Numbered from the whole stretch's first letter, positions 1 to 63,070 are shown. The stretch is 63,070 nucleotides of DNA, filler included, from 9 parts of 9 records of this genome joined end to end with filler, not necessarily neighbours in it; one strand, 5' to 3'. Notes: generated from the letters alone by a model not told the origin. Made by a program: numbers and translations.

Positions 1-2
1 GC

Positions 3-2606
3 CAAGCATCCCTGTCAACTAGTGCTGAACCTTTATATGTTGTGGATGGATTTCCAATTGATGGTGACCTACGAAATATTAATCCTGAACAAATTGAAAG
101 TATTTCAGTATTGAAAGATGCTGCATCTACTTCCATTTATGGTTCAAGAGCTTCTAATGGAGTTGTTCTGGTTACTACCAAAACAGCAAAAGAAGGAACT
201 CAGATTTCTTTATCTGCATATTATGGATTTCAACAGGTGCCTCAATATGTACGTCCGGAATTAATGAATGCACGTGAATTTCGTGATTTTAAGGTACATT
301 ATTATGAAGATCATGGATTAACTACACCAGCAGCAGGACTGGCCTTTATTCAATATCAAACATTTTTGAATTACGATTTTTCAGAAGAAAATGGTGGAGA
401 GGAAGGAACTAATTGGTATGATTTAATGCTTCGAACAGCTCCTATGCAAAATTATGATCTAACCTTATCAACTAAAAAAGAAAATATAAGCGCAGTAACA
501 ACGATAGGAATTATGGATCAGGATGGAGTTGTAATTAATTCTGATTATCAGCGATTTTCACTTCGATCCAATATTGAATATAAAATTAATGAAAAATTAA
601 AGGCTGGGTTAAATATTGCTCCAACTTATATAAATTCTTCAGAAATTGCAACAACAGATGGATTATTATATTTTGGGTCTGTGTTGAATAATGCAAAGAA
701 CATGTTTCCAACAAGTCCTGCCTACAATCCCGATGGTACTCTAACAACTTTTGTCAATGATTTTGTTACTCAAGGTGGTTTTAGTACAGGCAACTGGATT
801 AATACTGCAGAAAATCTTATTCAGGAAAGAAAAAGTCTTTCAGGATTAACAAATGGTTACCTTATTTTCGAACCTGTTGAAGGACTTACTTTGAAATCAG
901 CAATGAACCTTCAGTTCGATTATACAAACAGTAAAACAGTTAAACCTACTAATGTTGGAGTAGCAAGCTTTTTTGCTGCTATACCGGGATTATCAACTGG
1001 AACTTTTAGTGATAGTAATATGAAAGTGTGGTTATGGGAAAATACTGCCAATTATAAAAAATCGCTTGGTGAACATAATGTTGAATTTTTATTTGGATAT
1101 TCATCGCAGGATTATAGATATGAGTATGCTACTATTGGACTTGAAGATTTTGCTGATGACAGAGTACCAACCTGGCAATCGGCCAAAACAGTTACCGATC
1201 GATCCAGCGATGTTCAAACATGGAGTCTAGTATCACTTATATCAAGGTTAAATTACAATTATAAGAACAAATATTTACTAACTGCTTCATGGAGACGTGA
1301 TGGTTCCTCAAGGTTTGGTGCAGATAAACGTTGGGCAAGTTTTCCATCTGTTTCAGCAGGATGGGTTTTGTCAGAGGAAAATTTTTTTCCAAGATCAGAG
1401 GCTTTGAACTTCATAAAAATCCGCGGAGGTTATGGTGTTGTGGGTAATAACAATATTGGAAATTATGCTTCCTATGCAGCAGTTTCAACAACTGAAACAG
1501 CTATTTTTGATAATATAATTTATGCAGGTGCTGCATTGACTTCAATGGAAAATCGCCAACTCACATGGGAGCAAAATGAAGAAGTTGACTTGGGAATAGA
1601 TTTTGGGTTATGGAATAATCGGATTAACTTATCTTACGATTTTTACACTAAACGAACAAAAAGTTTATTATATGACATTGAAATCCCAACTGAATCCGGA
1701 TTTAATTCCTTCCTTGGCAACCTGGGAGAATTGAAATTCTGGGGTCATGAATTTGTGCTCAATACCAAAAACTTTGTTGGTGAATTCCAGTGGAACACAA
1801 ATTTCAATATTTCTTTTACCGATAATAAAGTTATTTCTCTCGATCAGGTTGAGCAAATTTATTCAGGAGCTCCAGGGCTTTTCCCAAGTACATTAACACG
1901 TGTTGGTGAGAGAATCGGACAATTTTATGGATTAAAACTCCTTGGATATTATGAGAGTCAGGAAGATTTGGACAATTCTCCACATATGGCTGATTCTGGA
2001 GTAGGAAATGCAAAGTTTGAAGACATAAATGGTGATGGAGAAATTTCATTTAGTGGTGATGATGATGACCGTACTTTTATTGGAGATCCAACGCCTTTGT
2101 TCGTATTTGGTTTAAGCAATGACTTTGCCTATAAGAATTTTGATTTGGGTATTTCTATTTCAGGGTCATATGGCAACGATATTTTTACGTTTTATGAACA
2201 ACAAAATGCAAACCTTGATGGTGTTTACAATTTATACAAAGAGGCAGTGAACCACTGGAGACCAGGAATTGAACAAGGAACAGCAACTTATGGTGCAACT
2301 ACTGGTGCAACATATCATGAACGTGATTATTGGAGTACAAAATTTGTTGAGGATGGTAGCTATCTGTCTATCAAGAATGTAACATTTGGATATACTTTAC
2401 CTGTAAATACAATTAAATATATTAAATCACTTAGATTATATGCTAGTGTTCAGCAATTATACACTTTTACAAAATATACAGGAGTGAATCCGGAGGTAGG
2501 TACTAGTTTAACAGGAACTTCGGCAACCTCATTGAATTTGGGTATTGACTATGGAACCTATCCAGTTCCAAGGACTTTTACGTTTGGTGTCAACATTAAT
2601 TTATAA
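3..2606 (+). CDS. susC: SusC/RagA-family TonB-dependent outer membrane transporter (5' partial)
   Basis: Plug motif INPEQIESISVLKDAASTSIYGSRASNGVVLVTTK; RRDGSSRFG; C-terminal YPVPRTFTFGVNINL; directly followed by a SusD gene. Confidence 0.95.
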   Translation, partial: QASLSTSAEPLYVVDGFPIDGDLRNINPEQIESISVLKDAASTSIYGSRASNGVVLVTTKTAKEGTQISLSAYYGFQQVPQYVRPELMNAREFRDFKVHYYEDHGLTTPAAGLAFIQYQTFLNYDFSEENGGEEGTNWYDLMLRTAPMQNYDLTLSTKKENISAVTTIGIMDQDGVVINSDYQRFSLRSNIEYKINEKLKAGLNIAPTYINSSEIATTDGLLYFGSVLNNAKNMFPTSPAYNPDGTLTTFVNDFVTQGGFSTGNWINTAENLIQERKSLSGLTNGYLIFEPVEGLTLKSAMNLQFDYTNSKTVKPTNVGVASFFAAIPGLSTGTFSDSNMKVWLWENTANYKKSLGEHNVEFLFGYSSQDYRYEYATIGLEDFADDRVPTWQSAKTVTDRSSDVQTWSLVSLISRLNYNYKNKYLLTASWRRDGSSRFGADKRWASFPSVSAGWVLSEENFFPRSEALNFIKIRGGYGVVGNNNIGNYASYAAVSTTETAIFDNIIYAGAALTSMENRQLTWEQNEEVDLGIDFGLWNNRINLSYDFYTKRTKSLLYDIEIPTESGFNSFLGNLGELKFWGHEFVLNTKNFVGEFQWNTNFNISFTDNKVISLDQVEQIYSGAPGLFPSTLTRVGERIGQFYGLKLLGYYESQEDLDNSPHMADSGVGNAKFEDINGDGEISFSGDDDDRTFIGDPTPLFVFGLSNDFAYKNFDLGISISGSYGNDIFTFYEQQNANLDGVYNLYKEAVNHWRPGIEQGTATYGATTGATYHERDYWSTKFVEDGSYLSIKNVTFGYTLPVNTIKYIKSLRLYASVQQLYTFTKYTGVNPEVGTSLTGTSATSLNLGIDYGTYPVPRTFTFGVNINL

Positions 2607-2634
2607 TAATTAGGTCATTTTAAATTAAACAACA

Positions 2635-4125
2635 ATGAAATACATTAAAATAATAATAGTAGTTATTTTGTTTTTGAGCTATACCTCATGTACGGAAGAT
2701 TTTCTGCTGAAGGAATCTGAGACTTTTCTTACAGCTAATACATTTTATAAAACAGAAGCCGACTTTGAAGCTGCAATTAATGGAGCATATGCACCTCTTC
2801 GTGAAATAAATAATAGCACTGGTGAAATTATAATGAGTGAATGCCATTCTGATAATTCACGATATTACTATAATACTGCAAATAGAGGAGCTATCGATTT
2901 TGAACAAATTTGTGATTTTGTTCCAACATCCACATCAAGAGTTTTAAATACTGTTTGGCCAAATTACTACTTAATTATAGCAAGGGCTAATCAAATTTTA
3001 GCCCTTATTGATGAAGCAGAGATTGCTGATGAAGTGAAATCAAATGTAAAAGGACAGGCATTATTTCTTCGTGCATTTAGCTACAATCGTTTGACAACCT
3101 ATTTTGGAGATATTCCATTACATTTAACTCCTGTTACAACAAAAGAAGAAGCTGCTTTGCCAAAAACTGAAGCCGCAGTTGTTTATGATCAGATTGTTCA
3201 GGATTTAATAGATGCCATTAGTTTATTGCCAGTGAAAAGTGCGCAAAGTCCGGTTGGGAAAATTACAAAAGGTGCTGCTAATACTTTACTAGGAAATGTG
3301 TACATGATTTTAAAAGATTATAGTAAAGCACAAGATCAATTTTTAGCAGTTATTAACTCAGATGAATATCAATTGGTAAGTGATTATGCGAGTGTTTTTG
3401 ATCCGGCAAATAAGAATAATGAGGAATCAATTTTCGAAGTTCAATTTCTGGAAAGTTCAGAAGGGTATGAAAGTAATTTTATTTTCGGATGGCTGCCACA
3501 ACCAATAAATGCTGAAGAAGTTACACGTATAACAAATGTGTCGAATGCTACAGCTCTTGGATTTGTTGGATTTAATATACCAACTCCTGATTTAATAGAA
3601 GCTTATGAACCAAATGATTTAAGGAAAGCAGCATCAATTGATACATGCATCATGTCGTCAGGAGTAAAAGCTCCATATGCCAAAAAATTTGCACATACAT
3701 ATGCATTGGCACCAATTGCCAGTGATAACTGGCCGGTATATCGTTATGCTGAAGTACTTTTATTTATGGCAGAAGCTATTAATGAACAGGGAGGAAGCAT
3801 ATCAGACGCTACAGCTTATTTAAATATGGTACGTAACAGGGCTGGATTGAATGATACAACAGCAGGTAATCAGGCAGATCTTCGTAATGCAATCTACAAA
3901 GAAAGAAGAGTTGAACTTGCTTTGGAAGGTAAGAGATGGTTTGATTTGTTAAGAACTGATAGAGCAATTGAAGTTATGACCACATTTGGACAAAAAGTAA
4001 GAGCAAATCCACAGAGATATTATTTTCCGGTTGGATTTGATATAACAAATAGTACGATTTATAATACTATAGATTTGAATTTTGATATTCCTGATTCAGA
4101 ATCATTGATTTCTCCATACCTATAG
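2635..4125 (+). CDS. susD: SusD/RagB-family lipoprotein
   Basis: Lipoprotein signal (YTSC); motifs YRYAEVLLFMAEA, LNMVRNRAGL, ERRVELALEGKRWFDLLR. Confidence 0.95.
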   Translation: MKYIKIIIVVILFLSYTSCTEDFLLKESETFLTANTFYKTEADFEAAINGAYAPLREINNSTGEIIMSECHSDNSRYYYNTANRGAIDFEQICDFVPTSTSRVLNTVWPNYYLIIARANQILALIDEAEIADEVKSNVKGQALFLRAFSYNRLTTYFGDIPLHLTPVTTKEEAALPKTEAAVVYDQIVQDLIDAISLLPVKSAQSPVGKITKGAANTLLGNVYMILKDYSKAQDQFLAVINSDEYQLVSDYASVFDPANKNNEESIFEVQFLESSEGYESNFIFGWLPQPINAEEVTRITNVSNATALGFVGFNIPTPDLIEAYEPNDLRKAASIDTCIMSSGVKAPYAKKFAHTYALAPIASDNWPVYRYAEVLLFMAEAINEQGGSISDATAYLNMVRNRAGLNDTTAGNQADLRNAIYKERRVELALEGKRWFDLLRTDRAIEVMTTFGQKVRANPQRYYFPVGFDITNSTIYNTIDLNFDIPDSESLISPYL

Positions 4126-4184
4126 AATTAATGATTTGAGTATAGTTTAGATTTTAGTTTTGATAAATGACCTTAATTGGTTAG

Positions 4185-4216
4185 AAACCGGTGGTTAATT
4201 TATTTACCACCGGTTT
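4185..4216 (+). terminator. stem-loop after susD
   Basis: AAACCGGTGGT-N10-ACCACCGGTTT, perfect 11-bp stem. Confidence 0.6.
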
Positions 4217-4267
4217 AATGTTGTTTAATTCGGTGTATTAATAAATATGTTTTAACATTTTAGAGAT

Positions 4268-6216
4268 ATGAAAAAATTAAATATTTTGTTTATAAGAAAA
4301 ATAATGTACGCATTTGCATGTATATTTTTTGTAATAATCCTTCTTGCGTGTAATCTAAATATTGTATCTGAAGAAGAAAATTCAGTAAAACTTGAACAAG
4401 AATTTATTACCCCTCCTAATTCAGCCCAACCAAGAGTTTGGTGGCACTGGATGAATGGGAATATTACAAAAGAAGGAATAAAAGCAGATTTGGAGTGGAT
4501 GAAACGTATTGGAATAGGCGGCTTTCAAAACTTTGATGCAGCAGTAATGACTCCTCAAATAATAGATAATCGTTTAGTTTATATGACCCCGGAGTGGAAG
4601 GATGCTTTTAAATATACAACTCATCTGGCTGATTCTTTAGGATTGGAAATGGCAATTGCTGGTTCTCCCGGGTGGAGCGAAAGTGGCGTCATGGGTAAAA
4701 CCATCTGAGGGTATGAAAAAATTAGTATGGAGTAAAATACGCATTGAAGGGGAAAAAACTTTTAATGGTATTCTGCCTCAACCGCCTTCAATTTCAGGAC
4801 CATTTCAAAATATTGGTAAAGAGGAAGGTGTATCTATGACAGGATTAGATCCCGTTCATGTACCTGATTACTACTCAGATGCAGTTGTTGTTGCTTTTCG
4901 TGTACCCGAACAAGATATTTTATTAAAAGACTTGTATCCCAAAGTAACTTCAAGCGGGGGAAGATTTAATTTGGAAGAGCTTACAGATGATGACCTTGCA
5001 AAAACAACTTTATTACCAGCAACTAAAGTTGGGGAAAATGCATGGATTCAGTTTGAATTTGATAAACCACAAACTTTTCGCGCACTTTCAATTGTTGGTG
5101 GCGGTTCAGGAGCTATTTTCAGAATGGGAAATGAACAAGACAATCGTACTTTAGAAGCCAGTGATGATGGAAAGATATTTTATAAAGTTGCAACTATACC
5201 AATGGGTGGTTTGCAACAGACAACAATAACGTTTAATCCCACTACTGCAAAGTATTTTCGAGTTACTTTTAAAACATTGCCATCTGGACCGGGAATAGGA
5301 AGTATTTTAGGTATGGGAGAGGGTAGCAACTCATCAGAACCACCAGGAACAGAAATCGCAGAAATACAACTCTTTAGCGGTCAACGTGTAAATCGCTTTG
5401 AAGAGAAGGCTGGATTTGCAACCACAGCTGAATTATATTCGCTTCATACTCCTGAATTTACAGATGTGATTAATGAGAGTAATGTTATTGATTTAACTTC
5501 TAAAATGAGTTCTGAAGGGACTTTAAACTGGACACCCCCTCAGGGGCAATGGGAAATAATTCGTTTTGGATATTCACTAACCGGACATCAGAATTCCCCT
5601 GCTTCACCTGAAGCAACAGGTCTGGAAGTTGATAAATTGAACGCAGACTATGTTGAAACATATTTTAATAATTACCTCGATCAATACCTCGATGCAACCG
5701 GTGGATTGATGGGTAAAAAAGGACTAAAATTTATTATAACAGATAGTTGGGAAGCAGGAACACAAAATTGGACAGACAATATGATGCTTGAGTTTAAGAA
5801 TCGACGCGGATATGATATTTTACCCTGGTTGCCGGTATTGACTGGCCAAGTAGTTAAAAGTTCTGAAGCCAGTGATAAATTCCTATGGGATTTTCGGAAA
5901 ACAATTGGAGAGTTGATTACGGAAAATCATTACGACAAACTTACTACTATTCTTGAAGAACGTGGAATGGGACGCTATTCTGAATCTCATGAAAGTATGC
6001 GTGCATTTGTAGGAGATGGCATGGAAGTTAAACGAAAAGCAGATATTCCAATGAGTGCAATATGGACACCCAGCTTTTTATTTGGGAATGCGAATAATGT
6101 TGCAACAGTTTTTCAGGCAGATGTACTTGAATCGGCATCTGTTTCTCATATTTACGGGAAAAAGTATGTTGCAGCTGAATCACTTACTGCCATTGGAAAT
6201 ACATGGGGCTATTCCC
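4268..6216 (+). CDS. GH106-family alpha-L-rhamnosidase-like glycoside hydrolase (frameshift near 4688, 3' partial)
   Basis: PRVWWHWMNGNITKEGIKADLEWMKRIGIGG and GSPGWSESG in ORF 4268 continue as WVKPSEGMKKLVWS...GLEVDKL...DSWEAG in ORF 4656. Confidence 0.85.
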
Positions 6217-6316
6217 NNNNNNNNNNNNNNNNNNNNNNNNNNNNNNNNNNNNNNNNNNNNTTAATTAATTAANNNNNNNNNNNNNNNNNNNNNNNNNNNN
6301 NNNNNNNNNNNNNNNN
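6217..6316. other. artificial contig linker
   Basis: N44-TTAATTAATTAA-N44 (stops in all six frames). Confidence 0.99.
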
Positions 6317-7283
6317 TTTTTAAGATTTTCCAATCGAATATATAGTGATTACTTGTGACTAATAAATCTGAGCGTTCGATTGCTCCTTCTTTCTCGGTTT
6401 TATATATTAAATCACCCGTTTTTTCTCCTACCACTTCAAGGTCGTAAACAAATCCACCGACGACCCCGCTATTCATATATTGGCTCCCTGCTCCAAATAC
6501 TGGTATAGCTGATTCCTTACAAATATTATACGCTACCTCGACAGGAATAAATTCATCCCCATTTACATCAGCCGACAATATTATATAGTAAGCAGCAGAA
6601 TTGCTGTCCGCATTTTTAAGAACATCAATCATCTCTTTGTATGGAAGTTTGTTCAAATATATAAATCTTAAGCCCTCATATGCTCCTTCAAATTCACGTA
6701 CTTTTTCTAAAATCATCCTTTCATATGCGCTATCACCCAGTAAAAAATAAATATTATCCACATCAGGCAACAAACTTAATATTAAATCTACATTTGCTCC
6801 AATTCTGAGTTGATCCTCTTGAACCACTGGATATAAATTATCTGGCAAGATGGTCTTTAAAGATGAAGCTTGGCTTTCCATGAAAAAAATATGTGTTTCA
6901 GGGAATAACTCGCTCCCATATTTAACTAAAAAAGGCTTAGCTTGAGGTATCGCAACTATATAATCTGGTTTGTTTTTTCCACTGTATTTATATCTAAAAT
7001 ACTCTGCTATAGACTCTAGATATTGATCGTCATGAGAAAAGCATCCAATATTCAAGTCTTCATACGAATAAACAACATCTTGCATCCCATTTTTAATCAA
7101 ACTTTGTTTGACGCCTTGCTCATACATTGCACTTCCAGGGAAATCTTTTGTATAAGGATTCAAAACTAAAACATGAGTTTCTGGCGTATCTGATTCCGCA
7201 AAAGCAGTACTGCTACTAAATATAAAAATAAAAATGATTGTTATAAATATTGTTAGTTTAGAAAAATTATTAATTCGGATCAC
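6317..7283 (-). CDS. extracellular ABC-substrate-binding-like sensor domain, probably the N-terminus of a histidine kinase or diguanylate cyclase (3' partial)
   Basis: Signal peptide; HVLVLNPY, KYSGKNKPDYIV and PVFG...GVVGGFV pattern typical of this sensor domain; runs into the linker. Confidence 0.65.
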
Positions 7284-7540
7284 CTCACTCTAGTTTATTT
7301 TACCAACAATGCTCTTTACCAGTCAATTAAAAATTATTATATCAACCTTCTTCTATTGTAACTTCATAAACTAGTTATGCTTGTATTCATAGAAGTGGTG
7401 AAATATGAATTATAAAAATATATGCAGTTAAACCGATTCAAATATTTTTACACAAGTATAAAAAGACTGAGAATCCCAGCTTGCAATCATCACTCTAATC
7501 ATTCTACCTCTAACAATTTACCAAATCAATAAACCAATAT

Positions 7541-7570
7541 AAAAAAAGCTAGCGAAACAATCCACTAGCT
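7541..7570 (-). terminator. intrinsic terminator-like hairpin
   Basis: AGCTAG...CTAGCT stem followed by a T-run on the minus strand. Confidence 0.5.
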
Positions 7571-7591
7571 CCTTAATCATCATTCAATCTT

Positions 7592-7648
7592 CAACCTGCA
7601 ATCCATCAGGCTTACTCCCGCTCGATAATATAATCTGTATTTGTGGTG
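7592..7648 (-). mobile_element. att-like direct repeat copy 1 (degenerate guaA 3' end)
   Basis: 7612-7626 reads ATC GAG CGG GAG TAA on the minus strand; flanks align with 13533-13600. Confidence 0.6.
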
Positions 7649-7724
7649 TTTCCTCATTTTTCTAGTGCATTTTATGACGTTTTATCTCCGTGTTTTCCCT
7701 GTTCTCTGTATTTGCTCATTTTTT

Positions 7725-7743
7725 TAGTATCAAAATAGTATCA
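7725..7743. repeat. tandem direct repeat resembling an integrase arm-type site
   Basis: TAGTATCA-AAA-TAGTATCA, 11-bp period, about 100 bp from the att-like core. Confidence 0.45.
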
Positions 7744-8071
7744 GGCAGGCTTCCTTATCCTTGTCACACAGCGCAATTTTGCCATTATACGGTTATAATC
7801 TATGGCAATATAATCATCCCTTTGCTTAGCCTAGCGGCCAAAGTTTAAAAGCCATGAAAACAGGCAAAATCCAAAAAACCAACCGTTCATCTGTCAAAAT
7901 CGACCGTTCAGCGCTATTCGTTTGACTTCCCTTTTTATAAAGCAATACAATCAATAATATATGTAGTATATGACATAATTTCCTTACAGCATATTTTTGG
8001 CTACAAAACAAAAAATCTATATCAATTAGCGGAGAAAAACCTTTAAAAAACATCTTTTTATATTTACAATC

Positions 8072-11000
8072 TTGCTTATTTGCACAATCATTATTGTGCC
8101 AAAAACAGCCCATGCAGATTCGTCTGATGGTTTCTCATATTACGATAACGGCGACGGCACTTGTACAATTAGTTCTTATAGTGGTTCTAAAGTTTATCTC
8201 ACCATACCAGAAACACTTGGCGGTCTTACCGTTACGCATATTGCCGATGAAGCTTTCTATCACAATATGACCCTCTTCAAAGTCACTCTGCCTGATTCCC
8301 TGATATTTGTTGGCAATCGCGCCTTTTTAACGATGTATCTTCATTCGGTTGATTTTGGTGACGACGTTGAATATATTGGTAATAATGCATTCGATGCAGA
8401 CTTTCTTTCTGTAGATAGTCTTCCAGATTCTTTGACTTATATTGGTGATACCGCTTTTACTCATTACTTTTATCTACCATACGGAACCGGCGAATGGTAT
8501 CAGTTTAATGGAAATTCAAGCAACAAAACAGGAAACGTCTATTCCGGAGGCGATTCGGTAACATATTACTACGGCTATGCACTGAATGATTATACAGTCG
8601 TCAGGAATACAGATTCTGACTTAACCATTACGCAATACATTGGTGACGACACCACACTCGATATACCGAAAACCTTGACAGGTTTGTGGATTTCCTATAT
8701 CCAAGAGGACGCTTTCGCCTCAAAAAACCTAACCTCTGTATCCCTTCGTTCAGGTTTTAATTATATCCAATATATTGGAGCCGGCGCTTTTGCAAACAAC
8801 AACATTAGTTCCATCACCCTAGCCGATAGCCTGCTCCAAATTGGGCTCGGTGCCTTTGCAGACAACAACACCGATACCTTTACCCTTTCTTCTGGCAATT
8901 GGTTGGTCTTTGACGAAAATGGCTATACTGGCGAAACCGCTTCTGGCGGCGACAAGGTATCAGTTGACTTTGGATATACTCAAATAGACAACAACAAACC
9001 AGCACGAAGCGCATCTGCTACAGCCTCAGAAACGATACTCATCACCGATACATATTCGGTCAATCTATCCAATATATTCAAAGACAATTATTACGACACC
9101 TTGACCTATCAAGTCAGCATCGATGGCGCAGACTATATCGACACAGATGAGGTTTTTTCTTTTGCACCATCCACGGTAAAAGACTATACATTAGTCTTTC
9201 GGGCTTTTGACTTCAAAGAGTACTCAGACGCAACCTATACGGTCACGTTGACCGCAAGACCCAACCCAACCAATTACCCAACCCTAAAATCCGGGATACC
9301 CACCGAAGTCAATGAATCCATCATAACCTATGACAAATCCGTCATAACGGCTGAATCTTTCGAACTTGATTTATCCAGTATTTTTGAAGATAGCAACGAC
9401 TATGACTTGAGTTATCAGGTCAGCATCGACGGCGCAAACTATAAAAATGCAAATGAATCATATGCTTTTACATCATCAACAACAGGCGAGTATACGCTAA
9501 TCTTCCGTGCCTATAATGGCGGAAACTATTCCACCGAAACCTATACGGTCAACCTTTCGGTTTTGTTAGGATGTACAGTCAGATACCTTGATGGCGATGC
9601 AACCTCTGGGTCTGTCCCTAAATCAGGTTATATCCGCTATGTCTCAGGCGAAGAAGTGACGGCTTTGGAGAATACAAATTCGCTCGCAAGGACAAAATAT
9701 ATATTTACCGGATGGAACACCAGCGCAGACGGAACTGGCACGCACTTTGATGCCGACGGAACCGACACCTTCACGATTTATTCCAATACAACCCTTTATC
9801 CCGAATTTAGCACCGCGATTATCACAAGCGGTGGGACTTATGATATTGCGGATATAGAAAATTTAGTTGCCAGCGGCATCCTTCGTATCGCAACCACAGA
9901 ACCCGTGACCTTAACCGGCACAGCCTCTGGCAGTGACAGCAACAACGGCGCTAACATCACATGCGATGAAGACGTTAATCTAACCCTTAGCGACTTCACC
10001 AATGAATCGTCAAGGTATGCCCTCCAATTTAGCGGCGCAGGAAATACGCTTATGCTGGAAGGCAACAACACCTTATCTTCAAAAGATGGATTTCCGGGTA
10101 TTCAAGTTCTTGATAACGTTGAATTGACCATTGATTCCGACTCGGATGGCACGCTAACCGCTTCTGCCCTCAGTAATAATGCGGCGGGTATCGGCGGCGG
10201 ATATAAAGGAAGCAGCGGCAGTATTACGATTAACGGCGGCATCATCAGCGCAACAGGTGGTGGTTCTTCGCCTGGCATCGGCGGTGGATATAAAGGAAGC
10301 ACCGGAAGCATCACCATTAACGGCGGCACAGTCAAAGCAACCGGCGGTGAAACCGCCGCTGGCATTGGTGGCGGAAACGGAAGCTCTAGCGGAACCATTA
10401 CCATCAATGGCGGCACGGTCAATGCAAGCGGAGGTTATAATGGTGCTGGTATCGGTGGTGGTTATGGTGAAAGCGGCAATAATATCACGATTAATGGTGG
10501 CACGATCAATGCAAATGGCGGCACTAATGGTGCTGGTATCGGTGGCGGTTCAGACGGAAATAGTGGAAATATAACGATTAATGGTGGCACGCTTGTTGTA
10601 GAGGGTGGATGGGGTGGCGCTGGTATCGGTGGCGGAAACGGCGGTGAAGGTGAGACCATCACAATTACCGATGGCAATATCACCACAACCGGTGGCGGTT
10701 ATGGTGCAGGCATTGGTGGCGGAGACTGCGGTGATTCCGGTGAAATTACCATATCTGGCGGAACTATTTTAGCAAATGGCGGTTATTCCAGTGCAGGTAT
10801 CGGCAGCTTCAAGTGGGGTGGTAATATCACGATTAGCGGCGGCGATATCACCGCAAACGGCGGTCAATATGGTGCCGGCATCGGATGCGGTGGTAATTAC
10901 TCTTTTGTTACGATTAGTGGCGGCAATATCACCGCCACAGGCGGCGAAAACGCTGCCGGTATTGGCGGCAACGATGGATATTATAGTGGCACCATCATCA

Positions 11001-13435
11001 TCACGGGTGGCGAAATTGAAGCCACTGGCGGTAATGGTGGCGCAGGCATCGGTAGCGGCACTGATTCATACTCTAACCTAGACTCTCAAACCGTTGGCTC
11101 AATAACCATAAGCAACAGCAACATTGTTGCCACCGGTGGTCAATATGGTGCTGGCATCGGCGGCGGTAAGTATCGTCATGGTGGCACGATCACCATATCC
11201 AGCTCAACCATTATCGCTACCTCGAGCGGCAATTCGGTTGCTGCTGGTATTGGCGGTGGGATATGTGGCAATAGCGGCGTCATTACCATTGATGATGGTT
11301 CGCTTGTTTTTGCCCAAGGCTACGATTATTCAAATGATACACACGCAATTGGTCTCGGTTATGGTATGAACGCGGAAGGCGACAATAGCGTTAACAAAAC
11401 CATCACCCTTGCTGGTGCATCAACGAAAGTTTTTACGCTTAACGATACGGATGGCAATCAATTTACTTTAGCCGATGGCATCGAAAGAAACGACGACAAA
11501 TCAATGATAATTTTAGAGCTTTCCTTGTTAGGCTTATCTTCTTCGCCTTGGACCGAAGCGACGTGTGTGTATAGTGTCGCAGGTACAATCGTTCTTGACG
11601 TATTATTTGTTGACGACTCCGATAAAACGGTCACCAATTTGCCAGATGCTCAACGGGTCCCTTATGGCGGAAAAGTCACTATCCCAGCGGATCCGGTCTG
11701 TGAAGGCTATGTTTTTGACGGGTGGTATACCGACTCAGCATGTACGACTCTGTTTGATTTTACCGAGGATACCGTCACAGGCATATTGTATCTTTATCTT
11801 TATGCAGGATGGTCAGAGGAACTATCTTTAGAAGTCAGTGATAGCACTTATGGTTCAGTTTACCCCACCGGTACTTATGACCTACTATCCGGCGATAATT
11901 TCACTATCACCGCATCACCAAATAGCAATTGTTCGCTTGATACCATTACCGTCACGGCAGATTACACGTCAATCACGGATAACGGCGATGATACCTATAC
12001 CATCAACGGCATCACCTCCAGCGGTGCGGTTAGCGTAAGCTTTAATCCTCCAGATGATGACACTGTCTATTATTCTGTTGATGTTGTCGCAATGGGCAGT
12101 GGTTCAGTAAACGCCACGGGTACGCTTACTGTCGAAAGTGGTGACAGCATCACCTTTACCGCTACGCCAGATTCAGGCTATATAGTGGATAGCATCACGT
12201 CTACTGCTTCGTATTCTACAATCACGACGAGCGGTAATACGTGTACCTTGAGCAACATCACTTCGGATGGCACGATATATGTGAATTTCGAACAAATCCA
12301 CTATCTCGTCGAAATCGCTTCCGGCTCAAACGGTTCTATCCTGCCTTCTACTAAACAGAATGTTTTATCAGGAGAAGATATCACGATATACCCCATCGCA
12401 GATACAAACTATGAAGTCGATACCGTTTCGTCCACCGCTACAAATACAGGGATTACCGACAACAATGATGGTAGCTATACCATCAGCAGTATCAGCTCTG
12501 CAGGCACGATTTCCGTCAGTTATTCAGCCGAAGACTTTGATGTAGAAATTATCGCTGGATCAAATGGTTCTGTTTCACCTAGCGGTAGTCAAACCGCTAG
12601 TTATGGAGAGAATCTAACGATTACGCCTTCACCGGATACCGGATACGAAGTGGGCACCATCAGTTCAACGACAGGTAATAATATCGTATTGCAGACTGAC
12701 GGCTCATATGAAATCGAGAACATCACTCAAGACTGCACCATCAATGTGTCATTTTCACCTTTGTCATACACCATTTCCTATGACAGCAATGGCGGTACAG
12801 GCACAATATTGGATGCGACTGCAACCTATAGCGAAACGATTGTGCTAGACGATGGCGCGGCTTATACTCGGACAGGTTATGTTTTGGATTGTTGGGATAT
12901 AGGCTATCTTGGTGGGCTCTATACCGTAACCGGCGATGTCGTTGTATCAGCCGTTTGGGCGGTCGATAGCGATGAAGATGGCACTAGCGACAGTGATGAG
13001 CAATCCGCAGGCACAGACCCGAATGATGCACAAGACAAACCTCAAGAGGAAACGATTAAATTAACGCTTCTAGACAGCAATCTCAATCCTGTCTCGGGAT
13101 ATACCGTTGTGCTTAACTCTACCCCTGTTTCTAGTGTAACCGATGCAAGTGGTATAGTCGTTTTTGCCGGCGTTAGCCTATCACCCCATACAGTTTCTGT
13201 TAGAAACGGCCTAACCGAGATTGGACGCTATACCCTAAACTTTTCAGCAGATACTACAAACAGTTCTTCCATAATCGGTGGCGGAACAGGAATCAATATA
13301 ACAAATAATGAAGATTTTTTAATACTTGATTTTGATATTCAGCTAAATAGTTCAAATACATCCGCCTCTATCATAGATACAGGCATAACCGAAAGAACTA
13401 GTACAGAAGATAATCCTGACACAGGAGAATATTAA
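8072..13435 (+). CDS. giant repetitive cell-surface protein (BspA-type LRR, cadherin-like, InlB B-repeats, Gly-rich AGIGGG repeats, acidic Ca-binding-like motif, NPxTG)
   Basis: IPETLGGLTVTHIADEAF LRR units; YIFTGWNTSADGTG and GYVFDGWYTD B-repeats; about 13 AGIG repeats; DSDEDGTSDSDE..GTDPND; terminal NPDTG. Signal peptide appears to start at 8042. Confidence 0.85.
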   Translation: MLICTIIIVPKTAHADSSDGFSYYDNGDGTCTISSYSGSKVYLTIPETLGGLTVTHIADEAFYHNMTLFKVTLPDSLIFVGNRAFLTMYLHSVDFGDDVEYIGNNAFDADFLSVDSLPDSLTYIGDTAFTHYFYLPYGTGEWYQFNGNSSNKTGNVYSGGDSVTYYYGYALNDYTVVRNTDSDLTITQYIGDDTTLDIPKTLTGLWISYIQEDAFASKNLTSVSLRSGFNYIQYIGAGAFANNNISSITLADSLLQIGLGAFADNNTDTFTLSSGNWLVFDENGYTGETASGGDKVSVDFGYTQIDNNKPARSASATASETILITDTYSVNLSNIFKDNYYDTLTYQVSIDGADYIDTDEVFSFAPSTVKDYTLVFRAFDFKEYSDATYTVTLTARPNPTNYPTLKSGIPTEVNESIITYDKSVITAESFELDLSSIFEDSNDYDLSYQVSIDGANYKNANESYAFTSSTTGEYTLIFRAYNGGNYSTETYTVNLSVLLGCTVRYLDGDATSGSVPKSGYIRYVSGEEVTALENTNSLARTKYIFTGWNTSADGTGTHFDADGTDTFTIYSNTTLYPEFSTAIITSGGTYDIADIENLVASGILRIATTEPVTLTGTASGSDSNNGANITCDEDVNLTLSDFTNESSRYALQFSGAGNTLMLEGNNTLSSKDGFPGIQVLDNVELTIDSDSDGTLTASALSNNAAGIGGGYKGSSGSITINGGIISATGGGSSPGIGGGYKGSTGSITINGGTVKATGGETAAGIGGGNGSSSGTITINGGTVNASGGYNGAGIGGGYGESGNNITINGGTINANGGTNGAGIGGGSDGNSGNITINGGTLVVEGGWGGAGIGGGNGGEGETITITDGNITTTGGGYGAGIGGGDCGDSGEITISGGTILANGGYSSAGIGSFKWGGNITISGGDITANGGQYGAGIGCGGNYSFVTISGGNITATGGENAAGIGGNDGYYSGTIIITGGEIEATGGNGGAGIGSGTDSYSNLDSQTVGSITISNSNIVATGGQYGAGIGGGKYRHGGTITISSSTIIATSSGNSVAAGIGGGICGNSGVITIDDGSLVFAQGYDYSNDTHAIGLGYGMNAEGDNSVNKTITLAGASTKVFTLNDTDGNQFTLADGIERNDDKSMIILELSLLGLSSSPWTEATCVYSVAGTIVLDVLFVDDSDKTVTNLPDAQRVPYGGKVTIPADPVCEGYVFDGWYTDSACTTLFDFTEDTVTGILYLYLYAGWSEELSLEVSDSTYGSVYPTGTYDLLSGDNFTITASPNSNCSLDTITVTADYTSITDNGDDTYTINGITSSGAVSVSFNPPDDDTVYYSVDVVAMGSGSVNATGTLTVESGDSITFTATPDSGYIVDSITSTASYSTITTSGNTCTLSNITSDGTIYVNFEQIHYLVEIASGSNGSILPSTKQNVLSGEDITIYPIADTNYEVDTVSSTATNTGITDNNDGSYTISSISSAGTISVSYSAEDFDVEIIAGSNGSVSPSGSQTASYGENLTITPSPDTGYEVGTISSTTGNNIVLQTDGSYEIENITQDCTINVSFSPLSYTISYDSNGGTGTILDATATYSETIVLDDGAAYTRTGYVLDCWDIGYLGGLYTVTGDVVVSAVWAVDSDEDGTSDSDEQSAGTDPNDAQDKPQEETIKLTLLDSNLNPVSGYTVVLNSTPVSSVTDASGIVVFAGVSLSPHTVSVRNGLTEIGRYTLNFSADTTNSSSIIGGGTGINITNNEDFLILDFDIQLNSSNTSASIIDTGITERTSTEDNPDTGEY
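10180..11270 (+). repeat. coding tandem repeat, about 13 units of ~26 aa
   Basis: Repeated (G/A)AGIGGG...GxITIxGGxIxAxGG. Confidence 0.85.
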
Positions 13436-13495
13436 AACACAATCTTTTTCTAAATAACAACACTAAACCTATAGAAGAAAACATAATGAAGTACA

Positions 13496-13520
13496 AAAAA
13501 AGAGCTGCCAGCTCTTTTTT
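13496..13520. terminator. bidirectional intrinsic terminator
   Basis: AAAAAAGAGCT-GCC-AGCTCTTTTTT. Confidence 0.75.
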
Positions 13521-13532
13521 AATCGTTATTTA

Positions 13533-13600
13533 CAACCTGAAATCCACTCGCTACTTACTCCCACTCGATAAATTCATTTGTAATCTGTGTGTTTTGTAGT
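13533..13600 (-). mobile_element. att-like direct repeat copy 2 (guaA 3' end)
   Basis: 13555-13569 reads ATC GAG TGG GAG TAA (IEWE*) on the minus strand; upstream codons (TNEF) are not GuaA KPPAT. Confidence 0.65.
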
Positions 13601-13602
13601 GA

Positions 13603-13702
13603 NNNNNNNNNNNNNNNNNNNNNNNNNNNNNNNNNNNNNNNNNNNNTTAATTAATTAANNNNNNNNNNNNNNNNNNNNNNNNNNNNNNNNNNNNNNNNNN
13701 NN
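13603..13702. other. artificial contig linker
   Basis: N44-TTAATTAATTAA-N44. Confidence 0.99.
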
Positions 13703-15127
13703 GGGGTTCGGATCACCGGTTCTGGCAAATTGAACGATAGTAGCTGCCATAAAATTTGCTACCCATTCGTCCCGTTCATCGACCTCTGGATATGGATGGG
13801 TATAAGGCAAGAATACCCCCACGTTTTTCACAAGAATTTCATGTGTTCCAAACTGGTACGCGACATCGCTGCCGTGCCAGGCATATGAGCCCAGTTCTGC
13901 CCAGTTTTGCGGTATGTGGGTGAACAAGTATACATAAACATTGGATTCTTGGGTAATAGCGGGAATGAGCCCAAGTGTTTCCGGCCTCTTATACGCGGAC
14001 ATCTCCCCGCCAGCATAACCAATTATAAGAGGAACATCATTATGTGTACCAGCAGACAGCATATTGGGGCCTGTATCTGGCAGTGACCATCCATCTACCG
14101 AGAAAAGGTTTCTATAGTCAAATTCATCGTCGTTGTTGTTGGCGGCTGTGATGAGTTCCTGCCAGGTTTTGGAGCGCAGTTCTTCAATGGACTCCGGGCC
14201 TTCTCCATAAACCCCTAATGCTTCCGCAAGATTCAACCCCTGTTGTTCTGTATCTGCCAGAGGGGTGCCTCCTATTCCACCGCTCTCACAAATGGCTCGG
14301 TGAAAAAGGCCTCTGGCTAATGGTGAGCACATCAACCAAAGTGTTTTCTGACCACCGCCGGACTGGCCCATAATGGTAACATTGTCTGGATTACCTCCAA
14401 AGGCGGCGATGTTTCTTTGTATCCACTCAAGGGCGGCAATTAGGTCCAATTGACCGTAATTTCCGGAAACTTCCATTGGTGATTCATCGCTAAGCGCAGG
14501 ATGGGCCATGTAACCGATAGGCCCTATCCGGTGTTGCACAGTTACCACCACCGCACCGCGTTGGGGGATAAATCCAGTATTATAGGTCACCGGGTTGCTG
14601 GACCCTTGGGTCAGGCCGCCCCCATGAAACCAGACGACTACAGGTAGACGGTCGTTGGTTTTCGTGGCTGGGGTTAAAACATTCAAATAAAGACAGTCTT
14701 CACTCATTCCGGACTCAGGTATGCTTTCATAAAGGAAATTAGCCGGATAGCTTTGAGGGGCCATAGGGCTGAATTTTGTACATTCACGGATATTCGACCA
14801 AGGCGTCACAGGTTGCGGAGGCTTTCCAGCGCAATTCTCCAACTGGTGGGGCGGCGTAGGGGATGCCCCTATAGACACGAACATCTTCTCCTATTTCACC
14901 GATCATCGCGTCATATTGTTTTCCAAAAGGTGTGATATCGCTGATCCTCACTGAGTCAATGACTGTTCCAGAAATGTACCCTTCTTCAGTATAGACCGGA
15001 TCAACTATGTGGGCACCTTTTTTTGATTACACCAAGAATGATTTCCTGCCAATGCCGTAGAGCAGACCATCATCAACACAGCAAAGGTAAAAATTACTAT
15101 TACACAGGTGGGTTTAAGTGTTCTCAT
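13703..15127 (-). CDS. secreted type-B carboxylesterase (two homopolymer frameshifts near 15020 and 14824; 3' partial)
   Basis: RBS plus ATG at 15127 with signal peptide; RGIPYAAPPVGELRW in a shifted frame; SEDCLYLNV, WFHGGG, GQSGG nucleophile, WHGSD. Confidence 0.88.
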
Positions 15128-15234
15128 ATTTTTTCCTCTCCTTATTCTTCATTTTGTGAATTTCTATGCTCTTTCCGTAGATACAAATTAACCCAGGTAA
15201 GTAAACTTTTTATTTCATAATACCCTTGTTATTC

Positions 15235-15972
15235 CTATCTTGGAACAGTCTTAAATGAATCCGTGCCATAGAAGGCTCCAAAATTTGTTGATCGGCCAGT
15301 CAAAGAAGCAAAGGTGTCTCCTGCGTTTATTCCCGTGTCCTGCATGCGAAAATGCAGAATTAAAGTGCCTTTACCATTTATTAAGTGTTTCTCAGGCCTC
15401 GCTTCGCCAGGTCCAAACCGTAGTGTATCGATTTCGATGGTGGACGCGTCTAACTCAGAAGTGCTTGGGACAACAACCGCAACCAATCCCTTTTTTCTTG
15501 GGTTTATAGCTTTTTCTGTGATGTCAATGGATATTTCCATTGGGATTGAATGATTCTTGATGTGTTGCCATATGACTTCGGTTCCATCGATATGAGTAGA
15601 TGCCCTGCCAATGGCCATGACGCTTGCATATTGGTATTTCCCGGGCCATGCGTGACCTCCACTACAACGCGATAAACAATAACCTCTTGCCGCGTTTGGC
15701 CCTCTGCCTGTTGGGAAATAATCGTATATTGTCCAATCCAGAGAGACCTCTAAGGAACTGCCATCGCTTACAGTGATAGTTGTTGTCGCAGGAAGCGCTG
15801 CAGTGGCGTCTTCTATCGAGGTGCCATATGGTACATCAATATCGTCTACAGGTGTAACTCCTGTGATGTATACATCCGCGCCATATGCTGAAATTGAAAT
15901 AGTCAGAAGCAATGCAACAAATAAAAACTTAAAAATGCAGTTTGATGATTTTCTTTTACTCATATCGCTCAT
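15235..15972 (-). CDS. secreted modular protein: Ig-like N-terminus, esterase C-terminal remnant, C-terminal beta domain
   Basis: Signal peptide; DIDVPYGT..ALPATTTITVSDGS Ig-like segment; GGHAWPG...IDGTEVIW; INPRKKGLVAVVV...TLRFGP. Confidence 0.55.
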   Translation of the reverse strand: MSDMSKRKSSNCIFKFLFVALLLTISISAYGADVYITGVTPVDDIDVPYGTSIEDATAALPATTTITVSDGSSLEVSLDWTIYDYFPTGRGPNAARGYCLSRCSGGHAWPGKYQYASVMAIGRASTHIDGTEVIWQHIKNHSIPMEISIDITEKAINPRKKGLVAVVVPSTSELDASTIEIDTLRFGPGEARPEKHLINGKGTLILHFRMQDTGINAGDTFASLTGRSTNFGAFYGTDSFKTVPR

Positions 15973-16018
15973 CCATTCCCCTTACCGTCTAATTTTATTC
16001 ATCTGGACCTGTAATCTT

Positions 16019-17494
16019 TTATTCGTTGACCAACTCCGAAAACCCGGATTTTACCTCAAGCGGGATATCGATTTCCAAATAGCGGTCAGTATAAGGTTTA
16101 TAAGCGGGCCAGCGTACCAGGCCCTTGACGCTTGGGTTCCCATTTTCAGCGAAACTGACCAAAATCGACTTTGCTACATCAGCCAACCAGATATCATCAT
16201 CGGTGATACCAGGATCTATAAGATCACAATCGGGGCATTGTGATGCGACATAGTAGCCGAAATAATATGGGTTGACCTTAAAATTGTCTTCTAAATCTCC
16301 AAACCAATATCGCACATCAAGGCCATGCCAACCCGTTGCTCCTGAAGCTTTCCAGCCAGCGGGTACCGCGGTCCAGAGAAAGGCATAAATATTCGAATTG
16401 AGCTGCTCTATTTCTGGGACGAGATCAACGGGCCTGTAAAAAGCCCCATCGTTTTCTGTTCTAACCATACCCATTATGTACGGGACATCTTTTTGCCTGC
16501 CAGCTCGGAAGGAGTCTGGAATCGCCTCTAAAAGGGAAAAGCCATCTTCCACCAAGTTGGCGTCGAAACCGATGTCCAAACCTGCCGTTATAATTTCTTG
16601 CCAGGTCTTCGACCGTAACTCTTCGAGAGATCCGGCTTCTAATTGCGCCGCCAGGGCTTCACCTGCTGCCTCTGCTTCTGCCAAGGGTATTGAATGTATG
16701 CTACCACTTAGGCATATGGCACCATGGAATAGATCATCGGGTACGATCGGCGAGGCCATTAGCCAGTTGACTTTTCTGCCGCCGCCCGATTGTCCGAAAA
16801 TCACAACACGGTCCGGATCACCGCCAAACGCTGCGATGTTTCTCTGCACCCACTCCAAAGCAGCGATTAAGTCCAGCTGACCATAATTTCCAGAAACGCC
16901 ATCCGGCGATTCGTCGCTGAGCAATGGATGGGCCATATAGCCAAGAGGTCCCAGTCTATGGCTTATCGTTACGACGACCGCACCATGCTGGGGAAGCTGC
17001 GCAGTGTTATACGTAGGCATGTTACCACTGAGTATGCGCAACCCACCGCCATGGAGCCAGACCAAAACGGGCAGACGTTCCTTAACTTTTTTGGCTGGTG
17101 TCAATACATTTAAGTAGAGACAATCCTCACCCATTCCTTCTTCGGTCATTTGCTCATAGATGATGGTGCTCGGAAATTCTTGTGCTGCCCATGGGCCGAA
17201 CTTAGTGCACTCTCTTATCCCTTCCCAGGGCTCAACAGGTTGGGGTGGTTTCCAACGTAAGTCCCCCAAAGGCGGGGCGGCATATGGAATCCCCCGATAA
17301 ACGCGAACTTCATCACCAATATCTCCTATCATTGTTCCGGCAACATAGCCTGCATCCGTTAAAATAGGGTCAGTAATGTTGACTCCTAAACGATGACGTC
17401 TATTGTGTTTATTATTTTTTGCGGATACGCTGCCTACCGAAAATACGAGTAAGCATATTACAGCCGTGAGCAGTACATATTTGGAGCGTTTCAT
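16019..17494 (-). CDS. secreted type-B carboxylesterase
   Basis: RGIPYAAPPLGDLRWKPP, EDCLYLNV, WLHGGG, GQSGG, WHGLD; paralogous to 13703-15127. Confidence 0.93.
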   Translation of the reverse strand: MKRSKYVLLTAVICLLVFSVGSVSAKNNKHNRRHRLGVNITDPILTDAGYVAGTMIGDIGDEVRVYRGIPYAAPPLGDLRWKPPQPVEPWEGIRECTKFGPWAAQEFPSTIIYEQMTEEGMGEDCLYLNVLTPAKKVKERLPVLVWLHGGGLRILSGNMPTYNTAQLPQHGAVVVTISHRLGPLGYMAHPLLSDESPDGVSGNYGQLDLIAALEWVQRNIAAFGGDPDRVVIFGQSGGGRKVNWLMASPIVPDDLFHGAICLSGSIHSIPLAEAEAAGEALAAQLEAGSLEELRSKTWQEIITAGLDIGFDANLVEDGFSLLEAIPDSFRAGRQKDVPYIMGMVRTENDGAFYRPVDLVPEIEQLNSNIYAFLWTAVPAGWKASGATGWHGLDVRYWFGDLEDNFKVNPYYFGYYVASQCPDCDLIDPGITDDDIWLADVAKSILVSFAENGNPSVKGLVRWPAYKPYTDRYLEIDIPLEVKSGFSELVNE

Positions 17495-17538
17495 TTTTTA
17501 ATCTCCCTTTAATATTTTGAAGGCAAGTTTCTAAAGGC

Positions 17539-17599
17539 TATGGGTAACCACGCGGAAATCTATAGGCAAAATTAGATAAGTTTCTTATGGTTACCCATA
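17539..17599. other. intergenic inverted repeat
   Basis: TATGGGTAACCA...TGGTTACCCATA, 12-bp perfect stem. Confidence 0.55.
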
Positions 17600-17607
17600 A
17601 TTCGAAT

Positions 17608-19032
17608 TTATTTTGGTGGCACATTTGCGTGCGCCGCCTCTGATCTCATTTCCCGGGCAGCGTCTCTTGTGATGTAGCCGGCCTTAAGATTCGCATTTAT
17701 CGTGTGGTTGTAGGAAGAAACATAGACACCATGATTCCGGTAGAGATCCCGTAGAGTAGCATCATCAAATGGTTGGTAAGTGCCATATAGAGAGCAAAAT
17801 GTTGATCCAGAATTGATTCCGGTATTCAGGGCAATCGGTACTTCAACCTCCGGCAATCTAATTCCGCCTAAAGCGATACCCAAATCGTTGCGTGCTATAA
17901 TTGGCGGATCTTCTGAAATAAATTCAATTTTAGGTGCAGTCGGCGGCGCTATATCGTGCATAACCCATCGGACCAAATGATCATACTGCATGTTCATTAC
18001 GAAGTAGGATCTTACTCGGCTATAAGGGGGCAGATCGCAATCCGGAGGAAACACCTCCGCGCCGAAGTCCCTGAGAACCAGAGGTTCGCGATATACCTGG
18101 CTGACCCAGCTGGAATGTCCCGTGCCGGCCACTTCCCAGCTGCGGAAAACATCTGAATCAGCCATGCGGCGGTCAGGTCCTCCCCGGATATCCGTTTCTG
18201 ACAAATATTGAAACACCTTCACATCAAGATCGGTGCGAAGCCCGTCACCACCTACCAGCAAGTAATATCCATCGACTACCTCATGCAATGGGTGGATTGA
18301 GTTGTGATAAGTTGAAAGCCTACCGGCAGATTGGGAGGCACCAACGGCCAGGATCATCTCGACTGGAAGCCCTCCCATGGGATCGATGCCAACTGGGTTA
18401 CGAATCGATTGGGCCGCCTGTGAATATATATCGTAGCACAATGAGTCATCTGTTACAGTCCCTCCTACAGTAACGTCCAGGCTTTCGTAGCGATCGCTCC
18501 AATCTTTTAGACCGTTGTCACCTAATATATAAGAGTATGGAGGGGGATAGCCATGGACACCGACCATTTGTGCAGAAACGCCTACCCAGGCATAGCCATA
18601 CTTAACAAAGTGATCCCAAGAGGGGCCCCAATGGGCGTCGAGTTCATAGCCCGCAGTAACGTTTTGCCATTCAAGAATAACTACCCCGTTAAAATCCTTT
18701 TTCGAGATTGGTCTACGCACCACGATTCGGGTTCTATAGAGATAAGGGCCACCTTCAATAACAGAGCCGGTCTCCCCCGCAGGAGTATCATATCGATTGG
18801 CAAACCCTTCAATGAAGAACTCTTCTTCGATATAGCCGTAATCGGCCAGATTTTCCATGGGTGTAAAAAAGATATAATCGTGTGATGGATCACCTGGCTC
18901 AACACTTTCAGGAATCGGGCCGATTACCGTTGGATTCGGTACCGGATCCGCCAAGGCTGTAACAGACCATACTGACATCACAGCAAGTGTCGTTATGATC
19001 AAAAACGATAATTTTAAAGTTCCATGCCTCAT
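17608..19032 (-). CDS. secreted alpha/beta-hydrolase domain protein
   Basis: GYIEEEFFIEG, YRTRIVVRRP..FNGVVILEWQNV, GASQSA nucleophile elbow, WEVAGTGH, GGIRLP. Confidence 0.85.
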   Translation of the reverse strand: MRHGTLKLSFLIITTLAVMSVWSVTALADPVPNPTVIGPIPESVEPGDPSHDYIFFTPMENLADYGYIEEEFFIEGFANRYDTPAGETGSVIEGGPYLYRTRIVVRRPISKKDFNGVVILEWQNVTAGYELDAHWGPSWDHFVKYGYAWVGVSAQMVGVHGYPPPYSYILGDNGLKDWSDRYESLDVTVGGTVTDDSLCYDIYSQAAQSIRNPVGIDPMGGLPVEMILAVGASQSAGRLSTYHNSIHPLHEVVDGYYLLVGGDGLRTDLDVKVFQYLSETDIRGGPDRRMADSDVFRSWEVAGTGHSSWVSQVYREPLVLRDFGAEVFPPDCDLPPYSRVRSYFVMNMQYDHLVRWVMHDIAPPTAPKIEFISEDPPIIARNDLGIALGGIRLPEVEVPIALNTGINSGSTFCSLYGTYQPFDDATLRDLYRNHGVYVSSYNHTINANLKAGYITRDAAREMRSEAAHANVPPK

Positions 19033-19210
19033 CTCGCACCCCCAAAGCGTTAAAGATTTTTGTTTAAAGGCTGTATTTTCGAATGAAACTCAATGTGGAA
19101 ATTTATCGGCTTGTTTCCTTTGATCACCTCCTTTTCCATGTGAATAAACAGCTTGATATCGAGAATAACAAATGGCCTGATGTCCTGGCATTAAGGTATT
19201 ATGAGCATCG

Positions 19211-19855
19211 CTATAAGCCGTCACAAATTAGGCCAAAAGCACTCTTTAGGGTATCACTTAGATGATCCTTTCCAATTGTACGCAGTTTACTCTCTTCGAG
19301 TTGAACGACCCCGATAAAAAGAGACCATAGTATATCGGTCAGTTCCACTGGGTTCATGGTTTTGATCAGGCCCTCTTTCATTACTTGTGATAAAAACTGC
19401 CGTGTAATTTTGTAATTGTTAGCTGCGCGACGGTTGATCTTCTTTAGGGTGTGCGCTGGCATTGTAGAGAAGTGGTTTCCAAGTTGAAAGGCTTGGATGA
19501 TTCTCATTCCGTCGGGGTCGTATAAGTAAGTAGCGTAGTAAACATTGAAAAATTCTTGGACAAAGGCTTGCTTATCGGAAAACTGGTTCTGCTTAACTTT
19601 TTCTGAAAATTCTAATAGTCGCTTTCCGAGTTCGTCCAGCACCGGCAGCATCAAAGAGATATACAAATCATCTTTATTTTTGAAATAGATATAAAGCGTC
19701 CCTTTCGCAAGACCCGCTTCAGCAGCGATTCTATCCATGGTAGTTCCGACGAATCCCTTCTTGAAGAATATTTTTTTAGCCGCGTCTTTAATCCTTGCGA
19801 TCGTTAGTTGCCTTTTTGGAAGTTTTATATCTCTTCCTTCAATCATAAACACCAT
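19211..19855 (-). CDS. TetR/AcrR-family transcriptional regulator
   Basis: HTH TTMDRIAAEAGLAKGTLYIYFKNKDDL. Confidence 0.93.
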   Translation of the reverse strand: MVFMIEGRDIKLPKRQLTIARIKDAAKKIFFKKGFVGTTMDRIAAEAGLAKGTLYIYFKNKDDLYISLMLPVLDELGKRLLEFSEKVKQNQFSDKQAFVQEFFNVYYATYLYDPDGMRIIQAFQLGNHFSTMPAHTLKKINRRAANNYKITRQFLSQVMKEGLIKTMNPVELTDILWSLFIGVVQLEESKLRTIGKDHLSDTLKSAFGLICDGL

Positions 19856-20045
19856 ATCTCCAGACGGTTTTAGGTCGAAAAAAACCGAATTAGATAAAAG
19901 TAAAAAATAGAATTGGATCTTGGACAAGAACAGATAAGGAGCCGCCGGCAGTCAAATTTTCGCCAAAGCAATCTCTCGGCAGTAAAGAGAGTTCCGGTAT
20001 CTACGAATTATCGAAAGAGGCTATAGATTCGTGTTCAACAAAAAT

Positions 20046-20060
20046 ATGACCACCAGTCAT
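20046..20060. promoter_or_regulatory. putative TetR operator
   Basis: ATGAC-N5-GTCAT palindrome with A/T flanks upstream of tetR. Confidence 0.5.
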
Positions 20061-20246
20061 TTTTTTGTATTATAGGAAGGAATAGTTTGTCAATTATAAA
20101 TATTGTTCAGTATAACGGAACAAAACTGTTGAATTCATCGCACCCATTGCTTCCACACTAAAGTAGAAACAACCCTCATATGGCAGTGCTTATTTAAGCT
20201 ATTCAAACTATCCAAGATTTCGTTCGGCCGATATATTGGGATTTTT

Positions 20247-20346
20247 NNNNNNNNNNNNNNNNNNNNNNNNNNNNNNNNNNNNNNNNNNNNTTAATTAATT
20301 AANNNNNNNNNNNNNNNNNNNNNNNNNNNNNNNNNNNNNNNNNNNN
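20247..20346. other. artificial contig linker
   Basis: N44-TTAATTAATTAA-N44. Confidence 0.99.
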
Positions 20347-20347
20347 C

Positions 20348-21256
20348 CTGGGGCTGTGCTACGACCGTCTCAGTGCCGTCAACCCGCGCCTGATCCAAAC
20401 GGCCATCACGCCCTTCGGCAGCTTCGGGCCTTACAAGGATTTCCCCGGATGCGATCTGACCGCCAGCGCCATGGGCGGATTTCTCTATTTGGCAGGCGCC
20501 GACAATGACAAACCGGTGCGGGCCTGCGATGATCAGGCCTATCGCATGGCCGAGGCCTATGCCGCCGTGGGCAGTTCAATAGCGCTGCTATTTGCCCAGG
20601 ATACCGGCATCGGACAGTTTGTGGATGTCTGCTGCATGGAGGCGGTGGGCATGGCGCTGGAAAATGCGGCCCAGTTCTGGGACCTTGAAGGCGTGCTTCG
20701 CAGGGGACGCGGCACGGAAGCCGGGTCAGCCACGGTGCATCCCTGCACGGACGGGTATATCGCCCTGGTTGCCATCGTGGGGACCAACAAGGCCATGTGG
20801 AAAACGTTTCTGAAATGGATGGAACAGGACCAGGTGGAAGAATGGGAGGTGTTTACAGAGGAAAAATGGACCGATCCCGCGTATCGAAAGTCCAAAGACG
20901 GGTACGACACATTTTGTCGTATTTTTGAACGATATACCAGGCAACACGACAAACTCACGCTGTATGAAAGAGGCCAATCGTTCCGTGTCGCCGTCTCACC
21001 GGTGAGCAACGGCAAAGACCTTTTGGAAAATCCCCAATTGCAGCATACTCAATTCTGGAAAACCCTCCATCACGATGGGCTTGACGACGAGGTCACCTAT
21101 CCCGGCGCACCTTACGCGTTCGGCAATTTCGAGTGGCGCCTGGGGAATAGCGCCCCCACCATCGGCCAGCATACGGCCGACATCATGAGCGAGATCGGGT
21201 ACAGCGCATCCGACATCGACACGTTGGCAAAGGAGGGCATTATCTATGTTGGCTAA
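20348..21256 (+). CDS. bbsE: benzylsuccinate CoA-transferase subunit (class III; 5' partial)
   Basis: CaiB/BaiF fold ([13 protein letters not shown]...APTIGQHT); first of a CoA-transferase pair before bbsFGH. Confidence 0.8.
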
Positions 21257-22475
21257 TTTAAAAAGAGCACTTTCCGGTCTTGTGGTCTGCGACTTTTCAT
21301 GGGTCGGCGCCGGCCCCATTACGACCAACGTTCTGGGTCAATGCGGGGCGGAAATCATTAAAATCGAGAGCTCCACCCGGCCCGACCTGCTTCGCAAAGG
21401 CGATCCGTTCAAGGATGGCAATTCCGAAGGACTTGAACGAAGCGGTTATTTCGCCAACCGCAACCCGAACAAAAAATGTATTTCGCTTAACATGAGCCAC
21501 CCCGATGCGCGAGATGTGGCCGTACGCTTGATCAAGAAGAGTGATATCATCATCAATAATTTTCGCGTGGGCCAGATGGAAAAATGGAACCTGGGCTGGG
21601 ATGATGTAAGGGAAATGAACCCGCGCATTATTTACGTCACCATGAGTCTTCAGGGAGAAAGCGGGCCCCACAGCTCTTTTATGGGATTCGGCTATAACCT
21701 GAACGCCCTTTGCGGACTGACCGCAAGGGCGGCTTTTCCCGAAAAGCGGCCGTTTGGCACGGGCACGAATTATACCGATCATGTGATGGTGCCCGGCCAT
21801 ACCCTTTTCGGTATCATGGCCGCCCTGATTCAACGCAAAAAGACCGGAAAGGGGCAGACCGTTGCCATTTCCCAGCTGGATTCGGCCATCGCCATGAAGC
21901 CCACCGACGCCATGGCCTATGCAGCCGACGGCACCATCTTCGAGCCATTGGGCTACGGCGACCCCAACGCGGCCCCTCACGGTGTCTACACCACCCTTGG
22001 CTATCGCAAGTGGATCGCCATCGCCGTTTTCACCGAAACCGAATGGCAGGCCCTCAAGGCGGCCATGGGCAACCCGGCCTGGGCCGAAGACGCCGGATTC
22101 GCAACGCTTGAAAACCGCAAAGCCAACGAAGCCGAGCTCAATGAGAAGGTCGAGGCCTGGACCCGCTCTCACTATTCGGATGATTTAATGAAACGCTTGA
22201 CGGCAAAAGGCGTCAAGGCCGGCATGGTCAATGACGCCCGCGCCGCAATCGAGGACAAGCATCTGCAGCAGCGCGAGTTCTGGTCCTACCTCGATCATAA
22301 GGTGGTCGGTTCCACGCTTTACAATCGGGCGCCGGTGGTCTTTTCCAAGACCCCCATCGAAATGCACACGGCAGCCCCACTTCTCGGGGAGCACACCCGC
22401 GAGGTGTTAACCGGCATCCTGGACTACACCGAAGCGGAAGTGGACCAGCTGACCGAAGATAAGATTTTATTATAG
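21246..22475 (+). CDS. bbsF: benzylsuccinate CoA-transferase subunit
   Basis: [45 protein letters not shown] match BbsF as I recall it. Confidence 0.88.
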
Positions 22476-22524
22476 CCGTAGACCGTTAACTGAAACGCGA
22501 GACCTGTGTATAAAGGAGAATTCC

Positions 22525-23757
22525 ATGGATTTTGCCATTTCCGAAGAATACATGATGCTCAAGGAATCCATGCGCGAGTTCGTTAAACGCGAGCTCTTGC
22601 CCCTGGAAAAGGACTTTCTGGAACGCGACATGAGCCTGTGGACCGTGCCGGGGCCACTGCTGCCCAAGGCGGACACCCAGCGGCTGAAGAAAATCACCAA
22701 GGAGCTGGGGTTCTGGGGCATCGAGGTGGGCGAGGAATTCGGCGGCCAGGGGCTGGGCATGCTGGCCAAGACGCTGGTTTTGGAGGAAATGTGCCGCTCG
22801 TTCATCGGTTTCTCGCCCCACGGCTTCATGCTGCCGCCGGACGCGCCCAACCTCTATTACCTGCACAGCTGCTGCGTCGGCAGCCAGCGCGAAAAATATT
22901 ACCAGCCCTATGTGGATGATCAACTCGATTCGGCCATGGCCTGCACCGAGCCGGGCGCCGGGTCGGATGTCAGCGGGCTGAAGACCACCGCGGTGCGCAA
23001 TGGCGACCGATGGATCTTAAATGGAACCAAGACTTTCATCAGTAAATGCGACAAGGACAACGTCTTTTTCATCGTGATCGCGGTCACCGACAAACAGGCT
23101 CCCACCAAGGATAAATTCACCGCCTTTCTGATCGACAAGGACATGCCCGGCGTACGCGTGGGGCGCGAGATTCCGGTCATTGGCGCCATGCCCACCTGGG
23201 ATCTGATCCTGGAGGATGTGGACGTGGGCGACGAGGCCATCTTAGGGGAGATCGGCAAGGCGTTCATCCCCCTGCAGAACCGTTTCGGCGTGCGCCGTAT
23301 CGAACTGGCCTCGCGCTGTACCGGCATGGCCGAACGAATCATCCAGATGATGATCGACCAGGCCAACACGCGGGTCACCTTCGGCAAGCCTTTGGCCAGT
23401 CGCCAGACCATTCAGAACTGGATCGCCGACGCCACCATGCAGCTGGAGAGCGTGCGCTGGCTGCTCTACTACGCCTCCTGGAAGAGCGACCAGGGGATCA
23501 CCGACCTGCGCGTCGAAGGGTCGACCCTGAAGGTCATGGCCACGGAGATGCTCTGGGACATCACCGACAAGGCCATTCAGATGCATGGCGGGGTGGGGTT
23601 GTCCAAGGAGCTGGGCATCGAATATGTGTCCCGCATGGTGAGGATCTGGCGTATTCTGGAAGGGCCGTCGGAGGTTCACCGCTGGACCGTGGCCCGGACC
23701 CTGCTGCGCCAGAAGAAACCGTATGATCCGTTCATCGTCGCCCGGGACGAGGAATGA
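22525..23757 (+). CDS. bbsG: benzylsuccinyl-CoA dehydrogenase
   Basis: ACAD motifs TEPGAGSD and IQMHGG; LPPDAPNLYYLH and FIPLQNRFGVRRIELA as in BbsG. Confidence 0.88.
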   Translation: MDFAISEEYMMLKESMREFVKRELLPLEKDFLERDMSLWTVPGPLLPKADTQRLKKITKELGFWGIEVGEEFGGQGLGMLAKTLVLEEMCRSFIGFSPHGFMLPPDAPNLYYLHSCCVGSQREKYYQPYVDDQLDSAMACTEPGAGSDVSGLKTTAVRNGDRWILNGTKTFISKCDKDNVFFIVIAVTDKQAPTKDKFTAFLIDKDMPGVRVGREIPVIGAMPTWDLILEDVDVGDEAILGEIGKAFIPLQNRFGVRRIELASRCTGMAERIIQMMIDQANTRVTFGKPLASRQTIQNWIADATMQLESVRWLLYYASWKSDQGITDLRVEGSTLKVMATEMLWDITDKAIQMHGGVGLSKELGIEYVSRMVRIWRILEGPSEVHRWTVARTLLRQKKPYDPFIVARDEE

Positions 23758-23868
23758 AAGGGCTCTGAAGCATTGACCCGCCCCGTTGCGGGAGAAGCAG
23801 AAAATCGCCGGTCGGGCGACACATCCGTCTGCCGGCCCTGAAATGACTTATCTATATAGGAGAATATC

Positions 23869-24639
23869 ATGGGCGTTGAATTTGTAAAAGAAAACCATAT
23901 CGCTTATATCACTTTAAACCGGCCCGAGGCCATGAACTCGCTGGACCCGGAATCGGTCTGCCAGCTGGCTGATATCTGGACCCAGGTCCGCACGGATGAT
24001 GATATTCGCGTGGCCGTGCTGACCGGCACGGGTGAAAAGTCCTTTTGTACCGGAACGGACATGAAGAAGACGCCGCCGCCGGCTGAATGCATGGCATCCA
24101 TCTGGCTGCGCGAAGGGCAACCCATCGTTCCGCACATGAAAACCTGGAAACCCATTATTTGCGCCATCAACGGCTATGCCGTGGGCGGCGGGCTGGAGAT
24201 GGCCCTGGCCTGCGACCTGCGCATCGCCAGCAGCAACGCCAAGTTCGGTCTGACCGAGGTCAAGGTGGCCAGCCTGGCCGGACTCAACGGTACCCAGTGC
24301 CTGCCCCGGGCCATTCCCCAGGCCGTGGCCATGAAGATGCTGCTCACCGGAGAGATGATCGATGCCCAGGAGGCCTATCGCGTGGGGCTTATTTCCGATG
24401 TGGTCAGACCGGAGGAGCTGATGGAACTGGCCACGACCTACGCCGCCAAGATCGCCGGCAACGCGCCCCTGAGCGTCAAGGCCGCCAAACAGGCCGCTGT
24501 CATGGGACTGGACATGTCGCTGGATAACGGCATCGCCTTTTCTCATCTGCTCTGGGGCGCCCTGCGCGATACCGAGGACCGCAAGGAAGGCTTTCAGGCG
24601 TTCAGTGAAAAGCGAGCGCCTGAATGGAAGGGGCGCTAA
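23869..24639 (+). CDS. bbsH: phenylitaconyl-CoA hydratase (crotonase family)
   Basis: TLNRPEAMNSLDPES, FCTGTDMKK, EVKVASLAGLNGTQ as in BbsH. Confidence 0.9.
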   Translation: MGVEFVKENHIAYITLNRPEAMNSLDPESVCQLADIWTQVRTDDDIRVAVLTGTGEKSFCTGTDMKKTPPPAECMASIWLREGQPIVPHMKTWKPIICAINGYAVGGGLEMALACDLRIASSNAKFGLTEVKVASLAGLNGTQCLPRAIPQAVAMKMLLTGEMIDAQEAYRVGLISDVVRPEELMELATTYAAKIAGNAPLSVKAAKQAAVMGLDMSLDNGIAFSHLLWGALRDTEDRKEGFQAFSEKRAPEWKGR

Positions 24640-24642
24640 CAA

Positions 24643-24771
24643 CCGTTTACGGTATACAGTTATCGGTTCACGGTTAATAAAGCAAAAGGCGGCGGGTCAT
24701 TGGGGCGGGCCGCGTTTGAGGATCCACAAGTTTTCACTTACGGTAAACGGTGAACCGACAACCGTGAACAG
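24643..24771. repeat. heptamer-based imperfect palindrome (REP-like)
   Basis: Five CGGTTYA-like units (24643-24677) and five inverted TRAACCG-like units (24737-24771). Confidence 0.7.
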
Positions 24772-24801
24772 AGATGGAAGATAAAAAGGAGGTAAGGCAA
24801 C

Positions 24802-25557
24802 ATGCACATCGCCGTACTTGCCAAAGTGGTACCGGATTACGAGGTGCCGGCCAGTGATTTCGAATTGACCGCAGGACGTGCCCACAGCCGCTACAAGAGA
24901 ATGATCGGTCTTTATGACGAGAATGCCGTGGAAACCGGCGTTCAGCTCAAAGACGCACATAAGGCAAGGCTGAGCATCATTTCCTACGGCAGCGCCGACG
25001 ATATCGCCATCCTGAGAAAAGCCATCGCCATGGGCGGGGACTCGCTCACGCTGGTTCAGGGCGATTCGGATGATCCCTTCGTGATTGCCGCCAACCTGAA
25101 AATGGCCATCGAGAAGCTGGGGGATGTCGACCTGGTGCTGGCCGGCCAGCAGTCGGCGGATATGGACCGGGGCGTGGTCCATAGCATCCTTGCCGGAATG
25201 CTGGACTACCCCTTTGTGTCCCAGGTCAGCCAGATAAAATCCGAATCTGATCGCTGGACAGTGTCCCAGATCCATGAAAACGGCACCCGCGAGCTTGAAT
25301 TCAGCGGCAAGGGCGTGCTGTCCATCACCAGTATTCCCGAGAACGTGCCGCGCATTCCCGTGGTGCGGGCCATTTTTGCCGCCAAGAAGAAGCCGGTGGA
25401 GAAAATGGAAGGCATCCCGGGGACGCCGATGAACGTGACGCAACAATCCGTGGAGATCCCGACAGTGGAATCCGTCTGTGAATTCCTGCCGCTGGATGAC
25501 ATGCAAGAGACCTCGAAAATCCTTTTGAGTAAATTAAGGGAGGAGAGATACCTATGA
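24802..25557 (+). CDS. etfB: electron transfer flavoprotein beta subunit
   Basis: MHIAVLAKVVPD, DENAVE, LRKAIAMGGD, AGQQSAD. Confidence 0.93.
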   Translation: MHIAVLAKVVPDYEVPASDFELTAGRAHSRYKRMIGLYDENAVETGVQLKDAHKARLSIISYGSADDIAILRKAIAMGGDSLTLVQGDSDDPFVIAANLKMAIEKLGDVDLVLAGQQSADMDRGVVHSILAGMLDYPFVSQVSQIKSESDRWTVSQIHENGTRELEFSGKGVLSITSIPENVPRIPVVRAIFAAKKKPVEKMEGIPGTPMNVTQQSVEIPTVESVCEFLPLDDMQETSKILLSKLREERYL

Positions 25558-26441
25558 AAACCCTCATCATAGAGGTCGGCGACACGAAACGAATCGGAGA
25601 ACTGGTGACGGTGAGCCGCCTGTTCAACGAGACGCCGGATATCCTGGCCCTGGGAACAGGGGAAATTCCGGGCACCTTCGGCAAGGCCTATTTCTCTGAA
25701 GATGCCGTGGCCACCAACCTGATCGACGGCGCCGCCAGGCTGATCCGGCAGGAAGGCTACGAGCTGGTCTTGCTGTCGGCAACCACCGTGGGCACCGAGA
25801 TCGCCGGCCCCTTAAGCGTGCGCCTGGGCGCACCGGTGCTCTCCGAGGTCATCGGGGCATCCGCGGACATGACCGTAACGCGGCCGGTATACGGCGGCAA
25901 GGCCGTGGCGACGTTTACGATCAACCAGACGCCGGCCATCCTGACCGTTCGGCGAAAATACTTTGAACCGGCCGAGGCGGCAGGCACCACCACCGCCATT
26001 GCCCTAACCGGAGAAACCGCTCCCGTGACCCTGCTTTCCGAAACAGCCACCGAAGTGGAAGGCATTCCGCTGGAGGACGCCGAGGTGATCGTATCCGGCG
26101 GCAGGGGCATCGGCGCGGAAGAGAATTTTACCATGGTCCGGGAAATCGCCGGCATCCTGAATGCGGCCGTGGGCGCCTCGCGCGGGGCCGTGGACGAGGG
26201 ATGGGCGGATCCGTCCATGCAGATCGGGCAGACCGGCAATATCGTGGCCCCGTCGGTCTATTTTGCCGTGGGGATTTCCGGGGCCAGCCAGCACCTGGCC
26301 GGTATCGCCAATGCCAAATGTGTGGTGGCCGTCAATAAGGACGAGGATGCCAACATCTTCAAGCGGGCCAGATTCGGCATTGTGGAAGACTACAAGAAGG
26401 TATTTCCCTCACTCCTTCAGGCGTTGAAAGAGGAACAATAG
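25554..26441 (+). CDS. etfA: electron transfer flavoprotein alpha subunit
   Basis: VIVSGGRG, VGASRGAVD, QIGQTG, GISGASQHLAG. Confidence 0.95.
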   Translation: MKTLIIEVGDTKRIGELVTVSRLFNETPDILALGTGEIPGTFGKAYFSEDAVATNLIDGAARLIRQEGYELVLLSATTVGTEIAGPLSVRLGAPVLSEVIGASADMTVTRPVYGGKAVATFTINQTPAILTVRRKYFEPAEAAGTTTAIALTGETAPVTLLSETATEVEGIPLEDAEVIVSGGRGIGAEENFTMVREIAGILNAAVGASRGAVDEGWADPSMQIGQTGNIVAPSVYFAVGISGASQHLAGIANAKCVVAVNKDEDANIFKRARFGIVEDYKKVFPSLLQALKEEQ

Positions 26442-28400
26442 ATGGCGCGCATTCCCTATTGGAATATCAGTTACGGCATTCTGATCGATGCCTTCGCCCT
26501 GGTGGCCGTGGCATTTTTCGCCTATGGCATCCACGGGCACTGGAAACGGATCCGACAGGGAAAAGTCCGCTTGCGTGACGGACTTGAAGACCTGCCGGGG
26601 AAGATCGGCCCGGTCTTCGTTCATTCACTGGTAACCAATGGGATTCTGGGGTCGAAAATCTACAAGAAGATTTTCACCGGCATGGCCCATGGGATGCTGT
26701 TTTGGGGCATGCTGGCGTTGGGGCTGGGCACGAGCCTGGTGGTGCTGAACGTTCTGTTCGATCTGCCGGTATTCAACGGTGCGTTCAACCGCTGGTTCAT
26801 GTCGTTTTTTCTTGATTTCGCCGGCCTCTGCGCCTTGGCCGGCTTGGCCTTTTTCCTCTTGAGAAGAGTGTTTCCGCCGGAAAGGCTCGTCACCCCCACG
26901 CCACGGGCCGGGTTCATCCCGCAGATCTGCCTGCTGGGGGCCATATTGGTCACCGGGTTTCTGGTGGAGGGGCTGCGCATCGCGGAAACCGCTCCGGACC
27001 CTCACGCGTTTGTGGGCAATTTTCTTGCCGGATTCCTGCCCGTCGGCGCCCTGTCCGCCCACCAGGCGCTCTGGTGGGGGCACGGGGTGCTGTCCATGGC
27101 ATTTATCGCCTACATTCCCTTTTCGCCCATGATACACATCGTTTTCGTACCGGTTAACACGGCGCTGGCCGATCCCATGCCGGGCAGCAAGATGGGGGTG
27201 ATCGACTTCGCCTCCTTCGACGATGAAGACGCCGAGGATATGCCGACCCTCGGGTGTGCCACGCTGGCGGATTTCACTCGCAAGCGGCTTCTGGATTATA
27301 CCGCCTGTCTCTGGTGCGGGCGTTGCCATGAGGTCTGTCCTGCGGCTTTCACGGGCAAACCCCTCTCGCCCAAAGGGGTCATGGTGACCCTGGCCCAGCG
27401 GCTCACCGCCGGCGAATTCGAAGACGACACCCTGATCGACGATATCACCGAAGACGCCTTGTTTGCCTGCACCACCTGCACGGCGTGCCTGGAGGCCTGC
27501 CCGAGCTGCATCAACCAGCCCAAAACCATCCTCAAATTCAGACAGAACCTGGTGATGGAGCAATCGCGTATCCCCGAACTGATGGGCAAGGCCATGAGCA
27601 GCCTGGAACAGCGCGCCCATCCGTTTTTCAGTACCGGTTCGGGACCCAAGGACTGGTGCAAAGATCTTGTGGTGCCGTTGTTTTCCGCCGGCGAAACCGA
27701 CTATCTGCTATGGATCGGCTGTTCGGTGACCTATGAGGAGCGCGCCCAGAAAATTGCCCGGGCCATGGTCCGCATTCTGGATGCGGCCGGGATATCCTAC
27801 GGCATACTGCAAGAGTCACGCTGTACCGGCGATCCGGCCAAACAGATGGGCAACGAGTTCTTGTTCTCGGAACTGGCCCAGATGAACATCGAGGAATTCG
27901 ATGCGCTGGGCGTGAAAAAAATAATCACCCTGTGCCCCCATTGTTTCAACAGTTTCAACCGTCACTACCCGCCGCTGGGCGGGAATTACGAGGTGATTCC
28001 CCATTCCGTGTTCATCGACCGGCTGCTTGCCAGCGGAACGCTTGCCCTTGAGAGCGGCGCGGAGCGGATCTGTTACCACGACCCGTGTTACCTGGGACGG
28101 CGCAACCGGTTCTTCGACGAACCGCGCCGGGTGATCGATCGGGTGGGCCAACGGATTGAGATGTCCCGCAGCGGTGCGGAGAGCTTTTGCTGCGGCGGCG
28201 GCGGCGGGAATTACTGGGCCGAAGAGGTGGGCGAGCGCATCAACCAGACGCGCAGCAAGGAGGCGCTCGATACCGGCGCGGATCGAATCGTCACGGCCTG
28301 CCCGTTCTGCCTGCTCATGCTTACCGATGGCGCCAAGAAGTTCACCGAGGAAGAGAAAACCTTCGATATTGCGGAACTGGTCGCCGAGAAACTTGAATGA
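26442..28400 (+). CDS. membrane Fe-S oxidoreductase (heme b membrane domain, 4Fe-4S, CCG domains); probable ETF:menaquinone oxidoreductase
   Basis: N-terminal TM helices; CLWCGRCHEVCP and CTTCTACLEACP; YHDPCYLGR; CCGGGGG; directly after etfBA. Confidence 0.88.
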   Translation: MARIPYWNISYGILIDAFALVAVAFFAYGIHGHWKRIRQGKVRLRDGLEDLPGKIGPVFVHSLVTNGILGSKIYKKIFTGMAHGMLFWGMLALGLGTSLVVLNVLFDLPVFNGAFNRWFMSFFLDFAGLCALAGLAFFLLRRVFPPERLVTPTPRAGFIPQICLLGAILVTGFLVEGLRIAETAPDPHAFVGNFLAGFLPVGALSAHQALWWGHGVLSMAFIAYIPFSPMIHIVFVPVNTALADPMPGSKMGVIDFASFDDEDAEDMPTLGCATLADFTRKRLLDYTACLWCGRCHEVCPAAFTGKPLSPKGVMVTLAQRLTAGEFEDDTLIDDITEDALFACTTCTACLEACPSCINQPKTILKFRQNLVMEQSRIPELMGKAMSSLEQRAHPFFSTGSGPKDWCKDLVVPLFSAGETDYLLWIGCSVTYEERAQKIARAMVRILDAAGISYGILQESRCTGDPAKQMGNEFLFSELAQMNIEEFDALGVKKIITLCPHCFNSFNRHYPPLGGNYEVIPHSVFIDRLLASGTLALESGAERICYHDPCYLGRRNRFFDEPRRVIDRVGQRIEMSRSGAESFCCGGGGGNYWAEEVGERINQTRSKEALDTGADRIVTACPFCLLMLTDGAKKFTEEEKTFDIAELVAEKLE

Positions 28401-28453
28401 ACGATGGGACGCGCCTGTAGCATAACGGTGGAACCGCTCCGCTATGGTCGCCC

Positions 28454-28540
28454 GGGGAATCGGTGTCGGTGTCGCAATTCGGTTACGACTACGACTACGA
28501 TTACTGAAGGGATAACCATCGACACGAATCCCCATCCGAG
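28454..28540. repeat. degenerate hexamer-based palindromic intergenic element
   Basis: GGGGAATCGGTGTCGGTGTCG ... (TACGAC)n ... CGACACGAATCCCC. Confidence 0.45.
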
Positions 28541-28580
28541 GCTGATCGGACAATATTCTTAGAGGATCAAGGAGGAACAT

Positions 28581-29240
28581 GTGACAAGCAAACGAGTAGG
28601 TGTGCTGCTCTCCGGCTGCGGTGTGTATGACGGTGCGGAAATCCATGAGGCCGTGCTGACCCTTCTCTATCTCGATCAGCAGGGGGCTCAGGCAGTCTGC
28701 ATGGCGCCGGACATGAACCAGGCCCATGTGGTGAACCACATCACCCAGGCGGAGATGGACGAAACCCGCAATGTGCTGGTGGAATCCGCGCGCATCTCCA
28801 GGGGTGAGATAAACAATCTGGCGGAGGTATCCGCCGATCAGATCGACGCGCTGATTCTGCCCGGCGGTTTCGGGGCCGCCAAAAACCTGAGTGCGTTTGC
28901 CTTCAACGGGCCCGAGGGGGCCGTGAACGGGCAGGTCAAGCGGCTGCTGCACGAGATGGTCGCCGCCGGCAAACCCATCGGTGCGCTTTGCATCGCGCCG
29001 GCCACGGTTGGCATGGCGCTCAAGGAAAAGGGACCCAAGATGACCGTGGGCAGGGACGACGGTGTGATCAATGCCCTGGCCGCCATCGGTGTCAGGCATC
29101 AGCTCTGCGATGTATCCGACATCGCCGTGGATGACGTCAACCGGATTGTGACCACGCCGGCCTATATGCTCGGCCCCGGCATCAAGGATGTGGCCGTCGG
29201 AATTGAAAAACTGGTCAGCACGGTGTTGTCCATGGCTTGA
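28581..29240 (+). CDS. elbB: glyoxalase ElbB (DJ-1/PfpI superfamily)
   Basis: LSGCGVYDGAEIHEAV, RNVLVESARISRG, PGGFGAAKNLS, LCIAP, TTPAYM. Confidence 0.95.
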   Translation: MTSKRVGVLLSGCGVYDGAEIHEAVLTLLYLDQQGAQAVCMAPDMNQAHVVNHITQAEMDETRNVLVESARISRGEINNLAEVSADQIDALILPGGFGAAKNLSAFAFNGPEGAVNGQVKRLLHEMVAAGKPIGALCIAPATVGMALKEKGPKMTVGRDDGVINALAAIGVRHQLCDVSDIAVDDVNRIVTTPAYMLGPGIKDVAVGIEKLVSTVLSMA

Positions 29241-29316
29241 GAGACTCCATGTCTGCTCGGCAATGCCCGGGGCATCAATAAAACGAGACCCTCGTTTTCC
29301 TATCATTCCGCCCACC

Positions 29317-29346
29317 ACCGAGGCGGCTGATTTCGGCCGCCTCGGT
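29317..29346. terminator. GC-rich hairpin after elbB
   Basis: ACCGAGGCGGC-N8-GCCGCCTCGGT. Confidence 0.6.
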
Positions 29347-29421
29347 ATCAAGTCCCTGTAGACCGGAACCGTCAGATATCCATCATGAGATCTTACCAAC
29401 CCGCTTCAAGGAGGTCTCCAC

Positions 29422-30497
29422 GTGCCAAAAGCCATGACACCGCCGCAGCGCATGACGGCGGTGATCAATCGAAAAAAACCGGATCGTGTGCCGGTGGTTC
29501 CGTTTGTCCAAGCCTATGCCGCGCGGTTGGCCGGCATGTCCCTGGAGGACTTCTGGTCGGATGGAGACAGGTATTTCGACGCCAATTTTATGAGTATGCG
29601 CCTGCATGGGTATGAACAGTCCCCGCTTTTCGGGTATGCGGCCTGCGGCCCCTGGGAATTCGGCGGCAAGATCGGGATGCCGGGAAAAAACGGCGATACG
29701 GCGCCGTTCGTCATCGATCATCCTGTGAAAACCATCGATGATATCGAGAGACTGGAAGTCCCCACATTCAAGGACCCGCTTCCCGGTGCATACGCCATCG
29801 CCGAGAAAACCGCCGAGCGCTGTGTGGCCATGGGGATGCCCGCCGGTTTCAAGCGGGAAGCATTTTTTCGGCCGCCGCCCGGGTGGCCGAAACAACGCGT
29901 TTTCTAACATGGGTGATGTCGACCCCCGACGCGGTGCACCGGCTCATGGACAAGGTCAGCGAGATGTATATCAATGCCCTGGAGTATTTCGCCGGCAAAT
30001 TCGGTGCCCGGAACTGTATGCCGTTTCAGGCGGGTCCCATGGAAGCCAATGGCATCATCTCTCCGGCACAGTTCAAGGAACTGGTGCATCCGTACAATGT
30101 GAAGGTGAATCAAAAGATCAGGGAACTGGGGATTGAAACGGTGCTCATGCATCCGTGCGCCAATCAGAATCTGAACGTTCCCTACTATGTCCAGATGAGG
30201 GAAGCGTGTGGCTGGCATGGCCGGTACATCTGGATCTTCGGCCCGGGAACCCCGATCGCCAACCAGATGAAAGCCTTCGGGGCCCATGATATCATCTGTG
30301 GCAATGTGGACACGCTGGAGATTCTCGAGAAACCTTACGCGGAGGTAATCGAACTCTGCAAGACGGCCATCGAGATCGGCAAGGACAATCCCGGTGGCTT
30401 CATCCTGACACCGGGATGCGAATTCCCGGCGGATGCGGCGCCCATTAAAGTGATGGCTTTCATGGAGGCAGCCGAGCGGTTTGGTCGTTACGACTGA
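29422..30497 (+). CDS. UroD/MtaA-family corrinoid methyltransferase-like protein (frameshift near 29850)
   Basis: MTPPQRM..KKPDRVPVVP; ISPAQFKELVHPY; LMHPC; CGNVD; GGFILTPGCE; ORFs 29422 and 29883 join by adding one T in a T-run. Confidence 0.8.
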
Positions 30498-30563
30498 TCC
30501 GGTTGGCGGCGCATCACCGATTCGGTTGAGGCATGCTACCCACAAAAAAGTACTTTTTCCGGC

Positions 30564-30844
30564 TCAATACCAGGAGAAGATCCCGTCGCCGGTAAGATTC
30601 CGGCACACCCGGGCCAGATCCATCAGGTTCGGATCCAGGACATTCATCAATATCATTTCCACTCCGTCAGCGGCCAGCATGGGCAGGAAGGCGCGCTGAT
30701 AGCGGCTTCGGGTACCGGCCTTCGGCGCCCCGGCGGTCAGGTTGGACAGCCCGACGATACTTCTCACCGGACAGCCCAACAGGTCGGGCAGGGTGCGGAT
30801 AACCTCAAGCAGGGCCATATTCTGGCGGTTTCCGTCCTGCCAGG
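30564..30844 (-). CDS. pterin-binding (AcsE/DHPS-like) methyltransferase C-terminus (5' partial)
   Basis: SIVGLSNLT...AFLPMLAADG..MILMNVLD pattern. Confidence 0.65.
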
Positions 30845-30944
30845 NNNNNNNNNNNNNNNNNNNNNNNNNNNNNNNNNNNNNNNNNNNNTTAATTAATTAA
30901 NNNNNNNNNNNNNNNNNNNNNNNNNNNNNNNNNNNNNNNNNNNN
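30845..30944. other. artificial contig linker
   Basis: N44-TTAATTAATTAA-N44. Confidence 0.99.
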
Positions 30945-32135
30945 GGCAATGCCGCCCAGGCTCATGATATTGGCATTGATCTTAAAGGGGTACATGATCA
31001 AAAAGGACATGAGAATCCCAACCGGCAGGGTGAAGATGGCCACAAAGGCAGATCTGAAATGAAGCAGAAAAACAATACAGATAACTGCCACCACAATCAT
31101 CTCCTCGGTGAGTTTGGTTTTGAGGGTGTCCACGGCCCGTTCAATCAGGGCAGACCGGTCATACCCGGAGATGATCTCAACCCCTTGGGGCAGTCCTTTT
31201 TCCAGATCCTTAAGTTTTTCTTTTACCCGCTGGATCACCTCAAGGGCGTTCTCGCCGTACCGCATGACCACCACACCGCCTGCTGTCTCTCCTTCACCAT
31301 TCCACTCCAGGACACCTCGTCGCAGTTCAGGGCCGATCTGGATATTGGCTATGTCCTTTAAAAGGATGGGGGTGCCTTTGTTGTCCACGGTTACGGTAAT
31401 CTGTTCAATGTCACTGACCGATTTGAGATACCCGATACCTCTGACCATGAACTCGGTCTCCCCCATTTCGATGAGCTTGCCGCCTACATCGGCATTGGAC
31501 CGCTGGATGGCTTTTTTGATCTTCTGGATGGGAATATTGTAGGAGAGCAGTTTGTTGGGGTCTACTTCCACCTGGTATTGCTTGACAAAACCGCCGATGC
31601 TGGCCACCTCCGAGACCCCGGGAACCGAGGTCAGTTCATACCGGATAAACCAGTCCTGAAGGGATCGCAGTTCTGCAAGATCGGTGTTGCCGGTGGTATC
31701 TTTAAGGATATACTGGTAGACCCAGCCAACACCCGTGGCATCCGGTCCCAGGCTTGGGGTGACCCCTTGGGGCAGACGTCCTGAGACAAAGTTAAGGTAT
31801 TCCATGACCCTGGACCTGGCCCAGTAAATGTCGGTGCCGTCTTCAAATATCAGGTAGACAAAGGAGTACCCGAAAAAAGAATACCCCCGGACCACCTTGG
31901 CAAAAGGCACGCTGAGCATGGCCGTTGTCAAAGGATAGGTCACCTGGTCCTCCACCACCTGGGGGGCCTGCCCCGGGTATTGGGTATAAATAATCACCTG
32001 AACGTCGGAGAGATCCGGTATGGCATCCAGGGGGGTGTTGACCATGGCAATGATACCCCCCACAATAACAAAGAAGGTTGTCAGAACCACCATGAATTTA
32101 TTGTTAACCGACCACTCGATAATTTTATCTATCAT
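30945..32135 (-). CDS. cusA: CusA/CzcA heavy-metal RND permease (3' partial)
   Basis: PLDAIPDLSDVQVI, PGQAPQVVEDQVTYPLTTAML, YWARSRV, GPDATGVGWVYQY, NIMSLGGIA. Confidence 0.96.
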
Positions 32136-32150
32136 TGGAGGATTCCTCGT

Positions 32151-33653
32151 CTATTCCATGTCTTTAAAGAAGTCATCATCAGAACCATTGTCCATGTCGT
32201 CGAAAAAATTGTCTTCATCTGGTGTCGGGGTCTCCCCGGCCTTGGCCGGCCCCTTATTTTTGGATTCGATCATCTTCTGAATGGCCTCCTTGAGCTTGGA
32301 TTCCGAATCCAGAAGAAACTGGCCGGACACCACGACATTCTCTCCCTGGGCAAGACCTGAGAGCACCTGGACCCTGCCATTTTCAAGAAACAGCCCGGTG
32401 GAAATCTTTCGGGGTGAAAATTTCCCGCTTCCCCTGGCCACAAATACGATCTGTTCCTCCCCGGAATGGATGACGGCCTGGGCCGGGATGGAAAACCCTT
32501 TGTCATCACTGCTGGTCTTTATTTTAATCTGAGCAAACATGTCGGGTTTCAATTCTCCTTTAGGATTGTCAAAGGAGATACGGATGATCACATCCCGGGT
32601 TTTGGGCTGAAGATAGGGGAAAATATAGGCAATTTTACCGGTGTATACCGTGTTGGGATTATAAGAGAGACGCATCTCAACCGGTTGCCCCACATATACC
32701 CGGGATTGCTCATATTCAAAGATATGGGCCTCTACCCAGACAGCGTTTAAATCGGCAATGGTATAAAGATTTGCACCGGTCTTTACATAGGCCCCCTGGG
32801 TCACATTTTTGTGGGTCACCACCCCATTGAATGGAGAACGAACGGTGAGGGTTTTTTGGGCAGAACCGGTTTTTTCAATCAAAGCGATCTCAGGATCTGC
32901 AATATCAAAGTATTGCAGCCGCTTTTTGGCTGAGGTCAGCATCTCCTTGTTCAAAGGGCTGGGGGATCGTTTATAATTCTTATAGGCAGACAGATATTCT
33001 TCCTGGGAGGCCAGGAGTGCCGGTGAATAGATGTCGAACAGGGGCTGGCCTTTTTCCACCTCAAACCCGGTATAATCCACGTATAGCGTTTCGATCCAGC
33101 CGGAGTATTTCTGGCTGATAATGCCGGTGCGGGTTTCATCCACGGTGACATGACCATAGGTTTTAATGGTATGGGATAGGTCTCCCTTTTCAACAGCTTC
33201 CACCTTTAGCCCCATGTTCTGCTCCATGACAGGGGAAATTTTAATGTCTACCCCGCCCACCAGCTCATCTTCATACACCGGCACCAGATCCATGCCCATC
33301 TTGCTTTGGCCCGGCTCATCATAGATTTCGGTGGGATCCATGGGGGCCTTCCAGTAAACAATCTTTCTATCCCCGGAATCGGAACCAATGTCATTGACCT
33401 CATCTTCATACACCGGCACCAGGTCCATACCCATCTTACTTTGGCCGGGCTCATCGTAAATTTCCGTTGGATCCATGGGGGCCTTCCAATAGATGATTTT
33501 CCGTTCCTTGGGGCCGTCGTTAGCACTCTCCGTTGTTTTGCCGTCACCAGAAGATGCAGAAGGCGCAGTGCCTGGACCTGCCGCAAACCAGACAAGGATG
33601 CCGGTTATCAAAGCAGTGATAATGATCGTAAGCAGGAATGATTTGATTTTCAT
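32151..33653 (-). CDS. cusB: CusB-type RND periplasmic adaptor with two tandem heavy-metal-binding domains
   Basis: Likely start MKIKSF at 33653; 2x YWKAPMDPTEIYDEPGQSKMGMDLVPVYEDE; YSPALLASQEEYL; GQFLLDSES. Confidence 0.92.
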   Translation of the reverse strand: MKIKSFLLTIIITALITGILVWFAAGPGTAPSASSGDGKTTESANDGPKERKIIYWKAPMDPTEIYDEPGQSKMGMDLVPVYEDEVNDIGSDSGDRKIVYWKAPMDPTEIYDEPGQSKMGMDLVPVYEDELVGGVDIKISPVMEQNMGLKVEAVEKGDLSHTIKTYGHVTVDETRTGIISQKYSGWIETLYVDYTGFEVEKGQPLFDIYSPALLASQEEYLSAYKNYKRSPSPLNKEMLTSAKKRLQYFDIADPEIALIEKTGSAQKTLTVRSPFNGVVTHKNVTQGAYVKTGANLYTIADLNAVWVEAHIFEYEQSRVYVGQPVEMRLSYNPNTVYTGKIAYIFPYLQPKTRDVIIRISFDNPKGELKPDMFAQIKIKTSSDDKGFSIPAQAVIHSGEEQIVFVARGSGKFSPRKISTGLFLENGRVQVLSGLAQGENVVVSGQFLLDSESKLKEAIQKMIESKNKGPAKAGETPTPDEDNFFDDMDNGSDDDFFKDME

Positions 33654-33673
33654 AGGTCTGTCCTTAAGATGTT

Positions 33674-35206
33674 CAATGGATTTTTTTCCAACCACATTTT
33701 CAAGATCGGCAAATGCCTTTGCAAAGCGGCTTCGCTTCTCTGCAATCAGCAGCTTGACTTTTAACCAATATGTATAGGAATCAATGGCCTGGGAAAAAGG
33801 AATCGCCCCGGACTCATACTCTTTGGTGCTGACATCCAGGGCGGATTTGGACAAATCCAAGATTCTGTTCTTATATAGGATGAATTCCCGTCTGTTTTTA
33901 TCGGTTTTGAACCAGGCGTTTCTGACCATCCGGTCTGTCTCATTTTCCTTGGCTTTAAGCGCTTCTTTCAAGCTCAGAAGGGTTTGTCGGGTCTGTTCCA
34001 GCCAGGGTTGGCTCACCCCGTACCAGGCCTGAACCGGGCTGTTGTTTTTCATGGCTGCCATGGTTCGTTCCGGGAAGGCGCTGGTTTGGGCTCCTGTGCC
34101 GGTGGTATTGATAAAATTCGTATCTGCCATGGATAAGCCTAGGAATATCTGGCCCCAAGCATGGTTTCGGACATCTCCACCATGGCTGAAACCTTGGTGA
34201 TTTTGAACCCAAGGGCCAAAAGTTCCTGACGGTGTTCCCGGGCCATGGGGTATAGCGCTTTTATGGCAGGCGCTTTAGGGGGAAGATCGGCCTGCACTGC
34301 CCGGCCGATTCTTGTGTCCGGGGGAAGGTTTAAGAGCTCAAGCAGACGGTTCTGGATAACAAATCGTTTGGACTTGAGTGTGATCAGGTTCTCCTTGAGT
34401 TCCTCAAGCTTGATGTTGATCTTAATGACGTCCTGAAAGCTGGTCTTCCCACTCTTATAAAGGACTGTAGCCACATCTTTGAGGCGTTGGAACGCTGAAA
34501 TGGTCTCCTGGATGATTCGGGTGGACTGTTCTGTGTATAATAAATCCCAATAGGCAGAGGTGATATCCCTGAGCACCTGTCGTTTCACAATGGCTTCCTG
34601 TTCCAGGTAAATGCCCACCTGGGCGTCTACGACCCTGCCCTTTAGCGCAGATATTCCAGGAGACGGAAAAGCCATTTTGACACTCTCCTTGCCTTTGACC
34701 GGGCCGACCTTATTGTTGAGGGCGTCTGTAAAAGCGCTGTACTGCCTGAGACTGTCATCCAGGTTGGCCACCTGATCAAATGACTGAAGTTCTGCCATCA
34801 CTTTTTTGCGGGCCGCTTCAATGCCGGGATGCCGCAGCAATGCATAGGCCTGAAGCTCTGATAATACAGCGGTTTTGCCCACCCGGGTCTCAAGGGTCTG
34901 TGTATGGGATGCTGTTTCAACTGCTTTTTTGAATTGCTCAGCATCCATACCCATAAGCACATTTATGGTCTCGTCTATATTATCCAGGTCTGCATATCGT
35001 TGTTTTAATGGGTCAATAATCTGTGCCTGTACAGGCTCCTTGACCACTGCCGAAGGTGTCTCTTCACTGGGCATTTGCCCCTTTTGGATAAAGTTCCCGG
35101 GTGGTTTGTAGGCGTCGGCCTCTGTCTTGAAGCGATCATAATCTGCAAAAAGCGGTGGGACAGACAGCTGCATCAGGAGTACAAGGCCAATGGCTTTTTT
35201 TATCAT
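33674..35206 (-). CDS. TolC-family outer membrane factor 2 (frameshift near 34143; stop lost in an A-run near 33685)
   Basis: AYWDLLY, LYKSGKTSFQDVI, EYESGAIPFSQAI; C-terminal half appears fused to cusB in the ORF track. Confidence 0.8.
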
Positions 35207-36573
35207 TTTTCTGTCCCTTCTTTTGTCTCTTCTGCTATTTCAGCATTCTTGGGGGGCAGTTGATTGGCTTTGTCCAAGATCACCCCTGCCAACTGCTCAA
35301 GCATTACCAGATTCTTTGAGTAATCTGTTTTGGCACGCTCAAGTGAGAGTTCAAAATTATAAGCTGTGGCCTGGATCTCTAAAAAATCAGCCAAACTGCC
35401 CCTGGACTCTCTAAACCAGGTCTCAGCAGTGCCCACAGAGGCTCGGGCTTGGGGAAGCAGATCTTTTTCATACAGGGTGATCAACCGTTTTGAATTCTGA
35501 AGCTTGAACCAGAGGCGACTGATTCTGGCCCTGATTTTATTGGCTGTGATGATTTTTTCAGCCTGGGCCTTTGCCTTGATCGCTTTGGCTTTTGCCACCT
35601 TGCTGTTGTTCTTGCCAGACCATAGCGGCAGATTTAGGCCAAGTTGAACACCAAGGGCATCATCACCGGCATCATTGGGGGGATTGGCCACGCCAGGCTG
35701 ACCGATACCGGCATAAAAAAGACCCAGCTTGAAAGAGGGCAGGTTTTCATACTTTGTTAAACTGAGGGCTTCCTGGGATTTTTTCACCCCCTCTTGGGCA
35801 ATGAGGATGTCTTCTTGAAAGGCCATGGCCAGGTCATAAATCTCATCCAGAGAGTAAACCACCTCTTTGGGAGGGATGGGCTTGGCTGTTCCAATGGCTG
35901 CATTGGGGGGACGGTTCAAAATGGTATTGATATTTGTTTTTTCTGTCAGTTCCAATTCCTGGAGCAGGATGATGTCATACTGGATCTGGGCGGTCTGGGC
36001 CCGGGCTTTGGATACATCATAAAACAGGGCCTGGTCTTTGGCATAGGCGGTTTCACTGATTTGCATCAGTTTTTGGTTCAATTGAAAATTTCGTTGGGCG
36101 GTTTCAATGGCTTTCTGGATATACAGCAGTTCATAATAGGAACTGGATAACTCCGTAACAATGGCTTTAACCACCTTATCCACTTTCAGTTTGGAAATAT
36201 TGACCTGGGCTTCAAGCACCTTACCCTTTTGGGAAAGTGTTCCTGGAAACGGGATGGCCTGGGACAGGGTCAGGTTCCAGTCCTGAGGCCCCAGGCGGGT
36301 TTCTATGGGTTTGGGAAAAAAGGTGGTCATAAGCTGGGGGTCTGGATAACTTTTTTCGATCCGATAGTTTTCAATAAAGGCCTGCCAGGATTCTTTGGAT
36401 GCGGTTATGGATGGATTGGACAGATAGGCGTACTGCAGCAGGTCTGATAATTCAAGACTTTGAGACAGCTGATCTTCAATAACAGCCGTATCGGTAGCAG
36501 CCACAATCCCGGTTGGCATAAGGGTAATGATTAAAAAACACGAATAGATCAGGATGCGTCTTTTCGATTTCAT
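35203..36573 (-). CDS. TolC-family outer membrane factor 1
   Basis: YPDPQL, LSQAIPFPGTL, LNLPLW, LYEKDLLPQA. Confidence 0.9.
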   Translation of the reverse strand: MKSKRRILIYSCFLIITLMPTGIVAATDTAVIEDQLSQSLELSDLLQYAYLSNPSITASKESWQAFIENYRIEKSYPDPQLMTTFFPKPIETRLGPQDWNLTLSQAIPFPGTLSQKGKVLEAQVNISKLKVDKVVKAIVTELSSSYYELLYIQKAIETAQRNFQLNQKLMQISETAYAKDQALFYDVSKARAQTAQIQYDIILLQELELTEKTNINTILNRPPNAAIGTAKPIPPKEVVYSLDEIYDLAMAFQEDILIAQEGVKKSQEALSLTKYENLPSFKLGLFYAGIGQPGVANPPNDAGDDALGVQLGLNLPLWSGKNNSKVAKAKAIKAKAQAEKIITANKIRARISRLWFKLQNSKRLITLYEKDLLPQARASVGTAETWFRESRGSLADFLEIQATAYNFELSLERAKTDYSKNLVMLEQLAGVILDKANQLPPKNAEIAEETKEGTEK

Positions 36574-36874
36574 GGCCAATCCTTAACGATAATTGAGGTT
36601 TTGTGCTTATAGGATTTATGGAATAGGATAAAGCACGATATTTCGTCTCTGGATGTGTATAGTTTTTTGTGATGGTTGTAAGAGGGAGTGATGGAGCATC
36701 GCCAGGGACAATAATTAGAATATAGTATCATTTATCACCCCGTGCAATGGCGATTTTATAAATCGGTCCAAACAATATGGGTCTCAATTGAAATATATTG
36801 TCATGTTCAAATATCCGCACAACAGATCCTCTAATTAGGGTAAAAAGTATTTAACAATTCTGAAAATGGAGAAT

Positions 36875-36890
36875 TGCACAGGGTGTGCCA
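36875..36890 (-). promoter_or_regulatory. sigma54 (-24/-12) promoter
   Basis: Minus strand TGGCACACCCTGTGCA (GG-N10-GC), pointing into the tolC-tolC-cusBA operon. Confidence 0.7.
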
Positions 36891-36988
36891 CAGAGAGGGT
36901 AAAATTTGCTTGATGGTTTTATTTAATAAAAACGAATTGTTATGTTTTTGGGTTGTTGGCCTTCTTACAGAAGGAACTTAGGTTTACT

Positions 36989-37021
36989 CCATCATCTGTC
37001 TAAAAATTAGACAGATGATGG
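36989..37021. promoter_or_regulatory. perfect palindrome; candidate enhancer-binding-protein site
   Basis: CCATCATCTGTCTAA-AAA-TTAGACAGATGATGG, about 100 bp upstream of the sigma54 motif. Confidence 0.55.
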
Positions 37022-37104
37022 TGAGATAGTGATTAATTTTTAATCACGTTGGTTTTAATGGGAATTCACTTTAGTGAAGGTACGGTGCCAGAAGAATGGC
37101 TGAT

Positions 37105-37322
37105 GTGACCGCAAAGCGAAAAAGAAAATTTAAGGTGACAACGGAGAGCAAGCAGAATCTGCCAGTTGCCCCAACCTATTGAAGCAATGAGGATGGCCAC
37201 TGGGCGCAGAGAGGTTTCGCCAGGTTTTATTCCCAATTCGGATCGAGGAAGCCGGTATTGCAGCCATAGGTATCAAAAAGCGCTTGGTGCTCACGGTATA
37301 ATCTCCAGCATGAGTCGAAAAT
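37105..37322 (+). pseudogene. IS3-family transposase relic with internal deletion
   Basis: AKRKRKFKVTTESKQNLPVAPNLL followed by SDRGSRYCS..YQKAL..HGIISSMSRK. Confidence 0.8.
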
Positions 37323-37692
37323 GCCTTGTATGCGAAGATTTTAACTTGGCCATGGGTTGAACGTTTTATGAGGTCATCAACCGAATTAGATTCGGCTTTT
37401 GTTTAGACTATTCCAGATGCTTCAAAGACCGGACATGGACCGGAAGTTTTTGGGCTCCAATGCTGATATCTGCCTTTACAACTTCAACTGTCGGTCATGC
37501 TGTGCGCAATTTTTGAAGTTTATCTTTGGTTTTTAATAAGATGATTTTACCGATCTTTCCATACTGGAATCGATGGATCCAAGGCAGCTGCTTTTCATCC
37601 AAAACTTGGGGAACTTCTTTGGAATTGTCAAAACAACCCAAGCGTCAATATACCACTTGATAAAATCAGATTAAACTGAAAAACTATCCGAC

Positions 37693-37881
37693 ATGAAAAC
37701 AGAGCAGCAGACAAGGGCGGACTTGATAGACAAACAGCTTGGAAAAGCCGGCTGGAATGTCAATGATCCCACCCAGGTTGTGCAGGAATATGATATTCTT
37801 GTTGATCTTCCAGAAGGTGTAGCCGAAGCACAGACACCTTACCAGGGACATCAATTTAGCGACTATGTCTTATTAGGTAAA
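37693..37881 (+). CDS. hsdR: type I restriction endonuclease R subunit N-terminus (3' partial)
   Basis: MKTEQQTRADLIDKQLGKAGW...SDYVLLGK, EcoEI-like N-terminus. Confidence 0.75.
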
Positions 37882-37981
37882 NNNNNNNNNNNNNNNNNNN
37901 NNNNNNNNNNNNNNNNNNNNNNNNNTTAATTAATTAANNNNNNNNNNNNNNNNNNNNNNNNNNNNNNNNNNNNNNNNNNNN
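37882..37981. other. artificial contig linker
   Basis: N44-TTAATTAATTAA-N44. Confidence 0.99.
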
Positions 37982-37983
37982 CC

Positions 37984-39177
37984 CTGGTTATTGAGTGGTC
38001 CAACAGCGTGACCAAAGGCAGTTTTACCATAGAGGGGCATGATCCCCCCTATACCCCCCTGGCCCCGGTTGAGGTCTCTGTGGACGGGATGGTTTTTAAA
38101 TTTTCCGACGGTACCCTGTTTAACGGGGATGTCTTCACCGTGAGCACCGGGGATACCGGCCTTCCCCAGTACCGGACCGTTGACGGAAACCCCACAGGGG
38201 TGACCGAGTCGGACTGGCATTGGACCCTGGATTCATTCACAGAGGAATTTAACCGCCAGGGCGCCGGCCTCAAGGCCTCTGCGACCTATAAGAATGAATT
38301 GCAGTTTGAGGCGTCCCAGACCTGTTATACCATCCAGGATACCGAATATTCCGGGACCAACGGATTTTCAGAAGACAATGTCAATATCACGGTGACCGAT
38401 TGGTCCGGCATCAATTTTGCCGCCAGCGACCTGAAGTTTGAACGGTCGGGCAACGGGGTGTGGGGGGTGCATAACGACCCCACCGGCGGCGTACTTCAGC
38501 TTCTGCCCCCGGGCGGGGATGATGACGGGTTCGGCGTTGATGTAACCGGGGACGGATTTGCAGACCTGAAAATTGAATTCAAGGAGCGGGTCGGCGGCAA
38601 CGGCTATGTGCAATTTGATCTGGGCAAGCGGAATACCGAGGAGATCGGGTTTGCCTTTTCAGATGACGCCTCCTCAGATTCAGGCCTGGCTGCCGCAGCA
38701 GGGGTAAATACATTTTTTAAGGGCCGGGATGCCATGACCATGGAGATGAATACCGACCTCAAGGATACACGGCTCATCGCCGCAGCCAAGGTCGATGCCG
38801 ATACCGGGCTGATCTCCAAAGGGGACAATTCCAATGCCAATGCCATGGCCGATGTCCAGTTCCAGGACAAAACCATGACCATCTGGACATATGAACGGGG
38901 AAAGGAGGCGGTGTCCAAAAGCACCACCGCCACCCTGGATGATTATTTTAACACCATTGTCAGTTCCCTGGGTATCCGGTCCAGAAATATCAAAAGTTCA
39001 AAGTCTTTTGCCGATACCATGGTCAACAATATTACTGCGCAACGGGATGCGATATCTGCCGTTTCCCTGGATGAAGAAATGATTCAGCTGATCCGGTATC
39101 AGCATGCATTTTCGGCCGCGTCCAAATTGGTGACAGTGTCCGATGAAATGCTCAATACCTTGATTTCCATGAGGTGA
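37984..39177 (+). CDS. flgK: flagellar hook-associated protein 1 (5' partial)
   Basis: GDNSNA; QRDAISAVSLDEEMIQLIRYQHAFSAASKLVTVSDEML. Confidence 0.93.
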   Translation: MVIEWSNSVTKGSFTIEGHDPPYTPLAPVEVSVDGMVFKFSDGTLFNGDVFTVSTGDTGLPQYRTVDGNPTGVTESDWHWTLDSFTEEFNRQGAGLKASATYKNELQFEASQTCYTIQDTEYSGTNGFSEDNVNITVTDWSGINFAASDLKFERSGNGVWGVHNDPTGGVLQLLPPGGDDDGFGVDVTGDGFADLKIEFKERVGGNGYVQFDLGKRNTEEIGFAFSDDASSDSGLAAAAGVNTFFKGRDAMTMEMNTDLKDTRLIAAAKVDADTGLISKGDNSNANAMADVQFQDKTMTIWTYERGKEAVSKSTTATLDDYFNTIVSSLGIRSRNIKSSKSFADTMVNNITAQRDAISAVSLDEEMIQLIRYQHAFSAASKLVTVSDEMLNTLISMR

Positions 39178-39190
39178 TAGGAGAGTTTCA

Positions 39191-42100
39191 ATGAGAGTCC
39201 CCAATATCAATACCTATTATACGGCCACCTACAGGCTGGGCAATCTGACGGAAAGTCTGAAAAACGCCAATGAGGTGGTAAGTACCCAAAAACAGATCAA
39301 TGAGTTATCGGACGATCCTTTGGGCGCCAGCCAGAGCTTGAGCCTGGGCAATTCCATCGGGACTCTAAATCAGATCCAGCGGAATGTGGTCATGGGCAAA
39401 TCCTGGCTCAAGACCGGTGAAAATGCCCTGGACAGTGTCAATAAGTTGATTCTGGAGGCAAAGGCTGAGGCGACCCGTCTTGCCCATGACTCCATGACCC
39501 AGGACGAGCGGGCCGATGCTGTTGAGCGCATTGACAGTATTATTGAGCAGATTGTCTCCCTGGGCAACACCCAGTCCAACGGGAATTATATATTCGGGGG
39601 CACCAAGACTGATACGCCCCCTTTGTCTATGACAAAAGTACGGAGCCGAACCAGGTCATTTATACGGGAAATTCCAACCCCTTTGAGATCCGGACGGATA
39701 AACAGGCCCAGGTCCAGGTGGGCCGGGACGGGTCTGAGACCTTCTGGCAGCAGGAGGTGGACATCAATTCCACCAATAATAGGATTGTGTTCAGAGAGGA
39801 CAACGGCCACGGGTCCGCATCGGAACGGGTGGTGACCGCAGTGATCCCCGACGGCCTCTATGCCAGGGCAGACCTTGAAACTGCGGTGAAAAACGCTTTA
39901 AACCAGGCCTCGGCAGAAGAGGGGTACGGGGTCACCTATATGGTGGATTATGACGAAGAGACCCAGAAATTTGCCATACGTGAGGACGGGACCTTCCCCG
40001 GGTATATGAGAACCGAATTTCAGTGGGAGACCGGAGAAGAGGCCTATATTAATAAAATTTCAACCAGTTCCACCATTGACCCCGATGATGTGAGCATCAG
40101 TGTGGATACAGATGCCCTGGCCATCGGCACCCCGGAACCCCACGGCACTAAACCCTTTACCCTGGTCTGGCAGGGCAATGACACCTGGAAAATTGTCAAC
40201 AACCCGGGCTACACCATCACCCCGGAAATGATATCGGGCACCCCTGAAAAAGTGGAGATCGACCTGGACGAATCCGGCATCCCGGATATCACCGTCACCC
40301 TGGACGGCCCTGTGGGAAAAAAGGGGGACTATGTCTCTTTTGAAATCATTGCAGCCAAAGGGGATCACAGCACCGGTCATGAGATCGGATTCAACGGATC
40401 CAATCTTTTTCATGCGCCTCCGGTATCTGACACGCCTGCCGCCAATATCACGGAACTTGGGTTCACCGACGGGGCCAACGACCGGATCGTTTTTCGGGAA
40501 GTGAATTCAACCGGCGGGGCCACGCCTTTTTCCATTGATTTGAGTACCGCAGGTGGGACGGTCACCTATAAGGATATGGACGCCCTTGCCAAGGCCATTG
40601 AGACCAAAATGGAGACGGCCAGTGCCGCAGGCCCAAACGGGGTTCAATACGACGTTTCCTATGATGCCGAGACCAGCCGGTTTAAGATAAAGGAAACCGG
40701 CGGAAAACTGGATGAATTTCATCTGGACTGGGGCCTGAGCAATTCAGCGGACACCCTGGGGTTTTATCCGGTAACCGATTCAACGGTTTATCCGTCCAGC
40801 GACATTCCCCTGGACAGAACCATTGTGATGGACAATGCCAACAATACCTTTACCTTTGAGGAAACAGACCTTTTGGCCACGGCCGGCACCCAGGTGACCG
40901 CCACCATCGCCCCAGGCACCTATCGGAATGCCACAAGCTTTGCCGCAGCGGTTGAAGCGGCCATGGATGCGGCATCCTCCAATGTGCCCCCGGCAGATTA
41001 TTCAGTGACCTATAATCCAGGTACCAACCGGTTTAATATCCAGGATGTATCCGGCAATATATCCAGCTTCAGCCTGCCCTGGAAAACCCAGGGGCCGGAC
41101 AGCGATACCATTGCCAAGGCCCTGGGCTTCAACCCGGATGCGGATGCTTCCGACACCACCTCCTATGACAGCAATACGGCGCCTGTGGTCATGACCTTTG
41201 ATGCCACCAATAAATGGATTGAATTTGCCGAAACCGATGCCGACGGAAAAACCGTGAGTGCAGCCATAGAGATCCCTGAAGGGGATTATACGAATATGAG
41301 CCATCTGGCGGCCCTCATTGAAACAAAGATGGAGGAGGCCTCCTATAACGGGGTGGATTATTCGGTCTCCTATGACGGGACAGAAAATGAGTTCGTGTTT
41401 AAGCGGGCCGGGAATGCGGATATTGCATCCTTTCAGATGCTCTGGTACTCGGGCGGATATACATTGTCCAGTGCCGCCGATCAGATGGGATTTTCAACGG
41501 CCAGCGATGATACGGCAAAACTTTCCATGTCGGATCAGAAGATTGTCAATATCACCATAGACAATGCCAACGATAAGCTCGATTTCCTTGAGATCACCCG
41601 GGAGGAGGCCCATATGAAGACCAGCCGGTTGACCGCTTCCATCCCCCAGAAAACCTATACCAGCCATGAACAACTGGCCGGAGCAGTGGAAAAGGCCATG
41701 GAGGAGGAATCTTTAAAAAACGGGAACCGGATCGACTATACGGTGGCCTGGGATGAAGTGACCCAGAAATTCACCATCAAGGAAAACGGCCATGACCTCC
41801 ATGAGTTTCATCTTCAATGGCAGTCCGGAGACAATGCCCCGGCTGCCGTGGGGGGGACGGGTCAGAGCATCGGCGGTGTCCTGGGGTTTGGTGCCGACAC
41901 CGATGATGTGTTTGGGTCCATGGAAAGCCAGCGGGACGTGAAGTGGGGGGTGTTTGATGCCTTGATTGATTTCAAACAATACTTGTCTGAAAATGACAGG
42001 GATGGTATTGACAGAACCATTGGACGTTTGGAAAACAGCTTTGACAGTATTACCTCAAAAATCGTTGACACCGGTATGAAGTACCGCCGCCTTCAGGTGA

Positions 42101-42276
42101 GGGAGACCATTACCACCGAGGTCAGTCTGGCCCTCAAGGAACGCCGCTCCAATATTGAAGATGCAGATATTATTGAATCGGTCATGAACCTTCAGAATAT
42201 CCAGACTGCATACCAGGCCGCCTTGGCATCCACCTCAAAGGTGCTGAACATCAGCCTTGTGGATTATATGAGATAG
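39191..42276 (+). CDS. flgL: flagellar hook-associated protein 3, about 1028 aa (frameshift in C-run near 39620)
   Basis: N-terminal [13 protein letters not shown] and [12 protein letters not shown]-terminal [26 protein letters not shown]. Confidence 0.9.
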
Positions 42277-42289
42277 GGACCAGCATGAT

Positions 42290-42532
42290 ATGCTTGTATT
42301 GACACGGAAAGAAAATGAAAAAATCAAGATCGGAGATCAGGTTGTGGTCAGCATCCTCAGTGTTGACGGCAACAATGTTAAAATCGGTATAGACGCCCCC
42401 AGGGAAATCACCATTTTGAGAATGGAGATTTTCGAGCAGATCCAAAAGGAAAATATTGAATCGGCTGAAAAGGGTTTGGGTGATGTGACACAAGCCGCAG
42501 CATTGATCAAGCAAAAGTTTATCAAGGAGTAA
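42290..42532 (+). CDS. csrA: carbon storage regulator
   Basis: [16 protein letters not shown]...[18 protein letters not shown]. Confidence 0.96.
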
Positions 42533-42537
42533 TAGCG

Positions 42538-42984
42538 TTGAAAATAAGTACAAGAAAATTCGGTGAGATTCAGATAAATGAGGATAAGATCCTGTCCATG
42601 CCGGAAGGGTTGCCCGGATTCTCAGGATTTGACCAATTTGTGCTGCTTGAAGATCCGAAAATCGCTCCTTTCTGCTGGTTCCAGTCCATAAAAGAGCCTG
42701 ACCTTGCCCTGGTGGTCATGGATCCCAAGGTGTTTATGCCGGACTACAGGATCGGACGGGATAAGATCATCAAGGATCTGGGATGGCAAGGGGTGACCAT
42801 AGAAGAAGTGGGGGTCTTTGTGGTGGTAAATATATTCGGCAGGGATGAGGAAAAACAGATTACAGCCAATCTTATGGGGCCGCTGGTGATCAACTCCAAA
42901 ACCAATGAGGCGGTTCAGGTGATCCTGTCAGATACAAACTATTCCTGCCAGTACAATATTCTGGCGCCTGAAGGGGCCAAATAA
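42538..42984 (+). CDS. fliW: flagellar assembly factor
   Basis: STRKFGEI, GLPGF, WFQS, TANLMGPLVIN; canonical flgKL-csrA-fliW order. Confidence 0.95.
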   Translation: MKISTRKFGEIQINEDKILSMPEGLPGFSGFDQFVLLEDPKIAPFCWFQSIKEPDLALVVMDPKVFMPDYRIGRDKIIKDLGWQGVTIEEVGVFVVVNIFGRDEEKQITANLMGPLVINSKTNEAVQVILSDTNYSCQYNILAPEGAK

Positions 42985-42988
42985 AGCC

Positions 42989-43088
42989 NNNNNNNNNNNN
43001 NNNNNNNNNNNNNNNNNNNNNNNNNNNNNNNNTTAATTAATTAANNNNNNNNNNNNNNNNNNNNNNNNNNNNNNNNNNNNNNNNNNNN
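42989..43088. other. artificial contig linker
   Basis: N44-TTAATTAATTAA-N44. Confidence 0.99.
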
Positions 43089-43550
43089 CCTGGCAGAGCA
43101 ATAAGTTCAGAGAAATATTTTTCTTGCTTTCAGTCATCAGGGTTCGTTCCCAACAGTTGGAGAAACGAGTCTTTGTGGCAAATCCATATTTTGGACCCGA
43201 AGGTCGACATTTTATCCAATTTTCACAAAAGTTGTGGGTTTTACAACGGAGGCTGCTTCCAGATTGGTGCAGCCTCCTTGCTTTTATGCTCACTGATTCT
43301 GCTCGATAAACTCCTTGTCTCGCCCTGCCGCCAATCGGCAAATCATTACCCTCGGAATGTTGCTATTTCTGCAGATGTTTTAGGCGGTAAATATATGACC
43401 GCCTTCGGCAGTGGTTCCTGGGTTAACGGTCAATGGGACCGCTATGACGACATTATCGCCTTTGACCGCCTCTGGCTGGATCAATTGCCTCGCGATGTTG
43501 CGGAAAAAAATCGCTTTTCGAAATGCACAGAAGTTATTTGTCGAGCGTGT

Positions 43551-43584
43551 CAGCACAGGGCAGTGATCGGTCTACCCTGTGCTG
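43551..43584 (-). terminator. hairpin downstream of the cox operon
   Basis: CAGCACAGGG-N14-CCCTGTGCTG. Confidence 0.55.
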
Positions 43585-43628
43585 GTGGGATCTTTTGCGA
43601 GATGTTTCTGGGAAAGTCTCAAATCGGT

Positions 43629-44554
43629 TTAGAACGAGTTTCCAGCTATGATCGCATCAAAAATAATGACGGTCAAAAGCAGGGCCATGGAGATATTGAC
43701 CAGATGAAAGGATCGACTGGTTGAATGGCTTTCCTTGGTAGATTTTGTCGCCCTGAATATAAACATGAAAACAGTAAAGGTTCCTGCCATAAAAGATAAA
43801 GACAGGGTCGGAGTTTTAATATAGCTAAATAGTGGAAAGAGGAGATAGCAGAGAAAAAGGCCCATCAGCCAACAGTTGTTGATCTTCAACAGTTTTTCGG
43901 TCGGCAGCGCTGAGAACAGGTCGGGCAGGCCGCTGACCTTAAGGTCGTCCCGATAGCGGCAGAGCAACAGCCAGGTGTGGGGAATTTGCCAGATGAAGAG
44001 CGTCCCGGCGAGGATCATCGGTTTCTGGCTGAGAAGGAAGCCTCCTGCAGCCGTCCAGCCGATCAGCGGGGGAAGGGCTCCGCAGATTGCGCCGGGAATC
44101 GCAGCGAAAGGTGATCTCCGTTTCAGTGGTGTGTAGATTCCGTTGTACCAGATAACCGCAAGGACGCCGAGCAACAGGGGCAGCCCGCTGGAAAGGCTCG
44201 ATAAGGCGAGAATACCGAGCGCCAGACACAATGTGGCCAGCACAAGCACCAGGCCGGGCGAAAAGATGCCCGCCGGGAGTGGGCGCATCTTTGTTCTCTC
44301 CATCAGCTGATCGATGTCCTGTTCCTGCCATTGGTTCAATGCTGAGCAGCCCGCAGACAGAAGTCCGGTCCCCAGAACTGTCAGGGCTGCCAGGTATCCC
44401 ATCGGACCTCCGGCGAAGAGGTATCCGGCAAACGCAGAGAGGGCCACCATGGAGGACAGCTCAACGCGGAATAGCTTGCGCAGTGCCTGAAGAATGTGGG
44501 CTGTTCCCTGATGGTCAAGGGCCAGTTCCTGGTTTTGATTCTGCGGCGTAGCAT
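43629..44554 (-). CDS. ctaB: protoheme IX farnesyltransferase (start uncertain; RBS-ATG at 44554 is out of frame)
   Basis: NQWQEQDIDQLMERTKMRPLP, YTPLKR, GALPPLIGW, WQIPH. Confidence 0.9.
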
Positions 44555-44564
44555 GGAACTCTCC

Positions 44565-45773
44565 TTACTGTTTCAGCAGATGCTCAATGATCGCGTCGAT
44601 TTCTTCTTCGCTGAGGTAGTCTGCCGCCGGCATCATCGGCGCGTAACCTTTGACCATGTCGGCTTCCGGATCGATCAGGGCTCGCTTCAGGTAGTCAGCG
44701 TCAACTTTGATAGTCACATCCTGTCCATCCCGCTCAATGACGATATCGCGTGATCCGATCCCTTTGAAGGTTGGGGCGATGTTTTCGCTGCCATCATTTG
44801 AGTGACATCCGATGCAACCGTTCTCTTCAAGCAGCTGCACGGCATCTGGGCCGGTATCTGCTGCGACTTTGCCGAGCAGATAATCAACAACGGCTTTCAG
44901 GTCCTCGTTGTTGATCGTGCTTTCGTCATAGTCGGGCATCATCGGGTCATACCCTGTGACAACTTCAACGTTTGGTTCGCGAATCGCGCGGATCAGGTAG
45001 TCTTCATCGATGGTGATTTCAACGGTTTGCCCATTTTTATCGAGGGTTCTCGGGCTTCCCGCCAGTTCAAACAGGCTCGGGGCGATTCCGTCACTGCCAT
45101 CAAGGCTGTGACAGCCGGTACAGCCCTGTTCATTGAGTACGGTCAGACCACGTGGCTCTGCGGCGGTCTCAACCGGTTTCAACCATTCGGCGTAATCTTC
45201 TTCCGTCATTGCTTCAACACTGGTGGTCATATCGGCATGACCGACACCGCAGTATTCGGCACAGAAGATATCGTAGCTGCCCGGTTCCGGAGCCTGGAAC
45301 CAGACGTAGGTTTCCATGCCGGGGACCGTATCCCGTTTGATGCGGAAGGCCGGAACAAAGAAGTTATGTAGGACATCGGTCGAATAGAGCATGACTTTGA
45401 TCGGTTTGTTGATCGGTACGTAGAGTTTGCTCTCTTTACGGCCATCCGGGTATTCAAACTGCCATGACCACATGCGCGCGGTTGCTTTGACTTCCATGGC
45501 TCCCGGAGGCACTTCACGCAGGCCGACGTAGTTCGTCCAGCCGTACCAGAACATGGTCATGACAATCAGGATCGGTAAGACCGTCCAGATGGTTTCCAGC
45601 AGGAGGCTTCCGTGGGCGTCGGACGTCGGTTCCGGATATTTCGAGCGTCGGTATTTGACGACGAAATAGATCGTCACGGCTGTGATCCCGATCAGCAGCA
45701 CTAGAGAAAAACCGAAAATGTAGATCAGAACATTATCGACTGCTTCAGCAGTTGGATTATTCAGCTGGTTCAC
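44565..45773 (-). CDS. coxB: cytochrome c oxidase subunit II with two C-terminal cytochrome c domains
   Basis: CuA motif DVLH...CAEYCGVGHADM; CTGCH and CIGCH. Confidence 0.95.
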   Translation of the reverse strand: MNQLNNPTAEAVDNVLIYIFGFSLVLLIGITAVTIYFVVKYRRSKYPEPTSDAHGSLLLETIWTVLPILIVMTMFWYGWTNYVGLREVPPGAMEVKATARMWSWQFEYPDGRKESKLYVPINKPIKVMLYSTDVLHNFFVPAFRIKRDTVPGMETYVWFQAPEPGSYDIFCAEYCGVGHADMTTSVEAMTEEDYAEWLKPVETAAEPRGLTVLNEQGCTGCHSLDGSDGIAPSLFELAGSPRTLDKNGQTVEITIDEDYLIRAIREPNVEVVTGYDPMMPDYDESTINNEDLKAVVDYLLGKVAADTGPDAVQLLEENGCIGCHSNDGSENIAPTFKGIGSRDIVIERDGQDVTIKVDADYLKRALIDPEADMVKGYAPMMPAADYLSEEEIDAIIEHLLKQ

Positions 45774-45781
45774 AGTGACTC

Positions 45782-46063
45782 CTAACGGTAAGGCACATCT
45801 GAGAAAGTCAGCCCGATAAACACGGCAACGACAAGAATTAAAATATAAAGTCCCAGCCTGAAGAGTTTGGATTCCTGCTTCAGGTGCATAAAGATCGCCA
45901 GAACAACGCCGGCCTGAATCGAGGCCAGGGTCAGGGCGATCCAGATATTCAGCGTCCCCAGTTCAACCCGAGATATGCCAACATTGCTCAGGGTCAGGAC
46001 AACCAGAACGACCCAGTAACGCAGATAGGTTCCGACGGGAACAGGTGCATGTTTCTCATCCAT
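45782..46063 (-). CDS. coxD: cytochrome c oxidase subunit IV
   Basis: Three TM helices, FMHLK motif. Confidence 0.88.
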   Translation of the reverse strand: MDEKHAPVPVGTYLRYWVVLVVLTLSNVGISRVELGTLNIWIALTLASIQAGVVLAIFMHLKQESKLFRLGLYILILVVAVFIGLTFSDVPYR

Positions 46064-46073
46064 AGTCAGCTCC

Positions 46074-46673
46074 TTACAGCATCAGGTAATAAAGAGGGAA
46101 TACGAAAATCCAGACCAGATCGACCAGGTGCCAGTAGAGGGCGCTGTTGACCAGCAGGGTCGGGCGTTCACCGGTCACCTTACCGGACGAGATCATCCCA
46201 GCGACAACCCCGATCAGGACAATGCCGATGATGATGTGCAGCCCGTGTAGTCCGGTGGTAAAAAAGTAAAGGTTAAAAAACGAAGCAAACCCCGGCGAGG
46301 AGGCGAGCAATTGGTCTGATCCCGGATAAATGCCGTGAGAGATCTCTGCGGACCACTCAAAATATTTATTCACCAAAAACACGGCGGCCAAAGCCATAGT
46401 CAGGTAGCTGAGGCCGAGCGCCTGTTTGACCTTTTCATTCTGCAGGGCCGTGATCGCCAGCGATATGGTCACACTGCTGGTCAGCAGGATCAGGGTGTTG
46501 ATCGTGCCGAGGGTGACGTTCAGCGTCTGGCTGGCCTCGGAAAAACCCTCCGGATGCCGACTGAGCGATACAGAAAACAGAATAAACAGGCCGCTGAACA
46601 GGATGACCTCGGTGTAGAGGAACAGCCACATGCCAAAGCGGCTGCCTGTATCATCGCGATGTTCAATACTCAT
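46074..46673 (-). CDS. coxC: cytochrome c oxidase subunit III
   Basis: GMWLFLYTEVILF, NTLILLTSS, TGLHGLH, LYWHLVDLVW. Confidence 0.95.
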   Translation of the reverse strand: MSIEHRDDTGSRFGMWLFLYTEVILFSGLFILFSVSLSRHPEGFSEASQTLNVTLGTINTLILLTSSVTISLAITALQNEKVKQALGLSYLTMALAAVFLVNKYFEWSAEISHGIYPGSDQLLASSPGFASFFNLYFFTTGLHGLHIIIGIVLIGVVAGMISSGKVTGERPTLLVNSALYWHLVDLVWIFVFPLYYLML

Positions 46674-48288
46674 CAGCAACGACTCCTTTGTAGTCATACG
46701 GGCCTTTGGTGACGACGGGGTCTTCTTCGCCGAAGTTCAGCATCGGCGGCGGTGACGGGACAGTCCACTCAAGTGTCGCTGCGCCCCATGGGTTGTTGCC
46801 GACCGGTTTGCCTTTACGCACCCCTTGCCAGAGATTGTAGAACATGATGATCAGGCCGACAGCAAGGATCCATGATCCGATTGTGGCCGCCATGTTGAGC
46901 GCCTGAAATTCCGGTAGATAATCGTAGTAGCGCCGTGGCATGCCCTGGATTCCAACGGCCTGCATCGACATATAGAGAATATTGAAGCCGGAGAAGAGAA
47001 AGAGCCAGGCGATAAATGCGATTCTGTGGTTGTACATGCGGCCGGTGAACTTCGGAAGCCAGAAATGAAGAGCTGCAAAGAATGCAAACCCGGCCCCACC
47101 AAACATCGTGTAGTGGAAGTGTCCAACGACGAAGGTCGTGTCGTGCAGGTGGATGTCACTGGCAGCGGCACCGAGGGCCAGGCCGCCAAGACCACCGATG
47201 GCAAATTGGAACATAAAAGCCAGGGCGTAGAGCATCGGTGGCGCCAGCTCGATCGATCCTTTGTAGAGGGTTGAAACCCAGTTGAAGATTTTGATCGCGC
47301 TGGGAATAGCGACGATAAAGGTTAAAAATGAGAACACCAGAACAGCAAAATCACTCATGCCGCTGGCGTACATGTGGTGTGCCCAGACCAGGGATCCGGC
47401 AAAGGCAATCGCCAGACTTGAAATTGCCATGGCCCAGTAGCCGAACAGGGGCTTGCGGGAGAAGGTTGGGATAATATCGGAGATAACGCCCATGCCGGGA
47501 AGAATCATGATGTAGACAGCCGGGTGGGAATAGATCCAGAACAGGTGCTGATAAAGGATCGGATCGCCCCCTTGGGCGGCGTCGAACAGGCCGGCACCGA
47601 AAATACGCTCCAGAAAAACCAGAACCAGGGTAATACCGAGCATCGGGGTGGCCAGGATTTGAATCCAGGCTGTTGCGTAGAGCGTCCAGGTAAACATCGG
47701 CAGGCGGCCCCAGGTCATTCCTTCGGCGCGCAGGCGGTGAATGGTGGTAACAAAGTTGATCCCGGTTAAAATCGACGAGAACCCGAGAATAAAGGCTCCG
47801 GTGACGGCCAGGTCGACATTGGTGGTCGTCTGGGTACTGAAGGGAACATAAAATGTCCAGCCGGTGTCTGGTGCGCCTCCGCCGGTGAAAAGCGACAGAA
47901 CAGCCAGAAGGCCACCAGCGATGTAGCAGTACCAGGAGAGCAGGTTCAGCTTTGGAAATGAGACGTCGCGGGCGCCGATCTGAATCGGCAGCAACAGGTT
48001 GCCAAAGGCACCGACAATGCTCGGGATGATGAACAGAAAGATCATGATAATCCCGTGAACGGTGAAGGTCGCATTGTAGGTCTGTGCGCTCATGATGTCC
48101 TGGCCGGGTGACATCAGCTCCAGGCGGATCGCCAGACCGAGGCAGACCGCGACAATGAACATGGCGATGATACAGACCAGGTACATGATGCCGATCCGCT
48201 TGTGGTCCGTCGACAGCAACCAGCCGAGAATGCCGTCCCGCGGACTTTCGCTGTAAAAGCCAGTGTACTTAAGGGGCGTAGTGGTCAT
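46663..48288 (-). CDS. coxA: cytochrome c oxidase subunit I, A2 type
   Basis: TDHKRIG, WIYSHPAVY (YS motif), VWAHH, HDTTFVVGHFH. Confidence 0.97.
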   Translation of the reverse strand: MTTTPLKYTGFYSESPRDGILGWLLSTDHKRIGIMYLVCIIAMFIVAVCLGLAIRLELMSPGQDIMSAQTYNATFTVHGIIMIFLFIIPSIVGAFGNLLLPIQIGARDVSFPKLNLLSWYCYIAGGLLAVLSLFTGGGAPDTGWTFYVPFSTQTTTNVDLAVTGAFILGFSSILTGINFVTTIHRLRAEGMTWGRLPMFTWTLYATAWIQILATPMLGITLVLVFLERIFGAGLFDAAQGGDPILYQHLFWIYSHPAVYIMILPGMGVISDIIPTFSRKPLFGYWAMAISSLAIAFAGSLVWAHHMYASGMSDFAVLVFSFLTFIVAIPSAIKIFNWVSTLYKGSIELAPPMLYALAFMFQFAIGGLGGLALGAAASDIHLHDTTFVVGHFHYTMFGGAGFAFFAALHFWLPKFTGRMYNHRIAFIAWLFLFSGFNILYMSMQAVGIQGMPRRYYDYLPEFQALNMAATIGSWILAVGLIIMFYNLWQGVRKGKPVGNNPWGAATLEWTVPSPPPMLNFGEEDPVVTKGPYDYKGVVADEY

Positions 48289-49043
48289 TTTTTCTTCTTT
48301 CTCCCGCTCAGGATCAGGAAGAGCAGAAAGCTCCCGAGAGTTAACAGAATGACGGTGCCGCTGATGCGAAATAGATTAAACACATAGCGCCGCCCTTCCG
48401 GGTCGTAGCTGAAGCAGAACTGAAGCGCGGTTTTGATCGGCTTGCCGATCCTGCCTTCGCTGGCTTCAAGAAGCGCCATGGAAATGTCGATCGGTGAAAA
48501 ACGCTGCCCGATCAGGTAGCGAACGATGGTTCCATCCTTGGAGACAACGAAGACGGCAATTGGATGGAGGAACTCTTCTCCCTCTTTGGTGAAGTAGTAC
48601 CCGGCCGCGTCTGTGACCTTCAGGATATCGTCCTGCTGGCCGGTCAGAAAGGTCCAGGCATCCCTTGGATAAGAGGGATCTTTCAGAGCCGTCATGAAGG
48701 TTTTTTTGCTGCGAGCGGCCATCGCTGACGTTTCTGTCGGGTCGAAGCTGAGGGTGATGACATTGTAGTCCTCACCGGCATTCAGTTTGACCTTGGGCAG
48801 GGCCTCGGACAGCCCACCGAGAAGCATATTGCAGACGTTACGGCAGTTGTAGAAAACCGGCGCGATCAGGGTTGGTCGGTCAATCATCTGATCCAGCCGA
48901 ACGCTCTGACCGTTAGAGTCGACGAACGTCAGGTCCAGGGGGATTTTCTTCCCCAGTTGTTCGATCAGCTCGACACGATTTTCAGAAGCGAGGGAGGTAG
49001 CTGGTAGGAAAAGGAGTAGAAAAATCAGAGTTCTGAAGAGCAA
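48285..49043 (-). CDS. SCO-family copper chaperone
   Basis: FYNCRNVC (CxxxC), LSFDP, conserved His; GGGAGG RBS before TTG at 49043. Confidence 0.9.
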   Translation of the reverse strand: MLFRTLIFLLLFLPATSLASENRVELIEQLGKKIPLDLTFVDSNGQSVRLDQMIDRPTLIAPVFYNCRNVCNMLLGGLSEALPKVKLNAGEDYNVITLSFDPTETSAMAARSKKTFMTALKDPSYPRDAWTFLTGQQDDILKVTDAAGYYFTKEGEEFLHPIAVFVVSKDGTIVRYLIGQRFSPIDISMALLEASEGRIGKPIKTALQFCFSYDPEGRRYVFNLFRISGTVILLTLGSFLLFLILSGRKKKK

Positions 49044-49255
49044 AGTGGTTGCCTCCCAACAAGCTTGGTGGATATGGGTGGACAGAATACTTAACTTTAC
49101 CAAAGTGGTCAAGAATTGATTTTCGTGTTTTATTTGAAAAACGCGATCGAAAGTATTATATCAGCTAGTGGGCGTCACTTCAGTATTTTTCAGTTTTTAC
49201 AGGTGGCCGGTAGGAAAAAGCAGCAAAACCGCAGTCGAGATAGAGGACATCGTAT

Positions 49256-49450
49256 ATGAGTAACGAATTGGAAAACCGTTTAAATGAGCTGGAAGAGCGT
49301 TTCAGTCATCAGTCGTTGCACGTTGATGAGTTGAACGAGGTCGTGACCCAGTGCAACCTGCAGATAGGTCAGTTAAGCCGCGAATTGTCAAAAATGCGTG
49401 AAATGCTCAAGTCGCTTCAGCCGTCGATGGAGGAATCGCCGGATGAATAA
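49256..49450 (+). CDS. slyX: SlyX-family protein
   Basis: RLNELEERFSHQ...ELNEVV..Q coiled coil; lacks the usual PPHY tail. Confidence 0.75.
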   Translation: MSNELENRLNELEERFSHQSLHVDELNEVVTQCNLQIGQLSRELSKMREMLKSLQPSMEESPDE

Positions 49451-49979
49451 GGGGCTTCTCATGTTTCGGGGACGCACGATCGGTGAAGCGGTCGGCGTCT
49501 GCGTCATCGCACTTGTTGTCGGGCTGAGTGTCAATTTTAAAACGGTCCGCAGCGCCTTTACTGGACAGGCTCCGGTAGTTGACGCTCTCAGCGGGGAGGG
49601 AACCAGAGTGGAGCAGGCCGATGGTACGATGGTTGACGTGACACCCTTCCCGGTTGCGCTTGACGAAATGAACGACTTCCTCGCTGAAGGCGCTCTTATT
49701 ATCGATTCACGAAATGTTGATGATTATAACATCGGACATATTGCCGGGGCTGTGTCTTTGCCGCTCGGAACGATCGAACAGACGATTGGGCGCTTCAAGG
49801 TGGACGTCTCTCCTGAGAGGACTCTGATCGTTTATTGCAGTGGCTATGGTTGCCCCGATTCCGGGCATGTCGCTGTCAGGCTGATGCAGGAGGGATTCGT
49901 TGATGTCCTGATCTATGAAGGTGGTTTTCCGGAATGGCGAGATGCCGGGCGCGCTGTCGAAATGGGGGCGAGCGAATGA
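49443..49979 (+). CDS. rhodanese-like domain protein
   Basis: IDSR...GHIAGAVSLP, VYCSGYGC, YEGGFPEW. Confidence 0.9.
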   Translation: MNKGLLMFRGRTIGEAVGVCVIALVVGLSVNFKTVRSAFTGQAPVVDALSGEGTRVEQADGTMVDVTPFPVALDEMNDFLAEGALIIDSRNVDDYNIGHIAGAVSLPLGTIEQTIGRFKVDVSPERTLIVYCSGYGCPDSGHVAVRLMQEGFVDVLIYEGGFPEWRDAGRAVEMGASE

Positions 49980-50189
49980 TGGCATCGGTCTTTTATCATA
50001 GCAGTCGCCTGATCTTGGCCGCCACGTTTCTCTATGCCGGAGTTATCAAGGCCAGCGATGTGGTCGGCTTTGCCGGACAGATTGCCAACTATCAGCTGCT
50101 GCCGTATGCGTGGAATTACCTCGTCGCGGCGAGCTTGCCATATGTGGAAATCGCCTGCGGTGCCCTGTTGCTTATCAACCGCAGAGTGC
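49976..50189 (+). CDS. MauE/DoxX-family membrane protein (3' partial)
   Basis: RLILAATFLYAGVIK...IANYQLLP...LPYVEI. Confidence 0.85.
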
Positions 50190-50289
50190 NNNNNNNNNNN
50201 NNNNNNNNNNNNNNNNNNNNNNNNNNNNNNNNNTTAATTAATTAANNNNNNNNNNNNNNNNNNNNNNNNNNNNNNNNNNNNNNNNNNNN
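50190..50289. other. artificial contig linker
   Basis: N44-TTAATTAATTAA-N44. Confidence 0.99.
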
Positions 50290-50290
50290 A

Positions 50291-52627
50291 AAATTGGGTG
50301 ATAACTGGTTGACATTTTTAAACAATTATGATGACAATCCTTTAATCAAAGACCGATTTAATTATGATGTCTTATATCACACAGATTTATCCAGAGATAT
50401 AGGTGAGTCTAATGGCATTGATTTGACACGCATCAATTGGGGAAACTATGACCTGGTTGTTATAGATGAATCTCATAATTTCAGAAATAATGATCCTCGA
50501 AAAGATAGAATCACCCGCTATCAAAAATTGCTCAATCACGTAATGAAAGCAGGTGTTAAAACAAAAGTGTTAATGCTTTCTGCCACTCCTGTGAACAACA
50601 GATTTAATGATCTTAAAAATCAAATAGCATTGGCTTACGAAGGCCATACCAGCGATATGGATGATAAACTGGACATCAGTAAATCCATTGATACGGTTTT
50701 GAAAAATTCACAGAAAATTTTTAACGAGTGGTCCAAAAGTCCTCTTGAAGAAAGAACGAGCCAACAATTATTAAAAAAACTGAATACCAATTTCGATTTC
50801 TTTAAACTGCTTGATAGTGTTACCATTGCCAGAAGCAGAAAGCATATCGAAAAATATTACAATATGGATCAAATCGGCAAATTCCCAAATCGACTTAAAC
50901 CCATTACACACCGGGCTGATATAACTGATTTGCAGGGCTTTATAGAAATTTCCGATTTGTACAGAGAACTTTCCAGATTAAATATGTCCATTTATTCACC
51001 CTTTGACTATATCCTCGATAGTAAAAAAGAGCTCTATAGTGATCTGTATGATACGGATATTAATGAGAATGTAAAACTAAAACAATCGCACCGGGAAAAG
51101 AGTTTGCAAACATTGATGCGCGTGAATCTGCTCAAAAGGCTTGAAAGCTCTGTGGACTCTTTTCGAATTACACTAACTAAATTTCTCAAAGGTATAGAAA
51201 CCACAATTAAGAAAATCGACGAGTTTCAGAATAATGGCAGGGCGTTTTATACTGATGCAGAACAAGTGGATGATTTGAATCTGGATACAGAAAGCGATGA
51301 CTGGTTCGATGACGAATTTAGTATTGGTGATAAAATAAAAATTAATCTGGCAGACATGAACACAACCGGCTGGAAAACAGACCTGATAGCCGATTATAAT
51401 GTGGCTAGTGAACTTTTAAAAGAGATGCAAAAGGTAACACCAGATCATGATAAAAAATTACAGGATTTAAAACAGTTTATTCAACATAAAATAGAAAAGC
51501 CAATTAACGAAAATAACAAGAAAATTCTGATTTTTAGCGCTTTCGCAGATACGGTCAATTACCTTTATGAAAATATAGCTCCGTACAATAAAAAAGTACA
51601 TAATCTCGAGACCGCCAAAGTGGTTGGTACAGACCAGAACAAATCAACTTTGAATATCCATCATTCTTTTAATAACATTCTGATTCATTTTTCCCCACGC
51701 TCTAAAGAACGAAAAGACAAAACAGCTCCTGAAATCGATATTCTTATTGCCACGGATTGTATTTCCGAAGGACAAAATTTACAGGATTGTGACACACTGA
51801 TTAATTATGATATTCACTGGAATCCTGTTCGTATTATACAACGATTTGGTAGAATTGACAGGATCGGCTCTCGTAACAAAGACATTCAGCTCATCAATTT
51901 TTGGCCGCAGATTTCTCTTGATGATTACATCAATCTTAAAAACAGGGTTGAGAGCAAGATGTACATGGTAGATGCCACGGCAACCGGTGAGGACAATGTT
52001 TTAACAAATGAATCTTCAGATTTGCTCTTTCGAAAAAAACAACTGGAAAAGTTACAGGAAGAGGTTGTGGATATTGAAGACATGGGATCCGGTGTATCCA
52101 TTACGGATTTGGGATTAAACGATTTTCGTATGGATTTGGTCAATTATATCAATCAGAATGGGAATCTGGAGAGTGTGCCAAATGGAATGCACGCTGTATG
52201 TGTTAAAGATGAAGAAATGGGCATACCTGCAGGTGTCATCTATGTACTGCGAAATATCAACAGCGATGTGAATATTGACAACACCAACCAGCTGCACCCG
52301 TTCTACCTGGTATATATTCAGGAAGATGGATCCGTTTTATCCAACCACCTGAATGTCAAAAACACGCTTGATATTCTACGAGCAATTTCCAGGGGAAAAG
52401 AGTCCCCCATCAAAGAAGTATATGAGCCTTTTAATGACGAGACTAATGATGGAAAAAAGATGGATAAATATTCGGCCCTGCTCAATAGCGCCATTGAATC
52501 CATTTTAAATGTCAAAGATGAAAAAGATGTGGACAGTCTCTTCTCTGCAGGTGGAACAACAGCGCTCTTGAATAACATAAAAGGCCTGGACGATTTTGAA
52601 TTAATTACTTTTATCGTGATAAAATAG
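50291..52627 (+). CDS. SNF2-related helicase (5' partial)
   Basis: VVIDESHNFRN, LSATPVNN, LKRLESS, ATDCISEGQNLQ, NYDIHWNPVRIIQRFGRIDRIGS. Confidence 0.93.
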   Translation, partial: KLGDNWLTFLNNYDDNPLIKDRFNYDVLYHTDLSRDIGESNGIDLTRINWGNYDLVVIDESHNFRNNDPRKDRITRYQKLLNHVMKAGVKTKVLMLSATPVNNRFNDLKNQIALAYEGHTSDMDDKLDISKSIDTVLKNSQKIFNEWSKSPLEERTSQQLLKKLNTNFDFFKLLDSVTIARSRKHIEKYYNMDQIGKFPNRLKPITHRADITDLQGFIEISDLYRELSRLNMSIYSPFDYILDSKKELYSDLYDTDINENVKLKQSHREKSLQTLMRVNLLKRLESSVDSFRITLTKFLKGIETTIKKIDEFQNNGRAFYTDAEQVDDLNLDTESDDWFDDEFSIGDKIKINLADMNTTGWKTDLIADYNVASELLKEMQKVTPDHDKKLQDLKQFIQHKIEKPINENNKKILIFSAFADTVNYLYENIAPYNKKVHNLETAKVVGTDQNKSTLNIHHSFNNILIHFSPRSKERKDKTAPEIDILIATDCISEGQNLQDCDTLINYDIHWNPVRIIQRFGRIDRIGSRNKDIQLINFWPQISLDDYINLKNRVESKMYMVDATATGEDNVLTNESSDLLFRKKQLEKLQEEVVDIEDMGSGVSITDLGLNDFRMDLVNYINQNGNLESVPNGMHAVCVKDEEMGIPAGVIYVLRNINSDVNIDNTNQLHPFYLVYIQEDGSVLSNHLNVKNTLDILRAISRGKESPIKEVYEPFNDETNDGKKMDKYSALLNSAIESILNVKDEKDVDSLFSAGGTTALLNNIKGLDDFELITFIVIK

Positions 52628-52641
52628 ACCACGAAAAAATT

Positions 52642-52719
52642 AACCACGAAACACACGAAAACCACGAAAAAAGAACAAAAACCAAAACAGTAAAACCCCT
52701 ATTCGTGCCTTTCGTGATT
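52642..52719. repeat. nonamer palindrome unit A
   Basis: AACCACGAAACACACGAAAACCACGAAA...TTCGTGCCTTTCGTGATT; extra ACCACGAAA at 52628. Confidence 0.9.
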
Positions 52720-52771
52720 CAGAATGGCGGGGCAAGGGATAAAGCCTGAATAAATGTCAAAGACCATAACA

Positions 52772-52840
52772 AACCACGAAAAGTGCGAAAAATGAATAAA
52801 AACCAAAATTGTAAAAGCGATGTTCGTGCATTTCGTGGTT
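52772..52840. repeat. nonamer palindrome unit B
   Basis: AACCACGAAAAGTGCGAAA...TTCGTGCATTTCGTGGTT. Confidence 0.9.
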
Positions 52841-52859
52841 CAAAACTAAAATACCCGAA

Positions 52860-53498
52860 ATGAACTGGCAACTACCCAAAACCGCACGTGTTAATAAATT
52901 CATAGCCAAAACCAGGTTTTATGACAGGGTGACACTAGGCGTCAAATTACAGAACGAGTTTATACATAAAATTCAAAAAATTACGTGGCTCTATAAATTG
53001 GCCGAAGAGACCATCAATATTTCCAAAACAGATAATGTGACCGAAATACAGATTTTTGTCATAGAGTTAAAAGAGCAGGTTATTCCGAAAAATGTATTGA
53101 AAGTAATTGATAAAACAATACCCTACCCAATTTTATATCAATTTGTTTATGAAAACAATCGTGCTTACGGGATGGCCCTGAAGGAAAAGAACAACATTAA
53201 AACGTACTATTTTTCCGAATGGGATGAAGAGGTGCGATTTGATTTTACCGGCATAAATTTGGAAAAAGTGTATCAAAAACTGATTCAGGCATTTATCCCC
53301 AACAAAGCCGGAAAAGAGAATAATTTTAATGATGTCGTAGCCCTGGACCGCCAAATAAAAACGGTACAAAAAGAGATGTTTGCACTGGAAAACAAAATCA
53401 GAAAAGAGAAACAGTTTAACCGCAAGGTAGAGATAAATAAAATTTTATTAGAAAAGAATAAAGAGCTTGAACGATTAACATCGAATATTACAAAATAG
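52860..53498 (+). CDS. DUF4391-domain protein
   Basis: LP..A.VNKFIAK..FY, ITWLYKLA, EIQIF, IDKTIPY, KEKQFNRKVEIN; typical position between helicase and type III mod. Confidence 0.85.
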   Translation: MNWQLPKTARVNKFIAKTRFYDRVTLGVKLQNEFIHKIQKITWLYKLAEETINISKTDNVTEIQIFVIELKEQVIPKNVLKVIDKTIPYPILYQFVYENNRAYGMALKEKNNIKTYYFSEWDEEVRFDFTGINLEKVYQKLIQAFIPNKAGKENNFNDVVALDRQIKTVQKEMFALENKIRKEKQFNRKVEINKILLEKNKELERLTSNITK

Positions 53499-53507
53499 GA
53501 AAAAATA

Positions 53508-53593
53508 AACCACGAATCACAGCAAATGCACGGAGAATTAAACCACGAAAAGCACGAACTAAAACGTTCGTGTCGTTCATGTTTTTTGTGGTT
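53508..53593. repeat. nonamer palindrome unit C (degenerate, doubled left arm)
   Basis: AACCACGAAT...; AACCACGAAAAGCACGAAC...GTTCGTGTCGTTCATGTTTTTTGTGGTT. Confidence 0.8.
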
Positions 53594-53610
53594 ACAAAAG
53601 AGGGATACCA

Positions 53611-55660
53611 ATGGAAAAGCTGGAGATGCACACCCCTGATTTAGTGAATAGAAACAAGGAACAACTTGCTAAACTATTCCCGCATATCATGACTGAAACT
53701 TGGGATAAAAACGGCAACATAAAAAAAGCAATCGATTTTGACCTGTTAAAGCAGGCTCTATCCGAAGATCTGGTGGAAGACGAAGACGAACGCTACCGCC
53801 TGGACTGGCCTGGTAAAAAAGCCTCGCTGTTAAAGGCCAATATGCCAATTAACAAAACATTAAGACCTGTAGTTGAAGAAAGTGTCCATTTTGAAAACGC
53901 AGAAAACCTTTTTATTGAAGGCGATAATTTTGAGGTATTGAAAATTCTGCAAGAGTCTTATCTTGGTAAAGTGAAGATGATCTATATTGATCCGCCTTAT
54001 AATACTGGTAATGATTTTATCTACAAAGATGATTTTAAAAAAGGTAATGGGGACTATGAAGAAGAAATCGGTGCGCGTGATGAAAACGGGAGCAAGCTCT
54101 TTAGAAATACCGATTCCAATGGCCGGTTTCATTCCGATTGGTTGAGTATGATGTATGAACGGCTTGTGATTGCCAGAGATTTGTTAAAAGAGGATGGGGT
54201 GATTTTTATTAGTATTGATGACAATGAAGTGGCTAATTTGAGAAAAATTTGTGATGAGGTTTTTGGGGAAGATAATTTTTTCTCTCAAATCATAATACGT
54301 GCTAATAGTAGAGGACAAACTTACAAACAGATTGCCAAAACTCATGAACATGTTTTAATATACACAATAAGTGAGGAAACGCAATTATCTGAATTAGAAA
54401 AGGATGAAATTAATAATGACTTGAATTATAATGATGAAATTGGAAATTTTAATATTCGTGAGTTAAGAAACCGCAATCCCAAATTTGGTAAACACAATCG
54501 ACCAAATTTGTTTTTTCCAATTTTTATTAATTCTAATATTAAAGATAAAGATGGATTCTCACCCCTTTCATTAACAGAATCTGAAAAATATACTATTAAA
54601 GTCGAGCCTATCAATTCTATGGGCAAGGAAAGTTGTTGGAGATGGGGGAAAAAATAAGTGCTTAAATAATATTTCTGAATATACCCTGGAAAGTAATTTA
54701 ATAGCTAAACAGAAAGGTGATGGAAATTATGGTATTTATGAAAAATACCGTAAAACCACCTATAAACCAAAATCAATATGGATGGATAATTCATTTTTGA
54801 CAGAAACAGGGACAGTAGAGGTGAAAAAAATTGGATTCCAGGATGAATTTGATTTTCCAAAGCCAGTTTCACTAATAAAAATGTTAACAACATTAGGTAG
54901 TAATATTAACTCAGACAACATTATTGTAGATTTCTTTTCAGGCTCCGCAACGACAGCCCACGCCGTCATGCAACTCAACGCTGAAGACGGTGGCAACCGT
55001 AAATTCATCATGGTGCAGCTGCCGGAAAAAACAGATGAAAAATCCGAAGCCTATAAGGCTGGCTATAAGACCATCGCGGACATTGGTAAAGAACGTATCC
55101 GTCGTGCGGGGAATAAGATTAAACACGAGTTTCTTGCCACATATCAATCAAAACTTGAACAATTAAAAGCCTATAATCAACTGAAACTCACTGATGATCA
55201 GAAAAATGAGAAACAAGAACTTTTTAAAAAAATAGAACATATAAAAAATCTGGATATTGGTTTTCGGGTTTATAAAACAGATTCGAGTAATATGAAAGAT
55301 GTTTATTATCACCCGACAGAGCTCGATCAAGAGCAACTCTTTATGATAGAGAGCAATATTAAAGAAGACAGGACTGCTGAGGATCTGTTGACCCAGGTTA
55401 TTCTTGATTTGGGATTGGAATTATCCCTGCCCATTGAGAAAAAAGAGTTTGCAGGAAATACCGTGTTTATTGTGCAGCACAACGCCCTTGTCGCTTGTTT
55501 CGATAAAGATATCAATTTTGACATTGTTGATGATATTGCCGACATAAAACCCTTCAAGGTCGTTTTTCGTGATGCCTGTTTTAAGGATGATAAAGACAGG
55601 ATTAATGTGGAAGAGCGATTTAAACGGCTTTCGCCTGAAACGGTTATTACGGTGATCTAA
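53611..55660 (+). CDS. mod: type III restriction-modification methyltransferase (frameshift at G5A6 near 54650)
   Basis: LDWPGK, IEGDN, IYIDPPYNTG, HSDWLSMMYERL; second half FPKP, DFFSGSATT, RKFIMVQL. Confidence 0.93.
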
Positions 55661-55683
55661 GGCAAGTCACAGAACAAATAATA

Positions 55684-55760
55684 AACCACGAAAAACACGA
55701 AAAGCACGAAAAAAGAACAAGGACCAAAAAGTAAAAATCCTGTTCGTGTCTTTCGTGGTT
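55684..55760. repeat. nonamer palindrome unit D
   Basis: AACCACGAAAAACACGAAAAGCACGAAA...TTCGTGTCTTTCGTGGTT. Confidence 0.92.
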
Positions 55761-55819
55761 TAAAATGGTGGGGTATGGAGTAATAAAGACTGAGAAAAAT
55801 CAAAGATTATAAAAAATTT

Positions 55820-55873
55820 AATCATAAAGCGTGAAAAATGTTCTTTTTCGTGTCTTTCGTGCCTTTCGTGGTT
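55820..55873. repeat. nonamer palindrome unit E (left arm eroded)
   Basis: Intact right arm TTTCGTGTCTTTCGTGCCTTTCGTGGTT. Confidence 0.85.
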
Positions 55874-55931
55874 CAATTTGGTGGGGTATGGGATGATAAA
55901 GATTGGATAAATGTCAGAGTATAAGATAATA

Positions 55932-56010
55932 AACCACGAAAAACACTAAAAACACGAAAAATGAAAAAGAGAAAAAAGCCATGTTCGTGTCTTTCGTGCC
56001 TTTCGTGGTT
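55932..56010. repeat. nonamer palindrome unit F
   Basis: AACCACGAAAAACACTAAAAACACGAAA...TTCGTGTCTTTCGTGCCTTTCGTGGTT. Confidence 0.92.
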
Positions 56011-56026
56011 TAAGAAGGAGGGGAAA

Positions 56027-56404
56027 ATGTCAGATATTATCTACAAAGAAGAGAGTTATGAAATTCAGGGAGCCATATTTGAGGTTTATAAAGAGATGGG
56101 CAGTGGTTTTCTAGAGGCGGTTTATCAGGAATGTTTGGAAAAAGAAATGAAACTGCAACACATTCCATTTATATCGCAACCGATATTGGATTTGCGGTAT
56201 AAAGGTGAAAAACTAGACCAAACATACAAGCCGGATCTGATTTGTTATAATGAAATTATCGTTGAATTAAAAGCAGTCAGAACAATAGCTCCTGAACATA
56301 AAGCTCAACTGATAAACTATTTAAAAGCAACAAATTTAAAATTGGGGATCCTTGTTAATTTTGGTGCACACCCAAAAGCAGAGATCACAAGATTGGTTCG
56401 ATGA
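56027..56404 (+). CDS. GxxExxY protein (PD-(D/E)XK-like nuclease family), 125 aa
   Basis: GSGFLEAVY, KPDL..IIVELKAV, AQLINYLKAT, GILVNFG; RBS AAGGAGGGG then ATG 56027. Confidence 0.95.
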   Translation: MSDIIYKEESYEIQGAIFEVYKEMGSGFLEAVYQECLEKEMKLQHIPFISQPILDLRYKGEKLDQTYKPDLICYNEIIVELKAVRTIAPEHKAQLINYLKATNLKLGILVNFGAHPKAEITRLVR

Positions 56405-56426
56405 ACCTCTAATCACTGAAAAAAAC

Positions 56427-56505
56427 AACCACCAACAACACGAAAAGCACGAAAAAAGAAAAGGATAAAAAAGCCATGTTCGTGTTTTTCGTGCCTTTCG
56501 TGGTT
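56427..56505. repeat. nonamer palindrome unit G
   Basis: AACCACCAACAACACGAAAAGCACGAAA...TTCGTGTTTTTCGTGCCTTTCGTGGTT. Confidence 0.92.
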
Positions 56506-56522
56506 AAATATAAAGGCATAAC

Positions 56523-57751
56523 ATGAAATTAAAATTTAAAAACCAGCAATACCAGACTGATGCAACCATGGCTGTTGTCAATTGCCTTGCCGGTCAAACC
56601 AAAGGATTTCGCAAAGAACTTGTCGGTCGGACTGGCTTGATAACCGATGAGATTTTTTCCAATAAAAAGCTGGAACTTGAAAAAGCCGATATTCTCAAAA
56701 ATGTCCAGGAAGTACAAAGAGAACAGGGACTTAAGACCAGTGACAGACTAGATAACCTTAATTTCGCCATTGAAATGGAAACTGGCACAGGTAAGACGTA
56801 TGTCTATACCAAAACCATGTACGAGCTCTATAAAGAATATGGCTGGAGCAAGTTTATTATCATGGTGCCGTCTGTGGCTATTCGTGAGGGTGTGCACAAA
56901 TCACTGCAGATTACAGCAGACCACTTTCAGGAAATTTACGGCAAAAAAATTCGCTTTTTCATTTATAACACCAAAAATAAATCCAATCTGGTCAATATAA
57001 AGAGCTTTGCCAATACGGCGAATATTGAAGTCATCATCATGAACTATCAGGCCTTTGCCACACGCAGCAAAGAGTCGCGAAAAATTTATCAAAAGCTTGA
57101 TGTGATACAATCTGAAAAACCTATAGATATTATCAAACGAGCACGACCCATTTTAATCATCGATGAACCACAGCGTTTTGGCGATAAAGCCGAATCGCTG
57201 TTGCCTGAATTTAATCCGCTTTTTATTATACTTTACTCAGCCACCCATAAAGAAGAGTACAATAAAGCCACCCATAAAAAAAGGTATAATAAAATTTATC
57301 GGCTTGATGCTATTGATGCCTTTAACCAAAAACTGGTCAAAAAAATCAATGTCAGAGGAATTGAAGTGGTTGGTAACAGCGGTACAAACAGTTATCTTTT
57401 TTTGGACCGGATAAATATAGGCACGAATCACTTTCCCACCGCGAATATTGAATTTGAAGTTAGACAAAAGTCAGGTATTAAAAAGGTTATACGAACATTA
57501 CACGAAAAAGACGATTTATATCAGCTTTCAAATGAATTAGAGGAGTACAAAGACTTTATTGTCAAAGAAATAAACGGTTTAAAGAACAGGGTCACGTTCA
57601 CAAATGGTATTAAAATATGTGTCGGGCAAAGTATCGGCGAGGTGGATGCTGAGCATGTCAGACGTATCCAAATCAGAGAAGCAATAAGATCTCATCTGGA
57701 AAAAGAGAAATTTATGTACAAAAAGGGGATAAAAGTTCTGTCGCTCTTTTT
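56523..57751 (+). CDS. res: type III restriction endonuclease subunit (3' partial)
   Basis: MKLKF..QQYQ, IEMETGTGKTYVY, VPSVAIREGV, IIDEPQ, YSATH, GIKVLSLF. Confidence 0.95.
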
Positions 57752-57851
57752 NNNNNNNNNNNNNNNNNNNNNNNNNNNNNNNNNNNNNNNNNNNNTTAAT
57801 TAATTAANNNNNNNNNNNNNNNNNNNNNNNNNNNNNNNNNNNNNNNNNNNN
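57752..57851. other. artificial contig linker
   Basis: N44-TTAATTAATTAA-N44. Confidence 0.99.
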
Positions 57852-58702
57852 GAAAATCCTCGAACCAATGAGCGTGGGGTTCTTCATATAAAAAATTTTC
57901 TGCCGTTTTACGGTTTCTTGTATCAGGTCCTCTGCCACGGTCATTATAAAAGAAAAGTAGAGTTCGAAACAAACATATCAGCCTTGATCAGGTCTCTGCA
58001 ATAAAAATATTCAACGGAGTGAAATTTCAATACATGGTAGGGACTTGGTTTTGAAGATTCTGCTCATTACCCTCACTTCCGGTCACCTTCCATGGATGGA
58101 TCGGGGGAGTATGGGGGAATTTACTTCGGATCCATTCCAAACACTGGATTGGTTTGAAAATTATTGAAGAGATCGGCGTGCTGGTTCTGCATATGCTATG
58201 CCGCTTTGGTCGATTTCAATTCAGGAGGAATCCATTTTGATAGAATTCGGTCGAGGGATTTGTCGATGGGAGGCCGGGTATAGCTGTGGAGATAGGTATC
58301 GGCTTTATGTCCGGCACCGGCTTGAAAATTCTCGGTGTGAGCATCGCACAACATGTTGCTCCGGGACAACAGACCGTAGAGCTTGGCCAAAACACCCGAT
58401 GCAAATTCCATTGATCGGTCAATGGGAGCTGGGGTGCATTGTTCAGATACGGTTTGTTTGGGGTCAATGGTAATCTCCCACGCATTGATGCGGGATGTGG
58501 ATGATGCATCGTCGTTTGAGGCTCTCAATCCCGGAGGGGTTATTTCAAAGTCCTTCGCTTTATTGACTCAACCCGAAAAGATCGGGTTTCAATATGAACG
58601 TAAGCATAAGATGAACACGGATAAACAGAAAAAAATGAGTGCTTTCATCTTTCGTTGTGAGTATCTGCTCATGGAAGTTTATTAGTATATTTTGTATTTT
58701 AA

Positions 58703-58734
58703 TGTCTATACAAGGATAATTTTGTTCGTGTCAA
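58703..58734 (-). promoter_or_regulatory. HutC-type operator overlapping a divergent sigma70-like promoter
   Basis: Minus strand TTGACA-N18-TATAGA containing TGTATAGACA. Confidence 0.55.
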
Positions 58735-58865
58735 GTAAAAATTTACATATGATGATTTTTATTTACTGTCAAAGAGGGGCGGAAATCTGGTTTTTGTTTG
58801 GCGAAATGTGGTCTATGCACTGGATTTCATTTTCACTGCTGTTTGTGTCGGCAATAAAACTGCAC

Positions 58866-58899
58866 TTGACATGTCGATCCTTTACTTGTAAATACAAGT
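58866..58899 (+). promoter_or_regulatory. hut promoter region with HutC operator
   Basis: TTGACA at 58866; palindrome ACTTGTA-AA-TACAAGT at 58884-58899 (TGTA-N2-TACA). Confidence 0.75.
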
Positions 58900-59077
58900 T
58901 AATACAATCCAGATAGGCAAAATGTCAATTTTAATGTGATATATAATGGTTAAATATTAAAGGGAACTAGGATGTCGGAGAGTGAAAATGAACTTCCGAT
59001 TGAGAGAATAAAAGTGCAAACATCTTCGACTTTTCCGGCCTCCTTGAAAACAGTTGCCTTTGGGCGATAGAGGAAAA

Positions 59078-60631
59078 ATGAGCGATATGTCGACGATTTT
59101 TCTGGATAAAGAGCGGATCACAAACGATGATCTCGTCAATGTGGCCCGGCACAACGCGGTGGCGGAATTTTCCGCCGAAGGTGAGGCCAGAGTGGAGAAG
59201 ACCAGCGCCCTGATTCGTCGCTGGATTGCAGAAGAGAAAGTCATTTACGGGATCACCACCGGATTCGGTGCCCTTTGTAATGTCACCATTCCGGAAAAAG
59301 ATACCCATCAACTCCAGGAAAATATCATCATGAGCCACGCGGCCGGCGTAGGAAATCCTTTGCCGGATGAGGTCTCACGAGCCGTCATGGCGCTGAGGAT
59401 CCACGATCTGTCACTGGGATACTCCGGCTGCCGCATGAAAACCATAAATCAAATGCTCGCGCTTCTCAATAAAGGGGTCACCCCCATCATTCCGGAGAAA
59501 GGGTCTGTGGGGTCCAGCGGTGATCTGGCTCCCACATCTCACATGGGGCTTGTTCTCATCGGTCGGGGGGAGGCAATCTATCAGGGAAAGCGGATACCCG
59601 GCGGAGAAGCACTTCAATTGGTCGGTCTCGCCCCCTTGAAGCTGGAAGGCGGCGAGGGGTTGGCGCTCATCAACGGTACCCAGGTGATGACCGCCATCGG
59701 TGCCCTGGTCGTCCACGATGCCGTTCGTCTCTCCAAAACCGCAGATATCGCTTGTGCCATGAGCCTCGAAGTACTCATGGGAAGCAATTCCGAGTTCGAT
59801 CCAAGGATTCATCAGGTCCGTCCCCATCCCGGTCAGATCGCAACAGCCGACAATATCCTAAGGCTGATCACCGGCAGTGAGCTCATCGATTCCCATAAGG
59901 GGTGCGCTCGGGTTCAGGACGCCTATACCTTGCGCTGCTCTCCCCAGATTCACGGTGCCAGCAAAGATGCCGTGGCCCATGCCATGCGGGTGATGGATAT
60001 CGAAATCAACGCCACCACCACCAACCCGCTCATCTTTTCGGACACCGAAGAGGTGCGCTTGGGCGGAAACTTCCACGGACAGCCCGTTGCCATGGCTGCC
60101 GATTATCTCTCAATGGGAATTGCCGAACTCGGCAGCGTTTCCGAGCGTCGGGTGGAGCGACTGGTCAACCCCCAGCTCAGCGATCTTCCGGCATTTTTGG
60201 TGAAAAACGGTGGACTCAATTCCGGTTACATGATTGCCCAATACGCGGCGGCGGCACTGGTTTCCGAAAACAAGGTTTTGGCCCATCCGGCGTGTGTGGA
60301 CTCCATTCCCACATCGGCCAACAAGGAAGATCATGTCAGCATGGGGACCATCGCTATCCGCCAGAGCCGGGAGATTCTGGACAATGTGGAGAACGTCGTG
60401 GCCATCGAACTCTTGTGCGCGGCCCAGGCATACGATCTCATCACCGAAGACAACCCCATGAAAGGGGGGCTTGGAACCCGGGTGGCCTATGGGGTGATCC
60501 GTCGACACGTTCCCTACCTTGAAAAGGATCGGGACATCTATCGTGATATCGAGACCATGACCGCTGTTCTCAGAAGCGGGGAGATTGTCAAGGCCGTCGA
60601 GAAAGCCGTGGGCGATCTTAAAGGAAATTGA
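59078..60631 (+). CDS. hutH: histidine ammonia-lyase
   Basis: YGITTGFG, MSHAAG, GSVGSSGDLAP, GLALINGT, VQDAYTLRC, GGNFHG, NKEDHVSMG. Confidence 0.95.
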   Translation: MSDMSTIFLDKERITNDDLVNVARHNAVAEFSAEGEARVEKTSALIRRWIAEEKVIYGITTGFGALCNVTIPEKDTHQLQENIIMSHAAGVGNPLPDEVSRAVMALRIHDLSLGYSGCRMKTINQMLALLNKGVTPIIPEKGSVGSSGDLAPTSHMGLVLIGRGEAIYQGKRIPGGEALQLVGLAPLKLEGGEGLALINGTQVMTAIGALVVHDAVRLSKTADIACAMSLEVLMGSNSEFDPRIHQVRPHPGQIATADNILRLITGSELIDSHKGCARVQDAYTLRCSPQIHGASKDAVAHAMRVMDIEINATTTNPLIFSDTEEVRLGGNFHGQPVAMAADYLSMGIAELGSVSERRVERLVNPQLSDLPAFLVKNGGLNSGYMIAQYAAAALVSENKVLAHPACVDSIPTSANKEDHVSMGTIAIRQSREILDNVENVVAIELLCAAQAYDLITEDNPMKGGLGTRVAYGVIRRHVPYLEKDRDIYRDIETMTAVLRSGEIVKAVEKAVGDLKGN

Positions 60632-60632
60632 T

Positions 60633-61373
60633 ATGACGCTGAAAGCACCCAAAGCACTGTACGAACAGGTTAAAGATCACATCATGTCCCATATTCAGTC
60701 GGGGGAGTGGACGCCGGATACCAAGATTCCGTCTGAAAATCAATTGGTCAAAGCCCTCTCCGTCTCTCGAATGACCGTCAACCGTGCCCTTCGAGAACTT
60801 ACGGAAAGCGGCTATCTAACCAGGATTCAGGGTGTCGGAACATATGTGGCCCATCCCAAGCCGGTGACGGAGCTGTTCCGGATTGTCAGTATCGATGAAG
60901 ATATCAAAAGCCGCGGCGGCGTTCATACCAGTGATGTGCATCTGCTTCAAAAGGAGGCTGCATTTCCGGAGCTGGCTGCGGCCATGGAAATTTTGCCGGG
61001 TACACCGGTCTATCACTCCATTATCGTCCATAAAAATAGTGGAAAACCGGTGATGTTGGCAGATCGGTATGTCAATCCTCTGTCCGCACCCGATTTTCTC
61101 AAGCAGGACTTTACCCGTATCACCCCCTCCAAATATCTTCTCAGTCTTGTTCCGGCCAGCGATGTCGAACACATTGTGGAGGCGGTGCTTCCCGATGAGA
61201 CGGAGCAGCAACTGCTTGAGATTTCTCCCAATGAACCGTGTCTGGTTCTTCACAGGCAGACCTGGGACGACCAAAAGCGGGTGGTGACTCACAGTCGAAT
61301 GACCTATCCCGGATCCAGTTACAGAATCGGGGGGCGTTTTAACCCCTTGTCCAATCGTCATACGCCTCAATAA
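60633..61373 (+). CDS. hutC: histidine utilization repressor (GntR/UTRA)
   Basis: IPSENQL..VSRMTVNRALREL..RIQGVGTYV; UTRA domain; sits within the hut operon. Confidence 0.93.
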   Translation: MTLKAPKALYEQVKDHIMSHIQSGEWTPDTKIPSENQLVKALSVSRMTVNRALRELTESGYLTRIQGVGTYVAHPKPVTELFRIVSIDEDIKSRGGVHTSDVHLLQKEAAFPELAAAMEILPGTPVYHSIIVHKNSGKPVMLADRYVNPLSAPDFLKQDFTRITPSKYLLSLVPASDVEHIVEAVLPDETEQQLLEISPNEPCLVLHRQTWDDQKRVVTHSRMTYPGSSYRIGGRFNPLSNRHTPQ

Positions 61374-61534
61374 CGGTCATATTGGGATGGGCGGAACCAA
61401 CACCCCTTGAAAGTCGATTGTGGGTTCCATGGATAATTGTTTAGATGAATGTTTCGATCCGGGGACGGATGTCAAATTGTTCTCGGTCATGAAGTGTCTG
61501 TCGACTCTCCGTAAATATTCAAGGAAATAGAACA

Positions 61535-63070
61535 ATGAAAATGATCAAAAATAGTGATATTGCAGAGGCCATGATCGTCCGTCTTGGGGATGAGTTACCG
61601 GAGCCGGAACCCTTCCGAGAAGGAATCCGGCGCGCACCGGACAGGGGATTTCGTCTCACCGAAGGCCAGACCAAAATCGCCCTTGAAAATGCCTTGCGCT
61701 ACATTCCCGAGCAGCACCACGCGGTATTGATTCCGGAGTTTCTGGATGAGCTCAAGACTCGGGGTCGAATCTACGGCTATCGTTTTCGTCCCCATGGTGA
61801 TCTTAAAGCCAAACCCCTCGACCAATACAAGGGAAAGTGCGAAGCGGGAAAAGCATTTCAGTTAATGATCGATAACAATCTCGATTTCGATGTGGCCCTC
61901 TATCCCTACGAGCTTGTGACCTACGGCGAGACCGGCAGCGTCTGCCTCAACTGGATGCAGTTTCGTCTGATCAAACAGTATCTCGAAGCGATGACGGAAG
62001 AGCAGACGCTGGCGGTGCAATCGGGTCATCCCCTGGGGCTTTTTAAATCTTCTCCGGACAATCCCCGGGTGATCATCACCAACGGCCTCATGGTGGGACT
62101 CTACGACAATCCCGACGATTGGGAGATTGCCGCACAGATGGGCGTTTCATCCTACGGTCAGATGACTGCCGGCGGATGGATGTATATCGGGCCCCAGGGG
62201 ATTGTTCACGGTACCTACAATACCCTTCTCAATGCGGGACGAAAGATGTGCCGCGTCCCTGCCGACGGCGATCTTGCAGGGCTTTTGTTCGTCTCATCCG
62301 GACTCGGCGGCATGAGCGGCGCCCAGCCCAAAGCCGCAAAAATCGCAGGGGCGGTCTCCATTACGGCAGAGGTGGATGAATCCCGCATCAAGACCCGTCA
62401 TGATCAAGGATGGGTCGATCTCGTCTCATCGGATCTCGATGAAGTGGTGGCCCTTGCCGCCAAAGCCGTGGAAGAAAAATCCAATACATCCATTGCTTAT
62501 CACGGCAATATTGTGGATTTACTGGAGCACCTGGTGAAGATCGGAGAAGACGATCATGTGAGTAAAGAAGGGGAGGACGGCAATGTCGAGGGCGGCAGGG
62601 GACTCAAAGTGGATCTGTTGTCTGACCAAACCTCTTGTCATGTGGTTTACGACGGCGGCTACTGTCCCCAGGGCATCTCATTTGAAGAGCGTACCAGGCT
62701 TCTTGCCGAAGATCGTTCCAAATTCAAGGCGTTGGTGGATCAGAGCCTTCGGCGCCAGTATGAACTGATTCGGGAAATCTCAAAGCAAGGCACCTTCTTT
62801 TTCGATTACGGCAATGCCTTTTTAAAGGCGGTTTTCGATGCCGGTGTCGTCGAAGTGGTGAAAAACGGCGTGGACGCCAAAGACGGATTTGTTTTCCCAT
62901 CCTACTTCGAAGACATCATGGGTCCCATTTTCGATTACGGCTACGGTCCGTTCAGATGGATATGCCTGAGCGGTAATCCCGAAGATCTCCATAAGACGGA
63001 TCAGGCTGCCATGTCTTGTATCGATCCGGAGCGTCGGCCCGAAGATCGGGACAACTACGTCTGGATCCGG
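61535..63070 (+). CDS. hutU: urocanate hydratase, long form (3' partial; absent from ORF track)
   Basis: My translation gives IRRAP, NALRYIP, NNLDFDVALYPYELVTYG, YGQMTAGGWMYIGPQGIVHGT, SGLGGMSGAQ, SDQTSCH, FDYGN. Confidence 0.96.
   Translation, partial: MKMIKNSDIAEAMIVRLGDELPEPEPFREGIRRAPDRGFRLTEGQTKIALENALRYIPEQHHAVLIPEFLDELKTRGRIYGYRFRPHGDLKAKPLDQYKGKCEAGKAFQLMIDNNLDFDVALYPYELVTYGETGSVCLNWMQFRLIKQYLEAMTEEQTLAVQSGHPLGLFKSSPDNPRVIITNGLMVGLYDNPDDWEIAAQMGVSSYGQMTAGGWMYIGPQGIVHGTYNTLLNAGRKMCRVPADGDLAGLLFVSSGLGGMSGAQPKAAKIAGAVSITAEVDESRIKTRHDQGWVDLVSSDLDEVVALAAKAVEEKSNTSIAYHGNIVDLLEHLVKIGEDDHVSKEGEDGNVEGGRGLKVDLLSDQTSCHVVYDGGYCPQGISFEERTRLLAEDRSKFKALVDQSLRRQYELIREISKQGTFFFDYGNAFLKAVFDAGVVEVVKNGVDAKDGFVFPSYFEDIMGPIFDYGYGPFRWICLSGNPEDLHKTDQAAMSCIDPERRPEDRDNYVWIR

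Follow-up and report, generated by a model that had tools for sequence, protein, structure and literature searches.

A type III restriction operon carries seven hairpin units (A–G), spread over all four of its intergenic spacers. We read these units as local members of a multi-phylum family of hairpin arms that forms a compact insertion cassette with a GxxExxY gene, and put the probability of this at roughly 55%. On the best reading, the operon holds one intact hairpin-armed insertion cassette alongside several copies that have decayed or lack the gene.

Hairpin units of a type III restriction operon

The window, meaning the whole 63,070-nt stretch analysed, consists of nine contigs joined by N linkers, and the hairpin units are on the contig at 50290–57751 (36% GC). 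The window contigs span 35 to 58% GC and may derive from more than one organism, so the remark in the original prediction that no unit lies on another contig, though correct, carries little weight. All genes of the operon are on the plus strand. An HKD/Snf2-type helicase gene (50294–52627), which the contig start truncates at the 5' end, matched PADLOC model C3a139 'HKD+Snf2' (E 1e-110) and Helicase_C. It is followed by a DUF4391 gene (52860–53498; PF14335, E 4.9e-41) and a type III mod gene (53611–55660). The mod gene is broken into two ORFs, 53611–54657 and 54782–55660, by a change of reading frame at a G5A6 run near 54645–54655, as read from the sequence; the halves match positions 2–303 and 373–619 of a single PADLOC model, MTase_III PDLC03634 (E 2e-120 and 2e-86). 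This breakage was absent from the original prediction. Beyond the GxxExxY gene (56027–56404) lies the type III res gene (56523–57751), which runs off the 3' end of the contig and matched PADLOC REase_III (E 1.4e-120) and NF012027. With mod and res adjoining, this is a type III restriction-modification operon, its mod gene interrupted by the frame change.

At a 9-base period, the unit arms repeat CACGAAA or the complementary word TTTCGTG. We searched the window with the two-unit array pattern CACGAAANNCACGAAA, allowing up to 2 mismatches and using shuffles as control. There were 19 matches, confined to the four spacers and to 52645–56502, against a chance expectation of 0.65; none of 100 shuffles matched this count. 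The prediction of seven units filling the four spacers is thereby confirmed. The hairpin contig has 17 copies of the shorter word CACGAA and 19 of TTCGTG, compared with 0–4 on each of the other eight.

Unit A (52642–52719) has a left arm of three CACGAAA words, an A-rich loop and a right arm of two words, and it folds at −13.5 (plus strand) and −23.1 (minus strand) kcal/mol. It ends in GTGATT and unit E has an eroded left arm, both as originally described. The module 3' of A (52720–52771, plus strand) has a ribosome-site-like GGCGGGG and then a vestige of GxxExxY first codons. The hairpin of unit B (52772–52840) ends its right arm 19 nt upstream of the DUF4391 start codon. Unit C (53508–53593) combines a hairpin at 53541–53593 with a degenerate extra outer left half-arm at 53508–53535, and its right arm ends 17 nt upstream of the mod start codon. 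The unit D hairpin (55684–55760; z −6.9 and −7.0) is followed by a plus-strand module (55761–55843) with ribosome-site-like GGTGGGG, a degraded gene start and then the eroded E left arm. Unit E itself (55844–55873) is a right arm of three words; its module (55874–55931, plus strand) has GGTGGGG and then a 10-base match to the GxxExxY gene start. The unit F hairpin (55932–56010; z −6.8 and −8.4) lies directly 5' of the GxxExxY ribosome site, 16 nt from the ATG. Finally, the unit G hairpin (56427–56505) ends its right arm 17 nt upstream of the res start codon. The segments following A, D, E and F align with one another. Units F and G have similar loops with a common motif, and another loop motif is common to A and B.

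Right-arm ends thus fall 16–19 nt upstream of a start codon in all four cases in the window, and statements on this spacing cover the window and named loci. ORF-based arm-to-gene distances computed for 42 hairpins were dropped, as stop-to-stop frames gave many spurious ORFs in GC-rich loci. Every unit except E folds as a hairpin whichever strand is taken, with z from −2.4 to −8.4 (100 mononucleotide shuffles) and from −4.2 to −6.9 on the plus strand; E gave no hairpin signal (z −0.3 on the plus strand, +1.0 on the minus strand). Strand preference is inconsistent, A, D, F and G folding better on the minus strand and B and C on the plus strand. At the window units we saw neither outer terminal repeats beyond the arms nor a target-site duplication. 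Rfam at a permissive threshold found no rRNA match in 52500–56600; its five microRNA-precursor look-alikes there scored 22–30 bits, where the gathering scores are 80–100, and were rejected as hairpin noise.

Hairpin arms and their GxxExxY genes

GxxExxY (PF13366) is a large family without assigned function. The 125-residue protein encoded here matched PF13366 at 147.9 bits (cut-off 22) and TIGR04256 at 143.8 bits (cut-off 35), and these alone among family models. All 10 sequences compared have E30, D70, E80 and K82, and H91, Q94 and Y98 are also conserved. A PDB sequence search with the protein found nothing at E ≤ 1. The best structural matches of its AlphaFold2 model (pLDDT 95) were Cas4 SSO0001, lambda exonuclease and LHK-Exo. 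The protein is thus predicted to have a minimal RecB/Cas4-like PD-(D/E)XK nuclease fold with its core residues present. An entry in a 2012 survey of the PD-(D/E)XK superfamily lists GxxExxY as 'Unknown', with multiple transfers (PMC3424549).

The link between hairpins and GxxExxY genes proved genuine, general and arm-type-specific. A GxxExxY relative is present at 6 of the 125 array loci listed, each within ~25 nt of an arm. Conversely, inverted periodic arms, judged by eye, accompany 9/9 PF13366 genes in two genomes and 18/18 in one order. A strict automatic test found arms at 32 of 75 GxxExxY genes and at 3 of 67 mechanically called control ORFs (Fisher p 4e-8), and the best inverted-repeat scores had medians of 16.5 and 11.0, respectively (p 1e-9). 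On the proposed question of co-phylogeny, the arm word follows the protein clade. CACGAAA-armed proteins from four phyla are 58–63% identical to the window protein, compared with 38–41% for same-genome paralogues with other arms. Arm labels cluster on the protein tree: they change 42 times, compared with 55.8 on average after shuffling, and none of 200 shuffles was as low, although these crude labels were placed on a quick tree with many open forks. Genomes with a CGCAGAG-armed gene have 10–32 CGCAGA arrays and zero CACGAAA arrays; the opposite pattern is seen in two genomes without the gene. By these comparisons, arms and gene are passed on as a single unit across phyla, the arm word changing with the protein clade. 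Our literature search found no description of a hairpin–GxxExxY pairing.

At L026, L040 and L262 a left and a right arm enclose the gene; in the window, G162 and L075 it is flanked by two complete hairpins. Most flanking ORFs (109/135) are co-directional with the GxxExxY gene. Orientation of the gene relative to the arms was discarded as a test, since both strands of an inverted repeat read alike. The original prediction saw the hairpins as possible boundary marks for exchange of defence genes, for which we found no support: cassette relatives are mostly in housekeeping and capsule operons, and 8 of 80 loci, mostly the closest relatives, have restriction-modification neighbours. Genes of an unrelated family, encoding four-helix bundles (PF05635), are packaged in arms in the same way.

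The original prediction took the system for a RAYT/REP analogue, and the layout of a gene with its arms does recall a RAYT gene flanked by REPs. In its strict form, with the GxxExxY nuclease nicking and mobilising the hairpins and solo hairpins being dependent, non-autonomous elements, we consider the analogy unlikely. The flanking of the gene by arms of its own type speaks for it, as does the finding that, within a genome, the gene's arms and the solo arrays agree in type. The identical packaging of four-helix-bundle genes speaks against it, and so do several properties of genomes lacking the gene.

Hairpins in genomes with and without the gene

Genome-wide counts were drawn from genomes other than the window's own. 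A search of species genomes yielded at least 125 matches to the three-unit array, with many phyla among those listed, and counts in single genomes reach 127–210, compared with 0–4 for a reversed-pattern control. In a 151-genome sample of one order, 34 genomes had at least one match and 21 were hairpin-rich. The arms are built of 2–5 tandem units of 9 bases. The words are kept far better than the spacer bases between them, although the array pattern demanded perfect cores, so core conservation at array loci is partly built in. Spacer bases pair in 45 and 66 of 113 cases, compared with 29.0 and 50.7 in shuffles, which is above chance yet far from a clean stem. Loops are hypervariable and contain other nested repeats; an ORF scan of 13 long loops yielded as its only real-looking ORFs a GxxExxY remnant (L102) and an unrelated one of 79 aa (L023).

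Among the 21 hairpin-rich genomes, 12 have no PF13366 match, including those with counts of 183, 179, 99 and 94, of which the first two are the highest in the sample. At the same time the gene is enriched in rich genomes (9/21, compared with 21/130 of the others; odds ratio 3.9, p 0.008, a figure that ignores shared ancestry). Equal abundance without the gene, which the original prediction had named as counting against it, was found in large part, most rich genomes being gene-less. A CACGAAA-armed gene was missing from 4 of the first 5 carriers examined, and G001, G002, G005, G165 and G170 gave no PF13366 match. Conversely, gene-bearing G162 has only 11 array matches, 8 of them adjoining the gene, and gene-bearing G154 has no other arrays.

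One orthologous spacer contains the hairpin in two genomes, another repeat in two, a longer unrelated sequence without arms in one, and is short and empty in five. Cassettes are thus present or absent at orthologous sites. The two genomes with the hairpin, G005 and G165, both lack the gene; their cores at this site are perfect, all 7 of 7 being intact in G165, whose flanks share 84% identity with those of G005. For such arms-only forms, neither an exact end nor a target-site duplication could be defined at this site. The 13 hairpin loops of G005 gave no similar pair by BLAST (two were alike by eye), which is not expected from copy-and-paste of a master element, and G005 has no near-identical copy of its query element. 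Elsewhere the hairpin forms the core of MITE-like elements: in G137, G093 and G002 it has outer terminal repeats, and element copies have internal sequence in common. The elements are apparently flanked by TWA in G137 and TA in G093, duplications typical of ordinary transposases. Parts of the elements in gene-bearing G093 are 93–99% mutually identical, and hairpin matches in G137 are found at contig ends, where near-identical copies break assemblies. On our reading, gene-less hairpins persist under constraint without the nuclease, and in some genomes multiply as MITE-like passengers.

These observations bear on the strict REP/RAYT analogy in both directions. The enrichment of the gene in rich genomes favours it, as do the near-identical element parts in gene-bearing G093 set beside the lack of a near-identical copy in G005. 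Against these stand the gene-less majority of rich genomes, the richest included, the intact cores in gene-less G165, the disregard of shared ancestry in the association figure, and the bursts in G137, G093 and G002, which bear outer terminal repeats of their own and, in the first two, transposase-like duplications.

Alternatively, the hairpin family could be older and independent, with a function or a mode of movement of its own, and the nuclease gene its parasite or cargo, homing into matching arms or captured between them. Hairpins do far outnumber genes and abound without them, with arms conserved in gene-less genomes; the hypervariable loops with their nested repeats and two ORFs, and the second gene family packaged alike, point the same way. 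We nevertheless regard this as quite improbable, because the gene has a complete hairpin on each side in the window, G162 and L075 rather than sitting within a loop, cassettes occur in genomes nearly free of other arrays (G154 and G162), and no hairpin turned up in both an empty and a filled form.

Very improbable, finally, is that the units are immobile host regulatory sites, either binding arrays for a global DNA-binding protein or intercistronic RNA hairpins setting mRNA processing or stability. We know of no shared regulator for hairpin arrays. Regulation would account for the better conservation of words than of spacer bases, the fixed distance from right arm to start codon in the window, and the ribosome site found 3' of the arm in 20 Rhodocyclus copies. 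The word of the paired three-repeat sites outlined in the Geobacter metallireducens genome paper (PMC2700814) also arms one GxxExxY gene of G003. Immobile sites fit poorly with a patchy spread within one order, presence and absence at orthologous positions, bursts of near-identical copies that break assemblies, and the same word in many phyla.

The proposed cassette and known systems

The preferred reading, a cassette of arms and GxxExxY gene, would have the cassette inhabit spacers between operon genes. The intact cassette here would comprise hairpin F, the ribosome site, the GxxExxY gene and hairpin G. The modules after A, D and E would be relics keeping a ribosome-site-like stretch, with putative first codons of the lost gene as a clear vestige after A and E and degraded after D; the remaining units would be gene-less hairpins. 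The cassette is probably a selfish insertion element. With somewhat less than even odds, it may be co-transcribed with the host operon, its arms pairing in a long, interrupted stem and so insulating the insert; this is modelled on the RNase III-cut stems of ORF-bearing intervening sequences (IVSs) in 23S rRNA. Since the right arm ends 16–19 nt before the next start codon, the downstream gene would keep its ribosome site. More tentatively still, the nuclease might act on arms of its own type and so aid cassette spread.

Carried furthest, this scheme would make GxxExxY the dedicated nuclease of bacterial hairpin-armed cassettes, reading arrays of 7-base words and cutting to move or copy the cassette, with transcript arms neutralising the insert. 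Gene-less hairpins would be non-autonomous offspring that outlive the nuclease and are taken up by other transposons, and four-helix-bundle cassettes, including those of 23S rRNA, would be a sister system. In this full form we find it rather unlikely. If gene and arms are one mobile unit, the GxxExxY family, intergenic tandem-repeat hairpins and 23S rRNA ORF inserts would have a common explanation, and small genes would have a transposase-free route into operons. Hairpins of this kind can also break assemblies and pass for regulatory sites.

MITEs, or miniature inverted-repeat transposable elements, are short, non-coding and high-copy. The hairpins are likewise short, non-coding, bounded by inverted repeats and high-copy, and form the core of such elements in three genomes. 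They differ from MITEs in that the window and G005 units have no outer terminal repeats beyond the arms and no recognisable target duplication, and their loops are unique, apart from the motifs common to F and G and to A and B.

REP populations co-occur in a genome with a RAYT enzyme gene. Both systems consist of dispersed, high-copy intergenic palindromes and a low-copy enzyme gene with repeats of its own type on its flanks; the repeat types go with enzyme clades in both. The enzyme here, however, has a PD-(D/E)XK fold, whereas RAYT is a Y1 HUH transposase; the gene is often inside the hairpin, and the hairpins abound in genomes without the enzyme (12/21 rich genomes). As characterised in the passages we cite, REPs are single short palindromes with 8–9 bp stems and a GTAG or CGTC tag at one end, the CGTC-tagged ones having single 8–9 bp stems and 4–5 nt loops (PMC3733652), whereas the arms here have 2–5 tandem 9-base units. 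Some copies begin with CGTC, but identity with CGTC-tagged REPs was ruled out by that description of single stems and 4–5 nt loops.

The relevant passages of the Geobacter metallireducens genome paper present 21 paired sites on opposite strands, each with three tandem repeats and at variable distance from its partner, attributed to a possible unidentified global regulator (PMC2700814). These resemble our units in having three ~9-base tandem units, opposite strands, variable distance and intergenic position. They differ in being presented as protein-binding sites of one genome, in passages that draw no link to a nuclease gene or mobility.

Outside rRNA, four-helix-bundle genes are packaged like GxxExxY cassettes. 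The 23S rRNA IVS of Coxiella burnetii, in the account drawn on here, is 428 nt long, encodes an S23p ORF and is excised by RNase III (PMC4990558). As in our cassettes, a small ORF of unknown role is enclosed by long-stem inverted repeats. The IVS spares the transcribed unit into which it is inserted and is described as selfish, horizontally acquired and bearing a decay-prone ORF, traits that the cassette would share. IVSs differ in lying within rRNA helices and encoding a four-helix bundle, whereas the units here lie between protein genes and their ORF has a predicted nuclease fold.

Hairpin units in the spacers of the restriction operon

The window joins nine contigs of 35–58% GC, which may derive from different organisms, through eight linkers (N44, TTAATTAATTAA, N44) at 6217-6316, 13603-13702, 20247-20346, 30845-30944, 37882-37981, 42989-43088, 50190-50289 and 57752-57851. 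The 7.5-kb contig at 50290-57751 encodes an HKD/Snf2-type helicase, DUF4391, a type III mod, a 125-aa GxxExxY protein and a type III res; the GxxExxY gene (56027..56404, plus strand) matches both PF13366 and TIGR04256. The mod gene is interrupted: one PADLOC model covers its two ORFs, matching over model positions 2-303 and 373-619. The frame changes at a G5A6 run (window 54640-54790), and the methyltransferase continues in the second frame; phase variation, decay or a homopolymer sequencing error may account for this.

The repeats that the original prediction described in the operon were confirmed. Allowing at most two mismatches, we found 19 matches of the two-unit array CACGAAANNCACGAAA, all inside the four spacers (52645-56502), against a chance expectation of 0.65; 0 of 100 shuffles reached 19. 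Among the seven units A–G, whose arms repeat the word CACGAAA or its complement TTTCGTG with a 9-base period, six (A–D, F and G) form hairpins on either strand, and E is a lone right arm. The right arm ends 19 nt before the DUF4391 start codon in unit B, and 17, 16 and 17 nt before those of mod, GxxExxY and res in C, F and G, respectively. A copy of one module, with GGNGGGG as a ribosome-site-like stretch, follows each of A, D and E; the copies after A and E match the first codons of the GxxExxY gene over 9–10 bases, and in the copy after D this match is degraded. These modules are suggestive of decayed cassettes, that is, arms together with the gene. We read units A–G as belonging to a family of hairpin-armed cassettes, with one copy in the operon intact and several others decayed or gene-less.

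Arms and GxxExxY genes

Seen from the side of the gene, the link to arms is strong. By eye, inverted periodic arms accompanied 9 of 9 PF13366 genes in two genomes and 18 of 18 inspected in one order. In a metagenome scan we took the best 80 of 580 confirmed relatives, 75 of which had flanks long enough for the test, and scored as positive any gene with a 6-mer periodic at 7–11 nt whose reverse complement was also periodic, within 150-nt flanks. Positives were 32/75 genes versus 3/67 control ORFs of the same loci (p 4e-8), and a looser inverted-repeat score gave medians of 16.5 and 11.0 (p 1e-9). Relatives of the window's protein also occurred at 6 of the 125 array loci listed, in every case with an arm no more than about 25 nt away; at two of these loci (L026 and L040) left and right arms enclose the gene.

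In four relatives (L170 2490-2540, L171 895-945, L174 600-650 and L186 270-320), the left arm is in frame with the gene and has an ATG just beyond its outer end. Because the 9-base period equals three codons, the protein would start there with His-Glu-Lys/Arg repeats. Several GxxExxY genes, including L129 and L131 in genome G004, are degenerate, with shifted or read-through C-termini, internal stops, or fragments alone, consistent with the gene often decaying between its arms.

Arms and gene are demonstrably a single heritable unit. CACGAAA-armed genes from four phyla encode proteins 58–63% identical to the window's protein, and same-genome paralogues with other words are 38–41% identical. On a quick tree of 90 proteins the arm label changed 42 times, whereas shuffled labels averaged 55.8 changes and none of 200 shuffles gave so low a count; a well-supported clade of 23 that includes the window's protein has 16 CACGAAA and three CGCGAAA arms. 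The template N-C-R-C-R-R-A-W-N fits 64/84 typed loci, compared with 5.9% of random 6-mers of equal composition; because the loci are kin, we read this as slow change, mainly at purine positions, rather than independent convergence. Where the gene is CGCAGAG-armed (three genomes), CGCAGA arrays numbered 10–32 and CACGAAA arrays were absent; two gene-less genomes showed the reverse.

One CGCAGAG-armed cassette (L250, L251 and L253, in G026, G064 and G032) occupies the same spacer in three genomes, flanked upstream by a gene whose C-terminus is conserved and downstream by a 4Fe-4S-type gene. The order is left arm, right arm, gene, second right arm, allowing two alternative pairings.

The GxxExxY protein was modeled with a pLDDT of 95, with best fold matches to Cas4 SSO0001 (E 1.6e-4), lambda exonuclease and LHK-Exo. 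H91, Q94 and Y98 are invariant, alongside the predicted catalytic residues E30, D70, E80 and K82. RecB-like nucleases typically carry a Q-x-x-x-Y motif. As mover of its own cassette the nuclease is the obvious candidate, a role that we propose only tentatively.

Insertion of the cassette into operon spacers is likely. Among the best 80 of 580 relatives, 109/135 flanking ORFs shared the orientation of the GxxExxY gene (p 3e-13). The proposed role in exchange of defence genes found no support: restriction-modification neighbours were found in just 8 of the best 80 loci, mostly those of the closest relatives of the window's gene. The remaining loci had neighbours in capsule, sugar, haem, tRNA-synthetase and other operons, so the cassette has no fixed tie to defence. 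The closest relative (74% identical; L170 1-4872) also belongs to a helicase-mod operon resembling this one, where it occupies another spacer, the one separating helicase from mod; L170 1-4872 showed no DUF4391 gene.

Inverted arrays also surround genes for another protein. Four of six PF05635 four-helix-bundle loci (L135–L140, in G001, G002, G004 and G005) lie between inverted arrays, with tandem units of 7–10 bases and words unrelated to CACGAAA; the exceptions are L136, with direct repeats, and L135, with no clear arms.

Hairpins in genomes lacking the gene

Across the species-genome collection we found at least 125 sites with the three-unit array, carriers among the matches listed being Verrucomicrobiota, Planctomycetota, Acidobacteriota, Gamma- and Betaproteobacteria, Spirochaetia, Cloacimonadota and Chloroflexota. 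The two-unit array occurred 21–210 times per single genome examined, versus 0–4 for a reversed-pattern control. Loops between arms measured 13–387 nt, plus one 1707-nt outlier (80 pairs). In 113 spacers between words, from 81 non-identical hairpins found with a search pattern that required perfect cores, the two variable spacer bases were complementary in 45/113 and 66/113, against 29.0 and 50.7 in shuffles. The words are under much more constraint than the pairing, among loci found by that perfect-core pattern. In one Planctomycetaceae genome, the loop of a CACGAAA hairpin, 293 nt long, contains a 79-aa ORF unrelated to GxxExxY (L023 2552-2788, minus strand).

Seen from the side of the hairpins, the link to the gene is weak. 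Among 151 genomes from the order containing G001, the array occurred in 34, at least five matches in 21, PF13366 in 30, and at least five matches together with PF13366 in nine. The original prediction tied the hairpins to the gene, which stands insofar as hairpin-rich genomes are enriched for PF13366 (9/21 versus 21/130 others; odds ratio 3.9, p 0.008, kinship ignored; 20/129 and p 0.007 with the unpublished G047, one of the others, left out) and fails insofar as PF13366 is missing from 12 of the 21 rich genomes. These include genomes with 183, 179, 99 and 94 matches, and in at least four array-abundant carriers the GxxExxY genes present have other arm words only. Methylotuvimicrobium buryatense 5G is a cultured example of a hairpin carrier that lacks the gene.

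At an orthologous spacer within one genus, G005 and G165 carry a hairpin at the same position, with flanks 84% identical and unrelated loops; in G165, 7/7 cores are perfect. In other genomes this spacer holds a different repeat (two), a longer unrelated armless sequence (one), or is short and empty (five). PF13366 is absent from both G005 and G165, and therefore the arms were kept, or regained at that spot, without the gene. The loops of 13 G005 hairpins had no BLAST similarity to one another, and two appear related by eye.

Bursts in G137, G093 and Rhodocyclus purpureus (G002) are ordinary-looking MITEs with the hairpin as core. The G137 element, of about 190 nt at 12 loci (L290–L301), has outer inverted ends, TTA or TAA flanks and a central CACGAAA hairpin; many copies are at contig ends, and G137 gave no PF13366 match. 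In G093 (L305–L320) the arms lie just inside longer inverted ends starting ACTGATG, with TA on both sides; element parts recur at 93–99% identity, and nested in the loops is a second repeat, about 84 nt long and present in about 20 copies (95–99% identity). Rhodocyclus purpureus has about 20 copies (L150–L169, L012 and L149) with common asymmetric outer ends, one of which supplies an AAGAGG ribosome site 5–9 nt before the start codon of the following host gene. Clearly, gene-less hairpins persist and multiply without the nuclease.

Comparison with known systems

In the literature searched on the GxxExxY/PDDEXK_3 family, IVS proteins, four-helix bundles, inverted repeats and RNase III in IVSs, and REPIN/RAYT, we found no description of a GxxExxY gene paired with arms. 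By analogy with the Coxiella IVS, which is excised by RNase III (PMC4990558), the arms might insulate the insert within its operon. Among the published items found, the paired three-repeat sites of Geobacter metallireducens come closest, as far as the accessible text shows (PMC2700814).
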